A stretch of 64,000 bases of DNA from Acinetobacter phage vB_AbaSI_3. Positions within the stretch are counted from its first letter, which is position 1. Each line of letters starts with the position of its first letter. The DNA is taken from sequence record PQ382034.1; one strand, given 5' to 3'. The notes under the pieces are model-generated. The model was not told the DNA's origin and ran no database searches. It saw only the letters and a program-made list of their open reading frames with translations. Made by a program: the position numbers and the translations under genes. This document shows positions 1 to 64,000 of the stretch, one piece after another.

Positions 1-981
<981 letters not shown>

Positions 982-1008
982 TTGAAAAATAAATAAACAG
1001 GAGTCAAA

Positions 1009-2985
1009 ATGGCTTTACTATCACCTGGTATTGAATTAAAAGAAAATACCACACAAAGTACAGTAGTACAAAATGCCACTGGACGTGCAGCTATGGCTGG
1101 TAAGTTCCAATGGGGTCCTGCATATCAAGTAATTCAAGTAACAAATGAAGTAGAATTAGTAAACCTTTTTGGTCAACCTAATAACATTACTTCAGAATAC
1201 TTTATGTCGGCGGCAAATTTCCTTCAATATGGTAATGACTTACGATTAGTTCGCGTTGTTAATGAAGACGCTGCTAGAAACTCTAGTCCGATTGCAGGAA
1301 ATGTGAAATTCACTATTTCTTCTGCAGGTAATAACTATAAAGTTGGCGATAAGATACTAATCAAATACACGTCAACTGAAATCGAATCGAATGCCCGTGT
1401 AACATCAGTTGATGCTGATGGCAAAATCAAAAGCATCTTTATTCCCACTGATAAGATTATTGCATACGCAAAATCAATTGGGCAATATCCTGCTCTAAGT
1501 GATGCTTGGACTGCTGAAGTTGTATCGTCAACTGGTATCCAAGGTGCAATCAATCTAGGATCAATTGAAACTGACTCTGGTATCATTTTGACTGATCCTA
1601 ATAATGCATCTGCCAAAATGACTTCTACTAAATTCCAAGAATCGTTAGCAAAATATGGTATGCCTGGTGTTGTTGCGCTTTATCCAGGTGAAACAGGCGA
1701 CCAACTAGAAGTAGAAATTGTTTCTAAGGCTGATTATGATAAAGGCTCGCCAGTTTTAAATATCTATCCTTCAGGTGGCACAAGAGCATCTGTAGCTAAA
1801 GGTGTATTCGGGTACGGGCCTCAAACTGATGATCAATACGCGTTTATTGTGCGTCGCAATGGTGAAGTTGTAGAATCATACATCCTTTCTACTAAGGAAG
1901 GTGAAAAAGACATGTACGGTAGCAACATTTTCCTTGATGACTATTTTGCCCGCGGTTCAAGTAACTATATTTTTGCTACATCAACTGGCTTCCCTAAAGG
2001 TTTCTCAGGTATTATTCGCCTTAATGGAGGTTTATCTGCTAATGAAGCTGTAACTGCAGGCGATTTAATGCTTGGTTGGGACAAATTTGCTGATGCAGAA
2101 GCATTACATGTCAATTTGTTAATTGCCGGATCATGCGCAGGCGAAGATGCGGAAGTTGCTTCTACCGTTCAGAAACATGTAGTTTCTATCGCTGATGAAC
2201 GTAAAGACTGCCTAGTTTTAATTTCACCACCACGTGAGACAATTGTAAATATTGGCTTACCGATTGCAGTTGATAACCTAATTGCGTGGCGTCAAGGTAC
2301 CGGTGCTTATGATACTGCAAACATGAACATCAGTTCAACATATGCGTTTATTGATGGCAACTACAAATATCAATATGACAAATACAATGATGTTAACCGC
2401 TGGGTTCCATTAGCTGGTGATATCGCTGGATTATGTGCTCGTACTGATGATATTTCTCAACCGTGGATGTCTCCAGCAGGCTATCAACGTGGTCAATTGT
2501 TGAATGTTGTCAAGTTGGCTATCGAACCTCGTAAAGCACAACGTGACCGTATGTATCAAGATGCAATCAATCCAGTTATTGGTGCAAATGGTGGAGACGG
2601 ATTCGTGTTGTTTGGCGACAAAACTGCAACAAAAGTTCCTTCACCGTTTGACCGAGTAAACGTTCGTCGTTTATTCAATATGCTTAAAAAGAATATTGGT
2701 GATGCTTCTAAATTCCGTTTATTCGAAATTAACGATGCATTCACACGTAGTGCCTTCCGTATGGAAACTTCGCAATATCTTTCAGGCATTCGTTCTTTAG
2801 GCGGTGTATATGATTTCCGAGTAGTTTGTAACGAGACTAATAACACACCAGCGGTTATTGATCGAAATGAATTTGTTGCAACATTCTACATCAAACCGGC
2901 AAGGTCAATCAACTTTATTCAATTGAACTTTGTTGCTACTGCAACATCTGCAGATTTTGATGAATTGATTGGCAAACAACAATAA
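1009..2985 (+). CDS. 18: Contractile tail sheath protein gp18
   Basis: 658 aa. Position between gp17 and gp19. Recalled similarity to T4 gp18. RBS AGGAG lies upstream of the ATG. Confidence 0.9.
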   Translation: MALLSPGIELKENTTQSTVVQNATGRAAMAGKFQWGPAYQVIQVTNEVELVNLFGQPNNITSEYFMSAANFLQYGNDLRLVRVVNEDAARNSSPIAGNVKFTISSAGNNYKVGDKILIKYTSTEIESNARVTSVDADGKIKSIFIPTDKIIAYAKSIGQYPALSDAWTAEVVSSTGIQGAINLGSIETDSGIILTDPNNASAKMTSTKFQESLAKYGMPGVVALYPGETGDQLEVEIVSKADYDKGSPVLNIYPSGGTRASVAKGVFGYGPQTDDQYAFIVRRNGEVVESYILSTKEGEKDMYGSNIFLDDYFARGSSNYIFATSTGFPKGFSGIIRLNGGLSANEAVTAGDLMLGWDKFADAEALHVNLLIAGSCAGEDAEVASTVQKHVVSIADERKDCLVLISPPRETIVNIGLPIAVDNLIAWRQGTGAYDTANMNISSTYAFIDGNYKYQYDKYNDVNRWVPLAGDIAGLCARTDDISQPWMSPAGYQRGQLLNVVKLAIEPRKAQRDRMYQDAINPVIGANGGDGFVLFGDKTATKVPSPFDRVNVRRLFNMLKKNIGDASKFRLFEINDAFTRSAFRMETSQYLSGIRSLGGVYDFRVVCNETNNTPAVIDRNEFVATFYIKPARSINFIQLNFVATATSADFDELIGKQQ

Positions 2986-3021
2986 TAAATGGGCCTTCGG
3001 GCCCTAATTTAAGGAAATACA

Positions 3022-3513
3022 ATGGAACTTACAGATTTACTCAGAGCATTTGAATCTGGTGACTTTGCACGCCCTAACTTATTTGAAGTTGAAATCCCTT
3101 TCTTAGGCAAGAATTTTAGTTTTAAATGTAAAGCAGCTGCTATGCCACCAGCTAACGTTGACAAAATTGCAGTCGGCTTCCAAAACAGAAAGTTGCATGT
3201 TGCTGGCGATAGAACATTTGATGACTGGTCGGTAACGATTTATTCAGATGACAAGCATGAAACTCGTCAGGCTATCCTTGATTGGCAAAATCTATGTCAT
3301 GGGCAAGGTGCAGAAATTAGCGGTGCAACACCTGCTGATTACAAAAAGACAGCAATTATTCGCCAGTTTGGACGCGACGGCAAAACGATCACTAAAGAGT
3401 ATACGATTTATGGGCTATGGCCAACTCTTGTAGGTGAAGTGCAATTGGACTGGGACCAAAACTCGGAAGTAGAAACATTTGAAACTACGTTTGCATTAGA
3501 TTATTGGCTATAA
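3022..3513 (+). CDS. 19: Tail tube protein gp19
   Basis: 163 aa, the same length as T4 gp19. Motifs AFESGDFARPNLFEVEI and DRTFDDWSVT match my memory of T4 gp19. Confidence 0.92.
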   Translation: MELTDLLRAFESGDFARPNLFEVEIPFLGKNFSFKCKAAAMPPANVDKIAVGFQNRKLHVAGDRTFDDWSVTIYSDDKHETRQAILDWQNLCHGQGAEISGATPADYKKTAIIRQFGRDGKTITKEYTIYGLWPTLVGEVQLDWDQNSEVETFETTFALDYWL

Positions 3514-3528
3514 GTGAAATCCGATTGG

Positions 3529-3536
3529 TATAAATA
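3529..3536 (+). promoter_or_regulatory. Late promoter TATAAATA upstream of gp20
   Basis: Exact octamer. Confidence 0.65.
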
Positions 3537-3573
3537 AACTTATATCAATCGGAACCACTCTGTAGGAGGATTT

Positions 3574-5127
3574 ATGCAAGATGTGAACGATTTGAAAATG
3601 TTCGCTTTTTGGCAAAAAGTTGATACCGCAGAATACGATCAAATTATTAACAATAAAGCAGAATCAATTACTGCTCCAAAATTTGATGATGGTGCTACAG
3701 AAATTGAATCTACCGATGCAGCATACAACGGTGTATTTAGACAACTTTATGGTAATCAAGACCCTAACGTTACATCAACAAAAGAATTAATCAATACTTA
3801 TCGAAGTATGCTTAATAATTATGAAGTTGATAATGCAGTTCAAGAAATTGTCTCTGATGCAGTAGTGTATGAAGATGGGTATGATGTTGTATCATTGGAC
3901 TTAGACCAAACAAAATTTTCAGAAAATATTAGAGAGAAAATTTTAGAAGAATTTAACGAAGTTCTCAACATGTTAAAATTCCAACGAAAAGGATCTGATC
4001 ATTTCAGACGTTGGTATGTTGATTCTCGTATATTTTTCCATAAAATCATTAATCCATCTCGCCCTAAAGATGGAATTATTGAACTTAGACGCCTTGACCC
4101 TAGACAAGTGCAATTTATTCGTGAAATCGAAACTGTTACTGAAAAAGGTGTTAAAGTTGTCAAAGGATATCGTGAATACTTTATCTACGACACACAAAAT
4201 GATTCGTATAACTGTGGCGGCCAACATTTTGCAGCAGGGACAAAGGTTAAGATTCCTTACTCTGCAATGGTGTATGCCCATTCAGGATTAACAGATTGTT
4301 GCGGCAAAAATATCATTGGGTATTTGCACAGAGCTGTAAAGCCGGCAAACCAGCTTAAATTGCTTGAAGACGCAATGATGATATATCGTCTTACTCGTGC
4401 ACCGGATCGTCGAGTTTTTTATATCGATACTGGTAATATGCCAGCACGTAAAGCTGCCCAATATATGCAACACATTATGAATTCTCACCGAAATAGAATT
4501 TCATATGATGCTTCAACCGGTAAAATTAAAAATCAAGCAAATATGATGGCCTTGACAGAAGATTATTGGTTGCAACGTCGTGATGGTAAAGCTGTAACAG
4601 AAGTTGATACTCTTCCTGGAATGTCCGGGATGAATGAAATGGATGATGTCCTCTATTTCAGAAAGGCATTATACATGGCTTTACGTGTTCCTCTGTCAAG
4701 AATTCCAGATGAACAATCACAAAATGTGTTTGATATGAGCACAGCTATTTCTCGTGATGAGCTTAGATTTGATAAGTTCATAATGGAATTACAACACAAA
4801 TTTGAAGAAGTTTTCCTTAATCCTCTCAAAAGCAACTTATTGCTTAAGAGAATCATCGACGAGGATGAGTGGGAGAATGAAATAAATAATATCAAAGTCG
4901 TATTCCACAAAAATTCATACTTCACTGAAATGAAGGACATGGAAATTTTGGAACGCCGAGTCAATGCGCTGAATTTGGTTGAACCTTATGTTGGAAAATA
5001 TATTTCTAATCAAACTGCAATGAAACAATTCTTGCATATGTCGGATGAAGAAATTGCAGCAGAGCGTAAGATTATTGACGAAGAGCTTAAAGATAAAGTA
5101 TATAACCCACCAGAAGAGGAACTATAA
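3574..5127 (+). CDS. 20: Portal vertex protein gp20
   Basis: 517 aa, at the gp20 position in T4 synteny. A late promoter lies upstream. Confidence 0.9.
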
Positions 5128-5336
5128 TGGATGATATTATCAAAGCCATTGCTTCCAACGACCTAGTAAAATTTAAGCGTTGCTTTAATGAAGCTATGGC
5201 AGCAAAAGTTGGAAACGTTTTGGCAGAAGAAAAATTAAAAATTGCCAAATCTGTCATGATTGAAGGCGAAGATAAAGTCGTTGATGATGAAGATGATGAA
5301 GATGATGACAATGACGACGATGAGGACGAAGAGTAA
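5127..5336 (+). CDS. 67: Prohead core protein gp67 with an acidic C-terminal tail
   Basis: 69 aa. The poly-D/E C-terminus and the position after gp20 match T4 gp67. Confidence 0.7.
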
Positions 5337-5764
5337 TGTTGATTATTGTTGAAAACGAATTAGTTTTTGATAATGTTTCAAATCTTTTACCTGAGGCCCA
5401 AGAACGTTTAAATGGATTTTCAACAATTTTTGAAAAGGATGAAATTGTAAAGATTGTTGAAAATTTAGCAAAAACTGAGCCTGAACTTGCTGTAGCTATT
5501 GGTTCTCTCGTTGAAGATGTTCCTTTAAATGAATTCATGGTCAAACATGTAAGTGCTAAAGGTGAACTAACAAAAACTAAAGATCGTAAAACGCGTGAGC
5601 GTAATGCATATCAAACAACAGGTTTATCAAAATCTGAACGCCGTCGTATTGCACGCAAGGCAGTCAAAACGAAAAAAGCTAATCCTTCTGAACAAATTCG
5701 TACACAAAAGAAAATCAAAAAAGCTCGAGCTAAACGCAAGAGTATGTATGGACTTAAACCATGA
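5336..5764 (+). CDS. 68: Prohead core protein gp68
   Basis: 142 aa (T4 gp68 is about 141 aa). Basic C-terminus. Synteny. Confidence 0.65.
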
Positions 5765-6408
5765 GCAATGAACCTCAATTGTTAATTGAGCATTGGGGAC
5801 AGGCATCAGAAATTAATGATGTTTCAGCTTTTCAATTGGATGAATCAACAGGTAAAGGATTACCTCCTGGACTTTATATTGAAGGAATTTTCCTTCAAGC
5901 GAATGTTGTTAATCGCAACAAACGTTACTACCCAAAGGCTGTTTTAGAAAAAGCCGTTGATAAGTATATTAAAGAACAGGTCAGTACAAATCAAGCATTA
6001 GGTGAATTAAATCATCCACCTCGTGCTAATGTTGACCCAATGCAAGCCGCTATTATTATCGAAGATATGTGGTGGTCAGGCAATAATGTTATGGGCAGAG
6101 CAAGAATTATTGAAGGCGATCAAGGAGCCGGCGATAAATTAGCTGCCTTGATACGTTCTGGGTGGAAGCCTGGAGTGTCTAGTCGTGGTCTTGGAAGTGT
6201 CAAAGATTCTGGACGTGGATATAATATAGTCCAAGATGGATTCAGATTGACAGTTGGCGTCGATGTTGTTTGGGGCCCAAGTGCACCAGATGCATGGGTA
6301 AAACCTTTAGAGATCACAGAAAGCGTAAATGAAGATGCAAATGTAGCACAACCTCAGAACGCTGATTCAGCATTCAAGACGCTTATTAACAACTTGAGTG
6401 CATTATAA
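5761..6408 (+). CDS. 21: Prohead core scaffold and protease gp21
   Basis: 215 aa. Synteny between gp68 and gp22. Length close to T4 gp21. Confidence 0.85.
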
Positions 6409-6411
6409 ATA
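6404..6411 (+). promoter_or_regulatory. Late promoter TATAAATA upstream of gp22
   Basis: Exact octamer. Confidence 0.65.
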
Positions 6412-6437
6412 AAATTATATTAAAACAGGAAATCAAA

Positions 6438-7271
6438 ATGCTGAAAGAACAATTACTTAAGGAAGCTCAAGAAATTGAAGTTTCCGTAGAATTAGACGGT
6501 ATTTTTGAATCAGTAGAACTTTCTGAAGAAATGCAACAGAATTTTAAAACTGTATTCGAAGCTGCTGTTAAGAAAAATGCCGCAACTTTAGCTGAAGCGC
6601 ATATTACACAAATCGCCGAAAAGGCTGATGAACGTGTTAATGAAGCAGTCGAAGAGCGTTCTAAGGCTATCGAAGCTAAACTTGTTGAATGTGCTGATAA
6701 ATTATTTGAGCATACTGCAAAAGAATGGCTTGCTGAAAATAAAGTCCAAGTTGAACGTGGTATCAAGGCAGATTTATTCGAATCAATGTTTGAAGGTCTC
6801 AAAGCTTTGGTTGTAGAACATAATGTTGTTTTACCTGAAGAATCAGTTGATGTTGTAACTGAAATGGAAGAAGAGCTCGAAGAACATAAAGAAGAAAATT
6901 CAAAATTGTTCAGTGCCTTAACTGAAGCTCAGGATGAATTAAAAACTTTGAAACGCGAAATTGCCGTAAATGAAGCAACAAGTGAACTTACTGAAAGCCA
7001 AAAAGAAAAAGTTCATAGCTTAATTGAAGGCCTTGAATACGGCGATGCATTTGAAGCTAAACTACAAGCTATTGTTGAAATGGCAACTACCACTAAGCAA
7101 CCCGCTACAATTGTTGAAAGCACAAGCGACACCAATGAAGCCGAAATAAATAATACTAATAGCGAAGCAGATGGATTAAACTACATTGTGGAAGAGCATA
7201 AAGAGCCTGAAACATCTCCAGTACCAAATGCAAAAATCAACTCATATGTAGCAGCTGCAAAACGCTTCTAA
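6438..7271 (+). CDS. 22: Prohead scaffolding protein gp22
   Basis: 277 aa, highly acidic, with coiled-coil character. Synteny. A late promoter lies upstream. Confidence 0.8.
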   Translation: MLKEQLLKEAQEIEVSVELDGIFESVELSEEMQQNFKTVFEAAVKKNAATLAEAHITQIAEKADERVNEAVEERSKAIEAKLVECADKLFEHTAKEWLAENKVQVERGIKADLFESMFEGLKALVVEHNVVLPEESVDVVTEMEEELEEHKEENSKLFSALTEAQDELKTLKREIAVNEATSELTESQKEKVHSLIEGLEYGDAFEAKLQAIVEMATTTKQPATIVESTSDTNEAEINNTNSEADGLNYIVEEHKEPETSPVPNAKINSYVAAAKRF

Positions 7272-7300
7272 TAAAAAATTATTCATAAAGGTAATAAAAC

Positions 7301-8881
7301 ATGTCTCAATTCAAACAAAAAACTAAAGAACAATTAATGGAAACTTGGGGTGATTTGCTCACTGCTGAAGGTTTACCAAAAATTGATGAAAGCCGCCATG
7401 TAGTAATGGCTAAAATCTTCGAAAACCAAGAAGCGGATTTTGCTACTGGCACTGAATACCGTGATCCTGAAATTGTTAAAGCATTTAGTGGTTTCTTAAC
7501 CGAAGCAGAAATTGGCGGTGACCATGGTTATGATGCAACAAATATTGCAGCAGGTCAAACTTCTGGTGCTGTAACTCAAATCGGTCCTGCGATTATGGGT
7601 ATGGTACGCCGTGCAATTCCTAACTTGATCGCTTTTGATATTTGCGGTGTACAACCTTTAAATGGTCCTACGGGTCAAATCTTCTCGTTACGTTCAGTGT
7701 ATGGTAAAGATCCTCTAGCAGCAGGTGCTAAAGAAGCTTTCCACCCAATGCTATCTCCTGACACAATGCATTCAGGTCAAGGTGCTGCTGAAGCATTTGA
7801 AAATGTTAAAGCCGGTGACACATTAGCAATTGGTGATATTAAACGTCATGACTTTGCTGACACAGGACGTGTATATATCCAAGCAATTAAAGCAGTAACA
7901 GTTGATGCTGGTGCTACTGATGCAGAAAAACTTGATGTAGAAATCAAAAAATTAATGGCCTCAGGTTCAGTTGCTGAAATTGGCGTTGGTATGGCTACAT
8001 CAGTTGCAGAATTGCAAGAAGGTTTCAATGGTTCACAAAATAACCCTTGGAACGAAATGGGATTCCGTATTGACAAGCAATCAGTTGAAGTTAAATCTCG
8101 TCAATTGAAAGCACAATACTCAATTGAACTTGCGCAAGATTTGAAAGCTGTACATGGTATGGATGCTGATGCTGAATTAGCAGGTATTCTTGCAACAGAA
8201 ATTATGCTTGAAATCAACCGTGAAATTGTTGATTGGATCAACTTCTCAGCTCAAATCGGTAAAACTGGCTTTACTCAAACAAATGGCTCTAAAGCAGGTG
8301 TATTCGACTTCCAAGATCCGATCGATGTAAAAGGTGCACGTTGGGCTGGTGAAGCGTATAAAGCGCTTTTAATCCAAATCGATAAAGAAGCTTCAGAAAT
8401 TGCTCGTCAAACTGGACGTGGTATCGGTAACTTCATCATCGCATCTCGTAACGTAGTTATGGCACTTGCACAAGTTGATGAACGTGTCAGCCCTGCCGCT
8501 CAAGGTCTTGCTTCTGGCATGAACTATGACACTACTAAAGCAACATTTGCTGGTGTACTTGGTGGTCGTTACAAAGTGTATATCGATCAATATGCACGTG
8601 AAGATTATTTCACAGTTGGTTTCAAAGGTTCAAGCGAACTTGATGCTGGTATTTACTACAGCCCATACGTTCCATTGACTCCATTACGTGGTTCTGATCC
8701 TAAGAATTTCCAACCAGTGATGGGCTTCAAAACTCGTTATGCAGTTGGTATCAACCCATTCGCAGATACAGTTGCACAAGCTCCAGCTGGTAACAAGCGT
8801 ATTAGCAATGGTATGCCAACCATCGAAAATTCAGCTGGTAAAAACGGTTACTTCCGTAAAGTCTATGTTAAGGGAATCTAA
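7301..8881 (+). CDS. 23: Major capsid protein gp23
   Basis: 526 aa. Strong recalled similarity to T4 gp23, e.g. KSRQLKAQYSIELAQDLKAVHGMD. Paralogous to the downstream gp24. Confidence 0.95.
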   Translation: MSQFKQKTKEQLMETWGDLLTAEGLPKIDESRHVVMAKIFENQEADFATGTEYRDPEIVKAFSGFLTEAEIGGDHGYDATNIAAGQTSGAVTQIGPAIMGMVRRAIPNLIAFDICGVQPLNGPTGQIFSLRSVYGKDPLAAGAKEAFHPMLSPDTMHSGQGAAEAFENVKAGDTLAIGDIKRHDFADTGRVYIQAIKAVTVDAGATDAEKLDVEIKKLMASGSVAEIGVGMATSVAELQEGFNGSQNNPWNEMGFRIDKQSVEVKSRQLKAQYSIELAQDLKAVHGMDADAELAGILATEIMLEINREIVDWINFSAQIGKTGFTQTNGSKAGVFDFQDPIDVKGARWAGEAYKALLIQIDKEASEIARQTGRGIGNFIIASRNVVMALAQVDERVSPAAQGLASGMNYDTTKATFAGVLGGRYKVYIDQYAREDYFTVGFKGSSELDAGIYYSPYVPLTPLRGSDPKNFQPVMGFKTRYAVGINPFADTVAQAPAGNKRISNGMPTIENSAGKNGYFRKVYVKGI

Positions 8882-8906
8882 TACCTTAGCATTCTTTGAA
8901 AAAGTA

Positions 8907-8936
8907 AAGGGACTCATTTGAGTCCCTTTTTTGTTT
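8907..8936. terminator. Bidirectional rho-independent terminator between gp23 and the inverted HEG-like ORF
   Basis: Hairpin agggactc-attt-gagtccct followed by TTTTTTG, with an A-run upstream. Confidence 0.7.
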
Positions 8937-10344
8937 TGTATAATATGTTACCACAGTCCCATATTCTCCGTAAACCGTTTGCATAGCAATTTTCAGATTC
9001 AGATAGTTCTTCATCAAATATTTCTAACTTGTCTTTAAGGACATGCTTCATGTAACCTGAACGATGTTTGAGTTCTCCATCAACAATATAAAAATATCCA
9101 GGCTTTGTTACTCCAACTTTCTCCATTCCCATTTGTTCATATACATTTCCGAAACTCCAGCGTCGATTTGCATATGAAATCAAATTCATTCCTTTAAGAA
9201 GTTTTGATGCACCGCCAACTACACAGGTATATTTTTTAGAACATAGTCTCAATAGTTCCATGTCATATCCTTTATTAAATCGTGGCTTACCAAACGTTGC
9301 AACTTGAACAAGTTCGCCGTTATAGAACAGACCTTTAGCTGATGATGCACCACATTTGCCTTGTAGATGGTTCTCTTCACAAAATTCATGTGCTACTGAA
9401 ACAGAGATATCTCTAATGACACATTTTCGAGCATAGATTGTTTTTGATTTGCCCAATTTGTGTGAAATGACTGATTTCCAAATTTCACGTTTTATTGGAT
9501 TTCGCCATTCATTTTCAAAAATGTGCAATAAGTGGATACCTTGCTTTTCGCATTCTTCGGTTTTTGAAATGTGAGAGTTTCTAATGTGTTTATCGTTATC
9601 AGAATCTCCTGAACTATGCCAGAAAATGCCATTGTACTCTATTGCGAGCTTATGCGAAGGAATATACAGATCTAATTCTCTTGGAGGTATTATGTCTCTT
9701 CTATTAATATCCACTGTAGCGCCTAGGCTTGTTATAAATTCATATAGTTCATCTTCTGCAATGGATCTACTTTTGGTACGAACACCATGATCAAGAGAAA
9801 TCCTATACATGAATGTATAATGGCACCCAATAATTTTAACCAATTCATCAAACCCATGTGTCTCGTACATTTTAGTGAATTGGGCTTTATCATATACCCA
9901 ATCTGGTATATGATCTCTGCTTGGTTTTCTCGCCTTTATGGATTTGATGCCTTCTTTGGTGGTCCCGACATCACCATAACGTTCTCTGCGAGTATCCCAA
10001 ACCTTTTGATGATAGTCATTTCGGCCTTTGAGAGCTGAAGAGATTTTCTTTGTCCTTGCCTCAACATCAGTGTTGCTTACTTTCTTTTGCTTGACTTCAG
10101 GATCGTTAGCCGAACATTTTCTACTACAATACAATGAACCAATAGGTGCTGGATTAGAGCATACTTTACATTTAGGCAGTTCTGTTAGACCTAGCATTGC
10201 TAGTTTCATAACCGTGCTATCATCAAGACTGGCGTCGTACGCTGAACGATCAAACTTATCTGGATTATTCTGCACTAATTTCCGCCAGTTTGGGTTTAGT
10301 TTGCCCTTTGCATTCTTAAAAAAATCTATGTCTATCATCATCAT
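8914..10344 (-). CDS. Free-standing homing-endonuclease-like protein with an N-terminal Cys4 zinc finger and a Vsr/DUF559-type PD-(D/E)XK nuclease motif (LAIEYNGIFWHS)
   Basis: 476 aa. It is inverted between gp23 and gp24, the T4 segD hotspot. CKVC...CSRKC zinc-finger residues at the N-terminus. IEYNG..WH matches the Vsr-like endonuclease signature. It shares a bidirectional terminator hairpin with gp23. Confidence 0.5.
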   Translation of the reverse strand: MMMIDIDFFKNAKGKLNPNWRKLVQNNPDKFDRSAYDASLDDSTVMKLAMLGLTELPKCKVCSNPAPIGSLYCSRKCSANDPEVKQKKVSNTDVEARTKKISSALKGRNDYHQKVWDTRRERYGDVGTTKEGIKSIKARKPSRDHIPDWVYDKAQFTKMYETHGFDELVKIIGCHYTFMYRISLDHGVRTKSRSIAEDELYEFITSLGATVDINRRDIIPPRELDLYIPSHKLAIEYNGIFWHSSGDSDNDKHIRNSHISKTEECEKQGIHLLHIFENEWRNPIKREIWKSVISHKLGKSKTIYARKCVIRDISVSVAHEFCEENHLQGKCGASSAKGLFYNGELVQVATFGKPRFNKGYDMELLRLCSKKYTCVVGGASKLLKGMNLISYANRRWSFGNVYEQMGMEKVGVTKPGYFYIVDGELKHRSGYMKHVLKDKLEIFDEELSESENCYANGLRRIWDCGNILYKTKKGLK

Positions 10345-10386
10345 CCACTCAATAGAAGTGTATAGGTATAATTATATATCATCGCA

Positions 10387-10394
10387 TATAAATA
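10387..10394 (+). promoter_or_regulatory. Late promoter TATAAATA upstream of gp24
   Basis: Exact octamer. Confidence 0.65.
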
Positions 10395-10425
10395 GTAAAT
10401 ATACGCGTATAAAAGGAACCAATTT

Positions 10426-11697
10426 ATGAATCAAAAACATATTGATAAACTTATGATTGAATCTGTTCAATCTGCTGATAGCTTAATTGACAAGCCAGCG
10501 TTATTAGGACTAACACGAGCTACAACAAATTTAGTCTATCATGACTTAGTTGCAACTCAATACACTGATAAGCCTATCGCTGCTCTATTTGGTGTAAAGT
10601 ACCTTAATCCAAATAAAGAATTAACATTCGTTACTGGTGCAACCTATGGCGGTGCTTACGGAGAAAAAGAACGAGCATCGATGGTAGAAGCAACTGTTGG
10701 CATGTCTCCATTAAAAGGCACCGAATTTAAGCACAATAATATTGTATATAAAGTACTAGTTGACGATCCATTTGCAGGCATTACTGAAACAGAATTAGAT
10801 GACATTATTGCAGAAGCAGTCATTCTATCGACAATTAGACTCGCATCTGAAGCAGCAGAAACATCAAAATTTGAAGCAGAAGATTCATCAATTTCTGATT
10901 CTCGGTTTGAGATCAATCGTTGGCAGGCTAATGTCAAGTCTCGTAAGTTAAAAACTGAATTGTCAGTTGAGCTTGCACAAGATTTAGAAGCCGCAGGTTT
11001 TGATACTGCCGAGTTGTTAGAAGATCTATTAGCTACACAAATGGCAGAAGAAATTAACAAAGACATCATGCAGTCGTTGATTACTGTTTCACGTAGATTC
11101 AAAATTGATGGTGCAGAAAATGCTATCCTAGATTTATCTGCAGTAGGAAGTTCAGTTGATCAAGCTCGTAATTTATACCGCTATGTATGTGAAATGAATG
11201 CGAATATTCAAAAAACTACTGCATATAGCGCTACATTTGTACTTGCTTCTGCTCGTGTTGCAGCTCTATTGTGTTCGTCTGGCTGGGTTAAAGCAAATAC
11301 AGATGAAACACCTGATGCATCGATGGGCGTCCTTAAAAATGGTCTTGCATTATATTCAGACAACAACAGCCCGGTGGATTACATTATTGTCGGCGTAAAA
11401 TCATCATTTGGCGAACAAGAAAATGTTGGGTCATTATTTTATGCTCCATATGTTGAAGGACGTCCCGAAGGCTCTGATCCAACTGACCATGTCGGTGCAT
11501 ACAAGGTCATTAATGATCCGAATAGTTTGCAACCAAAAATCATGTTACTTATTCGCTACGCATTGTCAGTGAACCCTTATACGGTCGGACTCACTGATGC
11601 ACAGGCAAAAGTTGTTGATTCTACAAATTTAGATAACTTCGCAGGTCAAAGTGATATGTCAATTATCCTTGGTGTTAAATTGCCAAAATTAAAGTAA
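10426..11697 (+). CDS. 24: Capsid vertex protein gp24 (gp23 paralogue)
   Basis: 423 aa. KSRKLKTELSVELAQDLEAAGFD parallels the gp23 motif. A TATAAATA late promoter lies upstream. Confidence 0.9.
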   Translation: MNQKHIDKLMIESVQSADSLIDKPALLGLTRATTNLVYHDLVATQYTDKPIAALFGVKYLNPNKELTFVTGATYGGAYGEKERASMVEATVGMSPLKGTEFKHNNIVYKVLVDDPFAGITETELDDIIAEAVILSTIRLASEAAETSKFEAEDSSISDSRFEINRWQANVKSRKLKTELSVELAQDLEAAGFDTAELLEDLLATQMAEEINKDIMQSLITVSRRFKIDGAENAILDLSAVGSSVDQARNLYRYVCEMNANIQKTTAYSATFVLASARVAALLCSSGWVKANTDETPDASMGVLKNGLALYSDNNSPVDYIIVGVKSSFGEQENVGSLFYAPYVEGRPEGSDPTDHVGAYKVINDPNSLQPKIMLLIRYALSVNPYTVGLTDAQAKVVDSTNLDNFAGQSDMSIILGVKLPKLK

Positions 11698-11725
11698 CAT
11701 TTCTTACTGAGATAAATTACACATA

Positions 11726-11757
11726 CAAAAAAGGGAGCCATTTGGCTCCCTTTTTTG
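11726..11757. terminator. Bidirectional terminator between gp24 and hoc
   Basis: aaaaaagggagcc-attt-ggctccc-tttttt. Confidence 0.8.
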
Positions 11758-11759
11758 GT

Positions 11760-12845
11760 TTAATATATGATTCCGGCATCCAATGCAGAACGATGAACAA
11801 TACGCCCATGTCTAGATTCTTGGACATCCACTTCCGGGAAATCTTTAATCATTTTAGCTAAAGTTAACAAATGATAGTAGTATGGATTATCTTCCGGAGG
11901 TTGTTTCCAATCACCACCAGTTTTTGTAATCTTTTCAATTTCATCCATTACCCACCAACCAGCCCAAATATATGCAGAATTACGATGTGGAAGAGGATGA
12001 ACATATTGACGTTTATCTTCAGGTATAACGATTTCTTTTTCTGAAACATTAACCGATGTACTTTTCTTAACAGTGAACGGCAAATAATTTGCATGGGTCG
12101 CAGTTAATGTACATTCATGGTTAACTGTACCAACGCTTGAAGCTGTTACATTAATTTTTGCTGTTGTCTCTCCAGTATTCCAAGCATAAGCATAAGTAAC
12201 ACCAGCTGGACCACCTGAGGCAATAGCATCAACAGAATAAACATCACCAACTTTAACATCAGAACTATCCGCCAACACGTTAAAATTGACACCAGTCATT
12301 GCAGTTTTATTAACAGTGATAGTCAACTCATTAGAATTGATAACTTTATCATTATAATCAGTTGCTTTAACTGTAATTTTACATGTAAGTTTTACTGGTC
12401 CAGGAGCAGTTGGCGTTTTAGTTGTAGTTGCTGTAGTAGAACCATCAGACCAAAGATATGTAATTGTTGCGCCAGCTGGTTGACCTGCAACAGTTGCTGT
12501 TGCTGTATAAGATTCACCAAAATTAATAGTAGGTTTCGATGTAGCAATAGAACCGGTAGTAGTCTGGGTAATTTTAGTTACAGTTAAGTTCGTTGTTGCC
12601 GTTTTAACATCATCAGCTTCGCCTTCGACTTTAGTTGTTGATGTAACTTTAATTACATTTGTGCCTACCTTTGTAGTTACATAATCTAAAGTATTTGTAG
12701 TCGACGCTTGAGCAACACCATCGACTTCCCATTTATATTCAACAGTCGAACCTTCTGGCGCACCAGTAACAGTTGCAGTAAACTTTTGGGTTTTCCCTTT
12801 TTCGACAGAAGGGTTAACTGGGGCTATTTGTAAGGTTGTTGCCAT
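11760..12845 (-). CDS. hoc: Hoc-like outer capsid protein with Ig-like repeats
   Basis: 361 aa. Thr/Val-rich Ig-like repeats followed by a Trp-rich C-terminal domain. Position after gp24 matches T4. Confidence 0.7.
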   Translation of the reverse strand: MATTLQIAPVNPSVEKGKTQKFTATVTGAPEGSTVEYKWEVDGVAQASTTNTLDYVTTKVGTNVIKVTSTTKVEGEADDVKTATTNLTVTKITQTTTGSIATSKPTINFGESYTATATVAGQPAGATITYLWSDGSTTATTTKTPTAPGPVKLTCKITVKATDYNDKVINSNELTITVNKTAMTGVNFNVLADSSDVKVGDVYSVDAIASGGPAGVTYAYAWNTGETTAKINVTASSVGTVNHECTLTATHANYLPFTVKKSTSVNVSEKEIVIPEDKRQYVHPLPHRNSAYIWAGWWVMDEIEKITKTGGDWKQPPEDNPYYYHLLTLAKMIKDFPEVDVQESRHGRIVHRSALDAGIIY

Positions 12846-12854
12846 TAGTTGTCC

Positions 12855-13565
12855 TTAGCTTAAAGTTACAAAACTTGAATTTCGTGTTTCACGAATACGG
12901 ACGGAGCCGTCACGATTGATGTAATAAATTAAACTTTTCAGTACATCTAATCCGTGGTAATGCGGGAAAGCATTTGGGTTAGATTTCCAGTCAGGATTTT
13001 GTGTGATCCAATCATAGATCCACCATGGTAGTGTGTAATATCCTGGCGCAGGACCAATGAGTTCAAATGCAGGTTTAAAATTATCCGGCAAAACTGATTT
13101 TGGCGATTCAATATCTTGAGGCACAATTTCCGCTGAAAGCTTAATTTCTTGTACAGGTGTTATAGGTTTAATAACAACATCGGCTACAACTTTTTCACCA
13201 AGCTCACCAGTTTCAGTTCGAACATCGATAATTTTAAAATCTTCAACCACAGGTGAATCAATTAACAATTTTTGTGCTTGTTCTTTGACTTCATCAAAAA
13301 CTAGTTTGCCATCTAAGCTATCAGCCGCAGTGATCAAATCGTTGATTGTCAAGCCTTCATTGTCTTCAGGCAGTGGCTCATTAGCCAATTCAGCGAGTCC
13401 GGCTTTAATATCAGCTACAATTGAATCAAACGATTTTGTCTTTTTAATTCTGATGCCAAACGTTGCTGCATATTCTGCTAACTTCTCTTTGGCAAGACGC
13501 TTGTCTTCAACTGAAATTTGCTCTAACTCTTTTATATAATCATGATCTAACATGTATTTCTCCAA
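12855..13565 (-). CDS. inh: Inh-like protein (head protein, inhibitor of the prohead protease)
   Basis: 236 aa. Position between hoc and uvsW as in T4. Its C-terminal module resembles the Hoc C-terminus. A late promoter lies upstream on the minus strand. Confidence 0.5.
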   Translation of the reverse strand: MEKYMLDHDYIKELEQISVEDKRLAKEKLAEYAATFGIRIKKTKSFDSIVADIKAGLAELANEPLPEDNEGLTINDLITAADSLDGKLVFDEVKEQAQKLLIDSPVVEDFKIIDVRTETGELGEKVVADVVIKPITPVQEIKLSAEIVPQDIESPKSVLPDNFKPAFELIGPAPGYYTLPWWIYDWITQNPDWKSNPNAFPHYHGLDVLKSLIYYINRDGSVRIRETRNSSFVTLS

Positions 13566-13583
13566 TATGGGATTAATTTATTT

Positions 13584-13605
13584 TATTTATACTTGCGTAT
13601 AAATA
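13584..13605. promoter_or_regulatory. Divergent late promoters: minus-strand TATAAATA (13584..13591) towards inh/hoc and plus-strand TATAAATA (13598..13605) towards uvsW
   Basis: Two exact octamers in opposite orientation inside the 70-bp divergent spacer. Confidence 0.6.
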
Positions 13606-13634
13606 TCTTTATACTAAAGCTTAGGTAAAGAATC

Positions 13635-15146
13635 ATGAGTGACATCAACGTAATGTTTTACGATTATAGCCACATCAAGATCAGTACCCAGCAGTCGATA
13701 TTCAGAGAACTAAGAGATTACTTCTCATTTTATGTGGATGGATATCAGTTTTCGCCTAAATATGTTTATGGTACTTGGGATGGAAGATTAAAGATGCTTG
13801 GAACTGATGGCTTGCTACCATTTGGCCTTTTAGGACAAGTAGTAAAATTTGCACAAAATAATATGCTATCAATTGCTATCCATCCGGATGTTTCAGCTAA
13901 AACTGAAATGACACGTGACGCCTTCAATGATTGGATTAGTTCTAAGACGTATTATTCTGGCTCAGAAGAAATCTTCCCGTATTGGTATCAACTCAATGCA
14001 GTATATGAAGCCATTGTTAACAAACGCAGAATTTTGAATTTGCCTACATCAGCTGGTAAATCGTTAATTCAAGCCTTATTGACAAAATATGTCATAGAAA
14101 CATCAGATCGTTCAGTTTTAATTTTAGTGCCAACAACTTCTCTTGTAACTCAGATGAAAGATGATTTTGTTGATTATCGATTGTTTGAAGAAGATGAGAT
14201 TGCAGAAGTTCGTTCAGGCAAGCGCCAAAAGCATGAACGAATTGTTATTTCTACATGGCAATCAGCTATCAAAAAGCCAAAGGAATGGTTCAATCAATTC
14301 AATATGTTATTGTGTGATGAAATGCATTTAGCCATTGGCAAATCTATTTCAGAAATAATTAACAAATTAAACTACTGTGAATTCAAAATAGGCTTGTCTG
14401 GATCACTACGTGATGGCAAAGCCAATTTAATGCAGTATATTGGATTGTTTGGTGAAATCTATAGCCCAGTTAGCACAAAGGACTTGATGAATGCTGGTCA
14501 AGTGTCTCAGTTAAAAATCAATGCACTGTTCTTGAAATATCCTGAAACAGTATCAGATTCTGTAGCAAAATTTGATTATGCATCTGAAATAAAATTCATC
14601 ACAAAATTACAAAAACGCACAGACTGGATATCAAATTTATCACTCAAGCTTGCTAATCGCGATGAAAATGTCTTTGTGATGTTTAAGAATATCGAACATG
14701 GCAAAGCAATATATGATTCAATCAAAGCTACAGGTTATGAAAAAGTATTTTATGTTTCAGGAGAAGTTAGCTCCGATCAACGAACATATTTGAAGAAAAT
14801 GGCCGAAGAAGATTCAGGAATAATTATTATTGCGTCATATGGGGTGTTCTCTACTGGTATTTCAGTCAAGAATCTGCATCATGTGGTTTTAGCACATCCT
14901 GTAAAGTCGAAAGTTATAGTTCTGCAAACAATTGGACGAGTACTCCGTAAACACCAATCTAAATCAATTGCTATGATATGGGATCTAATAGATGACATGT
15001 CTATAACTATCGAGAAAAACGGAACTAAACAAAGAAAGAATGTTAATTATGCACTTAAACATGCTATTGAACGTATTGAACGATATGCTGCAGAGCAATT
15101 TGATTACATAATGAAAGACATTCATTTCTTGCCAGGGACCAAATAG
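13635..15146 (+). CDS. uvsW: UvsW DNA/RNA helicase (SF2, DEMH box)
   Basis: 503 aa. Walker A PTSAGKS. LLCDEMH DExH box. Synteny. A late promoter lies upstream. Confidence 0.85.
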   Translation: MSDINVMFYDYSHIKISTQQSIFRELRDYFSFYVDGYQFSPKYVYGTWDGRLKMLGTDGLLPFGLLGQVVKFAQNNMLSIAIHPDVSAKTEMTRDAFNDWISSKTYYSGSEEIFPYWYQLNAVYEAIVNKRRILNLPTSAGKSLIQALLTKYVIETSDRSVLILVPTTSLVTQMKDDFVDYRLFEEDEIAEVRSGKRQKHERIVISTWQSAIKKPKEWFNQFNMLLCDEMHLAIGKSISEIINKLNYCEFKIGLSGSLRDGKANLMQYIGLFGEIYSPVSTKDLMNAGQVSQLKINALFLKYPETVSDSVAKFDYASEIKFITKLQKRTDWISNLSLKLANRDENVFVMFKNIEHGKAIYDSIKATGYEKVFYVSGEVSSDQRTYLKKMAEEDSGIIIIASYGVFSTGISVKNLHHVVLAHPVKSKVIVLQTIGRVLRKHQSKSIAMIWDLIDDMSITIEKNGTKQRKNVNYALKHAIERIERYAAEQFDYIMKDIHFLPGTK

Positions 15147-15157
15147 GTCCCTTTGTG
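15133..15157 (+). terminator. Hairpin after uvsW
   Basis: cagggacc-aaata-ggtccctttgtg. Confidence 0.55.
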
Positions 15158-15160
15158 CTA

Positions 15161-15430
15161 TCAATAATTTTCGTCACAGTCTTCACACATTTTGCGATCA
15201 GCTATTTCATTGTAGACACGAATTTCAACTCGTCGCCAATGATCACACTCTTCACAACAAAACACACGAGTTTCTAAGTTGTCAATAAAGATGACTGAAT
15301 GCTTTAGATTCGGATCTAAATTCATTTCGATCAAATTTTTCTCTAGCGCATTACCCCAAGTTTCTTCTAAACCGTCTAGGCGTTCTGCTAGCCCATCCAT
15401 TTGGATATCGTCTGGTTGCTCAAATTTCAT
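15161..15430 (-). CDS. Small zinc-ribbon protein (CCEEC...CEDC)
   Basis: 89 aa with a C-terminal Cys cluster. Confidence 0.4.
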   Translation of the reverse strand: MKFEQPDDIQMDGLAERLDGLEETWGNALEKNLIEMNLDPNLKHSVIFIDNLETRVFCCEECDHWRRVEIRVYNEIADRKMCEDCDENY

Positions 15431-15692
15431 AAGGCTTACTCCAAAATGTTAAAAATCTATTGCGCATTTCATCATCGCATAAGTTGAAAATAATCAAACA
15501 AATCGAATCATGGTCTCCTTCATCAAAGAACTTGACTAGGTCTGTCATAGATTTTTTAGATCCATCAGAAAATGCTAAACATTTTCCATCTTTATTGCGC
15601 AGTATTATTTCTTGGCACCAGTTATGCACCTCAAGTTTAAATATTTTGCCATTAGCGTTTATTGTTACAATAGATGTAGGTAAAGTAACCAT
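15420..15692 (-). CDS. Hypothetical protein
   Basis: 90-aa ORF co-directional with its neighbours. Its start overlaps the stop of the upstream gene. Confidence 0.35.
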   Translation of the reverse strand: MVTLPTSIVTINANGKIFKLEVHNWCQEIILRNKDGKCLAFSDGSKKSMTDLVKFFDEGDHDSICLIIFNLCDDEMRNRFLTFWSKPYEI

Positions 15693-16009
15693 TATTTGTA
15701 CTCCTTTTCATCAACATAGAATTCTAACTCTTTGGTGACACCATCTACGGTGACTATGCCACGTTCAAAGTCAAAATCCTTAACAAGTAAACGTGTTTTC
15801 CACGGATCAATTCCCCAGCCCCATGGAAATTTACGATATGGGCAAACATAGTGGACGTTTGTCAATGTAACGTTATCACCCATTGTAGCAAACTCTAATC
15901 CAGGCGCACCGATGAATTGGACTACCCAGCGTTCAGATAAGTTGCGTACTGTTGGTTCGTCGCATGTTAGTGTAACTTGTTCTGGACGAAAAGATGATAC
16001 TTTAGCCAT
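15692..16009 (-). CDS. Hypothetical protein
   Basis: 105-aa ORF preceded by a hairpin terminator of the upstream micro-ORF. I see no resemblance to UvsY. Confidence 0.4.
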   Translation of the reverse strand: MAKVSSFRPEQVTLTCDEPTVRNLSERWVVQFIGAPGLEFATMGDNVTLTNVHYVCPYRKFPWGWGIDPWKTRLLVKDFDFERGIVTVDGVTKELEFYVDEKEYK

Positions 16010-16087
16010 AATATTTTACTCATAATTATTAAGATAGAAGCATTATATACCACAAAAGGACCATAGTAAATAGTCCTTTGTAGATTA

Positions 16088-16252
16088 TTTTAGCTTTTTA
16101 TCAGTGTACTTGCAACAAGGTACAAAATGAGAAATATAAACTCCTTGTTCATGACATGGACATCCACATTTTTTAATAATCTCATTCTGCTGTGCTGTTA
16201 GCACAGGTTTCCCAATTTTAAGAATTTTGTTTAGTACTTTTACTAATTTCAT
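16088..16252 (-). CDS. Small Cys-rich protein (CGCPCH...PCCK), 54 aa
   Basis: Translated by hand. Not in the ORF track because it is under 60 aa. Followed by a hairpin terminator. Confidence 0.3.
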
Positions 16253-16263
16253 AACAATAACTC

Positions 16264-16419
16264 TGTTTCTAATAGCATGTCATCATTAGATTCAAGTACT
16301 GGCATGTCTTGAATGTGCTGCAAGCAGTGTCCAGGATGGACAGGTCCTTGATCAGTCTCAACTACCAATGCTTCATCAATCGGCATCTTACATACCGAAC
16401 ATATACGTGTTTCCATTAT
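16264..16419 (-). CDS. Small Cys/His protein (CSVC...HPGHC), 51 aa
   Basis: Translated by hand. RBS GGAG. A TATAAATA late promoter lies just upstream, together with the 62-bp promoter/leader repeat. Confidence 0.35.
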
Positions 16420-16505
16420 TATTCTCCAAATGTGTATAGATGTATTTATAGATCTTTGAACAGCTGATATATCAGATACATCTAAACCATCAGTCCCCTA
16501 TCTTC

Positions 16506-16577
16506 TCCGACCGAATAGATATAATTAGAGCGGTGAACCGGTAGAACCATTATACCATCAAAATTTTATAAAGCAAA
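16506..16577 (-). repeat. Copy A of a roughly 62-bp conserved promoter/leader element, with a MotA-box-like TTTGCTTTA upstream
   Basis: tccgacc...ataattagagcggtgaaccggtagaaccattata(c)catcaaaatttt. On the minus strand it reads ..tttgctttataaaattttgatggTATAATggttctaccggttcaccgctctaattat.. with an extended -10 (TGgTATAAT). Confidence 0.6.
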
Positions 16578-16621
16578 TGTGTGCTTATACATAAGGCGTT
16601 CAACAGATCAAATTTTGATCA

Positions 16622-17020
16622 TCACTGATGTCTAGCGCCACTAAGCTGTAGCTTTAGTTGTTCAAGTGTATCCGGGTTATCTAAGATGCTAAACATAACA
16701 GTTACAATAATAGCATTATTATCATATTGTGCTTGCACTGACACGCCTAGTCTAACAATTCTTGGCTCATATGCACGAATAGCTGATGTTATGCTTTTTT
16801 CTACTGTACTAACTGTAAGTGGAGACATGTTTTCAAATAAAGCATCGCCAATTTCACAGCCGAATTCTGGGTCAAATGGACGAGAGCCTTTAGGTGTTGT
16901 AATAATTCCTAAAAGAGAATTTTTAACTGCACGTGCGCCAACAGATGCAGCTACATCCTTATTCCATGCACGTGCCATTTCAGGTGATATGTCTGTATAC
17001 ATATCATTAATATTTTGCAT
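16622..17020 (-). CDS. 25: Baseplate wedge protein gp25
   Basis: 132 aa, the same length as T4 gp25. Strong recalled match, e.g. IITTPKGSRPFDPEFGC and QLKLQL. Confidence 0.92.
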   Translation of the reverse strand: MQNINDMYTDISPEMARAWNKDVAASVGARAVKNSLLGIITTPKGSRPFDPEFGCEIGDALFENMSPLTVSTVEKSITSAIRAYEPRIVRLGVSVQAQYDNNAIIVTVMFSILDNPDTLEQLKLQLSGARHQ

Positions 17021-17664
17021 TATAGCACCTCAACAAATTCTTTAAAGCCTTTTATAATATGTACATGAGACTTGCCACACTTAGGACATTTGATTGGCAC
17101 AACCAGCACAGGTTGTGGAGCTAATAAAAATGATTTGATATAATTAATATCATCTTCAGTTATTGCATTGTATAGATCTTCTAATTCAAGCTCATTTAAA
17201 TCTTCTACAAAAATCCGTTCATCACCTACATAAATCGATTCTATTGATTTTGCAATCATTAATGGCACATTGTCGTCATCCCAGAGTTCAGGCCATCTAA
17301 ATGCAACTTTAAACTTTTTGAATGGATACAATGTCTCGAGATTACTATTGCCGTAATCTATCTGTGCTTTAGAGACATCTAACTCTACATCATGTACATG
17401 CCCGCATTCACATGTATATTCTTGAGTGACCTTTCCAAAATGTTCGCTATTTGCGATTAAATTGATTAGAACTAATTCGGCATCATGTTTTGGTAAATTC
17501 ATGAGCCCGGTACACTTCTCGATGATTGACGAGTATACCTTCTTCATATTATCGGAGATTGTCGAATCTTTAGAAATTATAAGGCTTGTATAATCTCTCA
17601 ATGAATATGATTTACATTCTACAACGCTAGAGCCTAACTTAACATTGAATTTCTTTTCAAACAT
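17020..17664 (-). CDS. 26: Baseplate hub subunit gp26
   Basis: 214 aa. Synteny after gp25. Cys pairs. Confidence 0.7.
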   Translation of the reverse strand: MFEKKFNVKLGSSVVECKSYSLRDYTSLIISKDSTISDNMKKVYSSIIEKCTGLMNLPKHDAELVLINLIANSEHFGKVTQEYTCECGHVHDVELDVSKAQIDYGNSNLETLYPFKKFKVAFRWPELWDDDNVPLMIAKSIESIYVGDERIFVEDLNELELEDLYNAITEDDINYIKSFLLAPQPVLVVPIKCPKCGKSHVHIIKGFKEFVEVL

Positions 17665-17702
17665 AATTTAGTAGCCTACTAAAAGTTTTATTAAGAGTAT
17701 TT

Positions 17703-17710
17703 ATAAATAT
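17703..17710 (+). promoter_or_regulatory. Late promoter TATAAATA upstream of gp51
   Basis: Exact octamer. Confidence 0.6.
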
Positions 17711-17731
17711 TTTTAATAAAAGGAGGCTTAT

Positions 17732-18487
17732 ATGGCTAATATTATAAGATGTAGACTTCCTGACGGTATTCATCGCTTTAAGCCGTTTACAGTAGCTGAC
17801 TATAGAGATTTCTTACTTATCAGAAATGATATGATTTCTAAAACTGATTCAGAGCAAGAAGAACTTGTCAGTGAATTGGCAGCAGATTATTTTAATGAAT
17901 ACCCTAAGTCATGGCAACAATATTTGTTCTTAAACGTTTTCACTGGATCTGTAGGTAAAACAAAGGTACCAATTGTGTTTCAATGTCCTACTTGTGGCAA
18001 ATCTCAAAAGCGTTTGTTTAATATTGCTCAGGATGGTTTAGTTGCTCCAAAAATACAACTAAATGATGAAACAGAATTGTCGTTCAAATTTCCTGATGAG
18101 ATTTACACTGATTCTGCACGATTGGTCCTAGACAACATTGAAAGTGTATCACACAAAGGGGCTGAATACCGTTGGCAAGATTTAGATAAAGAAACACAAG
18201 ACAATATAATCGAGATGCTGGACTTTGAGAAGTTTGAGATGCTTGTTAAAAAATTAAAGCCTATTCATTTTGAAATGAATATAAGCTGTTGTGAAAAGCA
18301 TACAATTGTATTTGAAGACTTGGCATCTATTTTCAAATTGTTAATTAATCCAGACGAAGTATTTCCATTTTATGAAATCAACAACATTCTAATTAAAAAT
18401 AACTATGATTGGAATTCTATCATGGCGATGCTTCCAGCTGAACGCAGTATAGCACTGTCAATGATAGAAAGGGATAGCAAAAGATGA
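17732..18487 (+). CDS. 51: Baseplate hub assembly catalyst gp51
   Basis: 251 aa (T4 gp51 is 249 aa). Synteny. A late promoter lies upstream. Confidence 0.7.
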   Translation: MANIIRCRLPDGIHRFKPFTVADYRDFLLIRNDMISKTDSEQEELVSELAADYFNEYPKSWQQYLFLNVFTGSVGKTKVPIVFQCPTCGKSQKRLFNIAQDGLVAPKIQLNDETELSFKFPDEIYTDSARLVLDNIESVSHKGAEYRWQDLDKETQDNIIEMLDFEKFEMLVKKLKPIHFEMNISCCEKHTIVFEDLASIFKLLINPDEVFPFYEINNILIKNNYDWNSIMAMLPAERSIALSMIERDSKR

Positions 18488-20067
18488 CACAACAAAGACC
18501 AGGGTATCCTAACGTCAGTATCAAGCTATATGAAGATTATGACGCATGGAAAGAAAATAGATTTATTGAGCTCGCAGCAACATTTACTACACTTACTCTT
18601 CGTGATAGCTTATATGGTACAAATGAAGGCATTCTTCAATTTTATGATTCAAAAAATTTACACGCTAAATTAAATGGCGAACAAATAATTCAAATATCGC
18701 TTTCAAATGCAAATTCTAAAGATGTAATTACACGCATCTATGGATGTAATGACACATCAGTTTCAGTTGATGAAAAGGGCGATAATATTCTTGCATTCAA
18801 CCTCCGTCCTTTACACACAGTAGAAAATGTTAAATTCAGTCGTGCATTCTTTGCTAATGCAACAGAATCTATTGAAACTATGATAAAGTCAATCTACAAC
18901 AATAAAGCACAGCTTGCGCCTAAAGTTAAAGGATTGAATGTTTATGTTCCTCGTGTAGCATGGGTAAACACAATCGAAGATTATTTTGAATATGTTAGAG
19001 AAGTTGGCTTATCTGTTGAATCAGAAACACATGCATTCGTTTGGGAAGATTTTACCGGCATCAATATTTCTGATTACAAATTCATGATTGATCAGAAACC
19101 AAGAGTAATGGTAGTTGGTGATCCCGCACAAATTGGTTCATATATCTCCAATATGAAAGAGCAATTGGCATATGACTTTACTTGGCTCGCTAAAACAAAT
19201 CGAAATGTACGAAACCCACTAGAGAATGTGACAGTGTATAGCCATTCATTCAATGACAAAGAAATTCAAAGAATTTCGATAGGTGAAGGCACTAACTCTG
19301 TTGTCGTATCTAGATCTGGCGGCTATTCTGAAATGACATATCGCAATGGATATGAAGAAGCATTTAGATTGCTTACTATGGCTCAATATGATGGTTATGC
19401 CACATGTAAAGTTATTGGTGACTTTACGCTGACACCATTGCAGAAAGTGATTTTTGGTGACAAAAAGGGACAATTCAAAACTGAATTTTATATTGATGAA
19501 GTAATTCATGTCATCACAAACAATTCATCTGAAACTCATTTATACTTGTTCACAAATGGTAAAGATCTTGTGCCAGTAAACATCGAAAAAATTAAAAATG
19601 AGATTGAGACCATTACTCCTCCATCAGATACAGTTCAACCTGAAGCATCAGCTGACAGGAAAGGTGCACAATGGGATCTCGATAAGTTATCAGAAGTAGT
19701 TTTGAAGAATGCACAAGGAAGAAAATCTACAGGTGAATGTGCATTGTATGTTCGTAAAGCGTTACAAGCAGCGCAATTACAGAGTTTCTTCGCCGGTGGG
19801 CTAGGTAATGCAAATGAAATGCCATCACGGCTAACACAGATGGGATGGATCGCAGTAGGTCAAAACGTTAAAAATGTCAAGAAAGGCGACATTGCAGTGT
19901 TCCAACGAACTAATACACGCCTTGGACAGAAATATGGCCATATTTGTATTTTTACCGGATCACAGTGGGTGTCAGACTTTATCCAATCTAGTGTACAACC
20001 TAACAGAAATGATAATTTAACCTATACCGTATATAGAGCCCGTTATGGGTATAGTGCAGGAGCATAA
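18484..20067 (+). CDS. 27: Baseplate hub subunit gp27 with an additional C-terminal papain-like Cys/His (CHAP/NlpC-P60-type) domain
   Basis: 527 aa. The first roughly 385 aa align with T4 gp27 as I recall it (MxxQRPGYPNxSxKL...EFYxDEVIH). The last roughly 140 aa are extra and carry TGECALYVRKAL ... GHICIFTG. Confidence 0.85.
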   Translation: MTQQRPGYPNVSIKLYEDYDAWKENRFIELAATFTTLTLRDSLYGTNEGILQFYDSKNLHAKLNGEQIIQISLSNANSKDVITRIYGCNDTSVSVDEKGDNILAFNLRPLHTVENVKFSRAFFANATESIETMIKSIYNNKAQLAPKVKGLNVYVPRVAWVNTIEDYFEYVREVGLSVESETHAFVWEDFTGINISDYKFMIDQKPRVMVVGDPAQIGSYISNMKEQLAYDFTWLAKTNRNVRNPLENVTVYSHSFNDKEIQRISIGEGTNSVVVSRSGGYSEMTYRNGYEEAFRLLTMAQYDGYATCKVIGDFTLTPLQKVIFGDKKGQFKTEFYIDEVIHVITNNSSETHLYLFTNGKDLVPVNIEKIKNEIETITPPSDTVQPEASADRKGAQWDLDKLSEVVLKNAQGRKSTGECALYVRKALQAAQLQSFFAGGLGNANEMPSRLTQMGWIAVGQNVKNVKKGDIAVFQRTNTRLGQKYGHICIFTGSQWVSDFIQSSVQPNRNDNLTYTVYRARYGYSAGA

Positions 20068-20068
20068 A

Positions 20069-20617
20069 ATGGGAAATGTAAAATTAGAATTAGAGCCAAA
20101 ATCTAAAGTGATTGAAGTTAATGGCAAAACTATCAAAGTCCCAAAACTTGGACTTAAACATAGACTATTGATGAAAGAAGGTATTAGCCATGAAGATGCA
20201 ATGAAGGTGCTCCTAAACTATATTCAACCTAATTTATCATTAGCTGAAAGAGATTTATTGACACTTCACTTATTGGAGTATAATGGTAGAATTCGTTCGC
20301 AAGTTAAAGCCGGTGAATTCTTGTATGACATAAACAACGCATACATATGTCAACAATTAAAATTTAATTATGAAGATTATGAATTTAAATTCAGATCTCC
20401 AACAATGGAACTTATGAAAGGCCCATTAGACATTCTTTTGAAAGAGTGTTGTGTAAGTGTCAAGAAATCAGGTGAAAAAATTCCTGTACCCGATTTCATG
20501 GATATGCCAGCATTTGTCTACAGATGGGCAGATATGATAACAAATACTGTTGCCATTGATGGTCCATTTGGGCAAATCAGAGGCTTGTATAAAGTAGTGG
20601 AGTTATTCAGTGAATAA
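20069..20617 (+). CDS. 28: Baseplate hub distal subunit gp28
   Basis: 182 aa from the ATG that follows RBS GGAGCA. Synteny. Confidence 0.65.
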   Translation: MGNVKLELEPKSKVIEVNGKTIKVPKLGLKHRLLMKEGISHEDAMKVLLNYIQPNLSLAERDLLTLHLLEYNGRIRSQVKAGEFLYDINNAYICQQLKFNYEDYEFKFRSPTMELMKGPLDILLKECCVSVKKSGEKIPVPDFMDMPAFVYRWADMITNTVAIDGPFGQIRGLYKVVELFSE

Positions 20618-22334
20618 TACATTTTCATCATCTAAACCTGCATCTGAGCAAACTACACTTAGACGCCCTCCAAAGCCAATAGCCGAAGAAGCTCCAGCAA
20701 ATGATGAAGTTTTTGATGCAGGCCCAGAAGGAGCAAAAGAAGAAACATTAAGTAGTATCGATACTAATACGCAGGAACAAGTTGGCATACAACGACAACA
20801 ACTTGGCGCAGCCAATCTTTCGCTAGGCATACAAGACCTTCAAAATCAAAAGCTAGAAGAAATATCTGCTTCTACATCTGGGATCTCGTCTAAGCTTAGT
20901 GCACTAAGCGATAAACTAAAGCAAAAGTATGAAGCCGCTGCACCAGTAAGTGAAGCGCCTATTCAAAATGCCGATTCAACATCAGAGATTCTTGCTAATA
21001 AACTTAATGCTAAAGATTCTTCTGCACAGGCGCCTGAGCCGGTAAAAATAGTTCCCGATGAGAAGAAACCATCTGAAGATTTATTATCTAAACCTTCAGA
21101 GGTTAAAGGTGCGCCAGACAATACAGCATCAATGATAGTTGGTGCTGTAAAGGGAGTCCAAGGTGCTATAACTGCTGGATTCAAAAAGACCACTAGCATC
21201 GCAGATAAAATTTCTGGGATGTTGCTAAAGTATACAGTTACCCAAGCTGTTCAAGCAGCTAAACTCGCTTTAGCCGTATTTGCTATTATTTTTGCAATTG
21301 ACATGTTGAAAATTGCATGGCAGGTTTGGGGCGACAAAATCATGGCAAAGTTTGAAGAATGGAGCCAAACGTTCGGAAAATGGTGGGACAATTTTAAACA
21401 ATGGTCATCATATTTCTCTGACATGAAAAATTCATTCGAAGGCATGAAAGGCGACTTAATGGGCATCCGAAATGCATGGGAATCTGGTGATTGGCCGGCA
21501 CTTGCATCTGCAATAGGAACTGCATTTATAGATGGCATCAAAACACTTAGTGGTATGTTAGATCGTGTAATTACAAAACTTGTTGCTACGCTATTAGACA
21601 AATTAGGCTTTAGCAAAGCAGCCAAGGCAATAGAAGCTGAAGGTCTTCAAAACTATCAAAACATGACTAACAATAGATTGTCCCCAGAAAATCAAAGGAA
21701 ACTTGCAGAAGAGCAAATTAGGCGCGAAGAGAAAGATGGGCTTACTCCTACTCAACGAGGCAAAACATCATTCTTACCAGATTCATGGCGTAAGAATCTT
21801 GGCTTAATTTCTGCCGATGAATATAACCAAATTCAAGCAGAGAAAAAGGACCAAAATGCAAGAAGAGGCTTAAGTCACGAAGATAATGTTAAAGCAGTAG
21901 CTGCTACAAATGAAGCACGCGAAGCTATAGCTCGCTTCAAAAATATTGCGGATAATGTTAATCCTAATAACCCTGCACAAGTCGCTGAAGCAGATAAATA
22001 CAAAAAGGAAGCACAACAATACATCAATAGTCCTGGCCTGGCATTGGTTCCAACAGTAAAAGCTGAATTACAGAATCAATTAGATAGCTATAAGCCTAAG
22101 AACAATGTAAAGGCATCTGTTCAGCCGGACAAGTCAACACCATCTAAAGATACACAATTAGTGCAAAATATTAAAGTTGCAGAAGCAAATAAAGTTTCTA
22201 GATCTGCTGCACAAGCTTCAACAACTGCAAATATTAATACTAATATTGTTAAAACTAATAAGAGTTATAACGTGCAAAGTCCTATAACTGGAACTCGTGC
22301 GCCAGGTGTATTTAAGGCTACTTCAGTTAATTAA
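20610..22334 (+). CDS. 29: Baseplate hub subunit and tail length determinator gp29
   Basis: 574 aa (T4 gp29 is 590 aa). Gln/Ala/Lys-rich extended protein. Synteny. Confidence 0.75.
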   Translation: MNNTFSSSKPASEQTTLRRPPKPIAEEAPANDEVFDAGPEGAKEETLSSIDTNTQEQVGIQRQQLGAANLSLGIQDLQNQKLEEISASTSGISSKLSALSDKLKQKYEAAAPVSEAPIQNADSTSEILANKLNAKDSSAQAPEPVKIVPDEKKPSEDLLSKPSEVKGAPDNTASMIVGAVKGVQGAITAGFKKTTSIADKISGMLLKYTVTQAVQAAKLALAVFAIIFAIDMLKIAWQVWGDKIMAKFEEWSQTFGKWWDNFKQWSSYFSDMKNSFEGMKGDLMGIRNAWESGDWPALASAIGTAFIDGIKTLSGMLDRVITKLVATLLDKLGFSKAAKAIEAEGLQNYQNMTNNRLSPENQRKLAEEQIRREEKDGLTPTQRGKTSFLPDSWRKNLGLISADEYNQIQAEKKDQNARRGLSHEDNVKAVAATNEAREAIARFKNIADNVNPNNPAQVAEADKYKKEAQQYINSPGLALVPTVKAELQNQLDSYKPKNNVKASVQPDKSTPSKDTQLVQNIKVAEANKVSRSAAQASTTANINTNIVKTNKSYNVQSPITGTRAPGVFKATSVN

Positions 22335-22343
22335 GGAATTAAA

Positions 22344-23435
22344 ATGAATTTTAAAGAACTAGACGATGATTTCTTAGCAAAGGCTGGCTCAATTATATCT
22401 GCTGGCCAGAGCCAAAAATCCAAAGAAACACAAGTAAAAACCTTGACCGCTCAGTATCCTGCTGAGCGTGCTTCAGGATACGATAGTACTGGAGATTCAA
22501 GAGAATTTGACCAACTCTATCAAAACGGCTTGCTTTTTACCGCATACGAATATTCATCTAGAACAACACCTAACTTACGTGATATGCGTACTACTATGCA
22601 AAAATCATACAAGTTATTAAATGCTATAGATAAAATCACGTCAGCAGTCAAAAGTGTCAAAGGCGGTTTAACATCAGCACAAAAAGATATGACAAAAAAG
22701 CCAGTTGCCAATATATTGCTGCCTAGATCAAAGAGCGATTCAGATGTAACAAGTCATAAGTTTAATGACGTAGGTGAATCATTATTAACTCGTGGCAACA
22801 ACACCATTACGGGTGTCCTAAGTAATATGGCATCTACTGCAGTGTTTGGCGCAATAGAATCTGTGACACAGGGTGTTATGGCTGACCATGGTGAACAAAT
22901 TTATAACACTGCTCGTTCCATGTACGCTGGCGCTGATAATAGAACTAAAATTTATACATGGGAATTTACACCAAGAACACCAGATGATTTAAATCAAATC
23001 TTAAAAATTTATGAGATTTTCAATTTCTTTTCATATGGCGTCACTGGTAACTCACAATTTGCCAAAGATGTTAAAAAGCACATCGATGATTGGTATAAAA
23101 ATACTATCATTAATAAAGTAAATGAAGAAGTTGGCGCAAAAACTCAGAAAACATTTATGGAATCTGTCACATCATTTTTGTCAAATGTCATTACAGTTTC
23201 TAACCCTACTGTATGGTTCATCCAGAACTTTGGCACACAATCAAAATATGATGGGTTGGCTGACATTTTTGGACCTGCTCAAATTCAAAGTATTCGTTTC
23301 GATAAAGCGCCTGATGGAAATTTTAACGGTCTTGCAATTGCTCCAAATATGCCATCAACATTTGTTCTTGAAGTAACATTTAGAGAAATTTTGACGCAAA
23401 ATAGAGCATCTATTTATGGAGAAGATGTACTATGA
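22344..23435 (+). CDS. 48: Baseplate tail tube cap gp48
   Basis: 363 aa (T4 gp48 is 364 aa). Synteny. Confidence 0.75.
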   Translation: MNFKELDDDFLAKAGSIISAGQSQKSKETQVKTLTAQYPAERASGYDSTGDSREFDQLYQNGLLFTAYEYSSRTTPNLRDMRTTMQKSYKLLNAIDKITSAVKSVKGGLTSAQKDMTKKPVANILLPRSKSDSDVTSHKFNDVGESLLTRGNNTITGVLSNMASTAVFGAIESVTQGVMADHGEQIYNTARSMYAGADNRTKIYTWEFTPRTPDDLNQILKIYEIFNFFSYGVTGNSQFAKDVKKHIDDWYKNTIINKVNEEVGAKTQKTFMESVTSFLSNVITVSNPTVWFIQNFGTQSKYDGLADIFGPAQIQSIRFDKAPDGNFNGLAIAPNMPSTFVLEVTFREILTQNRASIYGEDVL

Positions 23436-24310
23436 AGAATACTGCTATTGCGTTAACATTAGATGAATTTAATAGCCAAATCGCTAATAAAGATTTTCAA
23501 CGCACAAATATGTTCTCTATGCATTTTGCGACTAGACCTTCTTCAAAATCACAAGAATACATTGGGCAACTATCACGCAAAATTGATGATAGCATTGCTT
23601 CAACATTAGATGCCTTAGGAGTAACTAATGAAAATATCCAAAATGCAATTTCAACTATAGTTACAATTGGAACTCAAAAAGTAGTTAGAAAGGCTGGTGT
23701 AACAAAGGTCTTGATGGGTGCAATGACAAATAGGGTAGTGCAATCATTACTCGGTGAACTCAAAGTCGGCACCTATCTTTTAGAATATTTTGATTTAGCC
23801 TTTCCAACATCAGGATTGTTAGTACAATCATGTAAAATTCCGGATAACCATCTTAACTATGAGATGGACCGTCAACATAATGCACCTAGTGTAAAAATTA
23901 CGGGACGTGATTATGAGCCTCTTGTAATTACATTTAGAATGGATGCCGAATCAGCTAATTATCGTGCAATGATGGATTGGGTAAATGCAGTAGAAGATCC
24001 TATTACTGGGCTCCGAGGCTTGCCTATTGATGTTGAGGCAGACATTCAAATCAATTTGCATGGACGTAATGGTTATCCACACACCGCATATATATTCTCT
24101 GGATGTATCCCTATGGTAGTCGGTGGTCCGCAGTTGTCATATGAAGACAATAACCAAATTACCACATTTGACGTTACATATGCATATCGTTCGGTCCAAG
24201 TAGGTGCAGTAGGATTAAATGAGGCAAAAGAGTGGATGGAAAATTCTGCTATTAGCATAGGAAAAGGCCAATTTGACCCTACTATGAATTTTACTTCAAG
24301 ATTGTCATAA
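23432..24310 (+). CDS. 54: Baseplate tail tube initiator gp54
   Basis: 292 aa. Synteny after gp48. Confidence 0.75.
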   Translation: MKNTAIALTLDEFNSQIANKDFQRTNMFSMHFATRPSSKSQEYIGQLSRKIDDSIASTLDALGVTNENIQNAISTIVTIGTQKVVRKAGVTKVLMGAMTNRVVQSLLGELKVGTYLLEYFDLAFPTSGLLVQSCKIPDNHLNYEMDRQHNAPSVKITGRDYEPLVITFRMDAESANYRAMMDWVNAVEDPITGLRGLPIDVEADIQINLHGRNGYPHTAYIFSGCIPMVVGGPQLSYEDNNQITTFDVTYAYRSVQVGAVGLNEAKEWMENSAISIGKGQFDPTMNFTSRLS

Positions 24311-24333
24311 ATAAAATCATTAGGAGAATACTT

Positions 24334-26415
24334 ATGTTAGAAACATTAACAGAAGCACAATTAAATGAAGTGCTTGAAACTGAAGGCAATAATTATGATG
24401 TGGTAGATTTGATGCCTAAAGCCAAAACACCGCAAATGTTTTTGCTAAAAGGTGATGGCATTGACAATTTAGTTGTTCGTTTAATGGCACAAAAGGAAGG
24501 CGGTGATACACTACGCAATCTTATGCCTAATGATAAAAATGTTGTAGTGTTTATCATGACACTAAATGATAAAGGTAACTTAGCTGAACTTAAAGGCGGT
24601 CTTGGCGCTAATCCGCTTAAAGCACTTACTACAATTTTTGATACTGTTTATAGCGCAATCAAGCCATCTGTGGTAGAAACTGTTATGTTCAGATTCCCTG
24701 CAAAGAAAATGGCAGGTCAAGAACGCGGTATACGTCGTGTATTGGAACGCCTTATTCAGGTACGTGGTAAAAATCGTTTTGTAGTTCTATCTGAAATGGC
24801 AAGCTTCTCTGCCAAATATTCATACGTAGTTGCACATAAACGAAATTTAGAATTGACCGACATCCCTGGCGCATCAATTGACACTGAGCGTTATAAGAAA
24901 GTTGATACTAAGGTCGGTGAAGTGTATATTGACAATGAAACAGGTAAAGACGTATCAAAGGCGGAAGCTATTGCACAGGCTGTTTCTACTGCAGTTAGTA
25001 AATTAACTACACAATCAGTTATCGCAAAGTCTAAAATCAGCCGCCGTGAAGCAATGGCAGCGATGTATTCATCAAGTGAATTTAGTGGCAAACCTGACGC
25101 ACGCCGCCAAAAATATGATGATAGCCATGCAGTTGTGCCGGCAACAGGCAATAAAACTCTCATTCAACAAAACATTAACAATATTGATCTAAAGAGTATT
25201 GGCCAAACACTGATGGAGTATGAGCATGCAACATGGGAAGATGAAACAAAATCAAGAATTGCTATTACTCCAATAAGAAATATTGTTGTTCCGATGATCA
25301 ACGATGTATTCGGTCACCGATCTACGAGCAAAGAAGGCAAAGCAATGGCTTCTAATATTATTAGAGGCATTGGCACCATCATTGCTGATGCTAACCCTAA
25401 AGATTTGCAGTCAATGATGGTAAAAATTTCAGAATTCATCTCGACTACAAGTTTTGGTGAACTTGACAAAACTGGAAGAATTAACTTCGCTAGAGGTATA
25501 ATTTTTGGATTGTTAAATGGACCAATTGGTGGCAGAATACGTATTGCATACGAAGATGATGAGGCTGAACATAAGATTCGTCGTCAATACACTGAAGATC
25601 AGGTTGAAGCCATTAAAGCCTATACAGGTTCAGATTTTTCTGACATTAATGGATTCCTTATTGGCCACTATGGCACATACCCAGGCCTAGAAGAAACTAT
25701 TGCACATTTAGATGAAGCATTCAAAAATGGGACCACTCTAGAACGCGGAACAATATTATACCGCGGACAAAGTGTTAAGTATGGCCAAATGAAATCAATT
25801 ATGGATACAAAAATGATGTATTTTAGAAATTTTGTATCTACATCGTTATATCCAGTGATTTATGGTGGATTCGCAAATGCAGTTGCAAATATTGAACCTA
25901 CTGCACAAGATCAAACTCATTTCACATCTGTAGATTTATCAAAATCTACATCATATACAAGTGATGCACATGATGCGATGAATGCTGGTACAATCGAAGA
26001 TTCCAATTATAGCGTATCAGTGGCTATGGTGATCAAAGGAGCTGATAAAATCAACGTTATCGTTCCTGGTAATATGTCTTCATATCCAAATGAATGCGAA
26101 GTAATTTTACCTCGTGGCACAATACTTAAAATTAATAAAGTTGTTGGAGAATCATTTGACTTCGGAGACTCTAATAACTCTATGCTAATGGAAACAACAG
26201 TAGTTGGTCCTGATCAGATCGATGAAAATACAGAAATGTATGATGGTGACCTATTTTTAAGTGAAGGGCGATTAGAAGTCATAAAACCGAGTATTGGCGC
26301 ATTTTATAATAATGAAGTTATAAACGAAGCCGTTATCCCTAATAATGATGATGCAACATCCATATTATTATCATTGATTGATTTTACTGGTATGCCGCAA
26401 AAGTTCATTGATTAA
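24334..26415 (+). CDS. alt: Alt-like ADP-ribosyltransferase (head-packaged)
   Basis: 693 aa. R-S-E style ART motifs (ILYRGQ, STS, PNECEVILPRG). LTE/LETE gp21-type processing motifs near the N-terminus. Position after gp54 as in T4. Confidence 0.7.
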   Translation: MLETLTEAQLNEVLETEGNNYDVVDLMPKAKTPQMFLLKGDGIDNLVVRLMAQKEGGDTLRNLMPNDKNVVVFIMTLNDKGNLAELKGGLGANPLKALTTIFDTVYSAIKPSVVETVMFRFPAKKMAGQERGIRRVLERLIQVRGKNRFVVLSEMASFSAKYSYVVAHKRNLELTDIPGASIDTERYKKVDTKVGEVYIDNETGKDVSKAEAIAQAVSTAVSKLTTQSVIAKSKISRREAMAAMYSSSEFSGKPDARRQKYDDSHAVVPATGNKTLIQQNINNIDLKSIGQTLMEYEHATWEDETKSRIAITPIRNIVVPMINDVFGHRSTSKEGKAMASNIIRGIGTIIADANPKDLQSMMVKISEFISTTSFGELDKTGRINFARGIIFGLLNGPIGGRIRIAYEDDEAEHKIRRQYTEDQVEAIKAYTGSDFSDINGFLIGHYGTYPGLEETIAHLDEAFKNGTTLERGTILYRGQSVKYGQMKSIMDTKMMYFRNFVSTSLYPVIYGGFANAVANIEPTAQDQTHFTSVDLSKSTSYTSDAHDAMNAGTIEDSNYSVSVAMVIKGADKINVIVPGNMSSYPNECEVILPRGTILKINKVVGESFDFGDSNNSMLMETTVVGPDQIDENTEMYDGDLFLSEGRLEVIKPSIGAFYNNEVINEAVIPNNDDATSILLSLIDFTGMPQKFID

Positions 26416-26420
26416 ACCGC

Positions 26421-26448
26421 AAAAAGGAGCCAAATGGCTCCTTTTGTG
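26421..26448 (+). terminator. Terminator after alt
   Basis: aaaaaggagcc-aaat-ggctcc-ttttgtg. Confidence 0.75.
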
Positions 26449-26632
26449 TTATAACGTGTGTGCTATTCGATTGACTTCAATACCATTAACATTTTCATAT
26501 GTTATTAGACCGTCTATAAACTTATCGCGTTTAAATGTGCTGTCAAAATTAATCAGCGTCGTAGATGTAGATATTGCTACTTCTTGTCCTATGCATATTT
26601 TGCTATGGATTTCTAAAAGAACTTTGTACATG

Positions 26633-28123
26633 TTATACCTCGATCACGTTTAATGCTTCAGGGAACATGTCTTCAAGAGTATTAGTTTCATCTTTATCTC
26701 GTCGAAGACATTCGATTACTGGCAAGAATAACGATACATATTCAGTACGACCTTCGGCAGCAATCCATCCATTACACTTGATAGATACTACAGTACCAAT
26801 AAGATCATCTTGTTCTAACCAAAGTTTACTACGATTTAATTCGTCTAATTGATCATATGGAATAGGAATCCATTCACCTTTAACTTTGACTGCATTCGTA
26901 TCGGTGAATCCAGAACCACATTTAACACGAATTAAATTATCATCAGATCGCAAGAATACTGCACCAAGTTTAGTTGGATCTTTGCTATGTTCCTGAACTG
27001 ATACTACACGAAGATCAATGATAATTTCTTCTTTAAATTTGACCTGATTTTTAGAACGTTTGTTTTCCCAAAGTGCAAAAGTATTTTTAAGAATGATGCC
27101 TTCGAGACCTTGCTCAACATATTTTTTATAGATCGCTTTAGCTTCATCCAGGTTGTGTACAAGTGTAGATTCAATAAGAAGAACACGATTTGAATGTTTT
27201 AGAATTGAAGTTAAATCAGCAAAACGTTCGGTGTACTTTTTACTAGTTTGTCCATCATAAACCACGTTTAATGGAACTAAATCCCAGACTTGGAAACTTA
27301 ATGTTTCAGCTTCTTGTTTAGAAATAGTACCTTTAAGAGATTTATTTGCAAGCCCATTTGATTCGGAACGAAGTACAACATTTTTCTGGTCGACTTTAAA
27401 ATCCTCATCAACTTCTTGTGCATCACCAAACAAGTCTTCAAGGTCAACTTTATTTTTGACTGGGCGACTAACTGCAACTAATTCACCATCAACCATTACA
27501 GGGCCATGTTCTTGGCGATACGAACGAGTTGCTGCAATTAATTCTCGAGCAATATTATCTAAACCTTTATATTCATTACCTGCACGACTTAAGAATTTTA
27601 CATCTTCAATGTTATCACCACGAATTTCAGCGAAGCATCGAGCACCGTCAGCTTTAAGTTGGGCAATTGCAGGAAATTTAATGAAACTTAAAGCCTTTTC
27701 ACTCATCGATGATGCCAACATTTGTGGTTGTGATGGAATTAAACCTTTCCATACTTTATTAGCAATTGTTGCTGATGCACCACATTCAAGGTCACGTTTA
27801 ATAATACGACAAACAACTTCAGAATCTTCAGGTTGGAGTGCTGAAAGTTTTTGTGATAATGCGCCAATCGCAGTATTGCCAGTAAGTACACGAGTCGCTA
27901 GATCACGTTCTAAAAATTCTAAAACTGAATCTAATTCAACGTCTACCAATTTGCGAGAATTGTCATAGTCTGGAATTTTTTTGATGCCATATTGCAAACG
28001 AGGATGATATGCCATACGATACACATTTTTAAGTGTTTCATTATCGGCATTTGCCTTTAAGATTGCAAGTTTTTCGTTTGTTGAATCTGTCGATTCAATT
28101 GCTTTTAAAATATCTAAAATCAT
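26633..28123 (-). CDS. 30: ATP-dependent DNA ligase gp30
   Basis: 496 aa. KADG adenylation motif (QLKADGARCF). Synteny. Confidence 0.9.
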   Translation of the reverse strand: MILDILKAIESTDSTNEKLAILKANADNETLKNVYRMAYHPRLQYGIKKIPDYDNSRKLVDVELDSVLEFLERDLATRVLTGNTAIGALSQKLSALQPEDSEVVCRIIKRDLECGASATIANKVWKGLIPSQPQMLASSMSEKALSFIKFPAIAQLKADGARCFAEIRGDNIEDVKFLSRAGNEYKGLDNIARELIAATRSYRQEHGPVMVDGELVAVSRPVKNKVDLEDLFGDAQEVDEDFKVDQKNVVLRSESNGLANKSLKGTISKQEAETLSFQVWDLVPLNVVYDGQTSKKYTERFADLTSILKHSNRVLLIESTLVHNLDEAKAIYKKYVEQGLEGIILKNTFALWENKRSKNQVKFKEEIIIDLRVVSVQEHSKDPTKLGAVFLRSDDNLIRVKCGSGFTDTNAVKVKGEWIPIPYDQLDELNRSKLWLEQDDLIGTVVSIKCNGWIAAEGRTEYVSLFLPVIECLRRDKDETNTLEDMFPEALNVIEV

Positions 28124-28153
28124 AGAATACTCCAGTTTATAGAGACTATTATA

Positions 28154-28816
28154 TCACACTTCATCAGAAATTAAAACTGAATTTGGCAAAATATGTGCTA
28201 AATAGTGTAAACGAACTTCATTTAGATCCTTAGCAATAAAATGCGGTACATTTACTACTGGGCGAGGTCCACGTTGAATATAATAACGCGGGATATCAGG
28301 GAGTACACGTGCGGCAGATTCAATATTTGATCCTAAATCGTCAATAAACATTACAATATTTTGGTGTTTCTGTCTTACTCGCTCTAGTACTTTGTCTTTA
28401 CTTTCACCGAAATCACATACAAAAATGTCTTTGAATGCGCCAGGAAATAATGCGTTAAGGTTGAATAATCTATTCATTACAGTTTCTTTGTCTGTACCTA
28501 AAGCAGTAACTGCTACAAAATCCCAGTGTTCTTTCATCATATTGATCATTTCAAGCGCATCGTCATATGGTGCAAGATATTTAATAAAGTTTGATTTATT
28601 ATATTCTTCAACAAATGTTTTTGCAATAGAAGGATCACAACCAAATAATTGTGATGGCGACATGAATTCTTCAGTTAAAATACATTCAAGAGCTTTTTCT
28701 GTTGGGATCGCATGTTTTGCCATGAAGTAAGGTAGCCCAGATTGCCATTTAACACATACGCCATCAACATCAATTAATACCACTGGGCGTTTAGATTCAT
28801 TACGATTAAAATTCAT
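28154..28816 (-). CDS. HAD-superfamily phosphatase / 5'(3')-deoxyribonucleotidase-like
   Basis: 220 aa. N-terminal DxD motif (LIDVDGV). Late IDDLG motif. Confidence 0.5.
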   Translation of the reverse strand: MNFNRNESKRPVVLIDVDGVCVKWQSGLPYFMAKHAIPTEKALECILTEEFMSPSQLFGCDPSIAKTFVEEYNKSNFIKYLAPYDDALEMINMMKEHWDFVAVTALGTDKETVMNRLFNLNALFPGAFKDIFVCDFGESKDKVLERVRQKHQNIVMFIDDLGSNIESAARVLPDIPRYYIQRGPRPVVNVPHFIAKDLNEVRLHYLAHILPNSVLISDEV

Positions 28817-28817
28817 T

Positions 28818-29300
28818 TCATTTGCCTGAATAAGTAAGTTCTAGATAAGGAGTGTATTCATCACGAATCCTGTTCAGAATTCCGATAAATTCTGCTTCGG
28901 TAAGAATAGTATCAAATGGATCTGATTTCCCAATTGAATGTTTTAAAGTTTTGCCGATAGTTTTGTACAAAGCTTCTTGGTAGTTTACATTTTGCGCAAA
29001 ACAATGCATGTATGCTTTGTACAATAGTTCTTGATAAAATTCCGAGTGTCTATCAAATGGTTTACCTTGCCAATATAATGTTTGATTCTTAATTGGGCAA
29101 TCACGTCCTGCTTTCTTCGCAGGAATTCCACGCATTGCAAAGATTTCTTTTTGGCGTTCAGGATTGCTCTCTCGTAATCCCTGCAAGAACCCTTCAGTTG
29201 AACCAAAGAACATATCATCCATTATAAAAGGATTTTGTGTTAAGTTGCTGAGTTGTCCTGCCGGACCAGGCAATCTAAAGTATATATCTACAATATCCAT
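28818..29300 (-). CDS. NADAR (YbiA/DUF1768) domain protein
   Basis: 160 aa. IYFRLPGPAGQLSNLTQNPFIMDD...FGSTEGFLQ matches the NADAR signature of YbiA. Confidence 0.6.
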   Translation of the reverse strand: MDIVDIYFRLPGPAGQLSNLTQNPFIMDDMFFGSTEGFLQGLRESNPERQKEIFAMRGIPAKKAGRDCPIKNQTLYWQGKPFDRHSEFYQELLYKAYMHCFAQNVNYQEALYKTIGKTLKHSIGKSDPFDTILTEAEFIGILNRIRDEYTPYLELTYSGK

Positions 29301-29360
29301 AACAATCTCATGTTATTTTGATAGATTAATTATACCACATATCGAGAAGGATGTAAACAG

Positions 29361-29390
29361 CAAAATGGGCTCAATTGAGCCCATTTATTA
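29361..29390 (-). terminator. Terminator after the 214-aa ORF (minus strand)
   Basis: gggctc-aatt-gagccc with ttttg on the minus strand. Confidence 0.55.
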
Positions 29391-29404
29391 AGATGGATAT
29401 AATA

Positions 29405-30049
29405 TTAGAATACTGGAATAGTTTCTACACTATACGTACCTTTATCTAATTTTACTTCTTTGCCTTGAACTAATTGGTTAGCTTCTTGGTCAGTATAAGT
29501 TATTAAAAATGCCTTTAAAAGTGCTGGTAATCTTTCATGTGAACCAAATATGCGTAATAAATCCCATGATGAGCCCTTTTTGCGATATAGGCCATAAACC
29601 ACCTTTGGAGCTGAGGCTTCATCGAGTTGTACAGATTCTGCCATCTTTTGACGTTTAGCAGAACGGCCGAGGTGCATGTGTTGATCTAAGGCAGTGCCCT
29701 TTAAATTGCCTTTAGCTGTCGCTAAATCAGCTTTTGCAGTTGGACGATTAAAGTGTAATGCTTCGTCATTTTTGCCACCGAATTCTATACGTTGAAATTG
29801 ATCACCTTTTGCCTTACTATTGGTTTTAGTAATAACATAACCAGAAATTGTGCCATCAGCCTTTAAATCGTTGATATAAATATCTTCAATTTGTGTTTTA
29901 CCTTTAAGCAAACCTGCCATGATAAGGCTCTTTTCAATCCAACGCGCATCAACGTCAGAGGCAGAATATGTACGTTCATTAATTGCATTTGCATTAAAGT
30001 CGATTTCGATTCGTGAACATTCTGCAACTAATTGTGAGTATGATTTCAT
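29405..30049 (-). CDS. Hypothetical protein
   Basis: 214-aa ORF. A terminator hairpin lies downstream. Confidence 0.4.
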   Translation of the reverse strand: MKSYSQLVAECSRIEIDFNANAINERTYSASDVDARWIEKSLIMAGLLKGKTQIEDIYINDLKADGTISGYVITKTNSKAKGDQFQRIEFGGKNDEALHFNRPTAKADLATAKGNLKGTALDQHMHLGRSAKRQKMAESVQLDEASAPKVVYGLYRKKGSSWDLLRIFGSHERLPALLKAFLITYTDQEANQLVQGKEVKLDKGTYSVETIPVF

Positions 30050-30054
30050 TTATT

Positions 30055-30378
30055 TTATTTTCCTATAAGTTTAGAGCTTTGTAGAGGAATATGGATCGAG
30101 TTCCAGAGGTTTCTGTACATTTCGACGGATTCAATATGATATTCATTTTCTTCACCTTCTGTATGTGAATACTGAAAAATTCTATCGTTATTTTGCAAAA
30201 CACAGCTGCCTTTAAGCTCGGTGCCATCATATTTTAATACAGTCGATCCTATTTCTCGCCCAGCATTTAACTCAACAAATTTATAATCTTTAGAGCCTAA
30301 TTCTCTTGGAGTGTATAATTCATGAGGATATCCAGCATCCCGAGCGTCTTCAAATAGTGCACGAAAAGTTATCATTTT
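30055..30378 (-). CDS. Hypothetical protein
   Basis: About 107 aa if it starts at MITFRALF. The ORF track gives 30055..30423. Confidence 0.3.
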   Translation of the reverse strand, partial: KMITFRALFEDARDAGYPHELYTPRELGSKDYKFVELNAGREIGSTVLKYDGTELKGSCVLQNNDRIFQYSHTEGEENEYHIESVEMYRNLWNSIHIPLQSSKLIGK

Positions 30379-30614
30379 AAAGTTACCACTAAACGACGAA
30401 CTTCTTTGTTTGCACGCGAGCATAAGGGCTTAGCGTATTTAATCGAATCAATTTGATTGATAGATTCTAATAAGCGTTTTTGTGCAGGGTTGAGATGATT
30501 GAACCGATCTAAAATGGCTTTTGCTGCACCTAAGATGTCAAGCTCTGTGCCATAATTTTCATGTCCTTTATTCCAGGCTTCTCGTTGAATCATCAATATT
30601 TTTCTGATGTCCAT
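30372..30614 (-). CDS. Small protein at the rIII position (possible lysis-inhibition accessory rIII)
   Basis: 80 aa from MDIRKIL (T4 rIII is 82 aa). Lies directly after gp31 as in T4. A TATAAATA late promoter is upstream on the minus strand. Confidence 0.4.
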   Translation of the reverse strand: MDIRKILMIQREAWNKGHENYGTELDILGAAKAILDRFNHLNPAQKRLLESINQIDSIKYAKPLCSRANKEVRRLVVTLK

Positions 30615-30644
30615 GTTTTTCTCGTTTATTAATAATGTTAACAA

Positions 30645-30652
30645 TATTTATA
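30645..30652 (-). promoter_or_regulatory. Late promoter TATAAATA (minus strand) upstream of the rIII-like ORF
   Basis: Complement of tatttata. Confidence 0.5.
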
Positions 30653-30690
30653 AACGTGAATGGCATGCTTAGCATGCCATTTTTAATGAA

Positions 30691-31020
30691 TTAAAGATTT
30701 TTATATACGCAAGCAATATTACTAAAGTGTGTAGTTATATACTTGTCATCGCGATCTTTAGCTTCGCAAATACCTGCAACAACATCAGGATGAGGTACAT
30801 TTAATTTTTCGCCTAATGGAAATGGCGTCTTGTCACCAATTTCAAATAATCCAAATGGAACTGTAGGCCCAATTGCAAAGATTTCACACATATTAGGAAT
30901 TTCGCTTTCTTGCTTTGGAGGCAAAATAATACCTGATGCAGTTTTTTGTGCTGCACCTGCAGATTTAGCGACAGCTTTAAGAATTACATTACTTCCGAGT
31001 GCTACGATTTGTCCAGCCAT
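30691..31020 (-). CDS. 31: Co-chaperonin gp31 (GroES-like)
   Basis: 109 aa. KTASGIILPP resembles the GroES mobile-loop region. The C-terminus ...ACVYKNL resembles T4 gp31. Confidence 0.75.
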   Translation of the reverse strand: MAGQIVALGSNVILKAVAKSAGAAQKTASGIILPPKQESEIPNMCEIFAIGPTVPFGLFEIGDKTPFPLGEKLNVPHPDVVAGICEAKDRDDKYITTHFSNIACVYKNL

Positions 31021-31361
31021 TAGATTGTTTCCTCTTCAAGATTAATTTGAGCATGTTTTAATAACGTATTGATATTTATACCATCGATGCCAATCAAGTT
31101 GTCCAATTTGAATGAGCGCCATCCAGAGGATGTTTTATCGAATACTGAAATTGCTTCAACACTCGTACGGGATGCAGGTTTGTACCCGTAGCATTCAGAA
31201 CCTAATTCTTCCGTAAGAACTGCAGAATCTAGTGTACCTTGCAATACTCGAATATCGCCATTGACCTTTTGAAAAACGATTTCATGCGTACCAGAACGAA
31301 GCAATGTTGATAAGTAAGAATGAAGTTTTGTATAACCATGTTTAGTTAAATTTAAACTCAT
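31020..31361 (-). CDS. Hypothetical protein (31.x-like)
   Basis: 113-aa ORF with translational coupling to its neighbours. Confidence 0.4.
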   Translation of the reverse strand: MSLNLTKHGYTKLHSYLSTLLRSGTHEIVFQKVNGDIRVLQGTLDSAVLTEELGSECYGYKPASRTSVEAISVFDKTSSGWRSFKLDNLIGIDGININTLLKHAQINLEEETI

Positions 31362-31909
31362 TGTTCAACTCCATAGTTAGTAATATTTGACCAATCGAGA
31401 TTTTTTAACGATTGTTTGTTGATTTGAAATACGTTGATTCCTGCCGCTTCGAGAATTTTTTCCCAGCCTGGCAAGTTTCTATCATATGCCTCTGAGTAGA
31501 CCAATTGTTTAATGCCACTATTGGCAATAGCTTTTGCGCAATCTGGACACGGGCTAAGAGTGACGTACATTGTAGCACCGTCAATCGACGTGCCATTTTT
31601 TGCTGCATATAATATTGCATTAAGTTCTGCATGGATTTCATTAACTTTGGACCATTCTGAGTGAGCGTTCCGACATTCGGCTTTGAGAAGTACTTTGTTG
31701 ATGTGTGGAGGTTTCGGATTGTATTGGTTAATTGTCCATCCTTCTTGTTCGGCATGATCACAGCAATTTACTCCTCCGGCTGGTGAACCGTTATACCCAG
31801 TTGAAATAATACGCCCATTTTTGGCAATAACTGCGCCAACCTTCCAAGACATACATTTTGATTCTTGTGAAACTAAATATGCGATTTGCATAAACGTAGA
31901 TGATTTCAT
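31358..31909 (-). CDS. cd: dCMP deaminase
   Basis: 183 aa. Zinc-binding HAE...PCxxC motifs (HAELNAI, SPCPDCAKAI). Confidence 0.88.
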   Translation of the reverse strand: MKSSTFMQIAYLVSQESKCMSWKVGAVIAKNGRIISTGYNGSPAGGVNCCDHAEQEGWTINQYNPKPPHINKVLLKAECRNAHSEWSKVNEIHAELNAILYAAKNGTSIDGATMYVTLSPCPDCAKAIANSGIKQLVYSEAYDRNLPGWEKILEAAGINVFQINKQSLKNLDWSNITNYGVEQ

Positions 31910-31959
31910 TTCATTACCTCATAGAATAAGGCTATTATATTTCAAATAGCCTTATAGCT

Positions 31960-32274
31960 TCATCCAATACACAAATAACGAGAATTACGTGTTTCGACTA
32001 ATGTGAATTCACTGTCGATAGATGAAACTGATTTAACTATTGATGTACGAATCATGTCGCCATCAACAAAGCGTTCATGTTTATCAAAGAAGATTCGACC
32101 GCCAAACGAGAAGCCAGGCACAACCAAGATTAAGCCAGTACAGTCATGCTCTTTAATGAATTTTTCAGCACGTCCATCGGCTTTAAGTAAATCGATCATT
32201 TCATCGACACTTGATTTAGAAGGCACTTGGTTTAAGGTAACATCAATTGCTTTTAATTTTTGATAAAGGTTCAT
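31960..32274 (-). CDS. Hypothetical protein
   Basis: 104-aa ORF. Confidence 0.35.
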   Translation of the reverse strand: MNLYQKLKAIDVTLNQVPSKSSVDEMIDLLKADGRAEKFIKEHDCTGLILVVPGFSFGGRIFFDKHERFVDGDMIRTSIVKSVSSIDSEFTLVETRNSRYLCIG

Positions 32275-32795
32275 TGTATTTCCTCGACATGGTGTACGTA
32301 ATATTGGCCAGCAGAAGCTCTAAGAAACTTCTTGATTGCTTCTACTGCTGAAGTTGCATAAAATTCATCTTGTGGTGGATATTTTAGTTTAGTATCATGA
32401 GTGTACCAAATTTGATATTTTTTAATATACCCAAAATGAATTAAAGCATCACGATTATATTTGCCAAATGTGCCTTCCATTAGCTTATCAGCAGTAACCC
32501 ATGCAACAATCCCGGTTTCAGATTCGGCTATTTCACCTGATTTGATCTGAGAAGGTATTGCATGAAATGTGCTAACTTCAAATTCACCATCAATTGCAAT
32601 GTACGGATCATTTAAATCAAGAACTGTAGGCCAGATGCCAGTCTCTTCAAAGCATTCACGTTTGGCACCTTCAGCAATAGTTTCGCCTAGTTCGACTTTA
32701 CCACCAGGTAATCCAAAATCAGTTAGATCATCCTTGCGACTTACTGCAAGGAATTTTCCATTATTTTCAATAAGTACACATGCTGCATAACGCAT
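32271..32795 (-). CDS. Nudix hydrolase
   Basis: Nudix box GGKVELGETIAEGAKRECFEETGI. The start is taken at MRYAAC, which overlaps the pseT stop. Confidence 0.7.
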   Translation of the reverse strand: MRYAACVLIENNGKFLAVSRKDDLTDFGLPGGKVELGETIAEGAKRECFEETGIWPTVLDLNDPYIAIDGEFEVSTFHAIPSQIKSGEIAESETGIVAWVTADKLMEGTFGKYNRDALIHFGYIKKYQIWYTHDTKLKYPPQDEFYATSAVEAIKKFLRASAGQYYVHHVEEIQ

Positions 32796-33727
32796 TAAAA
32801 TTCTCCGAATTGTACTTGAGCTGCATTTACACCAATTCGACGCCAAAGTTCAATGACACGATCACGATCATCAAAAGCGCATTCAACGTTATAGTTGTCC
32901 GCAATATGTGTCCAGAAGATTTCTTCTTTAGTGACATCATCTTTACGTCGATCATCATGAGCTCGCATATACAAGTTGTCCCATGGGATTGCATTATACG
33001 ACAACCAATCTGCAGTCATGTTATAGTACTTTAGATTATCATCTTTAGTACCAGAGTTACGTCCGGATACACACAAAATTTTGTACCTATTTTGTTTGTA
33101 CATTTTAAGAATATTGACCACGAATTCTACTGGAGTATCTTTATCTAGTTTCCAGTATGCAAATGCATCACGATGATCATTATTAGCTAATGTGCCATCA
33201 AGATCAAAAATGACTGCCTTTGGTAATTCAGGATTTGGCACATATTGGCGGTGCTTTCCTAAGTACTTTTGCATACGTAAATACATGTCACGAAGAACCG
33301 GCTTAGGAACGGCTTTGTTGCCACGTGTCAAATTACGTTTTTCGAGTTCTACCCATGGCACATCAAATGGCATTTCTTCATATATGATATTATTACCAAG
33401 ATGCTCTTGCTCTTTTACCAAGAAATCATAAATCGTTTTACGAGTAGCCTCATTCAAATTTGTATCTGCGATAATAACACGATCTGTAACTTTGTCCGCT
33501 ACCGCAAGTTTTAAAGTGTGCATTAAGGATTGAGTTACTAGTGCTTCATTTTCACGTGAGTATTTGTATTTACCACCAAACAACATTGCACGCATATCAT
33601 CACGATTCAACACAATAGTTTTGTTGCCTTTGCGTGATTTTTCGGCCTGTTCTAACGCCCAAGTAGATTTACCAGAGCCAGGTGCTCCTACCGTAAGAAT
33701 TACTTTCTTATCCATCATTTGCTCCAT
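32795..33727 (-). CDS. pseT: Polynucleotide 5'-kinase/3'-phosphatase
   Basis: 310 aa. N-terminal Walker A (GAPGSGKST). C-terminal DxDGT phosphatase motif (IFDLDGTL). Confidence 0.88.
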   Translation of the reverse strand: MEQMMDKKVILTVGAPGSGKSTWALEQAEKSRKGNKTIVLNRDDMRAMLFGGKYKYSRENEALVTQSLMHTLKLAVADKVTDRVIIADTNLNEATRKTIYDFLVKEQEHLGNNIIYEEMPFDVPWVELEKRNLTRGNKAVPKPVLRDMYLRMQKYLGKHRQYVPNPELPKAVIFDLDGTLANNDHRDAFAYWKLDKDTPVEFVVNILKMYKQNRYKILCVSGRNSGTKDDNLKYYNMTADWLSYNAIPWDNLYMRAHDDRRKDDVTKEEIFWTHIADNYNVECAFDDRDRVIELWRRIGVNAAQVQFGEF

Positions 33728-33867
33728 TCAATACATAGAAAGGTATGCAGAATACCTAAGTGCTTGAAGCTGTCGTGTAACTTCATTTTGATTTCCTCAT
33801 TTGATGATGTGATAATTATATCACAAACTATTGCTCATGTAAAACTTTCTTGCGAAATTAATTGATG

Positions 33868-34188
33868 TTACCATGACACTTTGATCTGGCGATATTCTTC
33901 ATCTATTTGGATTTCATAACCATCCATAGCAAACTTTTTGAGGAAATATGAACGGCGTTTTGCAGATAGTTCACGCTGTTTATCTGTGAGTTCGGTTAGA
34001 CTTTCAACCGTTTCAAAAACATACTCAGGTAAAGCAGATTCCTTTATGATTGAATAGCTCTTACCGTTGTAAGCATCGGTGTAAATACACTCTTTAATCA
34101 ACTCGTAGTAATCATGATTCACAATAGAGTATAAATTAACTGGGTCCCAATACGAGTCACGAAGAGCTCGAATTTCAGCAATTTTCAT
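33868..34188 (-). CDS. Hypothetical protein
   Basis: 106-aa ORF. Confidence 0.35.
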   Translation of the reverse strand: MKIAEIRALRDSYWDPVNLYSIVNHDYYELIKECIYTDAYNGKSYSIIKESALPEYVFETVESLTELTDKQRELSAKRRSYFLKKFAMDGYEIQIDEEYRQIKVSW

Positions 34189-34382
34189 TATTTAGTTCTC
34201 ATACAGGTGTATTTTGTTTTTGATACAAACCGAACAGTATTTTCTTCTTTAAACTGTTCACCTGCAACCTGACACATTTGAATAGATTTAAATCCTTCGA
34301 TTCGTGTGACTACCTTGTCATCGGTAAACCAGCCGAATGTAGTCAATACTAAAACTAATGTGTACATATCAGTTACCTGCAA
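34188..34382 (-). CDS. Hypothetical small protein
   Basis: 64-aa ORF. Confidence 0.3.
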   Translation of the reverse strand: MQVTDMYTLVLVLTTFGWFTDDKVVTRIEGFKSIQMCQVAGEQFKEENTVRFVSKTKYTCMRTK

Positions 34383-34854
34383 GTAATTCGATTAATTGAG
34401 CGGCTTCTTCAAGATCAAGATTGCTAAATAGTGCATGGCGTGGTGAAGTTGACTGGCGAGCTTCTCGTTCAGCGAGTTGAACAATTTCGTCAAACGTTAA
34501 ATCTTTATGTGTTACTCCGAGGCGAATTTTAGGAGTTGCTCCACAAATAATATAGAACTTTGACCCGTTTAAATGAACATTAGGCTGTGTTTCATTGATG
34601 AACACATGTGCATTCTTAAGGCGGTCTTCAAAGAAGCGTTTAGTTTCACGAATGTTATCATTCAGCATTAATGAGTCATGGAATTTTTTACGTTCCTTTT
34701 TATCGGCTAGAGCTTGACGTTTCAGGACCTCTTTACGCAAGTCTGAAAAATAACCAACTCGTTTCCCATTTTTCAGCACACTGCACCAGTCTTTGTCATC
34801 TCCAAACATTTCAACTAAAACTTCTGGCGTTAATGTGTGTACTGTATGTTTCAT
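34369..34854 (-). CDS. Hypothetical protein at the alc position
   Basis: 161 aa from MKHTVHT with a strong RBS (GAGGAGAA). T4 Alc is 167 aa and lies between pseT and rnlA. Confidence 0.35.
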   Translation of the reverse strand: MKHTVHTLTPEVLVEMFGDDKDWCSVLKNGKRVGYFSDLRKEVLKRQALADKKERKKFHDSLMLNDNIRETKRFFEDRLKNAHVFINETQPNVHLNGSKFYIICGATPKIRLGVTHKDLTFDEIVQLAEREARQSTSPRHALFSNLDLEEAAQLIELLAGN

Positions 34855-34917
34855 AATATTCTCCTCATATGCGATATTTGATATGACTATTATACCAATA
34901 GCCATATCAAATGTAAA

Positions 34918-35154
34918 CTACTTTATCCAAAAATTTATTGCAATTTTCTCAAAGCCATTAAACTTCAAATTTTTGCATTGGCGTATGATTGGCAACGGAT
35001 TTTTAATACGATTGAGTTCATTTGAAACTCTATAAAATTCCATTGTCTTGCAAAAGACCTCATATTTGAGCTTTCTGATAAGTGCACGTTGCCTATTTAC
35101 TCGCTTCATATAAAAGATTAATGCAACAACAAGTAGTATTACTAGGCCAAGCAT
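34918..35154 (-). CDS. Small membrane protein
   Basis: 78 aa with an N-terminal hydrophobic helix. Confidence 0.35.
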   Translation of the reverse strand: MLGLVILLVVALIFYMKRVNRQRALIRKLKYEVFCKTMEFYRVSNELNRIKNPLPIIRQCKNLKFNGFEKIAINFWIK

Positions 35155-35155
35155 A

Positions 35156-36301
35156 TTAATTACCTGAGAACTCTGGGTCTTTGAATCGGTCGCAGTTCTT
35201 TAAAAACACCTTATTGATCTCTTTAACTAGATCATCTTGTGACATGTTACCAGCAAATTGTTGCATAGAGATTCCAAATAATTCGGGCTTGGCAAGTGAG
35301 TGGAAATATGCTTGAGATGTGATTGCATAGGTTTTACGATCTGAGCCTGCATGAATTTTATTAAATGAATTAAGTTCCTGCAATGACTCGCGTAAGTAAT
35401 CAAAGAAGATTTTCTCATATGTCTCTATTTTATTTCGAGAGTAATCATCTTCAAATAATGATTTCAAATCATCTGAACCGCCATCGACAATTACTGCAAA
35501 TAAGTCTTTATTATTGTTGATGGTATCCTTTACACGGTGTAGATTAGAGTACCAAGCAGTCTTGAGCTTGAATGTCAATCCATCTTCCATCACGAATACA
35601 TAACCTTCAATGTCTTCTGATGCACGAATCTCTTCTACCATCGCTGAACGATCGACTGTATCTGATAAAGGAAAGCTTTCAACAACATAACGACGAAGAA
35701 TTGGATCACGAATCAATTCACTGTATGGCACATATTCGCCAGTTTCATTATTTCGTACATTGAGCAAGATGAGTGCACGTTCAGGATATGCAATAACAAT
35801 ACGGTTGCCAGGTGAAACATACTCAAAGTTGCAAGTGAAGCCTTCATTTGCTAGCTCAAGACAACGATTATGTAAATCAACATGGTCAATGTTAGATAAT
35901 AACATTTGAGCTTCAATTGCTTGTGTAGAGAAAATCGATGTCTTAGATTTAGTACGTAAATATCCTTTGTCAACATATGTAGAGATTAATGAACCATCAG
36001 CTTTGACCATGCCGTATGCAATTTTGTTTAAATCTAAGTTCTGAGTAAATGGTGTTTCATCTAAATTAAAGAACTTCTGCATTGGCCGTGCCATAATACA
36101 GACCGGTTTGTCGCCATCCATTTCGAACATTATACCACGACACTCTAAAGCATCATCTTGTAACCAATCAGTGTATGACGCATAGTTGTATGAAAAAATA
36201 CGGACTTGAGTACCCATATTAGTAGTAAAATCTTTGTAAAAAAATTTTGAGAAATCATTTGGGTCTACTAACGCCATAAGATTTTCGAAAAGTTGTTCCA
36301 T
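35156..36301 (-). CDS. rnlA: RNA ligase 1
   Basis: 381 aa. KxDG nucleotidyl-transferase motif (MVKADGSLIS). Synteny. Confidence 0.85.
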   Translation of the reverse strand: MEQLFENLMALVDPNDFSKFFYKDFTTNMGTQVRIFSYNYASYTDWLQDDALECRGIMFEMDGDKPVCIMARPMQKFFNLDETPFTQNLDLNKIAYGMVKADGSLISTYVDKGYLRTKSKTSIFSTQAIEAQMLLSNIDHVDLHNRCLELANEGFTCNFEYVSPGNRIVIAYPERALILLNVRNNETGEYVPYSELIRDPILRRYVVESFPLSDTVDRSAMVEEIRASEDIEGYVFVMEDGLTFKLKTAWYSNLHRVKDTINNNKDLFAVIVDGGSDDLKSLFEDDYSRNKIETYEKIFFDYLRESLQELNSFNKIHAGSDRKTYAITSQAYFHSLAKPELFGISMQQFAGNMSQDDLVKEINKVFLKNCDRFKDPEFSGN

Positions 36302-36395
36302 GGTAATCTCCTAATTTATAGAACTCATTATAAACAACAATTGTTATAGCACATTCTGTTGTAAGTGGCAAGCCACGTTTCTGTTTTCTTTAGAC

Positions 36396-36421
36396 AAAAA
36401 GAAAGGAGCATATCAGCTCCT
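36396..36421 (-). terminator. Terminator after nrdB (minus strand)
   Basis: Minus-strand reading: ggagc-tgatat-gctcc followed by tttctttttg. Confidence 0.6.
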
Positions 36422-36449
36422 CAAAATCCATCAGCATCATCAGTCAGAC

Positions 36450-36470
36450 TGGTCCGGTCCCCGGACCAGA
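36450..36470. other. Perfect GC-rich hairpin ctggtccgg-tcc-ccggaccag in the nrdB-rnlA spacer
   Basis: 9-bp stem with a 3-nt loop. No T-run follows on either strand. GC-rich in an AT-rich genome. Confidence 0.5.
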
Positions 36471-36607
36471 TAACCAACGTTAATAACAAATAACGTTGTT
36501 ATTTATAACTTTTTTTCGATTGACTTCCAAATCGAATCTCAAATATCAATAACTTATAAAGGTTCGGTTACAAAAATATCTAAAAAATTGTAACCGAATT
36601 TTAATAA

Positions 36608-37759
36608 TTATTTACGTTTTAGCAAATACTTATCACGGAATTGAGCAATAACATTATCATCAACATCATTGTCAATTTGAGAGATTAAGTATGAACTTAA
36701 TTCTGCTTCTTGTTTAGCAACTTGAACTGAAGATGCTTTTAAGTATTTGTTGATCCATGGAAGTGGGTGCCGTTTAGGGCGTTCAATTGGGCACGTTAAA
36801 CCGACGTTATTCATTGACGGTACTAATTGATAATCAATGAAGTCCCAAACTAATTCAACTGTCAAGCCATCTGGGCACCCATTACGATAAACATATGAAG
36901 CCCAAGCACGTTCTTGTGCACGAACTTCCATGAATAATTCTTCGGCTTCTTCTTTACATTCAAGCGCAATTTCACGCCATTCTGTGCCATCGATGCCTTT
37001 ATTCATTTGTTGAAGAATATAACGTGTACCTTGGTGGTGCAAGTTCTCATCTCGTGCAATGAATTGCATGATTTTCATGTTACCTTCCATGATTTTCATA
37101 TTTTCAAAGAAGTTCCATGTAGAGATGAATGACACATAAAAACGAATAGCTTCTAAAGCATTAATTGCATGTAAACACATATACAATGCTTTTTTAACTT
37201 CACGTAATTGTTCTTCGGTTTCGACACCACGAATTTTGTCAGCTTGATATAAAATTACTAATTCATGTAATTTGTCATATCGTTCACAAATCGCTGTAGC
37301 ACGAGCCATAATTTCTTTATTGGCAACAACACCGTCAAAGATTTTAGAAGGATCAGAGTACAAATTACGAATAATATGAGTATATGAACGAGAATGAATT
37401 GTTTCACTAAACGTCCAAGTCATAATCCATGTTTCTAATGCAACATCAGAACAGATTGATGCTAAAACAATCGCAGGTGCTCTTCCTTGTACCGAATCCA
37501 TAAGGATTTGATAACCTAAATTGTTTGTAAAGATTTCTTGCAGGTAACCTCTGCCAGTCTCCCAGAGTTTATCAAATTGCGCTTTGTCAGTGGTTAGATT
37601 TACCTCTTCAGGGCGCCAGAAAAATGAGAGTTGCTTTGTGGTTAGCTCTTCAAATTTTTCATGTTTAACTTCTTCGTAACGTGCTACGCCAGTGTCTTCG
37701 CCAAAGAACATCGGCTGAATCATATGATTTGCTAATTGGTTAAAAACAGTATTGCTCAT
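36608..37759 (-). CDS. nrdB: Ribonucleotide reductase small subunit NrdB (no intron)
   Basis: 383 aa. Ferritin-like di-iron signature. Synteny. Confidence 0.9.
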   Translation of the reverse strand: MSNTVFNQLANHMIQPMFFGEDTGVARYEEVKHEKFEELTTKQLSFFWRPEEVNLTTDKAQFDKLWETGRGYLQEIFTNNLGYQILMDSVQGRAPAIVLASICSDVALETWIMTWTFSETIHSRSYTHIIRNLYSDPSKIFDGVVANKEIMARATAICERYDKLHELVILYQADKIRGVETEEQLREVKKALYMCLHAINALEAIRFYVSFISTWNFFENMKIMEGNMKIMQFIARDENLHHQGTRYILQQMNKGIDGTEWREIALECKEEAEELFMEVRAQERAWASYVYRNGCPDGLTVELVWDFIDYQLVPSMNNVGLTCPIERPKRHPLPWINKYLKASSVQVAKQEAELSSYLISQIDNDVDDNVIAQFRDKYLLKRK

Positions 37760-37818
37760 TTAAAATTCCTTGAATATGTGGACCTCGTAAGAGGTCCAGG
37801 TTAATATCATATCACAAA

Positions 37819-40230
37819 TTATAGTTTGCAAGCATCACAATCGGCTTGAGATGCATCGTCAGCACCAGAACCATCATCAGTGTTGTGATAGTACATATTC
37901 TTGTTACCGTAGTAGAAACAGAATAACATATCGTCCATCATTTGTGACATAGGAACTTTAGCATTTTTATAGCTATTAGGTGCATAATAAGTATTGATAG
38001 AAATAGCTTGGTCAGTCCATTTCTGTTCAATAGCCATTTGAGTTAAATAGCCTTTGTTGCCATGAGTAGCAGCAGATTGCCATGCAAAGTCATAGAATAA
38101 TTGATTAACTTCATAGTTAGGAACTACTTGGTTAAATGAACCATCTTTTGACTGTTTGTATGAGACGGGTTTTAATGGCTTCTCAACTCCGTTTGTTGAG
38201 TTAGATACTTGAGATGATGATTCACAAGGCATTTGAGCCGACAATGTAACGTTTCGCATGCCGAATTTTTTAAGATCATCTCGTAATGCTTCCCAATCAA
38301 GAACATAAACCGGAGCTACTAGTTCATCAACATTTTTACAGTACCAATCAATAGGTAATTCACCACGCCCATATCTTGTTTTCCAAAGCTGCGGCGAAGG
38401 GCCTTTTTCTTTGGCTAACTCAATCGATGCTTTGATTAGAGCATATTGTAAGCGTTCAAACAATTCATGCGTAAGTTCATTGCCATCTTCATATGAAGCT
38501 GCATTTGAAGCTAACCATGCTGCGTAGTTTGTAACACCGATACCTAGTGAACGGTATTCTTTTGCTTTAAGTGCATTTTTATGCGGGTAGTCCTGATAGT
38601 CTAGCAAGTTATCAAGAGCACGTACCATTACCATGCCGATACGGTTGATTTCATCTTGATTTTTCCAATCAAAATTGTCAAGTACCCATGCACTTAATGT
38701 ACATAAAGCAATTTCACCAAGATCTTCTTCAACATTAAAAGCATATTCATTTTCGGTTGGTATGTAATCATCCGAAACACGTTTGAATAGATTTTCAACT
38801 GTAGGCAATACAACTCGGTTAGTGCCATAAGTTTCAATAAACTTAATGATGTCTCCTTTCGCTACTGCCAAACGTTGCTCTTTATATGTTCCTAAAGCAA
38901 CAGTATGTAGAGCAATTTCTGCACAAAGGTTTGACATCTTAACTGGAGCGATGCTACGAATCCACGGCCCAAAGTTGTTTATATTGTCTACATGTGAAGG
39001 ATATAAACGAGCGGTGTTTGCACGTTCAGTCATGAATAAGCCCATGAACAATTCAGATGCTTTGATACGTTTTTTGCGAACTGATGGATCTTTTTCTAGA
39101 TTTTCATAGAGTTCACGGAAAAGTTCTTCGTCTCTGAAATATGCATCGTATAGTTTGCCATCTAATATATCCGGGCTAAACAATGTAACATAATCATTAA
39201 GCAAATAACGTTCAATCATCAAATTGTTGATTTGAATGCCATAGTCCATGTGGCGAATACGATTCTCTTCGATACCTTTGTTGTTCTTAAGAACCATAAG
39301 GTTTTCACATTCTAAGTGCCAAATAGGCCAGTATGCGGTAGCAGACCCTTTACGAATACCGCCTTGAGAACATGAATGGACTGCTGCATTCTTGAGTTTC
39401 CAGAACGGTGTAACACCAGTATGTTTGACTTCACCTGGTCCAATTTTAGAACCTTCAGCTCGAATTGCACCACCGCCGATACCAATGCCAGCACGTTTAG
39501 AAACATACTTAACAATAGCAGATGTACTTTCAGTAATTGAATCTAGGCTATCACCTGTTTCAATCAATACACATGAACTAAATTGGCGTGTAGGAGTACG
39601 AACACCTGCAAGGATAGGAGTCGGCAAACTAATTTGTTTAAGTGATGCGGCATCATAAAAATCTTTGATGTATTGCAAACGTACTGAAGGCTTTTCTTCT
39701 TGGTGCAAACACATCCCGATGAGCATGTAAACAAATTGTGGAGTTTCATAGATTTTGCCAGATGAACGATCTTTTACAAGATACTTGTCTTTCATCTGCA
39801 TTGTACCGGCATACGTGAAATTAAAGTCACGATCATGATCAATCATTGCATTTAATTGTTCATATTCAACTCGAGAATATTTTGACAATAGTTCTTGATC
39901 ATATACACCTAAATCAATTTTGTTGACGACATGTTCATACAAGTGAGGTGGATCAAATTGCCCATAAACATCTTTGCGTAACCCAAACATTGCAAGATTA
40001 GAAGCAACATATTGATAATCAGATTCTTCAATTTGAATAGAATCTGCTGCAACTTTTACGATAGCCCGTTGGATTTCGGATGTAGTCATCCCGTCTTTAA
40101 AGAATGGTTGGCAGCGCTCGTATAATTCATACGGGTTGATTTGAGTACCTTCACAAGACCATTCCAAAACTTGAATAATTTTGGCTTGATCGAATTCTTG
40201 TGCAATACCACTTGATTTGATAACTTTCAT
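37819..40230 (-). CDS. nrdA: Ribonucleotide reductase large subunit NrdA
   Basis: 803 aa. N-terminal ATP cone. Class I RNR catalytic core. Confidence 0.92.
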   Translation of the reverse strand: MKVIKSSGIAQEFDQAKIIQVLEWSCEGTQINPYELYERCQPFFKDGMTTSEIQRAIVKVAADSIQIEESDYQYVASNLAMFGLRKDVYGQFDPPHLYEHVVNKIDLGVYDQELLSKYSRVEYEQLNAMIDHDRDFNFTYAGTMQMKDKYLVKDRSSGKIYETPQFVYMLIGMCLHQEEKPSVRLQYIKDFYDAASLKQISLPTPILAGVRTPTRQFSSCVLIETGDSLDSITESTSAIVKYVSKRAGIGIGGGAIRAEGSKIGPGEVKHTGVTPFWKLKNAAVHSCSQGGIRKGSATAYWPIWHLECENLMVLKNNKGIEENRIRHMDYGIQINNLMIERYLLNDYVTLFSPDILDGKLYDAYFRDEELFRELYENLEKDPSVRKKRIKASELFMGLFMTERANTARLYPSHVDNINNFGPWIRSIAPVKMSNLCAEIALHTVALGTYKEQRLAVAKGDIIKFIETYGTNRVVLPTVENLFKRVSDDYIPTENEYAFNVEEDLGEIALCTLSAWVLDNFDWKNQDEINRIGMVMVRALDNLLDYQDYPHKNALKAKEYRSLGIGVTNYAAWLASNAASYEDGNELTHELFERLQYALIKASIELAKEKGPSPQLWKTRYGRGELPIDWYCKNVDELVAPVYVLDWEALRDDLKKFGMRNVTLSAQMPCESSSQVSNSTNGVEKPLKPVSYKQSKDGSFNQVVPNYEVNQLFYDFAWQSAATHGNKGYLTQMAIEQKWTDQAISINTYYAPNSYKNAKVPMSQMMDDMLFCFYYGNKNMYYHNTDDGSGADDASQADCDACKL

Positions 40231-40556
40231 AAATCCTCTATACTAAATTCATCTTTAAACAATTTGTTGACTATCGTCGCAATGTAATCACCATGACACG
40301 GTTTTGGCTTACAAGTGCATCCTAATCGCTGTCCTCTTAAAACTTCTAAGTGGTTACGAGTTATTTTACCACTTCGTATTTGATTAGCAAAATATTCTTT
40401 GAACAACGGGATTGCTTGATCGCCATACTCTTTTGTCGAGTAGGGATTTCCCCAGATTGTGCCTCTTGCTATATTAACATCATACTCGGATGAATATTTA
40501 TTAACAACTCTACAGACTTCGGAGCTTCTCCAAAGTCTGGTTTCATCAGAAATCAT
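40227..40556 (-). CDS. DUF4326-like protein (GNPY...CxCxPxPCHGD)
   Basis: 109 aa. GNPYS...LGCTCKPKPCHGD. Confidence 0.5.
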   Translation of the reverse strand: MISDETRLWRSSEVCRVVNKYSSEYDVNIARGTIWGNPYSTKEYGDQAIPLFKEYFANQIRSGKITRNHLEVLRGQRLGCTCKPKPCHGDYIATIVNKLFKDEFSIEDL

Positions 40557-40813
40557 TTCATTTTATCTCTGGCTTCAGTGAACTCAATCAAGAAATAAAC
40601 TGTTGCAGCTACGAAGAAACCAATAAGTGCTAAAGTGTTACTTCCGTGAGTTGCGATGTATACTAATGCAGCTATTGCTCCTGCAATAGGGAGTCCTAAA
40701 AACCAGAACTCACTCATTGCAAGAAATAAAGCTTTAAACTGCCATAGGTGCTTTAATTGCTTCATGATGTTTATATCCAATAAGATTAAAGTCGTGAACT
40801 GTAGCAGTTTCAA
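40553..40813 (-). CDS. Small two-helix membrane protein overlapping the td 3' end
   Basis: 86-aa ORF, hydrophobic. It overlaps td in another frame, and its true start may be internal. Confidence 0.25.
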   Translation of the reverse strand: MKLLQFTTLILLDINIMKQLKHLWQFKALFLAMSEFWFLGLPIAGAIAALVYIATHGSNTLALIGFFVAATVYFLIEFTEARDKMK

Positions 40814-41681
40814 AATCCTTTAATGTTTTAAGATTTGGGTTGATCGTAAGAATTGACAATGGATATTCATCACGAGCTAATTGTTCTTTAACTTGCTCTA
40901 TATGATTTTTGTAAATGTGAACATCGCCAAATTGCCCTGTCAAATATCGTGGAGTTTTTCCGAGAATTTGTCCAAGAATACACAATAGAGTTGCATATGA
41001 TGCAATATTAAATGGGCAACCCAAGAAGACGTCGAGACTTCTCTGCGACCAGATCATATCAATATAATCACCTGAAATATTGATTTGGAACCCAACATGA
41101 CATGGCGGCAAAATGGGTTTGTCGATATCATATTCTTCAGTGTCAGATTTAACATCATGTTCCCAAATTAACTGTGGGTTCCATGCATAAACTAACAAAC
41201 GACGAGAACCAGGATTTGTTTGGGCTTCTTTGATCATTTCAGCGAGCTGATCGACTTTAGGCAAGTTATGGTAATATGTGCCACCAAAATCTTGCTCAAC
41301 ATAAACACCATTTAGCCCATAACGTCGCCATTGGGTTCCATAAATGAGGCCACAATATCCATCTTTATACCCAAGTTGCTTGCCTTGAACATTGTAGTTG
41401 TCATCCCAAATAGTTTTCTTTTCAGTGTTGAATCGATTTTCTTCACCATGTGTCAATGCACGAAGATCATTGAGATTATCTGAACCGCGAATAAACCAAA
41501 GTAATTCTGCGATCATGGCTTTAAATGCAAGCTTTTTAGTTGTAACCGCTGGAAATCCTTTACGCATGTCAAATTTAATTTGTTCGCCAAACAAAGCTAT
41601 AGTACCGACGCCTGTTCGTTCATTTGTAACTTCTTCGCCTTCATCAAGGACTTTTTGCAATAAATCGTGATATGCTTTCAT
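40734..41681 (-). CDS. td: Thymidylate synthase (no intron)
   Basis: 315 aa. MKAYHDLLQKVLDEGE...RTGTGT-like N-terminus. The C-terminus ends IKAPMAV. Confidence 0.92.
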   Translation of the reverse strand: MKAYHDLLQKVLDEGEEVTNERTGVGTIALFGEQIKFDMRKGFPAVTTKKLAFKAMIAELLWFIRGSDNLNDLRALTHGEENRFNTEKKTIWDDNYNVQGKQLGYKDGYCGLIYGTQWRRYGLNGVYVEQDFGGTYYHNLPKVDQLAEMIKEAQTNPGSRRLLVYAWNPQLIWEHDVKSDTEEYDIDKPILPPCHVGFQINISGDYIDMIWSQRSLDVFLGCPFNIASYATLLCILGQILGKTPRYLTGQFGDVHIYKNHIEQVKEQLARDEYPLSILTINPNLKTLKDFETATVHDFNLIGYKHHEAIKAPMAV

Positions 41682-41721
41682 ATGATCTCCTTCCTAATAT
41701 GTCAATTATATACTAGAACGC

Positions 41722-41958
41722 TTATAAGCATTCTAGCAGGTCTAAACCATTTATAAGTGATGTTTGATTGATCACTGCTTGATCCATCGTAGACATATTA
41801 GTTACAATGTACCACGGTGTTGTAGATTTGTATGGATGCTTGCCGACCTTGTGTGAGATTTTAATTTGATCTCCTCGTCGAACATCTTCGAAAAATTTAG
41901 CTTTGGTTTTACGCTTAATTTTAACTACCGTAATAGTTTTGCTTAATTCAAAATCCAT
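41722..41958 (-). CDS. Hypothetical small protein
   Basis: 78-aa ORF. Confidence 0.3.
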   Translation of the reverse strand: MDFELSKTITVVKIKRKTKAKFFEDVRRGDQIKISHKVGKHPYKSTTPWYIVTNMSTMDQAVINQTSLINGLDLLECL

Positions 41959-42494
41959 GGCTTTAACTCATTGTTAATTAATACATTTTCGGTAATTGAA
42001 GTTGTTTCATCGATTCGATACCAATGGCGTTCTACTTGTTCACCATAATACCAAATATCGTTGATGAATTCTTCATCCAGTGTTTGTGTTACTTCTGTAC
42101 CTTGCATACGATCATATGAAATATCTGTATGAATAATTCGTGAAGCATACGGGATAGCCTGTTTAAGCAATGCAACTCCACCAATCACCGAGTAATGTTG
42201 CTCGCTATTTTTCCAGAGCTCTAATTCTTCCTCTAGATTGTCAGGTGACACATAATAGTCGGCCAATGATCCATTTTTGCATTTAGGCAAAGGGCGCGTG
42301 TTATCACTAACAACAATGTGCTTACGATCTGGCAGTGGAGCACGTAATGATTGGAATGTCTTTGCTCCCATGACTAACGTAGTGCCTAGTGTTCGCGCTT
42401 TAAAATTTTTAAAGTCTTGAGTAATGCGTGGCCATGGCATCCCATCATGAGAACCAAATTCATTTCGAGCGTGAGCAAATACTAATTGAATCAT
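41943..42494 (-). CDS. frd: Dihydrofolate reductase
   Basis: Starts at MIQLVFA. DHFR N-terminal signature. LVMGAKTFQSL. Confidence 0.8.
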   Translation of the reverse strand: MIQLVFAHARNEFGSHDGMPWPRITQDFKNFKARTLGTTLVMGAKTFQSLRAPLPDRKHIVVSDNTRPLPKCKNGSLADYYVSPDNLEEELELWKNSEQHYSVIGGVALLKQAIPYASRIIHTDISYDRMQGTEVTQTLDEEFINDIWYYGEQVERHWYRIDETTSITENVLINNELKPWILN

Positions 42495-42496
42495 TT

Positions 42497-42808
42497 TTAC
42501 ATATCCACTAAAGTGATGTATCCACGTTTCTCTTCGATATGAGAAAAGAAACACCATACCAAATCGCTAATAGGACAATCTTCGATATGGTAATACTCAT
42601 TAGTTGCCATATCGACAATAGCTATAGCGTCAGCTTTGCCAAAGTTCTCTTCAACTTCTACAATTTTGAATTTTGCGCCTGGCTTAAAAATTGGCATGCG
42701 TTCACAGATTTCTGGGTTGCCTTTAATTTTAGTCCAGGCTTCAGTGACTTCGTAAATATTTCCGACTTCAATCATTAGAGGAACTTCCGAGATAAGTGTA
42801 CATGGCAT
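42497..42808 (-). CDS. Hypothetical protein (frd.x-like)
   Basis: 103-aa ORF. Confidence 0.35.
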   Translation of the reverse strand: MPCTLISEVPLMIEVGNIYEVTEAWTKIKGNPEICERMPIFKPGAKFKIVEVEENFGKADAIAIVDMATNEYYHIEDCPISDLVWCFFSHIEEKRGYITLVDM

Positions 42809-43131
42809 GGAGTCAAATTCGATCCACGTTTCTTTATGGTGACTTTAGCATACTTTTCACTAAATTCACATGTGGTGTATTCACAAGAATATTTCTTGTT
42901 AAAATTATGTCCTTTAATTTTTGGGAACATTTTAATGCACCATAAAACTTTCAAAGACTTAGGCACTAACTTCAGTAAAATAAATTTGCGAATTACGCCA
43001 TGATTAAGTGCTAATTGGAATTCTTCGAACCATCTAACACAGTCTTTGTACAATTCATCTTTAACTGTCGGAAGTACCGTAGGGCGCATTGACGTGATTG
43101 CATCATTAATAGCTTTTTCATGTTCGTTCAT
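42775..43131 (-). CDS. Hypothetical protein
   Basis: 118-aa ORF. Confidence 0.35.
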   Translation of the reverse strand: MNEHEKAINDAITSMRPTVLPTVKDELYKDCVRWFEEFQLALNHGVIRKFILLKLVPKSLKVLWCIKMFPKIKGHNFNKKYSCEYTTCEFSEKYAKVTIKKRGSNLTPCHVHLSRKFL

Positions 43132-43547
43132 GATAATTCCTTCATATTCAAGTTGTTAAAACTATTATAACATGTTTGAAGTTCATTGTAAACTAATTTA
43201 TCAAAATCTTTTAATAAATTTTCGACCTTAAATTTTGCTACAACTTGTATGGTGTGCAAGGGCTGTTTAGAACGCCGAAGCATCAACTCATGATTTGACA
43301 CTCTACTAAATGCCCACAAATCATTTAACGTCCTATCATATGCTACAACGTCATATACTACTAGATAATCATATCTCCCTGGAGCAAACTTAGAATTATT
43401 AAACATGCCATCTGCAACACGTTTTAAGAAATCTAAATTGTCTGTGAACCATTTGAAGTTTCCACGCCACGCCAAAGGGAATTCCTCCGAAACCGCGTCA
43501 AATTCTTCTTTACACATCAGCCTATACAAGCGCATCAAAGCCTCCAA
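43128..43547 (-). CDS. Hypothetical protein
   Basis: 139-aa ORF. Confidence 0.35.
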   Translation of the reverse strand: MEALMRLYRLMCKEEFDAVSEEFPLAWRGNFKWFTDNLDFLKRVADGMFNNSKFAPGRYDYLVVYDVVAYDRTLNDLWAFSRVSNHELMLRRSKQPLHTIQVVAKFKVENLLKDFDKLVYNELQTCYNSFNNLNMKELS

Positions 43548-43737
43548 AATAAGCCCTCACACTGTTATCATTATTAAGGTACGATAAATCTACATTAAAA
43601 TCACGGACAATTAATTCATTATTACGTAGGACGTCTCTGAGAACTTTTAGACCTGTTATTTGAATAAACATAGTTTTCTCGCTTTTGAGTATAGATCCTA
43701 TTATATACAAAAACCTTTGATACGTAAATAGCGTGCA

Positions 43738-43770
43738 ACAAAAAAGAGAGCCGAAGCTCTCTTAAATTAT
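43738..43770 (-). terminator. Terminator after gp32 (minus strand), possibly bidirectional
   Basis: agagagc-ttcg-gctctct flanked by an A-run and a T-run. Confidence 0.8.
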
Positions 43771-43781
43771 TTGTTTAGAAA

Positions 43782-44708
43782 TTAAAGGCCGTTTAAAAGA
43801 TCATTTAATTCTGGGTCTTCTGCTTTTACTTCAGACTGAACTGGTTCAGGAGCAGCCTGTGAAGTTGTATCGGTTGCAGCATATTGAGCCATTTGTTTTT
43901 CAAAATCTTCCAATTCGCTTGCTACTGCATCAGCATTTTTAGAAGCTTCAGCGGCTGCACCACCAAGAGCTGCTGTACCCATTACACGATTGAATGATTC
44001 TAAGTTCTTTTCAAAACTGTTGAATTTATCTTTTGCAATGATTGAATCAATATCGAACATGTCTTCAATCAATTTTGCTTGATAAGCTTCATCATCAATG
44101 TTAGGAATCGGCGATTGTTTTTGGAACTTACAGTCATCATAGTTACTGAAGCCTGATACTTTCTTCACTTTCATAATGAAGTTAGCACCATCGTAAGGAC
44201 AAGTAACATCAACTGGAACTTCGCCAATATCGGTATCGACTTCAACCATAGAATTGATTTTATCCATGATTTTTTGACCGAAACGATATTTGAATACTTT
44301 ACCTTCATTTTCTGGGTGGGCTGGGTCTTTAATAACTAAGATATTAGACCAGAAAGAAGATTTACGTTTAAGTTTACCGTACAACGCATTGTCAGTGTTG
44401 TACAAATCATTTTCACTGATGTATTTACATACTGGACATTCATCGAATTTGCCGTGTGTAGAAGTACAATTTTCGATGTACCATTTTGAACCGATTTTGA
44501 AGCCATGATTAATCAATTTGACAAATGGCATAGATTCAGGAGTTTTACCAGGCAAGAAACGAATTACTGCAGAACCATTGCCGGCGGTGTCGAGAGTTAA
44601 TTTCCATTCACGACCATCTGCTTCATTAAAACTAGAACCACCTTTAAGTTCTTGTAATTGAGCAGCTAATTGAGATGGATCACGACGAGTAAACATTGCA
44701 GTTGACAT
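43782..44708 (-). CDS. 32: Single-stranded DNA-binding protein gp32
   Basis: 308 aa. Strong recalled match to T4 gp32 (zinc-binding CPVCKYISENDLYNTDN, KVFKYRFGQKI, an acidic C-terminus). Confidence 0.95.
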   Translation of the reverse strand: MSTAMFTRRDPSQLAAQLQELKGGSSFNEADGREWKLTLDTAGNGSAVIRFLPGKTPESMPFVKLINHGFKIGSKWYIENCTSTHGKFDECPVCKYISENDLYNTDNALYGKLKRKSSFWSNILVIKDPAHPENEGKVFKYRFGQKIMDKINSMVEVDTDIGEVPVDVTCPYDGANFIMKVKKVSGFSNYDDCKFQKQSPIPNIDDEAYQAKLIEDMFDIDSIIAKDKFNSFEKNLESFNRVMGTAALGGAAAEASKNADAVASELEDFEKQMAQYAATDTTSQAAPEPVQSEVKAEDPELNDLLNGL

Positions 44709-44837
44709 ATATTTTCCTTAAGATTAACAGTTGGTGATGTACCGTGTTTATTAAACTCTTATAAATTGTACACCTAAAATATAAGAGAGATTAACTTATA
44801 TCAAATGATTTAAAGCAATTGATATAATTATTTATAC

Positions 44838-45488
44838 TCAAAATTTTGCAGCCTTTATTGCTGATATAAACTTCGCCTTACATTCATCTGAAGACACAAT
44901 GAAAATTTTTCTGTATGCTTTGAGGCGCACAGAATATGATGACCAGATGATGTTGTCATGTTTGTCATGTTCCTCAATTACATTGAGGAAGCTATCAAGC
45001 ATAATAAAGGTTTCAAAAGAAATAATTCCACTTTGAAGGAGCTTAAAAATATATGAAGATTGGATAGATTCATTATAAACAAAAATATCATTAAGCGTCT
45101 TAACATTTACCTTTTGTGAAAAATAATAAATGTTCTTGACGTCATCTTCATAACGTGTCATAACTGTTCGCAATCGAGCAAGATACGTTTTGTAAAAATT
45201 GACTGCATCGGAATCACTGATTTCTCCAATCCAAGCATCTTGGTTAGCTACTAAGTTACTTATGAAGATCAGACACAATTCCTTCAAAGTGAATTTTTCA
45301 GACAATTTCTCAAAAAAGAACTTGTCTTTCCTCTTGGCGTATGATGCATCAGAAACTTTCATACGCCAATTGGATTTAATTACACAACGTCTGCCATTAA
45401 AATGGTTTTTCAGCTGGAGGTACAAGTTATATACGCTCTTTGCATCAATGCGAATGTTATTGTTTGGAGGCAACAACAATTTAACCAT
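44838..45488 (-). CDS. 59: Helicase loader gp59
   Basis: 216 aa (T4 gp59 is 217 aa). Long colinear match recalled (FISNLVANQDAWIG, SSYIFKLLQS.IISFETFI.LDSFLN). Confidence 0.9.
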   Translation of the reverse strand: MVKLLLPPNNNIRIDAKSVYNLYLQLKNHFNGRRCVIKSNWRMKVSDASYAKRKDKFFFEKLSEKFTLKELCLIFISNLVANQDAWIGEISDSDAVNFYKTYLARLRTVMTRYEDDVKNIYYFSQKVNVKTLNDIFVYNESIQSSYIFKLLQSGIISFETFIMLDSFLNVIEEHDKHDNIIWSSYSVRLKAYRKIFIVSSDECKAKFISAIKAAKF

Positions 45489-45780
45489 ATAAGAAATCTA
45501 ATGTAGAGTACGTGTTTTGTTTAGCTATAGAAGGCTTTAACATGTTGTCTTCTAATGCCTCAGTCTTAAGGCGTTCAATAATAGTTTCAGGAATATACTT
45601 AGCAAACTGATTTTCAGGAATGCTTCGCTCTTCCATCCACCATGTTACTGCTTCAAGATATGTTAAACATTCAGTTCTAACAAGCTCTGCAATTTCATGG
45701 GCAGTAGTTTGTTTGTCATAGGCTGCGGCAGATTTCTGTTGAAGAACATCCACTAATTCATTATTTTCTAAAGACTGCAT
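45481..45780 (-). CDS. 33: Late transcription co-activator gp33
   Basis: 99 aa. Position between gp59 and dsbA. Confidence 0.5.
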   Translation of the reverse strand: MQSLENNELVDVLQQKSAAAYDKQTTAHEIAELVRTECLTYLEAVTWWMEERSIPENQFAKYIPETIIERLKTEALEDNMLKPSIAKQNTYSTLDFLYG

Positions 45781-46027
45781 CGTACTTCTCTAATAATTCT
45801 TCGTTTTCTGATTCAAGTTTTTCGCGCTCATCTTTGTGGAAGATTCGAAGCATTTGATTAAAATCTTTACCAGATACGCCGAGTTCTTCACATGCCGTTT
45901 TACGAATTTCACGAATGGCTTCATTTGCACCTTCGATGATTGCTTTATGATCCGAACACTGTTTAATGCAGTGTTTTAACTGTTCGCCGTGAATAGCTGC
46001 ATTAAATTCAACTTTCTCTTTAGCCAT
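45761..46027 (-). CDS. dsbA: dsDNA-binding protein DsbA (late transcription enhancer)
   Basis: 88 aa. Recalled match to T4 DsbA (MAK...EFDxAIHGE...SDHK). Confidence 0.8.
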   Translation of the reverse strand: MAKEKVEFNAAIHGEQLKHCIKQCSDHKAIIEGANEAIREIRKTACEELGVSGKDFNQMLRIFHKDEREKLESENEELLEKYDAVFRK

Positions 46028-46085
46028 TTCAATTACCTCTTAAGTATTTGGTATGAGTATATTTTAATATAAGAAACATAAAGCA

Positions 46086-46316
46086 TTAAACTTTATGTTT
46101 CATTTCCATTTCTTGGCGATGGCGACAGACATCAGGTGCTCTGCCATAAGGCGCATCTTTAAAATGTTGGTACATGTCTTCCATAATAGGAAAATCACGA
46201 GACATCCACTGAGTGTACTCATTAAAGTACGCACGATGTATCCACGCTCGTTTTAATTCATCTTCTAGGACCCACCAAGCAAAGCCATAGAATAATTTCT
46301 TAACAAATTTTTTCAT
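46086..46316 (-). CDS. Hypothetical small protein
   Basis: 76-aa ORF. Confidence 0.3.
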   Translation of the reverse strand: MKKFVKKLFYGFAWWVLEDELKRAWIHRAYFNEYTQWMSRDFPIMEDMYQHFKDAPYGRAPDVCRHRQEMEMKHKV

Positions 46317-46323
46317 GTTTATC

Positions 46324-47406
46324 TCAGAACCCGTTAAGGTCCTTTAGCAATTTTGTCAATTGATTTTTGACAAGATATGGATAGATTTTGCCGCGAGGAG
46401 CAGGTTTGTATTCTTTATAATGATTGATGATAGATTCACGAATATCGTCTCGAATATAATCAAAATCGATTAAAATACGATTACGTTTGAAACGATGGAA
46501 TTGCAAATCTGCGATTTGCTTTGCCATTGCCATGGCATCAGTTCTATATTGTTCAAGAATTTCACCATCTTCATCTTCAATTTGAACACCTTGGAGTTTG
46601 AGTAATTTGTGACATTCAGCCACACCTGTTTTTTTATTTTTAGCCTTTTTCATGATTTCTTCAGTTAAAGCTTCATAAACTTCATCATCCGATTTGCCGA
46701 CTAATTTTGTAACAAATGCTGCAGTTGTAGATGGAGTGCGTTCGTCTTCTTCATAATTTAACCAGAAGTCGCCACGAACTTTGATAGATGCTACACAGTC
46801 TTTGCGATCGCCTTTGAGAACTTTTGTTAAACAATCTTCTTGTGGCGAGCCAGTTTTGACTTTAACAAATTTTTTCTGAATAGGAGAATATTGATCTACG
46901 TCTTCAAGTTTATGTAACTGTGTAAAGTCGCCATCTGATGAAATGATACGAACTTTATACCCTTGTTTTGATAAATAAGATGACAAGACTGCAATACAAT
47001 CATCGGCCTCACAATGGCGAACATCAACTACAACCCAAGGCATGTTGTCTTTAAGTTCTTGAATTACAATACCAAGTGCATTAAAATAACCATCCCAGTC
47101 AAATGATTCTGCTTCCTTAGCTGCGTCACGTGCTATCGCACGGTTTCGTTTGTAATAATCTTCTTCTTGACGACGCCAATAGCCATAACGTGCATTATCA
47201 ATAGCGATAATAACATGGTCATACCCATCAGATTTAAATTTCAATGCATTATGTTTAATTGTCGACAAAACTAACTGACGAACAATTGGAACAGTGAACT
47301 TCATACCTGGTTCATATGTAACTGCCACAGTGGCTAAAGCGATTTGTGACAAATCGATAAGTAAAGCACCTGGCTTATCCTCACCGTAAAAATGGTCTAA
47401 ACTCAT
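46324..47406 (-). CDS. rnh: RNase H / 5'-3' flap exonuclease
   Basis: Starts at MSLDHF with RBS AAGGA. LIDLSQIAL and SSDGDFTQLHK match T4 RNase H. About 55 aa longer than the T4 protein because of internal insertions. Confidence 0.85.
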   Translation of the reverse strand: MSLDHFYGEDKPGALLIDLSQIALATVAVTYEPGMKFTVPIVRQLVLSTIKHNALKFKSDGYDHVIIAIDNARYGYWRRQEEDYYKRNRAIARDAAKEAESFDWDGYFNALGIVIQELKDNMPWVVVDVRHCEADDCIAVLSSYLSKQGYKVRIISSDGDFTQLHKLEDVDQYSPIQKKFVKVKTGSPQEDCLTKVLKGDRKDCVASIKVRGDFWLNYEEDERTPSTTAAFVTKLVGKSDDEVYEALTEEIMKKAKNKKTGVAECHKLLKLQGVQIEDEDGEILEQYRTDAMAMAKQIADLQFHRFKRNRILIDFDYIRDDIRESIINHYKEYKPAPRGKIYPYLVKNQLTKLLKDLNGF

Positions 47407-47460
47407 ACTACTATCCTTCTGATAAATCAAATACATCTAAAACATTCAAATTCAGTCTAT

Positions 47461-47532
47461 TCCGACCAAAGAAATATAATTAGAGCGGTGAACCGGTAGA
47501 ACCATTATAACATCAAAATTTTGAGTTGTAAA
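47461..47532 (-). repeat. Copy B of the roughly 62-bp promoter/leader element, with a near-consensus sigma70 promoter TTTACA-17-TGtTATAAT driving rnh
   Basis: The 34-bp core is identical to copy A (47476..47509 matches 16521..16554), plus the flanking tccgacc and catcaaaatttt. Minus strand: TTTACA (47527..47532), a 17-bp spacer, TGtTATAAT. Confidence 0.65.
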
Positions 47533-47622
47533 TGTTGCTTTAATTCAAGTGTTTAATAAATATACATAGAATCCAGAGCTCAGCTTTTAATAAATATATG
47601 ATAAGATAACAAAGGAAATCGC

Positions 47623-50600
47623 ATGTCTGAAGTAAAAACAAGTTTCCGTGCGTCATACGGTCTAGACGCGGCTGGTGAGAAAGTAATTAATGTTGCAAAG
47701 GCTGACAAAACTGTCATGACCGATGGTGTCAACGTCGAATATCTCATTCAGGAAAATACGACCCAACAATATGACCCAGAGCGTGCCTATGAAAAAGGAT
47801 TCATTATAGAATTTAATGATCGTCTCTGGATTGCAGAACAAGACATCCCTAAACCTGCAGGTAGCTTCAATGAAGGGTACTGGCGCCCAGTACGTACAGA
47901 CCCAAAGTGGAAGCCTATTGATTCTGGTAAATATCAGTTACATGTTGGTGATTATATCTCTGTAGATACGCGTGCAGGCTTAGATGTAGAACTAACATTA
48001 CCTACTAATCCTATACCACAGGAAGGCGATACAATTGTTGTAAAGGATGTCGGCGGGCAACCAGGTTACACATCGGTGTTAGTCTTTGCACCTGTGCAGT
48101 CAATTATTGACAAAGGCGTAAGTATTCCACAAAAACGAATGACTATTCCATTTTCTGAATGGACATTTGTATACACAAAGAGTCAATGGTCATTATATGA
48201 TGGCGTTGAAGCCCCAGTAGCAAGAACTGTTACTACATCTGGTCCTACTCGAATCCAATCAGGTGATACGATTCTTAGAAACTATGATAAAGTAGCTCCT
48301 ATTGTATTGACTTTTCCTAAATTTGCCAACAATGGCGACATAATTCATTTTGTAGGCATGAATGAAAATACAGTGCCTTATTATCACTTAGAGCTTAATG
48401 CATTTGATAGCAATACAAGTATTGGTTCTCCGGGTAAGTCATCGCAAATTTTCTATCGTTCGCTAAGTGGGTATTTCATTTTTAATAGCTTGACTTCAAC
48501 TTGGTATTTGTACGATTCAGATATGACAGATCGTCTTAGAACTGTTAGTACTGATACTGAGATTTTCCCGAATGAAACTGTAGCAGTAGTAGGCAAAGAT
48601 AATACTACTACACAGACTATTAAATTGACATTGCCACAAAACGTGCAACCTGGTGACCAGGTAACAATTTCATTAAATTATATTAGAAAGGGACAAACTG
48701 TTAACATCGTGCCTAAAGGCACCGATATGATTTTAACAAATCAAAATCTAACTCAGTTCCCTAAACGCTCAAGCTATCCACCTGCTGCCAATTGGGTTAA
48801 CACTAATTTATTGTCATATAACGGTTCAAACGACTACCCGCCGGTATTAACATTTGCATACATTGATATGGGACCTATCAAACAATGGCTGATGGTAAGT
48901 TGTTTGCCTGTATTAGAGCGTGTTGATCCGACAACAGATGATACTCGTACTCGTTTAGGTGTTATTGCTTTAGCAAATCAATCTCAAGCAAACTTAGACA
49001 AAGAAAATATTTCGGTTACTGCAAATCCATTAGCACGAGAAGTTGCTATCACGCCGGAAACTCTTGCCAATAGGACCGCTTTGGACAACCGTCGTGGAAT
49101 CGCAAGAATCGCAAAACAAGAAGAAGTAAACCTAACTACAGATAATGCTGCATTAGCATATGATACTATCGTTACGCCTAAGACTCTTAATGGCAAAAAG
49201 GCTACAGAAACGATGGTAGGTTTGGCAGAAATTGCTACTCAAGCCGAAACCAATAGCAACACTGACGATTCTCGTATCATCACTTCTAAGAAATTAGATG
49301 GACGACGCGCAACACCTGCTTTAGCCGGAGTCGCTAAACTTGTTGCTACAGGTGGCACTGCTCCTGTTAAAGGAGGTACAAATACTCGTGATACTGCCGG
49401 AACTGGCATTTATAATCATGCAGACTTCGAGAACATTGTTACACCTAAAACATTGAGAGAATATTATTCTACAGAAATGGCATTAGGTACAGTGTATCTT
49501 GCAAATTCTGCTGAAGTTATTTCTGGTGCAGCTACATTAGCTAAATATCCATTAGCAGTAACTCCTGAAACTTTGCACACTAAGACCGCTACCGATGGGC
49601 GTATAGGCTTTTCACAAGTGGCTAAACAAGCCGAAGTTGATGCTGGAACAGATTATTTTAAATTTGTTACACCAAAAACTTTAGCAGGAAGAATTGCACG
49701 AGAAGACTTAGCCGGTATCGCAAAATTAGCAACCCAAGGCGAATTTGACGCTGGTACAGCTGGATTAATTTCAGGCCCAGATAAAATTAAGACATTTTTC
49801 TCTCGCGCTGAAAGAACTATTGTCAATAATGCTGAAGGTTTAACACAATCTGGTAGCATTTGGACCGGGTTAAAGTTGAATATTCTTGCACCATCAGAGA
49901 CCCAACGTGGTACAGCAAGATATGCTACGCAAGATGAAACAGATAAAGGTGTTGATGCCACAACAATTGTGACTCCTGCAAAATTACATGCCAAGAAAGC
50001 CACTACAGTTGCAGAAGGTATTGTCAGAATGGCAAATACTGCTGAGACGGTAGCTGGTACTGCATATAATTTAGCAGTATCGCCTGGCAATCTAAAATAT
50101 GTTGTACAATCTGAATTGACATGGGAGGCCACACCTGAACGTAGAGGTTTCATTAAACTTTCTACAGGTTCAACAACATGGCAAGGCAACACAGTTGATG
50201 GTAATGCAAATATCAACATTGAAACTCAATTCAACAAAAATGGTATGGCTGTTTCGCCGTATGAGTTCAACCGTGTTTTGAGGAACTATTTACCTATTGG
50301 TGCTAAAGCAGTTGATTCTGATAAATTAGATGGATTGGATTCATCACAGTTTATTCGTAGAGACATTGGCCAAATTGTTAATGGCGCATTAACACTGACA
50401 CAGCCTACAACTGCAACATACATTACTGCTTCTAATGATGTATCAGTCCAAGCTCTTTTATCTGCTAATCAGATTAACGTACGAAAATCTGGAACTCCTG
50501 ATGATGCGTCTGTTACAAAGAACGCTGGTATAAATTTGTATGGCGCTCCACAAATTGCTACAGGGCGTCCGACCTACGGTATTCATTTTTCTAGTACTGG

Positions 50601-51570
50601 TGGCACAGACCCTAATGGGACACATGGCTATGGCGCCGGGACTTGGGGTACATATTTTGCTCAAAGCATCGCTAGCGCAGCTGAACAACGCGCATGGTAC
50701 TTCCAGCAGATTTTTAACGGTGCAGTTAAAAACGTTGGCTCTATCACAGCACAAGGCGATGTTTGGTTTGATGGTGTTATCAATACAGACAAAACCTTTA
50801 GAATCAAAAACAACATCATTGCTGAAAAAGATGCTGGTGGTAACTTGATTATTGGTACTCCTGATCAACAAATGTATTTCCGTTCTAAAGATGCAGGAGA
50901 TGTTAGAGTTCAAGAAGCTGTTGCAGGAACAGTATACCGTGTCGTTACGACTAAAAACTTTGTTGACGAAGGTAATAAAACTTATGTGAGAAAGACCGGC
51001 GATTCAATGACCGGACGCCTCAATATTTCTCAACCTATAACTGCTACTATCAACCAATCTGCTGCGACACCAAATGCAGTTCCAAATGCCAGCAATTTTG
51101 GTACATGGACTATTGATATAACTGATCCTGCAATATATAATACTATGCGCCCGTATGTTGTTGGAGTAAATGCAATCAATAAAGAGACAGGTGAAGTCTT
51201 GCCATGGTTTGATAAGTACGAGGAGTTTAATGGGCCTGGTACATTGTCACAATTTGGATCTTCTGCTAGTAATGGTTCTGGTACATACCAAATCTGGGCA
51301 CCACGTCCGCCAGCAGATAAAGCGAATTTACCTGGGCATATTGCTGGCACAATGTGGTCAAGACAGTGGAATCCTATTACAAATAAATGGGATGGTTGGG
51401 GTAGAATGTTTACAAACAATCATCCGCCATTGCCTACAGACATTGGCGCTATGAGCAATAATGGTTCAGTTTTTGATTCTATGAGAATTAGAGATTGGAT
51501 TCAAGTAGGTAATTTGAGAATTTATGCAGACCCATCTACAAAAACCGTTCGTTTTGATTGGATTGAATAA
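47623..51570 (+). CDS. 34: Long tail fibre proximal subunit gp34
   Basis: 1315 aa. It contains about 8 tandem repeats of roughly 40 aa (..VTPKTL/VTPETL..) typical of phage fibre repeats. Synteny. Confidence 0.85.
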   Translation: MSEVKTSFRASYGLDAAGEKVINVAKADKTVMTDGVNVEYLIQENTTQQYDPERAYEKGFIIEFNDRLWIAEQDIPKPAGSFNEGYWRPVRTDPKWKPIDSGKYQLHVGDYISVDTRAGLDVELTLPTNPIPQEGDTIVVKDVGGQPGYTSVLVFAPVQSIIDKGVSIPQKRMTIPFSEWTFVYTKSQWSLYDGVEAPVARTVTTSGPTRIQSGDTILRNYDKVAPIVLTFPKFANNGDIIHFVGMNENTVPYYHLELNAFDSNTSIGSPGKSSQIFYRSLSGYFIFNSLTSTWYLYDSDMTDRLRTVSTDTEIFPNETVAVVGKDNTTTQTIKLTLPQNVQPGDQVTISLNYIRKGQTVNIVPKGTDMILTNQNLTQFPKRSSYPPAANWVNTNLLSYNGSNDYPPVLTFAYIDMGPIKQWLMVSCLPVLERVDPTTDDTRTRLGVIALANQSQANLDKENISVTANPLAREVAITPETLANRTALDNRRGIARIAKQEEVNLTTDNAALAYDTIVTPKTLNGKKATETMVGLAEIATQAETNSNTDDSRIITSKKLDGRRATPALAGVAKLVATGGTAPVKGGTNTRDTAGTGIYNHADFENIVTPKTLREYYSTEMALGTVYLANSAEVISGAATLAKYPLAVTPETLHTKTATDGRIGFSQVAKQAEVDAGTDYFKFVTPKTLAGRIAREDLAGIAKLATQGEFDAGTAGLISGPDKIKTFFSRAERTIVNNAEGLTQSGSIWTGLKLNILAPSETQRGTARYATQDETDKGVDATTIVTPAKLHAKKATTVAEGIVRMANTAETVAGTAYNLAVSPGNLKYVVQSELTWEATPERRGFIKLSTGSTTWQGNTVDGNANINIETQFNKNGMAVSPYEFNRVLRNYLPIGAKAVDSDKLDGLDSSQFIRRDIGQIVNGALTLTQPTTATYITASNDVSVQALLSANQINVRKSGTPDDASVTKNAGINLYGAPQIATGRPTYGIHFSSTGGTDPNGTHGYGAGTWGTYFAQSIASAAEQRAWYFQQIFNGAVKNVGSITAQGDVWFDGVINTDKTFRIKNNIIAEKDAGGNLIIGTPDQQMYFRSKDAGDVRVQEAVAGTVYRVVTTKNFVDEGNKTYVRKTGDSMTGRLNISQPITATINQSAATPNAVPNASNFGTWTIDITDPAIYNTMRPYVVGVNAINKETGEVLPWFDKYEEFNGPGTLSQFGSSASNGSGTYQIWAPRPPADKANLPGHIAGTMWSRQWNPITNKWDGWGRMFTNNHPPLPTDIGAMSNNGSVFDSMRIRDWIQVGNLRIYADPSTKTVRFDWIE

Positions 51571-51579
51571 GGAGATAAT

Positions 51580-52710
51580 ATGGCAACTGCTACCTTTATG
51601 GCAGCATTCAATAAAGGCGTCGTAGAAAGCGACGTCTTTTCTGAAACAGATTCTGTCACATATAAATTAGATGTTGCTGGTGCCACAAATTTTTCTGGAG
51701 CGCCATATCTAAAACGAAATGACATTAACATTGCAGGTACTGTTACTGATGGGCTAAATCTAAGGGGAGTCAATAATCCAACTGACACAGGTGAAGTAAA
51801 ATCATTTGTTTTGACTTCAACTGATTCGTCGGCCAATAGCGCCTTTATTCAATATATGAACACAGTAACGCACAAACTTATTGTTATTTTCTCTGGTAAA
51901 AATTTGCGTTCAACGCCTGCAGTTGATGCATGGTTTGCTTCTGTAGGCTCAGTGAATTGGCCGGGCTCATTTTTATGCAATAACTATTCTGCTGGTTATG
52001 TTGGATTTTATAATCCATCAATCAGGAAAATCGTTGCAGAAGCAATGATAACTTCTGATGGTGTTGAAAAGGGTTATGCAAATTATATTGCAGTGTATGA
52101 CACATTTGATGACATCGGATCTTTAGGATTTCCGTCTAGAGTAATATACGATACTGGCACATACGCGGCTAGCACTGGGTACGAATATAAACGGTTTCCT
52201 ACAGACAGTATAACAAATAAATTGTCTGATTACGGACTTCGTCAAGGTTCAAATATTATGCTTCAAGCCGATTTAGTCCACTCTTCGCAAATGGCTTCTG
52301 CAGGAATGAAAACTCGGATCAACTTACGTTGGCTTCAAGGGAGCACGATTAAAGATTCGAGCACTATACTTGAATCTGACGGAGTTAATTGGGTTAATAA
52401 AACTGTATATAGCAAAGTGCCAGCAGGTGCAGATGGATTTACTGTCGTTGTTTCTAGATTTCCAAGGAATGACACATTATCAGGAAATTCAATGGTACGA
52501 AATGTGGTTATGAGTGAAATAACTCGTGATGGAAGCAAATCGGGCTCTAACGCCGCAGTTGGTGTCAATGGTATTAAGGCCGGTGAATTCAAAGAAGCTC
52601 AAGTAGCCAATCATTTGATGGATCTTAAAATGGATGTTGATGCATTCAATAACATTGTGCCAGTTGTTGGTATCAAAGAAGGCGATTCCGGGACTCCACC
52701 ACCGCCATGA
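51580..52710 (+). CDS. 35: Long tail fibre hinge protein gp35
   Basis: 376 aa (T4 gp35 is 372 aa). Synteny. Confidence 0.7.
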   Translation: MATATFMAAFNKGVVESDVFSETDSVTYKLDVAGATNFSGAPYLKRNDINIAGTVTDGLNLRGVNNPTDTGEVKSFVLTSTDSSANSAFIQYMNTVTHKLIVIFSGKNLRSTPAVDAWFASVGSVNWPGSFLCNNYSAGYVGFYNPSIRKIVAEAMITSDGVEKGYANYIAVYDTFDDIGSLGFPSRVIYDTGTYAASTGYEYKRFPTDSITNKLSDYGLRQGSNIMLQADLVHSSQMASAGMKTRINLRWLQGSTIKDSSTILESDGVNWVNKTVYSKVPAGADGFTVVVSRFPRNDTLSGNSMVRNVVMSEITRDGSKSGSNAAVGVNGIKAGEFKEAQVANHLMDLKMDVDAFNNIVPVVGIKEGDSGTPPPP

Positions 52711-52711
52711 G

Positions 52712-52733
52712 TTAAGGACCGCAAGGTCCTTTT
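52712..52733 (+). terminator. Terminator / attenuator after gp35
   Basis: aaggacc-gca-aggtcc-ttttcg. Confidence 0.7.
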
Positions 52734-52737
52734 CGCG

Positions 52738-52745
52738 TATAAATA
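52738..52745 (+). promoter_or_regulatory. Late promoter TATAAATA upstream of gp36
   Basis: Exact octamer. Confidence 0.6.
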
Positions 52746-52765
52746 TTGAAATAAGAGGACATACT

Positions 52766-53479
52766 ATGGCAGATTTAAAGGCCGGAACAACTATTGGAGG
52801 TACACTTGTTTGGACTCAAGGTAACTTCCCGTTGTTCCCTACAGGCGACACACTTTTATACAAAACATACAAAGTCTATTCAGAAAAAGATAAACCTCAA
52901 GCTATTGACAATGATTTCGTGTCAAAGGCTGACGGGGGTACTTATAACTCGACAGTCGTTTTTAATAAAAATATTGTTTTGAGGGCTAGTGGCGGTACAT
53001 CAGGCAATCTGACTGCTATTAATCTTTACGGTGGACTCGGCGATGGTGCAATACCTACATACGGGTTTTATGTAGGCAGCACATTAGACGCAACCAATGG
53101 TAAACACGGCTCAGTGTTTGGTAACTGGGCGGTCTATAACGTTGCAGCAAATGGCGGCTGGATTTTCAGAACACAGACAAAGAATGTTGCGTCTATCAAT
53201 ACTGAAGGAACCGGCACATTTAATGCGGTTAATGTGGATTTGCAACCTACTGTAGACTCCCATGTTACTCGTAAAGATTATGTTGATCGCTTAATAAATA
53301 CCGTTACAGATAACGCAAATAGTAAAGTTTCTAAGACAAATCCTAATGGCGATACAATGGTTGGCCCATTAACTGCTCCAAACTTTATTTCAACAAAGGT
53401 TGCTACTGCGTCAAACCAAGTTCCTCAATTGGGACAAGTTGTTCAACGGGGCGTAATTTTGGATTATGGATCATTTTAA
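52766..53479 (+). CDS. 36: Long tail fibre distal connector gp36
   Basis: 237 aa from MADLKAGTT with RBS AAGAGGA. A late promoter lies upstream. Synteny. Confidence 0.7.
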   Translation: MADLKAGTTIGGTLVWTQGNFPLFPTGDTLLYKTYKVYSEKDKPQAIDNDFVSKADGGTYNSTVVFNKNIVLRASGGTSGNLTAINLYGGLGDGAIPTYGFYVGSTLDATNGKHGSVFGNWAVYNVAANGGWIFRTQTKNVASINTEGTGTFNAVNVDLQPTVDSHVTRKDYVDRLINTVTDNANSKVSKTNPNGDTMVGPLTAPNFISTKVATASNQVPQLGQVVQRGVILDYGSF

Positions 53480-53491
53480 GGAAATCAAATA

Positions 53492-56400
53492 ATGGCATTA
53501 GACTCAAATATCAGTAGAATTAAATTTATGAGATCTAAGACAGCGGGTGCAGTGCCAAGCCCTACTCTCTTGGACGAAGGCGAATTGGCCATTAACTTGG
53601 TTGATCGTACAATATTTTCAAAAAATGGCGCAAACACGGTTGAACTCGGTTTTGGTAAAGGCGGAACAGTAGCTGGACCAATTAATGTTACAGGTGGTAA
53701 TGCTGTAACTGCTGCGCAATTCAATGGTGCCTTAAATGGCAATGCTGCAACTGCATCAAGACTTCTTACAGGAAGAAAAATTAATGATGTAGTTTTTGAT
53801 GGTACTAAAGATATTACCATTGAAGATTCTACTAAATTATACAAATCTGATGTGCTAACTTCATCTGGCAGTTCTCGTGTTATTCGTGATGCAGCAACAA
53901 TTCGTGCAGCGGCTATTGCTAAAGGAGCAGTAGTAATTCATTTACCGAAAAGGGCAAATTCAGTTAACACAATGATGAAATTGTGCATTCAAGGATTTGA
54001 TTATGTTGCTGGGCGAGCTACTCAAAGTAACTGGTCTGTAGATATTAGTGGATATAATTACACCGGTGCAGCTTGGCACTCATACCAGGCAATTTCAACA
54101 GGCGGTCCAGCGCCATTCGATACTGTTCGTTGGGGGCAAGCCGACAATCACCAGGTTATTATTTTAGGCGAAGCCGGTGCATCACCTTCTTCATGGTCAT
54201 ATTACAATATTAGCATTGAGAAAATTTATTTAACTAATAGTACAGAAGCATATGATGACCCTAATGATCCAATTTATATGGCAATTGAAGCCGATATATC
54301 TAATTATGTGATAAATGCCACTTTGCCACTTGAAGGCGTTGCAATGGCTAAACGTTTAGAAATAGGCCGTACATTTACTTTCACTGGTGACGCTAGAGGT
54401 TCATTGTCATTTGACGGTACTGCAAACGTTTCTACTGCATTAACAATTAATTCTGCAACTACAGGCCAAGCCGGTTTAGTTAAATTAAACAATACATTAA
54501 CTTCTACATCTGTCACAGAAGCGTTAACTGCTAATATGGGTAAAATATTAGGTGATGCAGTTAATACAAAAGTTGATAAGATCAATCCAACTTCTTCTGG
54601 CACATTAACACATACCGGCGAAGCTAGTACATCTGGTCTATTAAATGCGGCAGGTGGTATTAGTACATCTAGCTTAGCAATTTCTACTGGTACTATTTCA
54701 AAAACTGATGGTACTGGTTACTTATCATTTTTACAAGGTAGTGCAGCTTTAGGTATCAATATTGGTGATTTACTTGTTTCTAATTCATATTCTGATAGAT
54801 CAAAAATCCCAGTAAATGGTGCATATCTTAAAGGTGGGTTGGACTCAGATAACGTTATCCGTGGCGCAACTGGTACTGCTTATAGTTCATTAACTGCAAT
54901 TGGTGTAGGTACATCAATTCCATTTAAATTAAAAGACACCAATATTGGTACATCTTACGGATTTGTTCCTGGCTTTGGCATGAACGTCCAAACATCTGGA
55001 GGTTATCGTCAAGTAGTTTCAATTGGTGCATATCGCCCTGGTAGTAACTGGACAGATTCTGGAGTTTATATTGCTACGGGTGCAACCAATGATGGTTATT
55101 CATCTGAAGCATTTTTGTTAAAATCTGGTCGTACTATTTCTAATACAGCTGGGCCAATTAACTTAATTGGTAATGCTGATACTGCATCTAATATTGATGC
55201 ATCATCTGGTTCACTAGTTGGTGATTCGTCTGCGGGTTGGCGTAAACTTGGTCGAGCAACTGTCCCGCAAAACGGACGTGCAATGATGCTTCAAATTTTT
55301 GGCGGTACTGGTTTTAATGCTGGTGTGCCAACGCAAGCAATGTGTACTGAAATTGTATTAAAAGGCGGTAACAGTGGACCATCCAGCATTAATATGGTTG
55401 TACATGTACCAGACTCAAGCAATATATTGGCCAACTTGGGTAAAGGCGTTGCAAATGCTTGTTTTGTTCCAGTAACTGGTGATGATTATGATATCTATAT
55501 CAATTGTGTTGGGTATTTACGAGCAGGTATTGTCGCAATAAAAGGCGCATTAACTGATTGGGCCCTTAACTTTGATGTAGCTGGTGTTTCAACTAAACCT
55601 ACTGGCGCAGTTGACGCAGCAATTTATACCAAAGCATATACAACATCTAATGTAGCATCAGCAACCAAATTACAGAATCCAAGAACAATTAACGGTGTTA
55701 ATTTTGACGGTACAGCTAATATCAAAATTCAACAAGAATCTGTCGCAATTCCAGCTAATGCGAACTTGACTGATTATACTAATGAAGGTTTTTATGTATG
55801 CGAGGCTAATGCAACAGCAGTTACAATAAAAGGTACACCGTTCAATCCATCTGGAACTTCATCTTCTGCATTGGCATTCAGTTTACTTGTTGAAAAATCT
55901 GCTGGTGTTAAACAAACTTACACGTCATATGCATCAGGCGCTACACGTACATGGGTTCGAGGAATTTATCAAGGATCACCATCTGCATGGCGTGAAGTAG
56001 CTTTTTGTAATTCTCCAACATTTGTAGATACTGCTACGTTTAATGGTCCGATTGTTGCATCAAGCACGTTAAACGTAACTGGTACCGCAGGATTCAATAG
56101 CGTATCTGTGAATAATTTGTCAGCATCTACAACAATTAGTGCTGGAACTAGTCTTGGAATTGCTAACACAGTTGCAACTACCAAATATGGTCTAAGTCTT
56201 TATGGCGGGGCATCTGCAGGTAAACCAAGTTATGGGGTATTGTTTACTGGCACCTCAAATAGCGACACTGGTAAGCACGGTGATATTAACGGCCAATGGA
56301 GTGTTTACTTTACTTGTGCAACATCGGGTTCAGAAAAACGAGGTTGGGTATTCCAGCGTTCATCTGGTGGAACTGGTGTTCAAAACGTAGCATCTATTTC

Positions 56401-57775
56401 AACTGACGGTAACATGGTTATCGATGGTAATTTTGATACTGCTTCTGATAACACAATGATTCGTGTTGGTAACAATAACGATCTTGCTATGATTAAAAAA
56501 GCGGGCTCGGGTGCATTTATTGCAGTTGGGACTAATACTGCATTCAGAGTGTTAAAATCTCCAATTGCAACTGTTGACCCGACACAATCTTATGTTAATT
56601 TGATGACAGTAACAACATCAGGAGATTTAGATTTAGCTGGCAATAATATTCTTATTGGTTCAGGTACTAATAACAATACATATCAAACTATTCAGTTTGG
56701 TAATTATACTAAATCATCATCTGGCGGCGGATTCTCCGTTTTACAAACAGCTCCTGTGGGCGGTTCACAAGGTCGAGTTTTGCAATTAGCGAACTATACC
56801 CAAGCTGGTACTATTGATAGTGCATTACACGTAAATAATTCTGGAACTTATCAAACAATAGGAACAGCGACATTAAAATTAGCTACTATTAGTGATAATG
56901 TTGCTTCTGCAACTCGTTTGCAAACTGCAAGAACTTTCCAAATTACTGGTGGCATCACAACAGATGCAGTATCATTTGACGGACAACAAAACGTTACATT
57001 GACCGCATCTAATGTCGATGGTTCTAAAGTTACAGGCAAAGTTCCTGCAGCTGCACAAGCGGATAATGCAACAAATGCCGTGTTATCACAACGTACTACA
57101 AGTGTAGATGTTAATGGGCAACCAGGTGCAAGACTTGCTGCTATGTGGTCTGGTACTACTTGGAATAAAAATTTCACCCGTGATGCGGTCTATTCATCAG
57201 CATCTTCAATAACTATTGAGATAGGTGATAGCGGTGATCAAGCAACTGATGATAGAATGAATAACATTAAAGTTGGAAGTTTATTGCATCTTATGTTTGC
57301 GGTTTCTACGGGAGGTATTTGGTCTGGGCAGTTATCTACAGGAACAATTACCGCTGTATCGATAAATAGAAGCACCAAATCTATTATTTTAACAGTTAAT
57401 ATTCCACATAGTATAAGCCCAGGAAATAAAACATCTGCTCGTATTCTTGGTATAACTTATAACGCTATTGGATGTAAATATGTTGGATGTGTTACATTAT
57501 TTGCTAAAGGCGATATAGGCGATTCGGAATTCTCTCAACTGTTGCAATTAGATGCTCCGGTAAATAATGCAGTTATGACAACTAGTGTCTCCGGAGATGT
57601 TTCGAGATATCATAATTTATTTCCATATGGGGCCTTTCTTTCACATCGAAATGGGGTATCTATGTCAGCGACAATGGTTAATAATACTATGGCTAATTTT
57701 ATCTGTACAGATAATGATAATGACGTACCTGCATCAGTAGGTATGGCAAATATACAAATCTGGGATGTCGTATAA
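53492..57775 (+). CDS. 37: Long tail fibre distal subunit gp37 (receptor-binding), enlarged
   Basis: 1427 aa. The N-terminus FMRSKTAGAVPSPTLLDEGELAINLVDRTIF matches T4 gp37. No gp38 follows it. Confidence 0.85.
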   Translation: MALDSNISRIKFMRSKTAGAVPSPTLLDEGELAINLVDRTIFSKNGANTVELGFGKGGTVAGPINVTGGNAVTAAQFNGALNGNAATASRLLTGRKINDVVFDGTKDITIEDSTKLYKSDVLTSSGSSRVIRDAATIRAAAIAKGAVVIHLPKRANSVNTMMKLCIQGFDYVAGRATQSNWSVDISGYNYTGAAWHSYQAISTGGPAPFDTVRWGQADNHQVIILGEAGASPSSWSYYNISIEKIYLTNSTEAYDDPNDPIYMAIEADISNYVINATLPLEGVAMAKRLEIGRTFTFTGDARGSLSFDGTANVSTALTINSATTGQAGLVKLNNTLTSTSVTEALTANMGKILGDAVNTKVDKINPTSSGTLTHTGEASTSGLLNAAGGISTSSLAISTGTISKTDGTGYLSFLQGSAALGINIGDLLVSNSYSDRSKIPVNGAYLKGGLDSDNVIRGATGTAYSSLTAIGVGTSIPFKLKDTNIGTSYGFVPGFGMNVQTSGGYRQVVSIGAYRPGSNWTDSGVYIATGATNDGYSSEAFLLKSGRTISNTAGPINLIGNADTASNIDASSGSLVGDSSAGWRKLGRATVPQNGRAMMLQIFGGTGFNAGVPTQAMCTEIVLKGGNSGPSSINMVVHVPDSSNILANLGKGVANACFVPVTGDDYDIYINCVGYLRAGIVAIKGALTDWALNFDVAGVSTKPTGAVDAAIYTKAYTTSNVASATKLQNPRTINGVNFDGTANIKIQQESVAIPANANLTDYTNEGFYVCEANATAVTIKGTPFNPSGTSSSALAFSLLVEKSAGVKQTYTSYASGATRTWVRGIYQGSPSAWREVAFCNSPTFVDTATFNGPIVASSTLNVTGTAGFNSVSVNNLSASTTISAGTSLGIANTVATTKYGLSLYGGASAGKPSYGVLFTGTSNSDTGKHGDINGQWSVYFTCATSGSEKRGWVFQRSSGGTGVQNVASISTDGNMVIDGNFDTASDNTMIRVGNNNDLAMIKKAGSGAFIAVGTNTAFRVLKSPIATVDPTQSYVNLMTVTTSGDLDLAGNNILIGSGTNNNTYQTIQFGNYTKSSSGGGFSVLQTAPVGGSQGRVLQLANYTQAGTIDSALHVNNSGTYQTIGTATLKLATISDNVASATRLQTARTFQITGGITTDAVSFDGQQNVTLTASNVDGSKVTGKVPAAAQADNATNAVLSQRTTSVDVNGQPGARLAAMWSGTTWNKNFTRDAVYSSASSITIEIGDSGDQATDDRMNNIKVGSLLHLMFAVSTGGIWSGQLSTGTITAVSINRSTKSIILTVNIPHSISPGNKTSARILGITYNAIGCKYVGCVTLFAKGDIGDSEFSQLLQLDAPVNNAVMTTSVSGDVSRYHNLFPYGAFLSHRNGVSMSATMVNNTMANFICTDNDNDVPASVGMANIQIWDVV

Positions 57776-57787
57776 TTTAAATAATAG

Positions 57788-57818
57788 AATGGGAGCCTTA
57801 AGGCTCCCATTTTTATTT
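57788..57818 (+). terminator. Terminator after gp37
   Basis: gggagcc-ttaa-ggctccc-atttttattt. Confidence 0.8.
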
Positions 57819-58031
57819 CATTACAATTATTTCATTACCAACTATAACTTTACCGGCTTTTGCTTCTGAATCAAATTCTAATCCGGGCTCAGTTATTTTA
57901 CAGTGCCTTTGGAATTACAGCTGCTATCGGTCTTGTTGTATTAGTGCTTCAGCTTATTTTCTTACCAAAACTTTTACCAGAGTCAGCTTCAAATTTAGAC
58001 AGTTTCATATGATTCTCCTTTAAATCATACT

Positions 58032-58043
58032 ATTTATAAATAT
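58032..58043. promoter_or_regulatory. Palindromic TATTTATAAATA: a late promoter readable on both strands, towards holin t on the plus strand and towards a 19-codon micro-ORF on the minus strand
   Basis: Plus-strand TATAAATA at 58036..58043. Minus-strand TATAAATA is the complement of 58032..58039. Confidence 0.55.
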
Positions 58044-58069
58044 CTCTATTAAATCATAAATGACTAACT

Positions 58070-58801
58070 ATGAACACTTCAATCAAAGACCAACAACCCT
58101 CAGCACAGGCTGAAGATGGCACACTTACACCTGAAAAAAATGGAAATGATTCACATCGTAGCTCTCTACCTGTGTTTGATTTTATATTTGGCTTATTGAA
58201 TATACTATTCAAAGATGGAGCAACAGGAAAACTTCTCGCATCTCGAGTAGCAGCCCTTTTTGCGGTGTTTATCATGATAATGATTTGGGTTAAAGCTGAT
58301 GCTATAGGAAAATTATACGTAGAGGCGTCATATGAAAAGTATGCTCAAGCTATCCAAGCTGAACGCACAAAGAGGTTTAATGCAACTATTCAAGAGCAAC
58401 TCCAAATAGCGCATGTCGCATCAGGCGCTGACTTCTCTGCGGTATATGTTTTCAGACCTAAGAACTTAAACTACTTTGTAGACTTAGAGGTTTATGAAGG
58501 ACGAATCCCGCCTACAGTAGATCCAAAGAACATGGGCGGATATCCAGTCGATAAAACGTCCAATGAATATATTGCTCATTTAAGTGGGCAATCATTCACT
58601 ACGGATTCAGAATTCGGTTATCTTCCGACTACAGAAGATGAGAAAGGCGTAACATTCATGTACAGTTGCCCGTATTTTAATCTCGATAACATTTATTCGG
58701 GTTCTGTTGCAATGTATTGGTACGAACGACCTCGAATTGCCCAAAAGCGACTTGATTCAATATGTAACCAAGCCGCTAGAGCAATAGGACGTGCTAGATA
58801 A
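58070..58801 (+). CDS. t: Holin (t)
   Basis: 243 aa. Long colinear recalled match to T4 holin T (FSAVYxFRPKNLNYFVD, YMYSCPYFNLDNIY, ICxQAAR). Confidence 0.9.
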   Translation: MNTSIKDQQPSAQAEDGTLTPEKNGNDSHRSSLPVFDFIFGLLNILFKDGATGKLLASRVAALFAVFIMIMIWVKADAIGKLYVEASYEKYAQAIQAERTKRFNATIQEQLQIAHVASGADFSAVYVFRPKNLNYFVDLEVYEGRIPPTVDPKNMGGYPVDKTSNEYIAHLSGQSFTTDSEFGYLPTTEDEKGVTFMYSCPYFNLDNIYSGSVAMYWYERPRIAQKRLDSICNQAARAIGRAR

Positions 58802-59077
58802 TTAAAATTTAGCAGTGTTTGTATACATTGCTAATTTTTTATAAATTGGAGCATGGCCAATATTAAATTCTGCGATAAGTTGTTCTTTTTGACGATTCGT
58901 GATATCTTGTGTCAAATTAAAAAGGTTGCCAGCGGTAACCTTTTTGCCGTTAATAGTAATGCCAAGCTCATTTAAAAATGCAATGAATAAATTCTTGTCT
59001 TCAAGGATGTCATCATGCCCAAATTTGATAAGAATTGATACAACGGCAATGATTTCTGCAAGAGTTTCGTATACCAT
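58802..59077 (-). CDS. asiA: Anti-sigma70 factor AsiA
   Basis: 91 aa. Recalled match to T4 AsiA (SILIKF, FIAFLNE.G, YTN). Confidence 0.85.
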   Translation of the reverse strand: MVYETLAEIIAVVSILIKFGHDDILEDKNLFIAFLNELGITINGKKVTAGNLFNLTQDITNRQKEQLIAEFNIGHAPIYKKLAMYTNTAKF

Positions 59078-59088
59078 GATAGAGTTCC

Positions 59089-59706
59089 TTAAATGTTGAA
59101 GAATTTGATGATTGTGTCGATTAGAATTTCAATGTTCTCTAAAGAACGTGGCATATCAAAATATGTTTGTGCCGGAGCAGATCGATATGACATTCCAATT
59201 GATGCAAATAAGTCTATAGTTTCTTGAGATGGCTTACGAATACAAACACGGATTTCAGGTTTGTTTTTAATTTCGATAGAGCCTATACCTTTGCAACGTT
59301 TCTCAAATATAATAAAGATGTTACTTCGGCTTGTTGTAACTTCTTTAATAGCAATTTTGTCTTTGAGGTATTCAACTGCATGATCACGACATGTTTCCAT
59401 GTCTTTGGTGATCTCGCGTTTTGTGGAGCCATTGCGTTTAACAAGTAGATCAGGGCGTTCAGCAGCAACGAATAAATTCATTGCAGTTTCGACAAGTTCA
59501 TCACCTAAAACTGAAATGATGTACATGTCATTTGATTCTTCAATGAGTCCACATTGTAACAATTCCTCCAGGTGATCGCCTAATTCATCTTTAGTGTGGT
59601 ATTGAGTACCATATAGTTTAAGTAATAATTTTAAACCTTGATCACTTGGTACGTTGCATAGATTTAACTGTTTAGACGCTTGTCTCAGATAAAACAATTT
59701 ATCCAT
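59089..59706 (-). CDS. motA: MotA-like middle-transcription activator
   Basis: About 205 aa from the ATG at 59706; the track ORF start at 59718 is a TTG. Position between asiA and gp52 as in T4, with a similar size (T4 MotA is 211 aa). Sequence similarity is weak. Confidence 0.55.
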   Translation of the reverse strand: MDKLFYLRQASKQLNLCNVPSDQGLKLLLKLYGTQYHTKDELGDHLEELLQCGLIEESNDMYIISVLGDELVETAMNLFVAAERPDLLVKRNGSTKREITKDMETCRDHAVEYLKDKIAIKEVTTSRSNIFIIFEKRCKGIGSIEIKNKPEIRVCIRKPSQETIDLFASIGMSYRSAPAQTYFDMPRSLENIEILIDTIIKFFNI

Positions 59707-59763
59707 TTTTATTCCCAATTATTTGATAAGTCTATAATATCAAAAATTGCTATCAATGTAAAC

Positions 59764-59792
59764 TACAAAAGGGACCTTATGGTCCCTTTTTA
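59764..59792. terminator. Bidirectional terminator between gp52 and motA
   Basis: gggacc-ttat-ggtccc with a T-run on the minus side (ttttg) and tttttaat on the plus side. Confidence 0.75.
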
Positions 59793-59793
59793 A

Positions 59794-61137
59794 TCACTTA
59801 ATTTTAGAAAGTTCATCTAAATCTTTTTTGTACTCTGCATAAGGAGTAGTTGATTGCCAGTATTCAACTTCGGCCTTAGCTTCATGCGCACGTTTCTTGA
59901 GATTTTCGACTTCATCATCAGTCATGTGATAGATGTTCATTGATACCAGTTGATCTTCGAATCCAACAAACACTGAAGTTTTAGATAACTCTTCTTTCAA
60001 CTGAGCACGTGTTCTGCCTTTAACTGCAATGTTACCAAGATTGACTTCTTTGATAAACAATGCTTTGGCAATCGCGAGTTTGAATGTTTCTTCAGCTTTA
60101 GACTTCATGTACTCGATTCGTTTTGCGATAAACTTCAAGCGAACTTTAACAAAGCTCTCGATTAATTGCGCAGCAGTTTCAAATTTGTCATTGAGTTTTC
60201 CATTTTCATCGATAACAACAATGTTTTGAGATACACGTTCAACCAATTTAAAATCACGTTTAATTTTTTCATCAGCTAAAACACTGTCACTCGGCAAATT
60301 ATAATCTTTGCGGAACTTGACTTTAAATCCGAAACCTTTCTTCGAACAGTCATCGTCATATGAGATGAGACCTGCATCTTCTAAAGGATCAAGAACCTTT
60401 TCAACATATTTTGCACGATCCCATGAATATGGAATTTCAGAAATGTACATTTGAGTTTTTGAAGTTAATTCATATACTCCATGAAGTTCATATTTGCCTG
60501 GTTCAATATAACGAACTTCACCATTGAATTCTGGGAATGCTACTTCCGGTTCAATTTCAAGGTTACCTTCAAGAGCCATCTTTGTGCAATGTACTATTGA
60601 TGAAAAACTATGTGGCAAGATAGAAGTCGAATAACCTGTTGCAATACCACGTACACCATTTAAAAGTACTGTTGGAATAACTGGCAAATAGAACTTAGGC
60701 GGAAGATGTTCTTTGTCTTCATGTTCTGGAGCAATTTCATGATCTTTAAACACTTTATTAAAGTTTTCAGAAATTCGACAGAAAATATAACGAGATGCAG
60801 CAGATTCTTGAACAAGACGAGAACCAAAGTTACCTTGCCCATCTAAAAATGGGAAGTTGTTATTCCATGTGTTTGCCATTAAAGCGCCAGCTTCTTGAGC
60901 CGAATTTTCACCATGGTGATAACCAGCATCAGCAACTCCACCAGCAACTGAAGCAAGTTTATGCATTTTGTCTTTATTGCCTTTAGCTAGTTGAATTGCA
61001 CGATAAATCATGAATCGTTGAACCGGCTTAAAGCCGTCAATCATATTAGGAATCGCACGATTCTCGACTGTGTACATCGCATAAGCTTTAGCTTCATGAT
61101 TAACGATGTCAGTCAATTCACGTTCAGTGTTTTGCAT
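59794..61137 (-). CDS. 52: DNA topoisomerase II medium subunit gp52
   Basis: 447 aa. GyrA-like N-terminus DGFKPVQRF. Synteny. Confidence 0.85.
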   Translation of the reverse strand: MQNTERELTDIVNHEAKAYAMYTVENRAIPNMIDGFKPVQRFMIYRAIQLAKGNKDKMHKLASVAGGVADAGYHHGENSAQEAGALMANTWNNNFPFLDGQGNFGSRLVQESAASRYIFCRISENFNKVFKDHEIAPEHEDKEHLPPKFYLPVIPTVLLNGVRGIATGYSTSILPHSFSSIVHCTKMALEGNLEIEPEVAFPEFNGEVRYIEPGKYELHGVYELTSKTQMYISEIPYSWDRAKYVEKVLDPLEDAGLISYDDDCSKKGFGFKVKFRKDYNLPSDSVLADEKIKRDFKLVERVSQNIVVIDENGKLNDKFETAAQLIESFVKVRLKFIAKRIEYMKSKAEETFKLAIAKALFIKEVNLGNIAVKGRTRAQLKEELSKTSVFVGFEDQLVSMNIYHMTDDEVENLKKRAHEAKAEVEYWQSTTPYAEYKKDLDELSKIK

Positions 61138-61217
61138 AGATTGGTTCCTCTGTATTTTTGTTCATTATAAACACAAAACTGGTTAAGCACAAACTTAACC
61201 AGCTAATTTGAAACGAG

Positions 61218-61376
61218 TTACTTGATTAATTTAAAACAAATAACAAATGTGATGATTGAAGTTAATGCCAAGCCAAACAAATATCCAGAATCCATAAAAT
61301 CCATCGGTGGCATCATTTTATGTACTGTTGCATAACAGAACATTAACACAAGGCCTAAAAGTTGATTATTGCTCAT
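61218..61376 (-). CDS. Small membrane protein, 52 aa, at the ac position
   Basis: Translated by hand. RBS GGAGCA. Hydrophobic. T4 ac is 51 aa and sits next to gp52. Confidence 0.35.
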   Translation of the reverse strand: MSNNQLLGLVLMFCYATVHKMMPPMDFMDSGYLFGLALTSIITFVICFKLIK

Positions 61377-61387
61377 GGGTGCTCCAA

Positions 61388-61846
61388 TTAGTACTTCTGT
61401 GCGCGAAATTTAAAGTTGTCATTCAGCATACGATTCATTTCTTCGAGATTTTGGAATGAATCTGCGTGTTGACGTGTTAGAGCTAATGCGAGTTTGCCTT
61501 TACCATAACCATTAGTAATAGCTTTCATTTTGTCTAGACTAACATAGTGAATATCAAATGAAGAGAATGATCCCATAATCATTTCACCTGTTTTAGTGCG
61601 GCGTAGGCGAATTTGTGACACGATGTTTCGTAACCCAGAACCGGTACGTTGACGTCCTACATAAAAACGTGCATAAACTTCTTGGCGGCTTGTGTGAACT
61701 AAAAAGTAGAAGCCAGGCTTTGTCAGATCTGAAACTGGTGGTTCAGTTGTATGAGGTTCATATAGAGCACCTTTAGCTGTCAATCGAGCAATAAATTGAC
61801 TTTTAACTAAACGAAGGTCTTTAAGCATCATAAGAGATTTGTTCAT
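61388..61846 (-). CDS. ndd: Nucleoid disruption protein Ndd
   Basis: 152 aa (T4 Ndd is 151 aa). Recalled match (KPGFYFLV, ARFYVG.QR, G.GKG.LALA.TR.H, LEEMNRML.DNFKF). Confidence 0.85.
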   Translation of the reverse strand: MNKSLMMLKDLRLVKSQFIARLTAKGALYEPHTTEPPVSDLTKPGFYFLVHTSRQEVYARFYVGRQRTGSGLRNIVSQIRLRRTKTGEMIMGSFSSFDIHYVSLDKMKAITNGYGKGKLALALTRQHADSFQNLEEMNRMLNDNFKFRAQKY

Positions 61847-61908
61847 TTCATATTTCCAGTTTAGGTTTGATATTGCAATTATACTACATAAGATTTAGAT
61901 TGTAAATA

Positions 61909-62523
61909 CTAAAAATAAAAAATATTCAATTTATTTTTAGTTACTGTGTTGACGTATTGATTAATGTAATACCCTTCAAATTTGGACTTGACGATAATTC
62001 CAGGATACACTAAGGAATCTTTATCGCTAAGCATATATGGTTTTATTAACCATCCTGATGGTTGTCTCTCGGTGTCAAATATGATAATTAGATCGGCTTG
62101 TGGTTGCTCTATAAATGGTCTCAGGTTTATGCCTGTGTTACCTTTAAATGGTCCTACATGTCCTGTGTTTACTGTTATGTATTTTGAAGCGGATTGATGA
62201 GTCTTAACTTCTATACGCATCCCGTAATATTCAGGACCAGCCAAAACATCGAATGCATATGTCCATGGGTCTTCTAAGTCTTCTTCGCCGTGCATAACAC
62301 GGCCATTTAACCATTCTGCGACATACTGCTCTGCCAATATAGCAATGACACAGCGTTCTGTGACTTGTTTTATATCAGTTTCGGAATTTTGACTCATTGC
62401 ATAACTTACGGTATCATGAACCTTTTCTCTAGATTCAGCAGATAGGTCGCTAATTGTCATCAATCGTGGTGGAATATTTGTCAACCGTACAAATGTTTTA
62501 TTATCTTTCATACAACGCCTCAA
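61909..62523 (-). CDS. Hypothetical protein with a PD-(D/E)XK-like motif, at the denB position
   Basis: 204 aa. AFDVLAG...RIEVKTH resembles the D...(E/D)xK motif of PD-(D/E)XK nucleases. Lies between ndd and rIIB, where T4 has denB. Confidence 0.35.
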   Translation of the reverse strand: MRRCMKDNKTFVRLTNIPPRLMTISDLSAESREKVHDTVSYAMSQNSETDIKQVTERCVIAILAEQYVAEWLNGRVMHGEEDLEDPWTYAFDVLAGPEYYGMRIEVKTHQSASKYITVNTGHVGPFKGNTGINLRPFIEQPQADLIIIFDTERQPSGWLIKPYMLSDKDSLVYPGIIVKSKFEGYYINQYVNTVTKNKLNIFYF

Positions 62524-62548
62524 AAGGGCCCGAAGGCCCTATGTTAGA
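62523..62548 (-). terminator. Terminator after rIIB (minus strand)
   Basis: gggcc-ttcg-ggccc UUCG-tetraloop hairpin followed by a T-run on the minus strand. The same 14-nt hairpin occurs after gp18 at 2991..3004. Confidence 0.65.
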
Positions 62549-62550
62549 AA

Positions 62551-63837
62551 TTAGAGTTTAGCTTCGCCAATAACAAGGTATTTGCATGTGCGCATTTTAG
62601 CGTTGTTGTAATCAACCGGGATTGATACTACATCTCGTGGATGCACTTTAACTCGAACCACTCGGTTACTAGAGCATGAAGCATACTGGCTTAGATATGA
62701 TTTAGAACAAACATGAAGGCCGTTTGAACAAGTTTGTTCATCATCTTCATTGACCATATTTCGAGGCATTTCTACCGTTTTGCCTGGGCTATTGTCCATA
62801 GTGTGTGAATAGATGTCGAAAAAGTCTGGACCGACCTTTTTCCATGCAATGAAATGGCCGTCTGCTGTAATTTCAATATCATTTGCCTGTAAGAAGTCAA
62901 ATAAACGTTTAACTGCACGTTCAGATGGATTGAGCATAAGATTTTCAAGGAACGGTAAATAAAACTCAAAATCTTCGCCGGCTTCCATAGAGGAAATAAT
63001 GCGAGATGTCAATCCGGAACGAATTTCGATACCTTTGTAAAACAATTGTCCATTACTAATTTCCACATTGCCTTTAGTGTATTTAGACACTGCACGTTCA
63101 GTATTAATCATATCGATTGCTTGTTCTACATCGCCATTGATTAATAACTGTAATGCATCTTTAAATTTAAGATGAGATGAATCGACATTAAACGTTTTAC
63201 GTCCTTTGACAATTGAAATAAATTTTGAAGATGCAGTCCATGTTGCAGATTCAGGTTCAGATGATGTAATTTTTCCATCAATAGATTTTGCTGTTTCTGA
63301 CTTTTGTTGAGGAGCTCGTTTTAGAATAAATTTTTGCCCTTCAGCGAATTTTTCTTTATGTTGGCGCTTCTTGATTTCTACTCCGATTTCCTCCAATTCC
63401 TCTTCGCTATGATGTTGAGGTGCACCTGTAATAATTACTTTACCGACTCGGATATGTTTCATGACACCTACATCATTTTCAAAGAATGACCAATTGTCAA
63501 ATGTTTCGTCATCAATTTCTTGCTCGTCATCGAGCAATTTACCAACATAAATGTCATTTGCATAGATGACACCGTCTTTTTTGTCACCAGTGATTTCTAA
63601 TTCAAATGCACAAAATTCATCTTTGATATAAAGCTGTGCAGATTCATCAGTCAATTTAAAAATTGACTTGGTGCCAGGAACTCGCGTGAATAATGAAAGT
63701 TGTTCAATATTTGCATTTTGGATACGGCGAACCGTATCAATAGAACAATTTAAACTTTCTGCAATAGCACGCTGTGTAACGCCTGAGGCACGTCCAATCA
63801 ATAATGATGAAATTTGCTCTTTAGACAATTTAGACAT
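62551..63837 (-). CDS. rIIB: rIIB membrane-integrity protector (enlarged)
   Basis: 428 aa. C-terminal two-thirds recalled match to T4 rIIB (FEFYxPFLENL, RLFDFL, SPGK..MPR, CS.GLHVCSKSY, VKVHPRDVVSIP.DYN.AKMRTC). About 115 aa are inserted after the N-terminal HTH. Confidence 0.85.
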   Translation of the reverse strand: MSKLSKEQISSLLIGRASGVTQRAIAESLNCSIDTVRRIQNANIEQLSLFTRVPGTKSIFKLTDESAQLYIKDEFCAFELEITGDKKDGVIYANDIYVGKLLDDEQEIDDETFDNWSFFENDVGVMKHIRVGKVIITGAPQHHSEEELEEIGVEIKKRQHKEKFAEGQKFILKRAPQQKSETAKSIDGKITSSEPESATWTASSKFISIVKGRKTFNVDSSHLKFKDALQLLINGDVEQAIDMINTERAVSKYTKGNVEISNGQLFYKGIEIRSGLTSRIISSMEAGEDFEFYLPFLENLMLNPSERAVKRLFDFLQANDIEITADGHFIAWKKVGPDFFDIYSHTMDNSPGKTVEMPRNMVNEDDEQTCSNGLHVCSKSYLSQYASCSSNRVVRVKVHPRDVVSIPVDYNNAKMRTCKYLVIGEAKL

Positions 63838-63898
63838 GAGACTTTCCTTTTAAGAAGATAAAACTATTATAAACAAATTTTGTGAAGCAGTAAACAGC

Positions 63899-64000
63899 TT
63901 ATTTAAATTCATACAACCACCATACATAAAGTATGACGATTGCAAGAATTAATGTTATTGCGACTACTGCCGATACCACTATGAATGATACTGGCATCAT
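63899..64000 (-). CDS. Small membrane peptide (33 aa; may extend beyond the window edge)
   Basis: Translated by hand: MMPVSFIVVSAVVAITLILAIVILYVWWLYEFK. The start codon sits exactly at the window end. Confidence 0.2.
   Translation of the reverse strand: MMPVSFIVVSAVVAITLILAIVILYVWWLYEFK

What the first reader, a model, noticed from the sequence alone, without database searches (positions are those of the whole stretch)
16506..16577. Roughly 62-bp near-identical intergenic element present twice (16.5 kb and 47.5 kb): a portable promoter plus conserved 5' leader
A 34-bp core (ataattagagcggtgaaccggtagaaccattata) is identical in both copies. It is flanked by the conserved tccgacc and (c/a)catcaaaatttt. 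On the minus strand each copy supplies a -10 TATAAT with an extended TG motif, followed by an identical roughly 45-nt transcribed leader (GGTTCTACCGGTTCACCGCTCTAATTAT...GGTCGGA) that ends just before the RBS. Copy B has a near-consensus sigma70 promoter (TTTACA-17-TGtTATAAT) in front of rnh. Copy A is preceded by a MotA-box-like TTTGCTTTA and drives a 51-aa Cys/His micro-ORF that also has its own late promoter. Identical leaders on unrelated genes suggest either a shared post-transcriptional control site (RNA structure or protein binding) or a PeSL-like mobile promoter cassette that moves by recombination.
Basis: seen in the sequence. Interest (0 to 1): 0.6.

Follow-up and report, generated by a model that had tools for sequence, protein, structure and literature searches.

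The report
Five evenly spaced promoter repeats in phage
The two near-identical intergenic blocks are real and belong to a family of five promoter-containing repeats. The five are spaced almost evenly around the genome of a T4-like Acinetobacter phage, and they look more like replication-origin or primer-RNA promoters than ordinary gene leaders.

Summary
The window comes from a T4-like Acinetobacter myovirus of the Lazarusvirus group. The 34-bp exact repeat (16521-16554 and 47476-47509) is the core of the only substantial dispersed repeat in the window.

Complete genomes carry exactly five copies. They sit at the same five sites and in the same orientations in two genera, with gaps of 29-39 kb (P about 3e-5 to 3e-4 for such even spacing).

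A 30-nt block, TATAATGGTTCTACCGGTTCACCGCTCTAA (the -10 hexamer plus the start of the transcript), is invariant in 17 distinct copies apart from a 1-nt deletion variant, while the adjacent non-coding DNA is only 36-73% identical. Copies evolve in concert within a genome.

Two of the five copies point against the surrounding genes and form self-contained units of about 170 nt. Copy A sits exactly where T4 has oriF (the uvsY promoter). Copy B sits beside the position of T4 oriG and fires in the same direction.

The shared RNA has no significant structure, no Rfam match and no antisense target in the phage.

Best reading, at moderate confidence: transcription-primed replication origins of the T4 oriF/oriG type that share one sequence. 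The rivals are a shared RNA 5' module, a PmSL-like promoter cassette, and an operator for a regulator.

The element is unannotated in all 57 records that carry it, and none of the papers searched mentions it.

The parts
16606..16620 (.). Copy A: upstream near-palindrome GATCAAATTTTGATC, next to the gene 25 stop codon. Related GwTTAAAwwTGATC motifs lie about 60 nt upstream of the -10 in 8 of 10 copies examined.
16569..16589 (-). Copy A: MotA-box-like TTTGCTTTA (16569-16577) with an imperfect inverted partner TATAAGCA (16582-16589). The box lies 14 nt upstream of the -10.
   Evidence: T4 consensus and 12+/-1 spacing from PMC2988021.
16549..16557 (-). Copy A: extended -10, TGgTATAAT.
16525..16554 (-). 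Copy A: invariant 30-nt block TATAATGGTTCTACCGGTTCACCGCTCTAA. The predicted transcription start is near 16542 (inferred from the distance to the -10, not mapped).
16498..16524 (-). Copy A: semi-conserved transcribed block ...TTATATCTATTCGGTCGGAGAAGATAG. It evolves in concert among the copies of a genome.
16464..16486 (-). Copy A: distal A+T-rich conserved block TTTAGATGTATCTGATATATCAG, in the easiest-melting stretch of the element.
16443..16450 (-). Late-promoter-like TATAAATA ahead of the small ORF. It is not part of the repeat.
   Evidence: sequence reading
16249..16416 (-). 55-aa Cys-rich ORF downstream of copy A, a homologue of T4 UvsY.-2.
16622..17020 (-). Gene 25 (baseplate wedge subunit), directly upstream of copy A. 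This is the same arrangement as gene 25 and oriF in T4.
47527..47532 (-). Copy B: -35 hexamer TTTACA. This is an early-type promoter, specific to this site in both genera.
47480..47509 (-). Copy B: the invariant 30-nt block, including the -10 at 47504-47509. The predicted start is near 47497 (inferred).
47453..47479 (-). Copy B: semi-conserved transcribed block ...TTATATTTCTTTGGTCGGAATAGACTG.
47419..47441 (-). Copy B: distal conserved block TTTAGATGTATTTGATTTATCAG. It ends at the rnh Shine-Dalgarno sequence (AAGGATAG, 47411-47418).
46324..47406 (-). rnh (RNase H). The true start is the ATG at 47406, giving 360 aa as annotated in KARL-1. The longer ORF starting at 47436 begins inside the repeat.
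47623..51570 (+). Gene 34 (proximal long tail fibre), divergent from copy B.

Best explanation
The two blocks are members of a five-copy family of short transcription modules, and I propose these are the phage's replication origins of the T4 oriF/oriG type.

Anatomy of a module, in order:
- an upstream A/T-rich near-palindrome;
- a MotA-box-like motif, often as an inverted pair (copy B has a sigma-70 -35 hexamer instead);
- an extended -10;
- an invariant start of the transcript;
- a stretch of about 25 nt that evolves in concert among copies;
- two G+C-rich hairpins in some copies;
- an easily melted A+T-rich stretch.

Proposed mechanism, by analogy with T4: host RNA polymerase fires from the module early or in the middle of infection. 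The unstructured conserved 5' RNA stays hybridised to the template as an R-loop. It is then cut to give the primer for leading-strand synthesis, and the displaced strand lets the helicase and primase load.

What is shown: the anatomy, the copy number, the spacing, the orientation, the conservation and the synteny with T4 oriF.

What is inferred: transcription from the predicted start, R-loop formation and any origin activity.

The strict invariance of the 30-nt block further suggests recognition by a trans-acting factor, either an initiator protein or a processing nuclease. T4 origins are not known to need one.
For: 1. Copy number and placement. There are five copies per genome, at 17.5, 48.7, 81.8, 114.8 and 146.8 kb in LemonAid, with gaps of 31.1, 33.1, 33.1, 32.0 and 38.5 kb. 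PhT2 (genus Hadassahvirus) has the same five syntenic sites and the same orientations relative to the genes, with gaps of 29.0-38.9 kb. Under uniform random placement the probability of such even spacing is about 3e-5 and 3e-4. All 50 Acinetobacter-named records plus one mislabelled 'Tegunavirus' record show 5 places each. The occasional sixth place, checked only in KARL-1, is a record-end artefact there.

2. Orientation is independent of gene direction. The srd copy and the gene 2/gene 3 copy point against the flanking genes in both genera. Each forms a self-contained unit of about 170 nt that ends at the bidirectional terminator of the convergent gene. In the T4 GenBank record the primer RNAs of oriG and oriE are likewise antisense to genes 34 and 5.

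3. Synteny with T4 origins. T4 oriF is annotated at 115321, 83 bp after the stop of gene 25, on the minus strand, and its primer is the uvsY transcript. The -10 of copy A lies 68-73 bp after the stop of gene 25, on the same strand, and is followed by the uvsY.-2 homologue. The two promoters have similar architecture: T4 TGCTTCA-13-TATAAT against copy A TGCTTTA-14-TATAAT. Copy B lies in the rnh/34 gap and fires toward rnh. T4 oriG lies 2.1 kb inside gene 34 and fires the same way. The gene 2/3 and srd copies lie about 3.4 and about 5 kb from the T4 oriE and oriA positions.

4. Relation to strand switches. Three copies sit at switches of transcription strand and two sit inside the long early region. 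The review describes the same pattern for T4: oriE, oriF and oriG against oriA and oriC (PMC3016281).

5. Purifying selection. The core is 86-96% identical between genera while the adjacent non-coding DNA is 36-73% identical. The 30-nt block is invariant in 17 distinct copies, apart from a 1-nt deletion variant.

6. The conserved RNA is unstructured. That does not fit a structured leader, but it does suit hybrid formation with the template.

7. The two G+C-rich hairpins keep their stems while their loops vary (ACA, TGT, TTC).
Against: - There is no experimental evidence of any kind: no mapped transcription start, no replication data.
- T4 R-loop origins need no specific sequence downstream of the promoter (PMC3016281). 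Origin function alone therefore does not explain a 30-nt invariant block.
- The DNA directly after the -10 (+1 to +40) has average duplex stability. An easily melted stretch appears only at +60 to +120, and intergenic DNA in this phage is A+T-rich anyway.
- The MotA-like box lies 14 nt from the -10, one more than T4's 12+/-1. Copy B has no MotA box at all.
- The gene-43 copy has no T4 origin counterpart, and T4 oriC has no counterpart among the five.
- The skew profile shows no replication signal separate from transcription.
- ZZ1, from a sister genus, has a different, single-copy sequence at the gene 25 site. The shared sequence is therefore a derived feature that could have spread as a cassette.
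- The spacing statistic is post hoc, and the two genomes are not independent samples.
Confidence: 0.35

Rival explanations
1. A shared RNA 5' module. The conserved first 45 nt or so of the transcript act at the RNA level. On three mRNAs (the uvsY.-2 operon, rnh, and the ORFs inside split gene 43) they would be a binding site for a protein or nuclease that controls stability or translation. On the two stand-alone RNAs of about 170 nt they would act as a decoy, or as a trans-acting small RNA with a 5' seed.
For: - Conservation is strongest from the -10 to about +45 and weaker upstream of the -10.
- Two copies are self-contained units that end at terminator-like hairpins.
- Three copies run into a Shine-Dalgarno sequence and a start codon.
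- An unstructured 5' end is typical of seed regions.
Against: - There is no conserved secondary structure and no Rfam family.
- The phage genome holds no complementary stretch of 11 nt or more; 3.5 are expected from shuffles.
- The invariant block includes the untranscribed discriminator (the bases between the -10 and the start).
- An RNA function gives no reason for near-equidistant placement or for the match to the T4 oriF position.
Confidence: 0.25
2. A promoter-terminator cassette of the PeSL/PmSL kind. The module spread by homologous recombination in the ancestor of Lazarusvirus and Hadassahvirus. It is kept uniform by gene conversion, acts simply as a strong promoter with a hairpin upstream, and serves as a substrate for modular shuffling.
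For: - An inverted repeat (TAAAGCAC...GTGCTTTA) lies directly upstream of, and overlaps, the MotA-like box in most copies. The scan flags it as terminator-like at the srd copy.
- Copies evolve in concert (AATTAT in Lazarusvirus against AAATTT in Hadassahvirus), and variants swap between sites: the KARL-1 srd copy carries the LemonAid gene-43-type variant.
- The repeat is absent from ZZ1.
- The srd and gene-43 copies lie in poorly conserved regions.
- PmSL elements with Mot boxes are described in phage nt-1 (PMC4122927).
Against: - PeSLs are numerous and clustered in hyperplastic regions. They are oriented with the downstream ORF, end in a Shine-Dalgarno sequence and start codon, and are conserved at the promoter and terminator motifs (PMC4122927).
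- Here there are only five copies, at fixed sites across two genera. They are evenly spaced, two are antisense, and the conserved part is the transcribed block.
- Gene conversion alone cannot keep the 30-nt block identical between genera while neighbouring non-coding DNA has fallen to 36-73% identity.
Confidence: 0.2
3. An operator of a small regulon. The block from -12 to +18, with its direct repeat GGTTC-N4-GGTTC, is the binding site of a phage or host DNA-binding regulator that switches five promoters on or off together.
For: - The invariant block overlaps the -10 and the start site, the usual place for an operator.
- It contains a 9-bp-spaced direct repeat and the palindrome ACCGGT (sequence reading).
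- It is the same at promoters that have different upstream elements, one early-type and four MotA-type.
Against: - No candidate regulator was identified.
- This reading does not explain why two members drive no gene, nor the even spacing.
- No other promoter in the genome shares the block: TATAATGGTTC occurs elsewhere only without the rest of the core.
Confidence: 0.1
4. A chance or neutral duplication with no function.
For: None, beyond the absence of experimental data.
Against: - A 34-bp exact match has zero expected occurrences by chance.
- There are five copies at conserved sites in 51 records from two genera.
- The core is far better conserved than its non-coding surroundings.
Confidence: 0.01

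Closest known systems
Bacteriophage T4 origins oriF (ori-uvsY) and oriG (ori-34): a MotA-dependent middle promoter plus a downstream unwinding element, with an R-loop primer
   Same: - Both are promoter-based modules of roughly 100-160 bp.
- Copy A occupies the same site (just after gene 25), the same strand and the same promoter class as T4 oriF.
- Copy B neighbours the oriG position and fires the same way.
- Some members are antisense to genes, as at T4 oriG and oriE.
- There are about five per genome, three of them at strand-switch points.
   Different: - T4 origins share no sequence motif (PMC3016281). Here all five share an invariant 30-nt block and evolve in concert.
- The DNA just after the promoter is not A+T-rich.
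- The MotA-like box sits 14 nt from the -10 rather than 12+/-1.
- Copy B uses a sigma-70 -35 hexamer.
- Spacing is more even than in T4: 29-39 kb against about 20-42 kb, the latter assuming oriC lies near rI.-1.
PeSL / PmSL elements of T4-type phages (promoter-early or promoter-middle stem-loop cassettes; Arbiol 2010, Comeau 2014)
   Same: - Both are composite intergenic repeats with a stem-loop directly upstream of an early or Mot-box promoter.
- Both are repeated within a genome and are a likely substrate for homologous recombination or gene conversion.
   Different: - PeSLs number in the tens, cluster in hyperplastic regions next to indels, always face a downstream ORF, and are conserved at the motif level.
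- This family has five members at fixed, evenly spaced sites. Two face away from genes, and the best-conserved part lies downstream of the -10.
Other transcript-primed origins: the T7 primary origin (tandem promoters plus an A+T-rich region), ColE1 RNA II, the mitochondrial light-strand promoter with its conserved sequence blocks (from my own knowledge; ColE1 and mitochondria are also cited in PMC3016281)
   Same: - A promoter is an integral part of the origin.
- Conserved sequence downstream of the start marks where the RNA stays hybridised or is processed into a primer.
   Different: - Those systems have one origin or a few per replicon, not five identical evenly spaced copies.
- Nothing here has been shown biochemically.

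Membership tests
T4 oriF/oriG-type R-loop origin | Middle-mode promoter: a MotA box (a/t)(a/t)(a/t)TGCTTtA placed 12+/-1 bp upstream of a sigma-70 -10 element | tested here: inconclusive
   TGCTTTA or a close variant lies 14 nt upstream of TATAAT at four of the five sites. Copy B has TTTACA-17-TATAAT instead. T4 PuvsY has 13 nt. The consensus comes from PMC2988021. The phage encodes MotA-like and AsiA-like proteins. Dependence on MotA cannot be tested here.
T4 oriF/oriG-type R-loop origin | An A+T-rich DNA unwinding element of about 50 bp directly downstream of the promoter | tested here: inconclusive
   Forty-bp windows from 0 to +40 have a duplex stability of -47 to -53 kcal/mol, against a genome mean of -49.5. 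Easy-melting windows (-39 to -44, around the top 5%) occur at +60 to +120 in most of the 10 copies.
T4 oriF/oriG-type R-loop origin | A persistent R-loop whose RNA primes leading-strand synthesis, and autonomous replication of origin plasmids in infected cells | not testable with these tools
   This needs infection experiments. See PMC3016281 for the T4 assays.
T4 oriF/oriG-type R-loop origin | Map position corresponding to a known T4 origin | tested here: met
   The match is exact for oriF: gene 25, then the module, then the uvsY.-2 homologue. Copy B is within 2.2 kb of oriG and fires in the same direction. The other matches are within about 3.4 kb of oriE and about 5 kb of oriA. The gene-43 copy has no T4 counterpart.
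PeSL / PmSL cassette | [quoted passage not shown] | tested here: met
   TGTAAAGCACGCGTGCTTTACA is flagged as a 9-pair terminator-like hairpin at the srd copy. Imperfect inverted repeats are present at seven of the eight MotA-type copies and absent at the rnh/34 copies.
PeSL / PmSL cassette | The 3' end carries the Shine-Dalgarno sequence and start codon of the downstream gene, so the element faces a gene | tested here: not met
   This holds for three of five copies. The srd copy and the gene 2/3 copy face the 3' end of a convergent gene in both genera.
PeSL / PmSL cassette | Many copies, concentrated in hyperplastic regions and associated with indels between close relatives | tested here: not met
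   There are five copies, evenly spaced, at the same sites in Lazarusvirus and Hadassahvirus. Only the srd and gene-43 copies lie in poorly conserved DNA.
Structured cis-regulatory RNA leader or known RNA family | A conserved secondary structure, or a match to a curated covariance model | tested here: not met
   Fold z-scores are +0.2, -0.7 and +0.1 for copy A, copy B and the 45-nt core. Rfam gives no match better than E = 1.3.
Trans-acting small RNA | A discrete transcript with its own terminator and a complementary target | tested here: inconclusive
   Terminator-like ends are found for two of five copies. No complement of 11 nt or more exists in the phage genome. Host targets were not tested.

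The most novel reading that the evidence does not exclude
This clade of Acinetobacter T4-like phages has replaced the heterogeneous origins of T4 with five copies of a single sequence-defined origin module. The copies are spaced one-fifth of a genome apart and kept identical by gene conversion. Their invariant block from -12 to +18 is recognised by a dedicated initiator or primer-processing factor. That would be the first sequence-specific, multi-copy origin system in the T4 family.
Probability: 0.3. Interest if true: 0.8.

Novelty: new variant of a known kind. Interest (0 to 1): 0.6.

Why it matters
How T4-type phages choose and fire their origins is an acknowledged open question. [quoted passage not shown]' (PMC3016281). 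T4 is hard to dissect on this point because its origins share no sequence.

A clade in which five candidate origins share one invariant module would make the question directly testable. One probe, one set of point mutations and one pull-down bait would address all five sites.

The phages concerned (KARL-1, the AB-Navy phages, AC4, Maestro, DLP1-3, LemonAid) are therapy candidates against multidrug-resistant A. baumannii, so knowing their replication control elements has practical value.

There are also practical consequences whatever the function:
- The repeat coincides with the ends of two deposited genome records, probably because it breaks short-read assemblies. KARL-1 carries a 116-bp terminal overlap made of it, and the AbTZA1 record starts inside it.
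- It attracts what look like spurious ORF calls in several deposited genomes.

Tried and rejected
- **Rfam.** A permissive scan of copy A found only chance hits to eukaryotic families, E >= 1.3.
- **RNA folding.** All five LemonAid transcripts and the 45-nt core were folded. There is no significant structure in the shared part. Only copy-specific downstream hairpins stand out.
- **Antisense targets.** A search for targets of the core within the phage genome found fewer matches than shuffled controls.
- **GATC clustering** as an origin hallmark: none. The sites have 0-3 GATC per 301 bp against a mean of about 1.
- **GC and AT skew.** Skew follows gene direction only, with no separate signal at the srd and gene-43 copies.
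- **Exact core in other collections.** It is absent from 185,579 bacterial and archaeal genomes and from the JGI metagenomes. This argues against a host-derived sequence. IMG/VR holds only AbTZA1 and Kimel.
- **A sixth copy** reported for KARL-1, AC4, Maestro and AB-Navy-v2. In KARL-1 it is a 116-bp terminal overlap of the linear record, consisting of the srd copy. The other three records were not checked.
- **An analogous repeat in ZZ1.** The gene 25/uvsY.-2 gap in ZZ1 has a promoter-like region, but its sequence is unrelated and single-copy.
- **A coding reading.** ATGGTTCTACCGG... opens a 27-codon frame, but its ATG lies inside the -10 with no ribosome-binding site. Rejected.
- **Generic middle promoter.** I tested whether the upstream part is simply this phage's standard middle promoter. 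Only a handful of TGCTTYA-N-TAnAAT sites exist, and no spacing is preferred.
- **Resemblance to lambda boxA.** CGCTCTAA in the core differs from lambda boxA, CGCTCTTA, at one position. This is recalled from memory, is a single post hoc match and was not tested. Processive antitermination is in any case hard to reconcile with the two antisense copies.
- **Literature.** No paper in the library contains the core sequence. The KARL-1, AB-Navy, DLP1/2 and ZZ1 genome papers do not mention the repeat. No transcription-start data for these phages were found.

Full report
**Observation.** The 34-bp core ATAATTAGAGCGGTGAACCGGTAGAACCATTATA occurs exactly twice in the window, at 16521-16554 and 47476-47509. 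None is expected by chance. The repeat finder extends the pair to 80 nt at 85% identity (16501-16580 against 47456-47535). No other dispersed repeat in the window exceeds 48 nt or about 87% identity. A pairwise alignment of the minus strands shows a second shared block further downstream, TTTAGATGTATyTGATwTATCAG (16464-16486 and 47419-47441).

Copy B is TTTACA-17-TGtTATAAT, an 11/12 match to consensus. Copy A has TTTGCTTTA 14 nt upstream of TGgTATAAT and no -35 hexamer. Three corrections apply. The leaders are identical for only about 28 nt after the -10. The small ORF after copy A is 55 aa, not 51, and is the homologue of T4 UvsY.-2 (62% identity, E 2e-25; phrog_1043). The true rnh start is the ATG at 47406, so the longer ORF that begins at 47436 starts inside the repeat.

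**What the window is.** It comes from a T4-like Acinetobacter myovirus. The 201 bp around copy A are 99-100% identical to KARL-1, AM101, fHyAci03, LemonAid and about 30 other Lazarusvirus records. A 111-nt query of the element finds 51 records with near-full-length matches: 50 named Acinetobacter and one Acinetobacter phage mislabelled 'Tegunavirus'. Each has 5 places, occasionally 6. The match falls on no annotated feature in most of these records, and on 'hypothetical protein' calls in a few.

**Genome-wide picture.** I fetched the whole LemonAid genome. It holds five copies, at 17.5 (-), 48.7 (-), 81.8 (+), 114.8 (-) and 146.8 (+) kb. Their sites are:
- just after gene 25;
- between rnh and gene 34;
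- between srd and a phosphatase gene;
- between the two halves of a split gene 43;
- between genes 3 and 2.

PhT2 belongs to a different genus (Hadassahvirus) and its record is inverted relative to LemonAid. It has five copies at the same five sites, in the same orientation relative to the genes.

The gaps are 31.1, 33.1, 33.1, 32.0 and 38.5 kb in LemonAid and 29.0-38.9 kb in PhT2. Under uniform random placement on a circle, the probability that all five gaps are this large is about 3e-5 and 3e-4. This test is post hoc, the two genomes are related, and sites are restricted to intergenic DNA. It is therefore strong but not formal evidence.

The 'sixth place' was checked only in KARL-1, where it is an artefact: the linear record carries a 116-bp terminal overlap that is the srd copy. 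The AbTZA1 record starts 2 nt before the -10 of the gene-43 copy.

**Anatomy.** Seventeen distinct copies from LemonAid, PhT2, Kimel, AbTZA1 and KARL-1 were aligned, with further copies from Minot, AB-Navy71 and BRC001. Across these, TATAATGGTTCTA(C)CGGTTCACCGCTCTAA is invariant. The only variation is a variant lacking one C in some Hadassahvirus copies.

Downstream, about 25 nt (..TTATATCTATTCGGTCGGAGAAGATAG) are conserved but evolve in concert. All Lazarusvirus copies read AATTAT where the Hadassahvirus copies read AAATTT. Variants also move between sites: the KARL-1 srd copy carries the variant found at gene 43 in LemonAid.

Upstream, the sequence is site-specific and orthologous between genera. 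The rnh/34 copy has a sigma-70 -35 hexamer in both genera. The other four have a MotA-box-like TGCTTTA, usually paired with an inverted partner (TAAAGCAC..GTGCTTTA), plus a near-palindrome GATyAAAwwTTGATC about 60 nt upstream of the -10.

The srd and gene-43 copies carry two G+C-rich hairpins, GCTGCtgcGCAGC and CGGCGCnnnGCGCCG. Their stems are kept while the loops vary (ACA, TGT, TTC).

Between genera the core is 86-96% identical, while the adjacent non-coding DNA is 36-73% identical. The core is therefore under purifying selection and is not merely homogenised within each genome.

**Why 'promoter plus leader' is not the common function.** Two copies point against the neighbouring genes in both genera. 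At the srd site the predicted transcript runs about 170 nt: through the core and the G+C hairpins to the bidirectional terminator AAAGGAGCCAAATGGCTCCTTT of the convergent phosphatase gene. At the gene 2/3 site it likewise ends at a terminator-like hairpin at the 3' end of gene 2, and nothing translatable follows.

The shared RNA is not structured: z = +0.2, -0.7 and +0.1 against shuffles. It matches no Rfam family. It has no complement of 11 nt or more in the phage genome.

**Comparison with T4.**
- oriF: the T4 GenBank record places it at 115321, on the minus strand, 83 bp after the stop of gene 25, with the uvsY transcript as primer. The -10 of copy A lies 68-73 bp after the stop of gene 25, on the same strand, with uvsY.-2 downstream. 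The T4 promoter reads TGCTTCA-13-TATAAT against TGCTTTA-14-TATAAT here.
- oriG lies 2.1 kb inside gene 34, is antisense and points toward rnh. Copy B lies in the rnh/34 gap and points the same way.
- oriE is antisense inside gene 5. The gene 2/3 copy lies about 3.4 kb away and is also antisense, although its direction along the map is opposite.
- oriA lies upstream of gene 56. The srd copy is about 5 kb away in T4 map terms.
- The gene-43 copy has no T4 counterpart, and T4 oriC (near rI.-1 according to the review; not annotated in the record) has none here.
- Three of the five copies lie at strand-switch points and two inside the long early region. The review describes the same split for T4 origins.
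- The review also states that oriF and oriG are a MotA-dependent promoter plus an A+T-rich unwinding element, that R-loop formation needs no specific sequence, and that T4 origins share no motif.

**Best explanation.** I rate a family of transcript-primed origins as the single most likely reading, at 0.35. It is the only reading that accounts together for the even spacing, the indifference to gene orientation, the stand-alone short transcription units and the exact match to the oriF position.

Several things weaken it. There are no experimental data. The DNA directly after the promoter is not A+T-rich; easy-melting DNA appears only at +60 to +120. The MotA-box spacing is one outside the T4 range. 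T4-type origins give no reason for an invariant 30-nt block, so a trans-acting recognition step has to be added as a further assumption.

**Rivals.**
- An RNA-level 5' module (0.25). This fits the position of the conservation and the two terminated short RNAs. It does not explain the spacing, the conserved discriminator, or the lack of structure and targets.
- A PmSL/PeSL-like cassette (0.2). This fits the upstream hairpin, the concerted evolution and the absence of the repeat from ZZ1. It fails three defining PeSL features: many copies in hyperplastic regions, orientation toward a gene with a Shine-Dalgarno sequence and start codon, and conservation limited to the promoter and terminator motifs.
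- An operator overlapping the -10 and the start site (0.1). This is possible but leaves the two gene-less members and the spacing unexplained.
- Chance is excluded.

These readings are not mutually exclusive. A cassette could have spread into pre-existing origin or promoter sites in the common ancestor of the two genera.

**Novelty.** The core sequence occurs in no paper of the searchable library. The genome papers on KARL-1, the AB-Navy phages, DLP1/2 and ZZ1 do not mention the repeat. No searched record annotates it as an element. It is absent from bacterial genomes and metagenomes.

I class it as a new variant of a known kind. It is either a set of T4-type promoter origins that, unlike T4's, share one sequence and are evenly spaced, or an atypical PmSL. 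Marker-frequency sequencing and a plasmid amplification assay would settle the question quickly.

Noticed in passing
L021:1-116 and L022:646-761 (KARL-1, NC_049441.1); L020:1-30 (AbTZA1, NC_049445.1): The KARL-1 linear record carries a 116-bp direct terminal overlap that is exactly the srd copy of the element. The AbTZA1 record starts 2 nt upstream of the -10 of the gene-43 copy. The likely cause is short-read assemblies breaking at the longest dispersed repeat. The alternative, that these are preferred physical DNA ends, was not tested.
   Followed up: partly
window 11723-11770, 26405-26452, 8906-8934; L002:31903-31924: The same bidirectional terminator hairpin, AAAGG(G)AGCC-AWWT-GGCTCC(C)TTT flanked by A and T runs, recurs at several gene ends. 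It is a second, shorter family of reused regulatory sequence.
   Followed up: no
LemonAid OR608380.1 CDS0020 (17290-17448), CDS0113 (81776-81943), CDS0183 (114753-114860), CDS0250 (146928-147038); AB-Navy71_161; BRC001 CDS_0138: Small 'hypothetical protein' ORFs are called on top of, or right beside, copies of the element in several records. LemonAid does not annotate the UvsY.-2 homologue and calls an opposite-strand ORF there instead. These calls are probably artefacts.
   Followed up: partly
LemonAid 112426-117113 (outside the window); PhT2 159729-164557: The DNA polymerase gene 43 is split into two ORFs separated by about 2 kb of small ORFs. One copy of the element sits in that insert, in poorly conserved DNA (36-56% identity between genera).
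   Followed up: no
window 16249-17020: uvsY and uvsY.-1, which lie between gene 25 and uvsY.-2 in T4, are missing from this locus. Gene 25 is followed directly by the repeat and then by the uvsY.-2 homologue. I did not look for uvsY elsewhere in the genome.
   Followed up: no
L024:5800-6020 (ZZ1, NC_018087, gene 25 / uvsY.-2 gap): ZZ1 has, at the equivalent site, a hairpin (AATGCTAT..ATAGCATT), a TTTGCTTTT box and a TATAAT followed by an unrelated G+C-rich start, GCGGGCTGCGCCATTGGG. The sequence is single-copy in ZZ1, Henu6 and W16.
   Followed up: partly
PhT2 8477 (+), 23580 (+), 25078 (+); LemonAid 70450 (-): A few other promoters share TATAATGGTTC (PhT2 8477 even shares TGTTATAATGGTTCTACC) but lack the rest of the core. 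The first bases after the -10 may therefore be a more general promoter feature in these phages.
   Followed up: no
LemonAid record 9784-11328 (near window 8.8-10.3 kb if collinear): A homing endonuclease gene is annotated between two 'major head protein' ORFs (genes 23 and 24) on the opposite strand. I did not check it against the window sequence.
   Followed up: no

Follow-up and report, generated by a model that had tools for sequence, protein, structure and literature searches.

In the textbook picture of phage T4, gp5 is the only enzyme of the tail. Related architectures are known from other contractile machines and tails. VgrG proteins consist of gp27-like and gp5-like modules fused together (PMC4969574, PMC8632748), and gp27-like hubs with a C-terminal wall hydrolase have been reviewed, among them lactococcal Tal with its M23 peptidase (PMC6115969). 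Among type VI secretion (T6SS) amidase effectors, families Tae2 and Tae3 cleave the mDAP-D-Ala bond (PMC3695027). Tae3 of Ralstonia pickettii carries the catalytic dyad C23/H81 (PMC11796386) and Tae3 was also reported with a Cys-His-Ser (CHS) triad (PMC10318531). The locus described here joins these themes in a T4-like phage of Acinetobacter: its baseplate hub protein gp27 ends in an additional domain of the Tae3 family. GenBank entries of 2010 for phages 133, Ac42 and Acj9 already annotate gene 27 as 'fused to (conserved) hypothetical Acinetobacter protein', and a full-text literature search found no paper naming or studying the domain of this fusion.

The window, i.e. the whole stretch of 64,000 nucleotides that was analysed (Acinetobacter phage vB_AbaSI_3, PQ382034.1), is 99% identical at the nucleotide level to T4-like myophages of A. 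baumannii from genus Lazarusvirus, including AB-Navy1, AM101, Konradin, DLP1 and others. The same value (99%) was obtained for gene 27 against its counterparts in AB-Navy1, AM101 and other phages. Hub genes 26, 51, 27, 28, 29, 48 and 54 are arranged as in T4, and this order matches the annotation of AM101. The relevant features are as follows.

16622-17020, minus strand: gp25
17020-17664, minus strand: gp26
17702-17709, plus strand: T4-type late promoter TATAAATA, upstream of gene 51 (pattern search)
17732-18487, plus strand: gp51
18484-20067, plus strand: gene 27, encoding baseplate hub gp27 with a predicted C-terminal amidase domain, 527 aa; stop codon TAA at 20065-20067
18493-19602, plus strand: gp27 core, residues 4-373, Pfam Phage-tail_1 and Phage-tail_2
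19609-19671, plus strand: linker, residues 376-396, TITPPSDTVQPEASADRKGAQ; low identity, high pN and lowest pLDDT
19672-20064, plus strand: predicted Tae3-like CHAP-type cysteine amidase domain, residues 397-527
19738-19740, plus strand: codon of Cys419, predicted nucleophile, pairing with C23 of Tae3; invariant
19939-19941, plus strand: codon of His486, predicted general base, pairing with H81 of Tae3; invariant
19972-19977, plus strand: codons of Ser497-Asp498 in the WVSDF motif, invariant in all family members
20069-20617, plus strand: gene 28, hub distal subunit, identified by sequence; gp28 of AM101 starts at the equivalent ATG

The pattern search returned 18 late promoter motifs in the window, against 7.6 expected by chance, and the motif at 17702-17709 probably drives genes 51-27-28-29-48-54. 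Between genes 26 and 51 (17698-17709), two divergent TATAAATA motifs overlap, one on each strand. Separate expression of the extra domain from an internal late promoter was considered and discarded, as the same search detected no motif inside gene 27. The ATG of gene 28 (20069) lies one base past the TAA of gene 27, and its GGAG ribosome-binding site falls within the last codons (...SAGA) of gene 27. A longer gene 28 ORF starting at 20045 is probably unused. This coupling of genes 27 and 28 may help to explain the conserved ...GYSAGA tail of gp27.

Several other loci deserve mention. An ORF of 476 aa (8914-10344, minus strand), for which the AM101 annotation gives a homing endonuclease, separates the major capsid gene 23 (7301-8881), opposite to it in strand, from gene 24 (10426-11697). 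Two plus-strand ORFs of 1,315 and 1,427 aa (47623-51570 and 53492-57775) are presumably long tail fibre genes. The fibritin gene (wac) of AM101 (L002:31572-33446) is annotated with a C-terminal deacetylase domain, another enzymatic addition to a T4 structural protein in the Acinetobacter clade.

According to the ORF list of the window, gene 27 is a single uninterrupted frame. Its product matched phrog_1135 (baseplate hub) with an E-value of 1.6e-181, and the two gp27 domains of Pfam, PF09097 and PF09096, were recovered in the proper order and above their gathering thresholds: Phage-tail_1 at residues 4-198 (E 5.7e-80, 268 bits, cut-off 27) and Phage-tail_2 at residues 201-373 (E 1.8e-70, 237 bits, cut-off 25). 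A first reading of the DNA, made from sequence only, had described the first ~385 residues as colinear with T4 gp27, and this was confirmed: residues 5-383 of the 391 of T4 gp27 (1K28_D) align to residues 4-381 of the window protein (E 4.4e-153). Judged by these alignments, the core is a true gp27.

The sequence-only reading had placed an extra C-terminal stretch from position 19651, the first base of codon 390, and had noted Cys and His motifs therein. Both motifs were located after the core, TGECALYVRKAL at residues 416-427 and GHICIFTG at residues 485-492; the spacing of about 75 residues proposed for them had to be corrected, Cys419 and His486 being 67 residues apart. The core is followed by a variable linker of ~20 residues and then by the extra domain of ~130 residues. 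In distant homologues, the linker is 5-20% identical to that of the window protein, whereas the core and the C-terminal domain exceed 50%. The linker is probably a flexible tether.

When residues 390-527 were scanned alone, CHAP (PF05257) scored 28.6 bits, above its cut-off of 26, and Tae4 was a weaker match; CHAP was unlisted in the Pfam scan of the whole protein. Precomputed PF05257 matches were present on 12 of 34 extended homologues. In PHROGs, the domain was linked to a family of Campylobacter phage 'endolysins' and to the C-terminus of some proteins named 'baseplate hub subunit and tail lysozyme'. Among all PDB sequences, phmmer found a sole match, 4HZ9 chain A (E 3e-6), the R. pickettii protein Tae3, an amidase effector of type VI secretion. 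Its C23 and H81 were aligned with Cys419 and His486, respectively. A profile derived from a 98-sequence alignment built around the domain of the window matched Tae3 with an E-value of 7.5e-46 across residues 7-118 of its 119, which places Tae3 in the same sequence family. The papain-like, CHAP-type domain suspected from the letters was thus upheld by the CHAP match, the Tae3 homology and the conserved Cys and His, and it could be named more precisely.

Invariant positions in the 98-sequence alignment were C419 (98 of 98), R424, G468-D469, H486, W495, S497, D498 and R518. C419, H486, S497 and D498 were likewise retained in all 35 extended gp27s, the core identity of which ranged from 52 to 96%. 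Ser497 would be the third member of a Cys-His-Ser triad, as the alignment suggests.

An AlphaFold model of the domain, computed with the 98-sequence alignment, reached a pLDDT of 82 and a pTM of 0.79; the evidence on fold is taken from this domain model, the full-length single-sequence model of all 527 residues having a pLDDT of 32. Cys419 is modelled as the first residue of helix 38-49 and His486 as the first residue of strand 105-109, an arrangement predicted as in papain-like enzymes. A Foldseek search against the PDB ranked Tae3 first (E 2.7e-8, target-normalised TM 0.82), and superposition on Tae3 would bring Cys419 and His486 close together. Sequence and model agree that the gp27 extension is genuinely of the Tae3 family, in sequence as in structure, and this domain identity is close to certain. 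The phage clade nevertheless differs from typical family members by a three-residue deletion, by a two-residue insertion after the catalytic helix and by the lack of the WPGxxYR motif encountered near the C-terminus in the rest of the family; its bond specificity may hence differ from that of Tae3.

The full-length ORF was retrieved by megablast from 51 phage records at 80-99% nucleotide identity, and the extension alone, by tblastn, from ~69 Acinetobacter phage records at 60-100% identity, including ZZ1, Acj9, Acj61, Ac42 and 133. The gp27 core was found in 1,377 records of the phage collection, 68 of them named Acinetobacter, and within this collection the gp27-borne extension was restricted to the Acinetobacter group. 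A search with the core only gave a cleanly bimodal distribution of protein lengths: 34 clusters (90% identity) of 518-534 aa, with core identities to the window of 52-96%, and 86 clusters of 268-406 aa from enterobacterial, Aeromonas, Pseudomonas and Shewanella phages. The fusion appears to be universal within the Acinetobacter T4-like clade. A deeper-branching relative on a metagenomic contig (L089), with 52% core identity, displayed the same fusion and the same gene order.

Two database entries are misattributed. A contig of 167 kb binned in a 'bacterium' MAG (L009, CAVJPU010000002.1) is a complete T4-like Acinetobacter phage with the gp27 fusion, and one gp27 cluster (P0121) is named 'LysM domain protein [Acinetobacter baumannii]' by NCBI.

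Selection was estimated by the Nei-Gojobori method between the window gp27 and those of five divergent phages. Residues 397-527 displayed pN values of 0.13-0.30 at a pS of ~0.7 (saturated), the core displayed the same pN and pS, and the linker (residues 376-396) evolved almost freely with pN up to 0.64. Purifying selection acts on the extra domain as strongly as on the hub core, and in the 34 clusters the identities of extension and core rise and fall together. A constrained domain behind a free linker, tracking the core in identity, points to one old fusion that was vertically inherited.

Homologues of the domain were sought at three depths: a word-indexed search with the single sequence gave five proteins, the same with an alignment 343, and an exhaustive profile search 2,698 cluster representatives, of which 1,851 were at E <= 1e-10. 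The domain is nearly always C-terminal, in proteins of 120 to 3,275 aa. Carriers comprise stand-alone proteins of ~125 aa, RHS-repeat toxins, an Hcp fusion (P0071) and proteins with LysM, PG_binding_1 or muramidase domains, which are polymorphic-toxin and wall-targeting contexts. The link to VgrG within the family consisted of a JGI 'VgrG' label on some short members only.

Chromosomal homologues of ~40% identity are common in Acinetobacter, Moraxella, Psychrobacter and Bacteroidota. In Acinetobacter, a stand-alone homologue of 159-170 aa is found at a conserved site near acnA, flanked by dusA and a ThiF/ygdL-like gene (L011:7893-8372, L090:3719-4228). No T6SS genes were found within ±5 kb of it, and the adjacent divergent lipoprotein, considered as an immunity partner, was rejected, being NlpE-like and not Tai3-like. 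One of these sequences (L090, CAKLQF020000020.1, 82 kb), labelled 'Acinetobacter phage MD-2021a', is a mislabelled bacterial chromosome (dusA, LysR, ygdL, acnA); the chromosomal stretch adjoins a dusA-adjacent integrase. Capture of the phage domain from the host was unsupported, since in a crude neighbour-joining tree without bootstrap support the phage domains were monophyletic and outside the Acinetobacter chromosomal clade.

Another phage group also carries the domain. In Campylobacter phages of the CP220 type, it is found in a protein of 1,159 aa encoded just upstream of a gp48-like gene. This protein (L008:3742-7221), annotated as 'endolysin' or 'membrane protein', contains the domain internally, at residues ~750-856, and its gene occupies the position where T4 has the tape-measure gene 29. 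The domain is also present in a phage protein named tape measure. Position before the gp48-like gene and a BFVD match to 'tape measure' suggest that the CP220 carrier is a gp29; as a homologue of the window gp29 it was not retained, the BLASTP comparison of the two not being significant.

Gene 5 lies outside the window and was therefore considered in the sister phage AM101, which is 99% identical here. Its gp5 is 594 aa long with Gp5_OB, Phage_lysozyme and beta-helix domains, and is 38% identical to T4 lysozyme; E182, D191 and T197 correspond to the catalytic E11, D20 and T26 of that enzyme. As the lysozyme domain and its catalytic residues are kept, the gp27 domain is an additional predicted hydrolase rather than a replacement, and the tail tip probably carries two different wall-cutting enzymes where T4 has one.

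The reading favoured here, to which we assign a probability of about 0.7, is that gp27 of these phages is a hub subunit extended by a flexible linker of ~20 residues and a CHAP-type amidase of the Tae3 family (Cys419/His486, probably Ser497), which would sit at the gp27-gp5 junction and cut wall cross-links at entry. With the stoichiometry of T4, three copies of this 15-kDa amidase would sit at the gp27-gp5 junction of the cell-puncturing device. Since gp27-like and gp5-like modules are joined in VgrG, the C-terminus of gp27 should lie near the N-terminal domain of gp5, at the distal end of the gp27 cup, which is also the place of the lysozyme domains in T4. Sheath contraction would drive the hub through the outer membrane into the periplasm, allowing the tethered domains to reach the peptidoglycan. 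There, by homology with Tae3, the amidase would cut the peptide cross-links (mDAP-D-Ala) and the gp5 lysozyme the glycan strands, both together opening the sacculus for the tail tube. For the gp27 domain, catalytic activity and bond specificity are inferred, as are its incorporation at this site of the virion and its function during entry. By analogy with lactococcal Tal, which is partly processed (PMC6115969), cleavage might remove the domain ahead of assembly or in its course.

An artefactual origin of the extension, with gene 27 linked to a separate downstream gene by a frameshift or a misassembly, has a practically negligible probability. Its unusual length is all that speaks for such an origin; the same unbroken ORF recurs in 51 records at full length, in ~69 independently sequenced phage genomes by its extension and in 34 metagenomic clusters, which speaks firmly against a chance read-through or sequencing artefact, and gene 28 follows directly downstream with its own ribosome-binding site. 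A real but catalytically silent domain, serving in the virion as a peptidoglycan-binding anchor or as a structural decoration of the hub, seems very unlikely. The phage clade did lose WPGxxYR, conserved in the rest of the family, and this would suit a loss of activity, but Cys, His and Ser-Asp are invariant in the 35 extended gp27s down to 52% core identity, which is not expected of a pseudo-enzyme. It is also quite improbable that the domain serves as a protease or assembly factor, for instance by processing gp5, gp29 or gp27 itself during hub assembly.

Action at the end of infection or otherwise outside entry, be it as a lysis aid after holin function, in lysis from without or as a domain cleaved off before the virion is formed, is unlikely as well. 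Gene 27 is late and its product has no signal peptide, so that unassembled gp27 would accumulate in the cytoplasm until lysis, and the searches found neither virion proteomics, which leaves room for this possibility, nor a baseplate structure of Acinetobacter T4-like phages. Against it stand the stable fusion to a hub subunit throughout the clade and the translational coupling to gene 28, both indicating a function tied to the hub, and the separate lysis genes of the phage, e.g. a Vs.1-like transglycosylase and rI/rIII. A stronger version of the entry model can be proposed only tentatively and with a low probability: the gp27 amidase would be a T6SS-type cargo of the hub and would be required specifically for passage through Acinetobacter peptidoglycan, for instance when stationary phase or heavy cross-linking leaves a wall too resistant for the gp5 lysozyme by itself. 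As a Tae3-family member, it could then be inhibited by Tai3-like immunity proteins in the bacterial periplasm, and if this were true, immunity genes of T6SS would also hinder the entry of phages.

A tail amidase acting at entry would change the textbook picture of gp5 as only tail enzyme for the whole Acinetobacter clade. This clade includes therapeutic A. baumannii phages; AB-Navy1, 99% identical to the window, was among the phages of a therapy case (PMC9247103). A toxin domain known from T6SS, RHS and Hcp carriers of bacteria is here also attached to gp27, the phage homologue of the N-terminal module of VgrG, which would give a concrete cargo logic common to phage tails and T6SS. The domain is moreover a small (~130 aa), sequence-defined candidate enzyme for the peptidoglycan of Acinetobacter, and its influence on the efficiency of infection can be tested.

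Compared with the T4 device (gp27-gp5, 1K28), the gp27 core shows homology throughout, the genes follow one another in the T4 order and gp5 of the sister phage has the OB, lysozyme and beta-helix domains. In contrast, T4 gp27 ends at residue 391 without an enzyme, while gp27 here bears a predicted peptide-bond amidase beside the muramidase of gp5. Compared with Tae3 of R. pickettii (PDB 4HZ9/4HZB), the carrier is a phage virion protein, gp27, and not a T6SS component; the flanking genes are 51 and 28 of the T4 core set, and from these neighbours no adjacent immunity gene (Tai3) is present; the phage clade forms a divergent branch with indels and without WPGxxYR; and the presumed aim is a local breach for DNA entry, not killing. 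Lacking both a T6SS carrier and an adjacent immunity gene, it is best regarded as a homologous domain and not as a functional T6SS effector. Other members of the domain family are fused to Hcp or RHS, and that of the window is fused to gp27 within a phage structural operon. 'Evolved' VgrG and Hcp proteins resemble it in that an effector domain was added to a spike or tube protein, and the family itself includes the Hcp-Tae3-like fusion P0071. The effector of an 'evolved' VgrG is placed behind the gp5-like needle; in the phage, by contrast, gp5 is made as a protein of its own and the extra domain comes after the gp27 module.

The order of a gp27-like N-terminal module and a wall-hydrolase-type domain in one polypeptide is shared with hub-hydrolase fusions already known elsewhere, namely lactococcal Tal (Tal2009 and TP901-1 Tal), the hub of S. 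aureus phage phi812 with its CHAP/C51 lytic domain (PDB 9EUF/9EUM) and the diffocin Hub-Hydrolase CD1368 (PDB 8V3W). These act on thick Gram-positive walls, and their domains are related to the one described here at superfamily level only or, like the M23 peptidase of Tal, are unrelated to it. The phage of the window differs from all three in being T4-like, in its Gram-negative host, in its Tae3-family domain and in the gp5 lysozyme alongside. What is new is thus a Tae3-family domain on the hub of a T4-like phage with a Gram-negative host, coexisting with the gp5 lysozyme.
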